A DNA stretch of 11,341 nucleotides from Thainema sp. (GTDB lineage: Bacteria > Cyanobacteriota > Cyanobacteriia > Phormidesmidales > Phormidesmidaceae). The stretch spans positions 1-11,341 of the forward strand of contig JBQLZK010000118.1 of the NCBI GenBank assembly GCA_052168235.1. The letters run 5' to 3'. The notes under the pieces are model-generated. The model did not search any database, was not told the DNA's origin, and worked only from the letters and a program-made list of their open reading frames with translations. Below are positions 1-11,341 of the stretch, in pieces (positions within the stretch are counted from its first letter, which is position 1; every line of letters starts with the position of its first letter). The translations under genes were made by a program, and so were the position numbers.

Positions 1-53
1 GACGGTCTCAAATGAGACACCCTTGTCCCAAAACCTCAATTAATCGAGGTTCC
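1..53 (-). mobile_element. Probable terminal fragment of an insertion sequence inserted into cas1 (family uncertain, possibly IS5-like)
   Basis: On the - strand the Cas1-like reading ends at ...FNNVL and continues GGAACCTCGATTAATTGAGGTTTTGGGAC..., giving a non-Cas1 tail (REPRLIEVLGQGCLI*). The segment starts with GG, as many IS ends do, and holds two short inverted repeats (GTCTCA/TGAGAC 5-18; AACCTC/GAGGTT 32-51). The junction is uncertain by 1-3 bp and no transposase is visible. Confidence 0.55.
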
Positions 54-691
54 CTCAACACATTGTTGAACAGCAGCGTATAACCGAAACTCAGCAGCGA
101 ATTGATCGGATCAGTGGGCGGACGCCGACTTCGGTGCGTCAGCTCGAAATCAGGTTGAGTAATCAGCTGCCCTAACGCCGGAAAATAGCGGGCCGCACTC
201 GCTCCCTCTAATCCACGCAGCACATCTAGATGCTCAGCCAGCGGTTCCAGCCGCTCGACTTTCCGCAAATCTTGATCTAGACCCGCAATGGCGCTGGCGA
301 CCTGCTCACTATTCCGTCGCCGATTGAGCTTCAACAGCAACTGCTTCGAGTTCCACAGTTTACCCGTGACGAGTGATTTCGCCATCTCAGCTTGAAAGGT
401 ATTATCTTCAAAACGCCGGAACTGGGCCATTTCAGCCCTTAAATCATCATGCTCAGCGTTCCAGAGTTGCCCTTTATACTGCCCCGTCTGCGATAAAAAG
501 GCGACTGGAATCTGCTGATAGAGACAGGTCGAAATGGCTGCGGTCGTCAGTTGAATGTTGCCAAACACTAAAACCTGTTCAACATCGCGAATTGGCACCT
601 CGACAATGGCCTGCTCCGGTCGGGCAATGGCAAATCGTCCATGCGCCTTATGCAGCTTGCTTCCTTGGTGAACCAGACAGAGTAATGACAT
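8..691 (-). pseudogene. cas1: CRISPR-associated endonuclease Cas1, C-terminally truncated/interrupted
   Basis: Cas1 motifs: N-terminal L.LVHQGSKLHK..GRF, VPIRDVEQVLVFGNIQLTT, IPVAFLSQTGQYKG, LRGLEGASAARYF (catalytic Glu), R.RRPPTDPINSLLSFGYTLL. Likely start is ATG at 691 (MSLL...) rather than TTG at 718. The G..H motif and the downstream DL.EE.R motif are absent. It is about 227 aa versus about 330 aa for typical Cas1. Confidence 0.9.
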
Positions 692-1123
692 GGCTACAGA
701 TTGGATAGATAAGAACAATCATCTGCTCTTAACCAACCCTCAACCTGGCAACAGCTCACGACAACATTTGCATCTACACCATGTGTTTAATCGCAATGCA
801 GTCAAAATTCACAGTAGATACTACTTTTGTTCGCCAAATAAATTTGTACTGCGTATCCGTGCTTAACAAGCTTGACCTAACAACGTCAACTAATTGAAGT
901 AAATTACCGCACTGCTTAATCTTTATTGTCTTAGCTGTTCATTTTCCTTCAAGTTCATCAATATTACGGATATTCCTGACTAGAATGATCCGGAATACAC
1001 CCAATTCTCTGTGGAACCCAAAAAGAGTTTAGACCCACCCCTCTGCTGCTGATATCGTTGCATCACTCAATCAATAACTGCCGCGACTCAGCACAATGCC
1101 AAGATATAGAGTACTTCCTGGCT
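692..1123. promoter_or_regulatory. Divergent promoter region between cas1 and cas10
   Basis: AT-rich non-coding gap between head-to-head genes. It has a candidate -10 TAGAAT at 981-986 and palindromes at 813-825, 872-889 and 962-997. Exact promoters cannot be determined. Confidence 0.55.
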
Positions 1124-3565
1124 ATGTCCGACTTTCCCGACAACATCAAAATTGCGATCGCGCAATGCCTAACCTGGCAAAGCGATTTGACCAATGATCA
1201 AGTCATTCAAGCCCTCAATGCTGTTGATGATACGCTCCAAAATCCTTTTGCTAAGTTAACAACCCGAGCAGAATTAGAAAAATTTGTCACAGAAAAGACG
1301 GATCCAATTTTGTCAAAAAATAAGATTGGTCTGGTCTACGGTGGTGCCACTAAAATCAAAAACTACGTCTTTGAATCTGCTGACTTACAAGAGATTCGCG
1401 GAGCATCGGCTCTACTTGATCGGATCAACTTAATCGATCTGCCAGCCTTCTTCAAAGCTGAAACTGATGGAAAACGCTTTCCCCAGTGTGAACAGGCTAA
1501 AGGTTACTGTAAGCAGGTGCGGACTCAGTGGCTAGGCCATCAGGACAATTTTCCTAAACTCGTAGATACCCTGACACCAGAGATGGTGATTTATTCAACT
1601 GGGGGCAATATCTTGGCCTTTTGCCCAGAAGAGTTGGTTGACGATCTCGCTGACGCAATCGAAAAACGCTACACAACTGAAACTTTAACCGCTAATGCCT
1701 GTGCCGTTGGTGCCAAGTTCAGCCCTCTAGAAATTTATCTAGGATTGCTGGGTGAATCTTTAGAGAACACGCTTTGGCTCGATACAGTTGAGGCTCATAA
1801 AGACAATCCTGCGGTTCGGGCTTATTTGGGCTTATCGAAGAAGCGAGATAAAAACGGGAATGAACAAGAAGTCTTGCGCCCTAAAGAGGCATTTAAGCAA
1901 CGCAAAGGGTTTAGTGAACTAGTCGGTCAGTTAGCTAATCAGTTCAACCAACGACGCAGCGGCTACGATGCTCTCGATTCACACCGTTCCAGCCGTTGCT
2001 ATCCCCCTATGTTTGAGACGCATCCTTATTTAATGCGGGATGATAGCGACAGGAGATCAGCTGTTTTACAAGTTCCTGCTGACCAGCTAACTAAAACCCC
2101 TAAATTCTCAGAACCATTAGCTAGAAAATATCTTGTTGGGCAAATCTCTAAGCGTGAATACTCAAGCAGCCGATGGTATTTCACTCGTTCTTCTCCTTTT
2201 CGACAACGGATACAAGGACGAAATCGATTATGGAAACCTGGACCGCTGATTAGCTGGGTCAGCAAGTTTGAGCAATTTGTAGATGAAAATGGGTTTGTCA
2301 GCCTCTATGACGACCACCACCATATTTTTTATCCTCGAAGAACACGCCAGCGGCTTGTTCAAGATGTGTATCGACGTGAGGCGCGCACGCTAGCGGAAAT
2401 TGGAGCCGCTGATCCCAATGGATTTGTTGCTTATGTTTATGCGGATGGCAACAACATGGGGCAGTATATCCGCGACAGCATTAAAACTCCTGAACACTAT
2501 CAGCAATTTAGTCAAGACGTTTTTGATGCGACTGAGAAATCCGTTTACTGGGCGATCGCTCACCATGTCCACCCCTATGAATATACTCCCGATGCCAAGT
2601 CTCCGCGAAGGAACAGAAATCCGGTGTGGAGTCATCCCTTTGAGATCATCACGATTGGCGGCGACGATGTGCTGATCATTGTGCCCGCTAATAAAGCCCT
2701 GGAAATCGCTGCATCTATCGGACAAGAGTTTGAGCAACGCTTGTCCGAAGGAGATAAGCCGTATATGGCCCCAAATACTTACGATCCTACTCGGACTCAT
2801 AGAAACTCTCGACAAATTTCTTTTTGCCCAATTCAGCAAAATCGATTGAGTATGTCTAGTGGAGTACTTATTACGTCAGCAGATACGCCTATTTATTACG
2901 CATTTAACTTGGTCTCACAACTTTTAAAGTCAGCAAAAAAGAAGGCCAAGACTCTAAGTAAACGAGAAGACAATCAATATTTGGGTGGCACTGTCGATTT
3001 CCTCACCCTCAAAGCCGTCACGATGATTTCATCCAACATCGAGTCGTTCCGGAATGAAGGATTGACTGTACGCTTCCCAGAGCGGCAGCAGGAATTGAAG
3101 CTGTATGGAGCCCCCTATACCCTGCATGAATTAGATGGGTTGATTAGCACCGTGAGAGCTGTAAAAGCATCGGGTTTTCCGCGATCGCAACTGTACCAAA
3201 TCCGAACTCTGCTAGAGCAAGGCAAACGCACTGCCATCTTGAACTATCGCTATTTCAGAGTCCGACTCAAGCGAGATAAAGATCCGCAGAAAGATCCACA
3301 ACAACTCTTGATCGACTACTTTGAGAATGCTTGGTGCAAGGCTAAAACGAATGATGGCAACTTGGCTCCTTGGATGACTTTGGATGACTCCAAGGATAAC
3401 GCCTCTGTTGAGGTAGCTAAAGAGAAGAAAACGATCTACGAAACTCTGTGGCGAGAACTGGTTGATCTCTATCCCTTCATTGAAGCCCCAGTGACTGAAG
3501 TTCCAAAAGATATAGACGATGCCCAGGAGGGCAAAACGCAGTCGGCTAGCAGTGAGGAGGCGTAA
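1124..3565 (+). CDS. cas10: Type III CRISPR large subunit Cas10 (III-D / Crm2-like), no HD domain
   Basis: Palm1-type segment LVYGGATKIKNYVF...LQEIRGASALLD and IYSTGGNILAF; Palm2 motifs YVYADGNNMG and IITIGGDDVLII (GGDD at 2657-2668); C-terminal helical domain (FPRSQLYQIR). Probable start is ATG 1124 (MSDFPD..., 813 aa); the track start TTG 1058 is less likely. Confidence 0.95.
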   Translation: MSDFPDNIKIAIAQCLTWQSDLTNDQVIQALNAVDDTLQNPFAKLTTRAELEKFVTEKTDPILSKNKIGLVYGGATKIKNYVFESADLQEIRGASALLDRINLIDLPAFFKAETDGKRFPQCEQAKGYCKQVRTQWLGHQDNFPKLVDTLTPEMVIYSTGGNILAFCPEELVDDLADAIEKRYTTETLTANACAVGAKFSPLEIYLGLLGESLENTLWLDTVEAHKDNPAVRAYLGLSKKRDKNGNEQEVLRPKEAFKQRKGFSELVGQLANQFNQRRSGYDALDSHRSSRCYPPMFETHPYLMRDDSDRRSAVLQVPADQLTKTPKFSEPLARKYLVGQISKREYSSSRWYFTRSSPFRQRIQGRNRLWKPGPLISWVSKFEQFVDENGFVSLYDDHHHIFYPRRTRQRLVQDVYRREARTLAEIGAADPNGFVAYVYADGNNMGQYIRDSIKTPEHYQQFSQDVFDATEKSVYWAIAHHVHPYEYTPDAKSPRRNRNPVWSHPFEIITIGGDDVLIIVPANKALEIAASIGQEFEQRLSEGDKPYMAPNTYDPTRTHRNSRQISFCPIQQNRLSMSSGVLITSADTPIYYAFNLVSQLLKSAKKKAKTLSKREDNQYLGGTVDFLTLKAVTMISSNIESFRNEGLTVRFPERQQELKLYGAPYTLHELDGLISTVRAVKASGFPRSQLYQIRTLLEQGKRTAILNYRYFRVRLKRDKDPQKDPQQLLIDYFENAWCKAKTNDGNLAPWMTLDDSKDNASVEVAKEKKTIYETLWRELVDLYPFIEAPVTEVPKDIDDAQEGKTQSASSEEA

Positions 3566-3567
3566 TC

Positions 3568-4386
3568 ATGATTCAACTCAGCGCTCTCAATCAAGCCTCC
3601 GCCCAAACAAGCCCGATCGACCCCATTTCTCTAACAGCAATTGTTGATACGGCTCTCTGTGTCGGGGCTGGTGGGTCATCTGGCTCCCAAGCTGATAAAC
3701 CTATTATCAAAACGGCAGAGGATCGATTAGTTATACCGGCCTCTCAACTCAAAGGTAGACTGCGTCATGAATGCGAAAAGCTGACGCGAGCGTTAGGCTG
3801 GCCTACCTGTGAATCCCCAGTAGCAGAAACCATGTGTCCTCAACGGGTTGGATTTGCGGCCAAGGATGCAGCAGATAATGACCACGAAAATCGCTTTCAT
3901 ACAACTATCTACCAAGTGCCCGGTGACGGACGACATCACTGTTTGATTTGTCAGATATTTGGCAATCCTGCATTACCGGCCAAACTTCAGCTCAGCGATC
4001 TGGTTTGTACCGAGCCACCAGAGAATATTCCTGAAGTCATACGTCCTGGCGTGACGATTAACCGTCGTCGTCGCACTGCCGAGGAGAAAAAGCTGTACTT
4101 CTTAGAAACTTCACCAGCCAATGCCCAGCTTACGTTTACAGGTACGCTAACCCTGGAACCCAATCTCCATCTTGGAGCCAAAGTATTGCTTCTGGCCGGA
4201 CTCAAGCATATCCATGCATTAGGCGGCAGTAAATCAACTGGATTGGGTTGGCTTCGTTGGCAATCGTCTTTCTTGGAGACTCCGGATATTGAGCAAGATG
4301 CCTGGGACTTTTTAAGCCAAGCACCAGCCAAAAATAATGCATCTCAAACCTCTACAGCAGAGGAGAACAAGCATGAAACGGATTGA
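3568..4386 (+). CDS. cas7: Cas7-group RAMP (Csm3-like) with Zn-binding cysteines
   Basis: TALCVGAG...ADKPII (Csm3-type catalytic Asp position), IPASQLKGRLRH, CLICQIFG, RPGVTINRRRRTA, Gly-rich loop LGGSKSTGLG. Starts 2 bp after the cas10 stop, with GAGGAGG upstream. Confidence 0.9.
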   Translation: MIQLSALNQASAQTSPIDPISLTAIVDTALCVGAGGSSGSQADKPIIKTAEDRLVIPASQLKGRLRHECEKLTRALGWPTCESPVAETMCPQRVGFAAKDAADNDHENRFHTTIYQVPGDGRHHCLICQIFGNPALPAKLQLSDLVCTEPPENIPEVIRPGVTINRRRRTAEEKKLYFLETSPANAQLTFTGTLTLEPNLHLGAKVLLLAGLKHIHALGGSKSTGLGWLRWQSSFLETPDIEQDAWDFLSQAPAKNNASQTSTAEENKHETD

Positions 4387-5614
4387 CCTGACCATTACCG
4401 CTCAAGCTCCCCTCGCTATTGGCCAACGTAAACCTGGTGGTTCCGTCAGCGAAGCAATGGACTACATTCCAGGTAGCGTCATTCGAGGTGCGATCGCAGG
4501 CAAATTGTTGCAGCATGGTGAACCAGAATCAGGAGATGATTTTCACAAGCTATTTGTAGATGAAAGGGCTGCCATTTTTCAGAATGCGTATCCTGCGATC
4601 GCAAAGCTGGGCGAAGATCATTACACTCTCAGTCCTGACGAAACTCTGGTTCTACCCGCTACCGCTTTGAGTTCCAAAACAAATAGCGGCTTCAAACCCA
4701 GAAAAGCAGGCGTTTTTGACTCTCTAATTGATAGCTACTGTGCTAGAGAGCAGGGTTTGTTTTATGAACCCAATAGTAAAGAGGGCGATCGCGTTGAGCC
4801 TTTTAACGGGTTCTACAGCAAAATTGACGGTCATTATGTTTCTCATTCTGTAAGTAAACGACTACTAACGCGAGTCGGCATTAATCGCAGACGAGCAACA
4901 GCCCAGGATGAAATCCTATACAGCCTAGAGGTGATGAATGAGTCACAGGGTAAGGATAGGCGACAACCGACTGTCTATAAAAGTTTCATTCTGATTGATG
5001 ATAATGATGTCCTGGCAGAAGAGTTGTGTACGTTTCTTGACCAAAACTGCGATCGCTTCCGTTTGGGCGGTTCGGCTTCTCGTGGTTTAGGTAAAGTCAA
5101 GCTTGACGTGGAGCTAAACGATGTTGCCGATCCTACATCCAAAGTGAAACAGCGGATTAATCAGTTTAATGATTGCTTAGAAAGTCGTTGGGAAAGTTGG
5201 AGCGTTTTCGGCTCTGGCAAACGCTTTCCTGAAGATCACATTTTCTTTTCTGCCAGCTTAGAATCTGAAGCTATTTGGGTTGAGAACTGGCGACGCACGT
5301 TTGTTCTCTCTACAGAGATGCTATGCCAGCTTACTGGTCTTGCAGATAGCAAGGTTAATTTAAAAATGGCTTATAGCAGTTATGGCTACCGCTCTGGCTG
5401 GAATGCGGCTTGGGGGCTAGCTAAGGATGTAGAGCTAGTAACCACAATGGGTAGCGTTTTTCTGTTCAGTATTCCGAAGGCTGAGCAGGAGAGCTGGTTA
5501 AATCAGTTGGCTGAGTTGGAGATGCAAGGGATTGGGGAACGAACGAGCGAAGGCTTTGGACAAATCAAAATTTGCGATGAATTTCATCAGGTAATGCGGG
5601 AGAATCCAGTGTGA
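4373..5614 (+). CDS. csx10: Type III-D RAMP Csx10 (Cas5-group, two RAMP-like halves)
   Basis: APLAIG...DYIPGSVIRGAIA, RVGINRRRATA, first Gly loop LGGSASRGLG, YRSGWNAAWGL, GSVFLF, second Gly loop GIGERTSEGFG. The start ATG 4373 follows AGGAG at 4361-4365 and overlaps the upstream gene end. Confidence 0.88.
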   Translation: MKRIDLTITAQAPLAIGQRKPGGSVSEAMDYIPGSVIRGAIAGKLLQHGEPESGDDFHKLFVDERAAIFQNAYPAIAKLGEDHYTLSPDETLVLPATALSSKTNSGFKPRKAGVFDSLIDSYCAREQGLFYEPNSKEGDRVEPFNGFYSKIDGHYVSHSVSKRLLTRVGINRRRATAQDEILYSLEVMNESQGKDRRQPTVYKSFILIDDNDVLAEELCTFLDQNCDRFRLGGSASRGLGKVKLDVELNDVADPTSKVKQRINQFNDCLESRWESWSVFGSGKRFPEDHIFFSASLESEAIWVENWRRTFVLSTEMLCQLTGLADSKVNLKMAYSSYGYRSGWNAAWGLAKDVELVTTMGSVFLFSIPKAEQESWLNQLAELEMQGIGERTSEGFGQIKICDEFHQVMRENPV

Positions 5615-6045
5615 GTAAAACAATTAGTCCAGAACATGAACTTGCAATTCAGCGGGGCATTCGACAAGCCGAAGATGCACTAGTCATTGCGGTTGAAGAT
5701 GCTTTGAATAACTGCGAATACCCCACGTCTGGCCGCGACAAGCTAGAGGAATCCCAGTTTCGTAATTTAGTCCGAGTTTCTGACAGTACCGAAAGTCCAG
5801 AAGTGGTCAAGAACTTTATCCGCTATCAAGTCGGACGCGAACGTAAATGGGGCAGAGGTGAAAAATCTTTAGCTGAACGCATCATTCAAGATATCGACAG
5901 CAAGCTGAAGAGCGAGGCTCAGAACATTGTTGAAGCTGCCCAGGAACCAGACGAGAAAAAACGGGTATGGATAGAGCTGATTCGCCGCTACTTGGGTTAC
6001 GGTGCGCGCCATCTCCGATATCTAAACTCCAATCGGGAGGGATAA
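5611..6045 (+). CDS. cas11: Cas11 small subunit (Csm2-like)
   Basis: 144 aa, apparently all-alpha. SQFRNLV...NFIRYQVGR...W motif and C-terminal helix LIRRYLGYGARHLRY. Its GTGA start overlaps the csx10 stop, and its position in the operon is typical. Confidence 0.8.
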   Translation: MSKTISPEHELAIQRGIRQAEDALVIAVEDALNNCEYPTSGRDKLEESQFRNLVRVSDSTESPEVVKNFIRYQVGRERKWGRGEKSLAERIIQDIDSKLKSEAQNIVEAAQEPDEKKRVWIELIRRYLGYGARHLRYLNSNREG

Positions 6046-6051
6046 GTCACG

Positions 6052-7008
6052 ATGTTTAATGTTTTTAGAAATCGTTTAGAAATTACAGGTACCCTCACTA
6101 CTGTGACGGCTCTACGGATTAGCCAGGGGCGCTCGCTAGAGCCTATCGGATCTGACCTACCCGTTGTAAAAGATGCGTTAGGGAAGCCCTTGATCCCTGG
6201 GTCTAGCTTCAAAGGAGCAATGCGATCTCGCCTTGAAGCCTTTCTGAGAGGGATTGATGGCAGCCTTGCTGCTAATCCAGCTATTGAAGCGGAATGGTCA
6301 ATTACAAACGATAGATTAAATGGCAAGGAAGGTATTAAGGAATCAGTAGAACAGCAGCTAAAGGAACTGTTTCCTAAAGATAATCAAGCGAGTGAACGAA
6401 CAGGTAAAAGAGATGAGTTACTAACACATGCGATTCTTCAAGAAACTGATTTAGCGTCTCTAGTGTTTGGATCTCCCTGGATCGCTAGTAAGTTCCAAGT
6501 CAGAGATCTCACTGTCGATTCTGATTTTTGGTTTGGTCAATATCAAGAACGGGATGGAGTGTCCATTAATCGCGACACTGAAACTGCAGAAGATGGCCGA
6601 CTTTATGATTTTCAGGTTGTTCCAGGCAATACTCCCTTCAAATTTCATACTGTTGTTGAAAATGCTGAAGATTGGGAACTCGGTTTACTGATGATGGGCC
6701 TCAACCAGTTTGAGAATGAGCAAGTTCCTTTAGGCGGTGGTAAATCACGAGGGTTAGGAGTCGTTAAGCTCAAAATTAACGATGTTTGGTGGGTCAATTG
6801 TCCTTCAGAGCAGCCACAGACTATCATCGATTATTTACAGCGGCTTGTTGTAGGTAATAAAGATAATCACTACAAGCTACCTTTCGAATCAGGAACGACG
6901 TTTGAAAACTTGAAAGAAAGTTGGACGACGGCCTTAGTTAGGTACTTAACCCAAAAAGTGTCCACTAACGGAACAGAAGCACCTGCGGAGGAGGGAAGTC
7001 ATGCATAA
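6052..7008 (+). CDS. cas7: Cas7-group RAMP (Csx7/SSO1426-like, Csm3-related backbone subunit)
   Basis: TALRIS.G...GSDLPVVKD...PLIPGSSFKGAMRS, LVFGSPW.ASK, RDGVSINRDTETA, LYDFQVVP, Gly loop LGGGKSRGLG. GGGAGG is upstream. Confidence 0.88.
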   Translation: MFNVFRNRLEITGTLTTVTALRISQGRSLEPIGSDLPVVKDALGKPLIPGSSFKGAMRSRLEAFLRGIDGSLAANPAIEAEWSITNDRLNGKEGIKESVEQQLKELFPKDNQASERTGKRDELLTHAILQETDLASLVFGSPWIASKFQVRDLTVDSDFWFGQYQERDGVSINRDTETAEDGRLYDFQVVPGNTPFKFHTVVENAEDWELGLLMMGLNQFENEQVPLGGGKSRGLGVVKLKINDVWWVNCPSEQPQTIIDYLQRLVVGNKDNHYKLPFESGTTFENLKESWTTALVRYLTQKVSTNGTEAPAEEGSHA

Positions 7009-8005
7009 ACGACTCGTTAACCACTGCACAATTGACCTTACGCTGATTCCTCAGGGGCCAGTATTAGTCAAATCAGGCAAAGAAGGCGCTGATCCGACTA
7101 AACCTGATATGGAGTTTGTTGAGACGTACCATGCAGGTGGACGCTCGATCTTCTTTCCGGGCAGTTCTCTTAAGGGGGCTTTGCGTGCCCATGCTGAGCG
7201 CATTGTTAGGACCATCGGCAGTGATCAACGTCCCCTGAATTTACTTGATCTAGATCCTCAAACTGATCCGAAGATGCCACTCTGGGCAACGGATCCACTT
7301 GACCGTAAAAGTTATACCTACCTAGAAAAGCAAACAGATACCCAAAAGATTTATCGTTGGTCATCGTTTACCGATCAACTGTTTGGCAGTGTTGCGATCG
7401 CAAGTCGTCTACGCATTGAGGATGCCTACCCCGATCCTGACAAACCCAAACCGCGATTGGAAGAACGCAACGGAGTAGCCATTGATCGAGTCTTTGGTTC
7501 GGTGGCAGTAGGGCCATTTAACTATCAGGTTTGTACGGAAGGAGAATTTCGCACCAAGATCCACTTAAAGAATTTCACTCTTGAACAGCTCGGATTGTTA
7601 GGTTTGGTATTACGAGATCTCGATGATGGTTGGTTTGGCCTGGGATTTGCCAAGTCGCGGGGTATGGGTTTGGTCTCAGTCAAATTCAACGAGGCTAAGG
7701 TTGAGTATCCAGGCTGCATTTTGCCAAATGATCAGATAGTCACGTTGGGCGATAACACTCCTTGGGCAGAGGTTGCTCTCAAAGGCGCAGGCGCTTTTCT
7801 GGCTGATGATGAGCGCAAGAGCTACGGCTTTCCAGGTGAGGATGTTGAAGCATTGCGGAACTATGGAGAAGAGAAAAGTCCACTGCTCGAAAAAATGCAG
7901 TATGGATTAGGTGTTCGGCTCCGTTGGCCAGAGGGTCAGGTGGAGGAGCTATTTGAGGCAGCGGTTAGTGCTTGGTGTCAGCGATTGGGAGGGGTAACTC
8001 CGTGA
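7001..8005 (+). CDS. cas7: Cas7-group RAMP
   Basis: GPVLVKSG...PDMEFV, FPGSSLKGALRAHAERI, QLFGS...ASRLRIEDAYP, RNGVAIDRVFG, Gly loop LGFAKSRGMG. Overlaps the previous gene by 8 bp. Confidence 0.87.
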   Translation: MHKRLVNHCTIDLTLIPQGPVLVKSGKEGADPTKPDMEFVETYHAGGRSIFFPGSSLKGALRAHAERIVRTIGSDQRPLNLLDLDPQTDPKMPLWATDPLDRKSYTYLEKQTDTQKIYRWSSFTDQLFGSVAIASRLRIEDAYPDPDKPKPRLEERNGVAIDRVFGSVAVGPFNYQVCTEGEFRTKIHLKNFTLEQLGLLGLVLRDLDDGWFGLGFAKSRGMGLVSVKFNEAKVEYPGCILPNDQIVTLGDNTPWAEVALKGAGAFLADDERKSYGFPGEDVEALRNYGEEKSPLLEKMQYGLGVRLRWPEGQVEELFEAAVSAWCQRLGGVTP

Positions 8006-8502
8006 CCCAAGCGACATCAAAAGCAAGCCAATCCGAAGCCAACCAAACTGAGCAGCAGGGATTTGTGAGTGTTGAGTGTAGTCCTTTGGAGCAGGCTTCT
8101 TTAGAAGAGTTGATTAAGCGTTGCATTACAGGCGATGTCTGGCACTGTCTCCAATGGCCCCACAAAACAGAATTCCATTCAGGTCAGCCAACTGATTTTT
8201 CTGCCTCAGACGGTCAGGTATTTAACCAGGATCGGGAGCTGCGATGGAAGCGTCGGGGTGATCATTATGAGGTCTTGTTGCTATCTAATTCACCCATTAC
8301 GGATGAAGCATTACGGTCGCTGGATGAATTGCAACATTGGTTAATCCGGGATCTAAATGCCAACTTCTATCCCCCTACGGAAACTCGATTTCCCCGAGGA
8401 GTCACGTATCCAAACGGTCTTGATGTCGGTCAGCGATATTTCATGGATAAGAAAACCGCAATTGTGCAGTTTGTGGCGTTGAGGGCAATGAAACATGGTT
8501 AA
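8002..8502 (+). CDS. csx19: Probable Csx19 (type III-D small accessory subunit)
   Basis: About 166 aa from GTG 8002 (GTGA overlap, GGAGGGG upstream). GQVFNQDRELRWKR resembles the Csx19 R.F....ELRW.R motif, and it ends in .RYF.D.....VQFVAL. It lies directly before the last Cas7, as in III-D loci. Confidence 0.7.
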   Translation: MTQATSKASQSEANQTEQQGFVSVECSPLEQASLEELIKRCITGDVWHCLQWPHKTEFHSGQPTDFSASDGQVFNQDRELRWKRRGDHYEVLLLSNSPITDEALRSLDELQHWLIRDLNANFYPPTETRFPRGVTYPNGLDVGQRYFMDKKTAIVQFVALRAMKHG

Positions 8503-9535
8503 TAATCGACCCAATCGGCCAATCAGGCGATCATCCGAAACGTCTGAAGAAGGCCCAGAAAAGCCCTATGCATTGGTGCCATTTCCTCGACAGCGACCTT
8601 TCTTGAAAGCGCCTATTGGTCATCATCGCTATGCGCCCAACTGCTATCACGGAACGCTGTACCTCACGCTTAAGGTATTGACGGCACTGCACGTTTCCAC
8701 GGGCGTAACAGCATTAGGTAGCGACGTGGGCAGCCGGGTTCCACTGATCAAAACGATGGTGCAGGGCAAGGATAAACAACTGCTGATTCAGGGTAGTTCG
8801 CTGAAAGGATGTGTGCGGGCCATTTACGAAGCAATCACTAACAGTACGCTGGCTGTCATCACTAACCGTTACCGACAAAAGATGCCGCGAGATCGGCTTC
8901 CTTGTCGCAGCAAAGAAAGCCTTGACCCGGCCAGTCAAGTATTTGGAGCTTTAGATTGGCAGGGCTTGGTTTACTTCACGGATGCCATCTGCGAGTCTAC
9001 TCAGTCTGTAACGGGGTTTATGCCATCACTGTACCGTCCTCGGCCTGATGAACGGGATGCTTATTTTAACGGCAAGCAAGCGGCAGGACGAAAGTTCTAC
9101 CGCCATGCGGTGAAAGCGGTGGATGGGGGAAGTCGCGGTACTCCTGTGCAGCAGGCTGGAACGGAATTTACATTTAAGACTGAACTCCATTTCAAAAATC
9201 TGACGGAGGCTCAGTTGGGGACGTTGTTGGTTGCGCTGGGGCAAGATCCTCAATATCCAATGGCGCTCAAATTGGGAGGAGGGAAACCAGTTGGTTTAGG
9301 CACCGTGCAAGTGATGATTCCAAAGCTGAAGGTGACGCAGGATGTACGCGATCGCTATTCTAGCTACGCTCTGCCAGAAGCTGAAACGCTGACTGGGGAA
9401 ACCGTGGCTGAGTTTATGCAACAAGCTGTTCAAGCTGCTAAAACAAACAAGCTGGTCGAACTGCCACAACTGGAGGCCCTGGCTGACATCTTGAAATGGC
9501 CAACGGATTGGACTGCACCGGAGGGGATGTACTGA
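8495..9535 (+). CDS. cas7: Terminal Cas7-group RAMP (Csm5-like position, without large insertion)
   Basis: PYALVP N-terminus, LTALHVSTG, IQGSSLKGCVRAIYEAITNS, QVFG, GLVYFTDA, GRKFYRH, Gly loop LKLGGGKPVGLG. Confidence 0.85.
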   Translation: MVNNRPNRPIRRSSETSEEGPEKPYALVPFPRQRPFLKAPIGHHRYAPNCYHGTLYLTLKVLTALHVSTGVTALGSDVGSRVPLIKTMVQGKDKQLLIQGSSLKGCVRAIYEAITNSTLAVITNRYRQKMPRDRLPCRSKESLDPASQVFGALDWQGLVYFTDAICESTQSVTGFMPSLYRPRPDERDAYFNGKQAAGRKFYRHAVKAVDGGSRGTPVQQAGTEFTFKTELHFKNLTEAQLGTLLVALGQDPQYPMALKLGGGKPVGLGTVQVMIPKLKVTQDVRDRYSSYALPEAETLTGETVAEFMQQAVQAAKTNKLVELPQLEALADILKWPTDWTAPEGMY

Positions 9536-10161
9536 TGCTTTCTACCGACGAACTCACGGATGCTCAATGGCAAGTTGCGGATGCGATCGCACGTCAGCTT
9601 GTTTTGGATGGCACGGATGTGAATGAGCTACGGAAGGCGGCGGCTTATCTGAGGGCTCATCTAGACCGAGAGAATGCGGGGAAAACGTTCTTTAGCTATT
9701 TGAAGACGTTGGTGCGTAATGGTGATCAGATTGGCCACAGCAAGCGAACGACGGGCTATTACGAAAGCCTGAATACTATTTGCAATCAGTATTTGGAGGC
9801 TTATCTGGATGATGCGCCTAGAATGCTGATCATTCTGAGTTGGGCGGCTCGATTGGTGCAGTATTACGACAAGGGTGTACCAACGGGTGAGATTGCACAG
9901 CCGACAATTCAATCGGAGCGTGAGGCAGAAATTCAGGCGGTTGTTGAGGCGAATACGTTTAAGGTTGGGCAGGAGCTGGAGGCAGTTGTTACCGCAATTA
10001 GAGGTAACAAAGTTACGTATGAAATGTTGGGAACGATTAAGTTAACTCAGAAGGAATATAGACAAATTGATAACCTTTCTGAAGGGCAGAAGATAAAAGT
10101 AGAAATTATCCAACTTCGTGAAGACAACAGATCACCTAAGAAAATCAAACTCGTTCAGTAA
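9535..10161 (+). CDS. CRISPR-linked protein: helical (Cas11-like) N-terminal domain plus C-terminal S1/OB-fold
   Basis: ATG at 9535 overlaps the upstream stop (TGATG); 208 aa. The C-terminus FKVGQELEAVVTAIRGNKVTYE...LSEGQKIKVEIIQL fits the S1 pattern. The N-terminal approximately 112 aa look helical. Confidence 0.7.
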   Translation: MLSTDELTDAQWQVADAIARQLVLDGTDVNELRKAAAYLRAHLDRENAGKTFFSYLKTLVRNGDQIGHSKRTTGYYESLNTICNQYLEAYLDDAPRMLIILSWAARLVQYYDKGVPTGEIAQPTIQSEREAEIQAVVEANTFKVGQELEAVVTAIRGNKVTYEMLGTIKLTQKEYRQIDNLSEGQKIKVEIIQLREDNRSPKKIKLVQ

Positions 10162-10202
10162 AACTACGTATCATTCACCATCATACTCCTATTAGGTGAG
10201 AC

Positions 10203-11341
10203 ATGAAACTGAAGCTTGGTAACTTTTTCAATTTAGATAATCTTGATAGTAGTATTGAGGCGGTCGGTGAAACTCGTGAACTGGCTGAGCTATTAAAGGA
10301 TCAAAATATCAGCACCATAGCACCTTGGATAAGTAATGTAGCTCCATTCTTAAAGCCCCTAGCTTCACCCGAAATTCAGCTAGCCAGCGAATTAAGCGAA
10401 GCAATTCTACCTTTTATAAAAATTGCTAGTAGCTTTGTAAAATATATAAGCAAAAGAAAGGAGCCTACAACATTTTCTCAATGCGTCGTTTTAGTTTGCT
10501 TTCAAGCATTTTTAGAGTCTCTTTATAAAAACTCAAAAGGGATAAGCATATCGAGCAAAAGAAGTGTCCCTATTGCCAAAAATATAAAAGACGCTGAAAT
10601 CACGGAAGACGATGCTAAAAATGCATTAAAATTTTTTCCACAATCTAAACTATCAGAGATCTTTAAGGAAACTATAAAAACCCGTCTTTTACAAGCTTCT
10701 CTTGATGAAGAAGTAATAAATCTGCTTTTAGAAAAAGCAACTTGGGGAGCAGATCCATACATTAGCTATCTTTGGAGTGACTTACCAGAAGAAGTTAGGA
10801 AATTTAGTAATATATCAATATCAGAATGGAAAAAGGAGAATAGTCAAGATCTAGAATCAGATATCGAAAAAGTTATTAGTGAAGAAACAAGAAAGGTATT
10901 ACCTGGATTCACCAAACCAGAAATATCATTGGGTCAAATATATACACAGCTAGAAGTTGAAGAAATAGACAGCAATGGTAAGATATCCGCTGGTCAACGT
11001 CCAATAAGTTCCCATTCATGGGTTAATAAAATTCTTCTTGCTGGGGAATTAACAAAACCAATTCTGATACAGGGTGACTCAGGACAAGGTAAATCTTCAT
11101 TTTGCTCAATGTATTTCAGAGAAGTTTACAGAGAGCTGTATCCTGCTTACATTCCTGTTTTAATAAATCTTAGGGAAATTGAAGATGTAAAAGAGACTTT
11201 GACTAAAACTTTTGAAGGATGCCTAGAGTTCCGGTTTCCCTCTCTTTTGCGTAATAGGCAGTGGCTAAGTGATCCGACGAAAAGATACGGCTCTTCTGAC
11301 ATTATAGTGATAAGTTTATCTAATCAGGAAAGCAAGCTAAT
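10203..11341 (+). CDS. NACHT/STAND-like P-loop NTPase, N-terminal part (runs off window; probably IS-interrupted at 11289); not in supplied ORF track
   Basis: Translated by hand, it is open from ATG 10203 (AGGTGAG upstream) to the window end with no stop: MKLKLGNFFNLDNLDSSIEAVGETRELAELLK... It has a pre-NACHT-like ISLGQIYTQLEV segment, Walker A ILIQGDSGQGKSSF (11073-11096), then YPAYIPVLINLREI and WLSDPTKRY. Confidence 0.8.
   Translation, partial: MKLKLGNFFNLDNLDSSIEAVGETRELAELLKDQNISTIAPWISNVAPFLKPLASPEIQLASELSEAILPFIKIASSFVKYISKRKEPTTFSQCVVLVCFQAFLESLYKNSKGISISSKRSVPIAKNIKDAEITEDDAKNALKFFPQSKLSEIFKETIKTRLLQASLDEEVINLLLEKATWGADPYISYLWSDLPEEVRKFSNISISEWKKENSQDLESDIEKVISEETRKVLPGFTKPEISLGQIYTQLEVEEIDSNGKISAGQRPISSHSWVNKILLAGELTKPILIQGDSGQGKSSFCSMYFREVYRELYPAYIPVLINLREIEDVKETLTKTFEGCLEFRFPSLLRNRQWLSDPTKRYGSSDIIVISLSNQESKL
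11289..11341. mobile_element. Probable ISL3-family terminal inverted repeat / IS end
   Basis: Begins GGCTCTTC, the terminal motif I recall for ISL3-family elements such as IS1096 and IS1411. It starts exactly where the NACHT Walker B strand (hhhhDGFDE) is expected. It is preceded by the A-rich 8-mer AAAGATAC, a candidate target duplication. Confidence 0.6.

Follow-up and report, generated by a model that had tools for sequence, protein, structure and literature searches.

The window analysed here, i.e., the whole 11,341-nt stretch of DNA, carries a cas operon in which Pfam, NCBIfam, and PADLOC models place the genes in the order Cas10-Cas7-Csx10-Cas11-Cas7-Cas7-Csx19-Cas7-Csx21 (Table 1), and a GGDD is present in the Cas10 translation. 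The last open reading frame of this complete type III-D1 operon, csx21, is a real gene. As the initial annotation had already recognized, it is coupled to the last cas7 by a TGATG overlap: the cas7 stop codon TGA (9533–9535) and the csx21 ATG (9535–9537) share a single base at position 9535. An alternative, longer csx21 frame opens at 9496, but the homologous proteins begin where 9535 would place the start. No Rfam family matched the window, and a scan of positions 9300–10400 for promoters and terminators returned no more sites than found in shuffled sequence.

Table 1 Features of the window, with their positions, strands, and the evidence on which they were assigned.
Feature	Position	Strand	Evidence and remarks
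Cas10	1058..3565	+	Longest ORF, true start uncertain; NCBIfam Cas10/Cmr2 E 2.3e-37; Pfam palm2 E 5e-20
Cas7/Csx7, first	3568..4386	+	Pfam RAMPs E 1e-20; Csx7 E 1.6e-24
Csx10 (Cas5)	4337..5614	+	NCBIfam TIGR02674 E 3.9e-120
Cas11 (Csm2-type small subunit)	5611..6045	+	PADLOC Csm2 E 6.7e-57
Cas7/Csx7, second	6052..7008	+	NCBIfam Csx7 E 1.3e-69
Cas7, third	7001..8005	+	Pfam RAMPs E 2.7e-26; Csx7 E 8e-23
Csx19	7972..8502	+	PADLOC Csx19 E 1.4e-35
Terminal Cas7, TIGR03986-type	8495..9535	+	346 aa, without insertion domain; NCBIfam TIGR03986 E 1e-42, two stretches; PADLOC Csm3/Cas7_IIId
Putative Shine-Dalgarno-like GGAGGGG	9520..9526	+	8 nt before the csx21 ATG, inside the end of cas7
csx21	9535..10161	+	208 aa and TAA stop; translation
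N-terminal five-helix bundle, proposed docking module	9535..9870	+	Residues 1–112; AF2
Linker and helix 128–139	9871..9972	+	Residues 113–146; AF2, pLDDT 72–75 over residues 111–130
S1-like OB-fold domain	9973..10158	+	Residues 147–208; AF2, Foldseek, hhalign
Approximate mosaic junction inside csx21	10030..10050	.	~Codon 169; identity, DNA alignment, GC
NNH3-NACHT STAND NTPase gene	10203..11339	+	Open at window end; Pfam NNH3 E 1e-16

The gene does not belong to a new family: it is already named Csx21. Residues 7–207 of its product matched positions 2–200 of the 201-position PADLOC model PDLC01516 (E 8.7e-80), two other Csx21 models matched at full length (PDLC01485, E 3.1e-78; PDLC01042, E 7.9e-63), and 292 homologues were found at E ≤ 1e-3. 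A second “Csx21” model of ~100 aa, PDLC01083, corresponds to the N-terminal domain alone. Shah et al. (2018) listed the family as cluster 28 with CYB_0586 as its example (Table 2, PMC6546367), in an entry that reads “Type III-D associated” alone and gives neither fold nor function. With its full-length model match, its III-D locus, and its place after the last cas7, the window protein is a typical member, showing no difference from the family as defined there and in PADLOC. The proposal of an uncharacterised III-D architecture needs amending: the family was already named and already linked to type III-D, what is uncharacterised being its structure and function, and a full-text literature search for Csx21 found no experimental work on it. 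Pfam and NCBIfam yielded sub-threshold matches only (S1, OB_RRP5, HU, and NusA), phmmer and family-profile searches of PDB sequences returned nothing meaningful for Csx21 itself, with no III-D or III-E chain matched by the family profile, and the net charge and pI of the domains were uninformative.

The AF2 model of Csx21 (pLDDT 91.8) comprises a five-helix N-terminal domain followed by a five-stranded OB barrel. The barrel strands span residues 147–156, 159–164, 168–173, 186–194, and 201–206 (pLDDT 94–98 across the domain), and a short helix at ~178–180 between strands 3 and 4 conforms to OB topology. This barrel is shared with the S1 domain (PF00575) of ribosomal protein S1, PNPase, RNase R, Tex, and YabR. 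S1 domains were also the best Foldseek matches of the model (E 2e-3 to 7e-2, probability up to 1.00, none at E ≤ 1e-3), including YabR, MJ1198 (TMt 0.67, rmsd 3.2, 70 columns), RpsA, RNase R, and DHX8. When the C-terminal domain was compared with the canonical S1 domains of relatives, hhalign returned a probability of 65.7% (E 5.8e-5, 54 columns) and aligned the S1 register G-x-x-[LV]-x-[AG]-x-V with it. The domain differs from S1 in its shorter loops and in scoring under the Pfam gathering threshold (14.1 bits vs a cut-off of 22, E 0.063). Overall, the S1/OB pattern first read at this C-terminus was supported by the predicted barrel, the weak Foldseek matches, the hhalign comparison, and the S1 and CSD domains of relatives. 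Conserved residues of the C-terminal part include Y162, K173, and K176. A profile match to S1 proteins among PDB sequences (1.6e-5) was not counted because the profile used, A3, contains canonical S1 sequences.

In 73 of 150 representatives, the N-terminal domain occurred by itself or was followed by a different C-terminal part. Specifically, of 47 relatives keeping the N-terminal domain with a different C-terminus, seven carried a Pfam S1 domain and six a Pfam CSD at the same position, suggesting that the conserved feature is a generic ssRNA-binding OB fold joined to the N-terminal domain. Fusions extended the range of partners: whole Csx21 followed CHAT and TRADD-N in two proteins (P0131 and P0177), and its C-terminal domain followed CHAT and DUF1257 in another (P0236), all three known from protein sequences alone and together amounting to 3 of 150 representatives, i.e., rare. 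At one locus (L054), the C-terminal domain followed a Phd antitoxin in a single fusion protein, with YoeB adjacent. Given these CHAT and Phd fusions, the C-terminal domain could itself be the docking part or a general-purpose module. A word-indexed search for longer fusion proteins gave P0270 as its sole match and missed fusions known from exhaustive search.

The N-terminal domain is a compact all-helical bundle (residues 9–112; helices 9–25, 29–41, 48–66, 70–90, and 94–112, pLDDT 89–92) of Cas11 size (~110–150 aa), in which W103, R106, and Y110 are invariant. It had been described as a second Cas11-like domain on the basis of three sequence echoes of the operon’s Cas11. These three string pairs are present and collinear but were not shown to exceed chance: BLASTP of Csx21 vs the window Cas11 gave no alignment at E ≤ 100, while hhalign of the family profiles recovered the third pair only, LSWAARLVQYYDKG with LGYGARHLRYLNSN. 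That alignment is a single 14-column helix motif (P 0.01, probability 4%), pairing LGWaaRLmrYY in the last helix of the domain with the Cas11 consensus LGYGAR.L.Y. None of the PADLOC Csm2 models matched Csx21 at E ≤ 0.1, whereas five matched the window Cas11. By Foldseek, the highest TM-scores of the N-terminal domain were to type III chains, namely 6mus_B (141 aa, taken as Csm2 from its length; TMq 0.56, TMt 0.49, rmsd 4.2), 8s9x_A (TMq 0.49), 8s9u_A (0.43), and 8x5d_D (0.36), yet these matches to Cas11-bearing chains had E-values of 1.6–3.1 and probabilities of 0.16–0.54, and unrelated helical bundles in the same list, where all E > 1, reached a TM of 0.43. Both 8s9x_A and 8s9u_A are Cas7-Cas5-Cas11 chains, and the Foldseek output does not give the aligned part of chain A. 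The assignment as a second Cas11-like domain therefore finds no sequence or profile support and no significant structural match. However, sequence searches with the window Cas11 likewise found no solved Cas11, which makes the missing sequence signal weak evidence. A protein atlas search with the N-terminal domain (best score 0.86) led to unnamed clusters and provided no lead.

We then considered the genomic association of csx21 with the terminal cas7 across 80 related cyanobacterial loci fetched for a neighbourhood survey. A terminal Cas7 homologue lay upstream on the same strand in 74 of them; 22 of these 74 pairs overlapped and 35 were spaced by 0–25 nt (57 of 74 together). The upstream Cas7 measured 334–387 aa except where a contig end truncated it (two loci), where its ORF was split (L008), and in a 541-aa Cas7-Cas7 fusion. 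Two loci (L017 and L021) had csx21 without nearby cas genes. Genes downstream varied, including TIR-SAVED, CARF-HEPN, toxin-antitoxin pairs, Cas6, and NACHT, so that conservation of the effector module ends with csx21. The NNH3-NACHT gene of the window is variable downstream cargo outside that module, with homologues behind csx21 in only two of the 80 loci (L007 and L064). The terminal Cas7 of the window lacks an insertion, as had been noted: its matches to the 568-position TIGR03986 model and the 519–650-position PADLOC Csm3 models are confined to two separate segments, and its 346 aa compare with 795 aa for the Synechocystis Cas7-insertion chain. Its C-terminal tail is invariant. Further matches of this Cas7 were Cas7.4 of Cas7-11 and 8s9t chain E. 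The survey supports Csx21 as a protein dedicated to III-D loci and tied to an insertion-less terminal Cas7.

Complex prediction for the terminal Cas7 with Csx21 gave a score of 0.54 vs 0.00 for the best of three controls. This is weak support: of 157 solved complexes, 116 attain the same mark, as do 2 of 215 mismatched pairs, and scores of 0.60 or under include only 18 of the 157 solved complexes along with both mismatches. At least 88% of contacts agreed between runs and partner pLDDT was at least 80, with no interface given. Covalent fusions were found in other lineages, where the C-terminal domain of Csx21 is attached to the C-terminus of insertion-bearing terminal Cas7s, e.g., P0264 (795 aa) and the 829-aa WP_015217581.1 of Anabaena cylindrica pANACY.01 (Cas7_IIId at 1–732, Csx21 C-terminal domain at 740–828), the latter in a III-Dv-like operon. 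Delivery of an OB domain to the complex in trans, as originally suggested, is plausible given these fusions and the complex prediction, but gene neighbourhood and a weak pass do not prove that Csx21 binds Cas7. Furthermore, since insertion-bearing Cas7s can also carry the C-terminal domain, Csx21 does more than stand in for a missing insertion or differs from it in role. Two candidate counterparts in known complexes were rejected. The unmodelled N-terminal 112 residues of the Synechocystis Cas7-insertion do not correspond to the Csx21 N-terminal domain in either profile search, neither of which matched chain E. The CTE of III-D2 and III-E gave no match as a fused Csx21 in the profile search or among the 50 Foldseek matches listed, and the terminal Cas7’s own C-terminus aligned to the end of the gRAMP model.

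We tentatively favour, as the most likely role, that Csx21 adds an ssRNA-binding domain to the terminal-Cas7 end of the type III-D complex through a helical dock joined to an S1-like OB fold. Csx21 would then be an accessory protein of cyanobacterial III-D1 effector modules, conserved, non-catalytic, and built of two domains, and made together with the terminal Cas7, whose place is the crRNA 3′ end. The family-defining N-terminal bundle may dock on the head of the complex at or beside this Cas7, and the OB domain may bind ssRNA there, with the crRNA 3′ end and the incoming target transcript as candidate ligands, singly or together. Csx21 would in this way do in trans part of the job of the insertion domain that III-Dv, III-D2, and III-E hold in cis. 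Weighing against this role are the sub-threshold Pfam S1 score, the Foldseek E-values, the Synechocystis III-Dv complex that functions with no Csx21-like part, the CHAT and Phd fusions, and the two loci where csx21 stands apart from cas genes. An extended version strikes us as speculative and unlikely: the N-terminal domain would be a plug for the crRNA-3′ cap and a socket for interchangeable ssRNA-binding OB folds (the S1-like one of Csx21, canonical S1, or a cold-shock domain, CSD) presenting or capturing RNA instead of the insertion, and in some lineages the Csx21 modules would bring CHAT/TRADD-N proteases or antitoxins to the complex. If true, RNA-guided protease coupling would have arisen independently of the type III-E Craspase.

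Two other readings seem to us rather doubtful, though credible enough to weigh. The N-terminal half may be a true, diverged Cas11 paralogue, placed next to the terminal Cas7 at the top of the small-subunit (minor) filament, with the OB domain attached. Cas11, Csm2, and Cmr5 resemble the Csx21 bundle in size, all-helical make-up, and the one C-terminal helix motif, type III chains top the TM-scores, and the window Cas11 is just as hard to match to solved structures; against this stand the absence of significant sequence, profile, or Foldseek scores, the comparable TM of unrelated bundles, the additional OB domain, and an operon that already has its own Cas11. Csx21 may instead be a free RNA-handling helper and not a stable subunit, which, for example, would guard, measure, or hand over the crRNA 3′ end while host exonucleases trim it, or chaperone target transcripts. 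The S1 and CSD domains of relatives would suit such a helper, as would type III-A, where crRNA maturation involves the terminal Csm5 together with PNPase and further housekeeping nucleases (PMC9762709, PMC5389561, PMC6447361), and the solved III-Dv complex, which needs no such part. Physical association is what the other evidence points to: csx21 is tightly coupled in translation to the terminal Cas7, other lineages fuse the two covalently, and the complex prediction passed, if weakly.

The CHAT and Phd fusions, along with the NACHT gene behind csx21 in the window and in two surveyed loci, would also fit an adaptor whose task is to tether, or pass a signal to, death-type effectors (CHAT protease, NACHT NTPase, or toxin-antitoxin) and not to act on RNA. 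We regard this as quite improbable: such cases are rare, at 3 of 150 representatives for the CHAT fusions and 2 of 80 loci for NACHT, and the usual downstream genes are cOA-sensing effectors, which need no tether. S1 and CSD proteins often act on mRNA, and Csx21 could on that ground be a post-transcriptional regulator of the cas operon with no interference role; nothing specific favours such an mRNA binder, the Cas7 fusions argue for action at the complex, and we give it very little credence.

The favoured role, an RNA-binding addition at the terminal Cas7, can be set against known type III systems. The III-Dv insertion domain is described as cradling the crRNA 3′ end and exposing the seed, in a Synechocystis complex that assembles and works without a Csx21-like part (PMC11026444), while the INS and CTE domains of III-D2 contact the guide-target duplex (PMC13294483). 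The INS and CTE of III-Dv, III-D2, and III-E lie at the crRNA 3′ end and hold either that end or the duplex, which is the role proposed for Csx21. However, they are parts of the Cas7 chain itself whereas Csx21 is a separate protein, and no similarity between them emerged from the PDB profile search or among the 50 Foldseek matches listed. In the III-E Craspase, the CHAT protease Csx29 (TPR-CHAT) is coupled to a type III RNA-guided complex; CHAT fusions of Csx21 hint at comparable coupling, although the window itself has no CHAT gene. Type III-D1 is considered to stand at the beginning of a series of fusions that runs through III-Dv and III-D2 to III-E (PMC13294483). Our literature search found no structure of a cyanobacterial III-D1 complex, nor did we find in print the reading of Csx21 as a helical dock with a swappable S1/CSD domain. 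If Csx21 does supply in trans an RNA-binding head that later systems have in cis, this would bear on how insertion-less complexes find the seed or fix crRNA length, on what a III-D1 reconstitution must include, and on whether a small, portable docking-plus-OB module could serve to hang other domains on type III complexes.

Finally, csx21 appears to be a mosaic. Compared with the homologue at locus L001, residues 1–168 are 98% identical but residues 169–208 only 49%, and the DNA alignment decays at the same place. GC content falls there from ~0.50 to ~0.35, and remains low through the next gene.

A complete type III-D1 effector operon runs along the plus strand of the window (see table), and in it the terminal cas7 is followed by the gene under study, csx21. 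Its 208-aa translation was identified as Csx21 by PADLOC models spanning its full length (PDLC01516, E = 8.7e-80; PDLC01485, 3.1e-78; PDLC01042, 7.9e-63), and two 100-position PADLOC "Csx21" models cover residues 14–111 only. Pfam and NCBIfam returned only sub-threshold matches (S1, E = 0.063; OB_RRP5, 0.04; NusA, 0.0076, over its S1 region). Shah et al. 2018 (PMC6546367) give Csx21 the label "Type III-D associated" and list it as their cluster 28 (17 members; example CYB_0586), and a second small cluster (173) bears the same name with its function given as "unknown"; a full-text search for Csx21 or CYB_0586 returned no further relevant literature. Csx21 is thus a named yet uncharacterised family. 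The initial annotation had put the architecture forward as a possible uncharacterised one. The gene proves to be a typical representative of this named family, but full-text searching brought up no publication that describes the domain-level reading or the fusions given here; supplementary files to the papers cited and the web-based tables of Shah et al. may contain more.

Features of the window around csx21
Feature	Coordinates	Strand	Remarks
cas1, truncated-looking	8-718	minus	
Cas10	1058-3565	+	GGDD in translation
Cas7/Csx7	3568-4386	+	
Csx10 (Cas5)	4337-5614	+	TIGR02674, E 4e-120
Cas11	5611-6045	+	PADLOC Csm2, E 7e-57
Two further Cas7	6052-7008, 7001-8005	+	
Csx19	7972-8502	+	E 1e-35
Terminal Cas7	8495-9535	+	TIGR03986-type, 346 aa
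csx21, gene under study	9535-10161	+	
NNH3-NACHT STAND NTPase gene	10203-11339	+	continues past window edge

Rfam detected no RNA families in the window. The 236-aa cas1 ORF covers positions 2–206 of the 283-position Pfam Cas1 model and has its stop codon 7 nt from the window edge, and may thus be truncated or frameshifted.

As initially annotated, csx21 is translationally coupled to the last cas7: the cas7 TGA (9533–9535) and the csx21 ATG (9535–9537) have one base in common, GGAGGGG lies 8 nt before this ATG, and homologue N-termini correspond to a start at 9535 rather than at the alternative ATG at 9496. The terminal Cas7 likewise proved to be without an insertion domain, its matches to the long models (TIGR03986 and PADLOC Csm3) being confined to two separate stretches; at 346 aa it contrasts with the 795-aa Cas7-insertion chain of Synechocystis. 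In an alignment of 71 terminal Cas7 sequences, its extreme C-terminus, P-x-x-x-EGMY, shows little or no variation (P342, G344, M345, Y346), and Csx21 or some other partner might dock on this tail.

This operon position is widely conserved. A word-indexed search recovered 292 Csx21 relatives at E ≤ 1e-3, of which the best 120 are "hypothetical protein" wherever named, with all named sources being cyanobacteria. An exhaustive search yielded 229 representatives at 50% identity (E ≤ 1e-3; 128 at E ≤ 1e-10, 38 at E ≤ 1e-30); according to HMMs of the two halves, the best 150, some of them fragments, comprised 68 with both domains, 73 with the N-domain only and 9 with the C-domain only. From one scan of GTDB-representative genomes, 80 of 86 relatives were kept as loci (titles: cyanobacteria for 77, "uncultured bacterium" for 3), and their ORFs were compared with the window proteins (BLASTP, E ≤ 1e-5). 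A same-strand terminal Cas7 homologue lies upstream of csx21 in 74 of the 80, two being cut by a contig end, which bears out the linkage to type III-D; three loci lacking one (L013, L038, L078) have ≤151 nt of upstream DNA, and in L074 the upstream neighbour, at 60 nt, is a Cas7c-like gene. In 22 of the 74 loci csx21 and the cas7 stop overlap (21 of these by a single base, like the window); the gap is 0–25 nt in 35, 26–150 nt in 11 and >150 nt in 6, the last with an intervening Uma2/PDC-S03 gene or unassigned 422-aa gene. The upstream Cas7 measures 334–387 aa, leaving aside the two contig-end cuts, L008 (whose ORF is broken into two pieces) and L069 (a 541-aa Cas7-Cas7 fusion), and none in these loci carries an insertion domain. 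Where 10 kb of upstream DNA was available, the order Cas10-Cas7-Csx10-Cas11-Cas7-Cas7-Csx19-Cas7-Csx21 is entire in most loci.

Several loci depart from this layout. The L069 operon is a more compact variant, with the fusion (L069:8361-9986) directly before csx21 and separate second and third cas7 and csx19 undetected. Many III-D1 operons contain ancillary genes (e.g., L012:4321-5526, L012:6877-7497, L015:3650-4258, L030:9170-9772, L074:6275-7456): a CARF-HEPN Csx1 or CARF-RelE sits after cas11 and ahead of the second cas7, a PD-DExK gene separates the second cas7 from the third, or Uma2/PDC-S03 separates csx21 from the terminal cas7. The operon of the window has no such insertions. Two csx21 genes are orphans, with no cas genes within the available DNA (L017:9986-10618, L021:1524-2156); both have a divergent TPMT-like methyltransferase upstream, and L017 also an SMC gene further up. 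No conserved gene follows csx21 across the 80 loci, the downstream neighbours including TIR-SAVED, CARF-HEPN (Csx1/Csm6), CARF7, Gp49/HTH, Cas6, Uma2, a 2-TM protein, putative MNT/HEPN pairs and YoeB/Phd pairs.

The C-domain is a divergent S1-like member, in line with the initial S1/OB assignment. The AF2 model of Csx21 (56-sequence alignment; pLDDT 91.8, pTM 0.73) comprises N-domain helices at 9–25, 29–41, 48–61/63–66, 70–90 and 94–112, a lower-confidence linker, a helix at 128–139, and strands at 147–156, 159–164 and 168–173, then a short helix and strands at 186–194 and 201–206, a predicted strand order that is that of the OB/S1 topology. Foldseek against the PDB gave no match at E ≤ 1e-3, yet S1-type OB folds head the best 50 matches (chlororibosome S1-like protein, E = 2e-3), and the matches listed include MJ1198 (TMt 0.67, rmsd 3.2, 70 columns), YabR, M. 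tuberculosis RpsA, RNase R, Rrp44, DHX8 S1, aIF2-alpha and NusA, with ModE and proteasome chains interspersed. A C-domain profile built from the window and the 80 loci alone, without canonical S1 sequences, aligned with the S1 domains that Pfam assigns in distant relatives, keeping to the customary S1 register (probability 65.7%, E = 5.8e-5, 54 columns). The most telling evidence comes from 47 of the representatives listed (≥160 aa) that keep the N-domain but lack a Csx21-type C-domain: in the same C-terminal position, 7 have a Pfam S1 domain (E = 1e-5 to 2e-38), one of these up to 61% identical to the Tex protein S1 domain, and 6 a cold-shock domain (CSD; PF00313, E = 1e-10 to 9e-25), the remainder being one Cas7 fragment and 33 without a Pfam match. 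S1 and CSD are thus interchangeable partners of the N-domain, and the constant feature is a Csx21 N-domain with a putative single-stranded RNA-binding OB fold.

The kinship of the N-domain with Cas11, initially read from three pairs of short strings, fared less well. BLASTP produced no alignment between Csx21 and the window Cas11 at E ≤ 100, PADLOC Csm2 models did not match Csx21, and hhalign of locus-built family profiles aligned 14 columns alone (P = 0.01, probability 4%); these correspond to the third pair (consensus LGWaaRLmrYYk versus LGYGAR.L.Yl), the other two being unaligned. However, the window Cas11 itself matches no solved Cas11 by sequence, so the missing signal is weak evidence. 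An N-domain-only model (pLDDT 89, pTM 0.83) found nothing significant in the PDB by Foldseek (best E = 1.3), and among the matches listed, all at E > 1, the highest TM-scores belong to type III chains: 6mus_B (141 aa; TMq 0.56, TMt 0.49, rmsd 4.2), presumably Csm2, judging by its length and entry, 8s9x_A and 8s9u_A (TMq 0.49 and 0.43; both the Cas7-Cas5-Cas11 chain, the aligned part of chain A being unspecified) and 8x5d_D (TMq 0.36), with unrelated bundles scoring up to 0.43.

Complex prediction with 71-row alignments, both drawn from one set of loci, lent weak support to an association of Csx21 with the terminal Cas7, scoring 0.54 (runs 0.55, 0.54, 0.53) versus 0.00 for the best of three controls, with ≥88% contact agreement between runs and partner pLDDT ≥80. 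Among 157 solved complexes 116 attain this mark, as do 2 among 215 mismatched pairs, and scores at 0.60 or under include only 18 of the 157 and both mismatches, counts that hold only roughly since custom alignments were used. The N-domain may dock Csx21 on the complex head, where the OB domain would bind single-stranded RNA. In III-Dv, the insertion domain of the terminal Cas7 holds the crRNA 3′ end in a cradle and leaves a 6-nt seed exposed (PMC11026444), and in III-D2 the INS and CTE domains are in contact with the distal guide-target duplex (PMC13294483). While III-Dv holds its RNA-cradling insertion within the terminal Cas7, the window III-D1 system has a Cas7 without insertion and Csx21 as a separate chain, for which a trans-acting RNA-binding head would be a reasonable substitute.

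The fusions complicate this picture, as the C-domain also occurs on Cas7s that do have an insertion, so that Csx21 is not a clean swap for the insertion. The 795-aa relative P0264 joins a complete insertion-bearing Cas7_IIId (1–692, E = 5e-176) covalently to a C-domain (711–794). The same architecture is present in a cultured strain, Anabaena cylindrica PCC 7122, on plasmid pANACY.01 (WP_015217581.1, 829 aa, annotated "TIGR03986 family CRISPR-associated RAMP protein"; Cas7_IIId 1–732, E = 2e-203; C-domain 740–828, E = 4e-24), where the gene follows csx19 at the end of a III-Dv-like operon. Nostoc sp. UHCC 0870 has a 351-aa RAMP gene followed by a 238-aa Csx21. Other partners lie outside Cas7: P0131 and P0177 (~495 aa) combine CHAT protease, TRADD-N and whole Csx21 in that order, P0236 (858 aa) CHAT protease, DUF1257 and the C-domain, P0270 an N-terminal part matching PD-Lambda-2_B and then Csx21, and L054:11339-11824 a Phd/YefM antitoxin domain and the C-domain (PADLOC Csx21 E = 3e-26, residues 90–160). 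The CHAT and Phd fusions would also be compatible with docking through the C-domain.

A YoeB toxin gene precedes the Phd fusion gene (pair L054:10726-11824, just downstream of the locus csx21), an arrangement also found at L057:10978-11890. Over its first 187 residues, P0236 shares 60% identity with the N-terminus of an FGE-sulfatase-domain protein (L017:11716-13383, minus strand), encoded 1 kb away from the orphan csx21 in L017.

The window is mosaic from a junction within csx21 onward (~10030–11339). Compared to L001, the closest locus, residues 1–168 are 98% identical and residues 169–208 only 49%, GC content drops from ~0.50 to ~0.35 from the junction through the NNH3-NACHT gene, and L001 has a TIR-SAVED gene in its place. 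The pattern resembles a cassette exchange through recombination inside the csx21 3′ end. Having no CARF or SAVED sensor, the NNH3-NACHT protein is not an obvious cOA effector. Besides the window, an NNH3-NACHT STAND NTPase directly follows csx21 in only 2 of 80 loci (L007:10643-15169, L064:5870-8941), where the proteins carry pentapeptide repeats.
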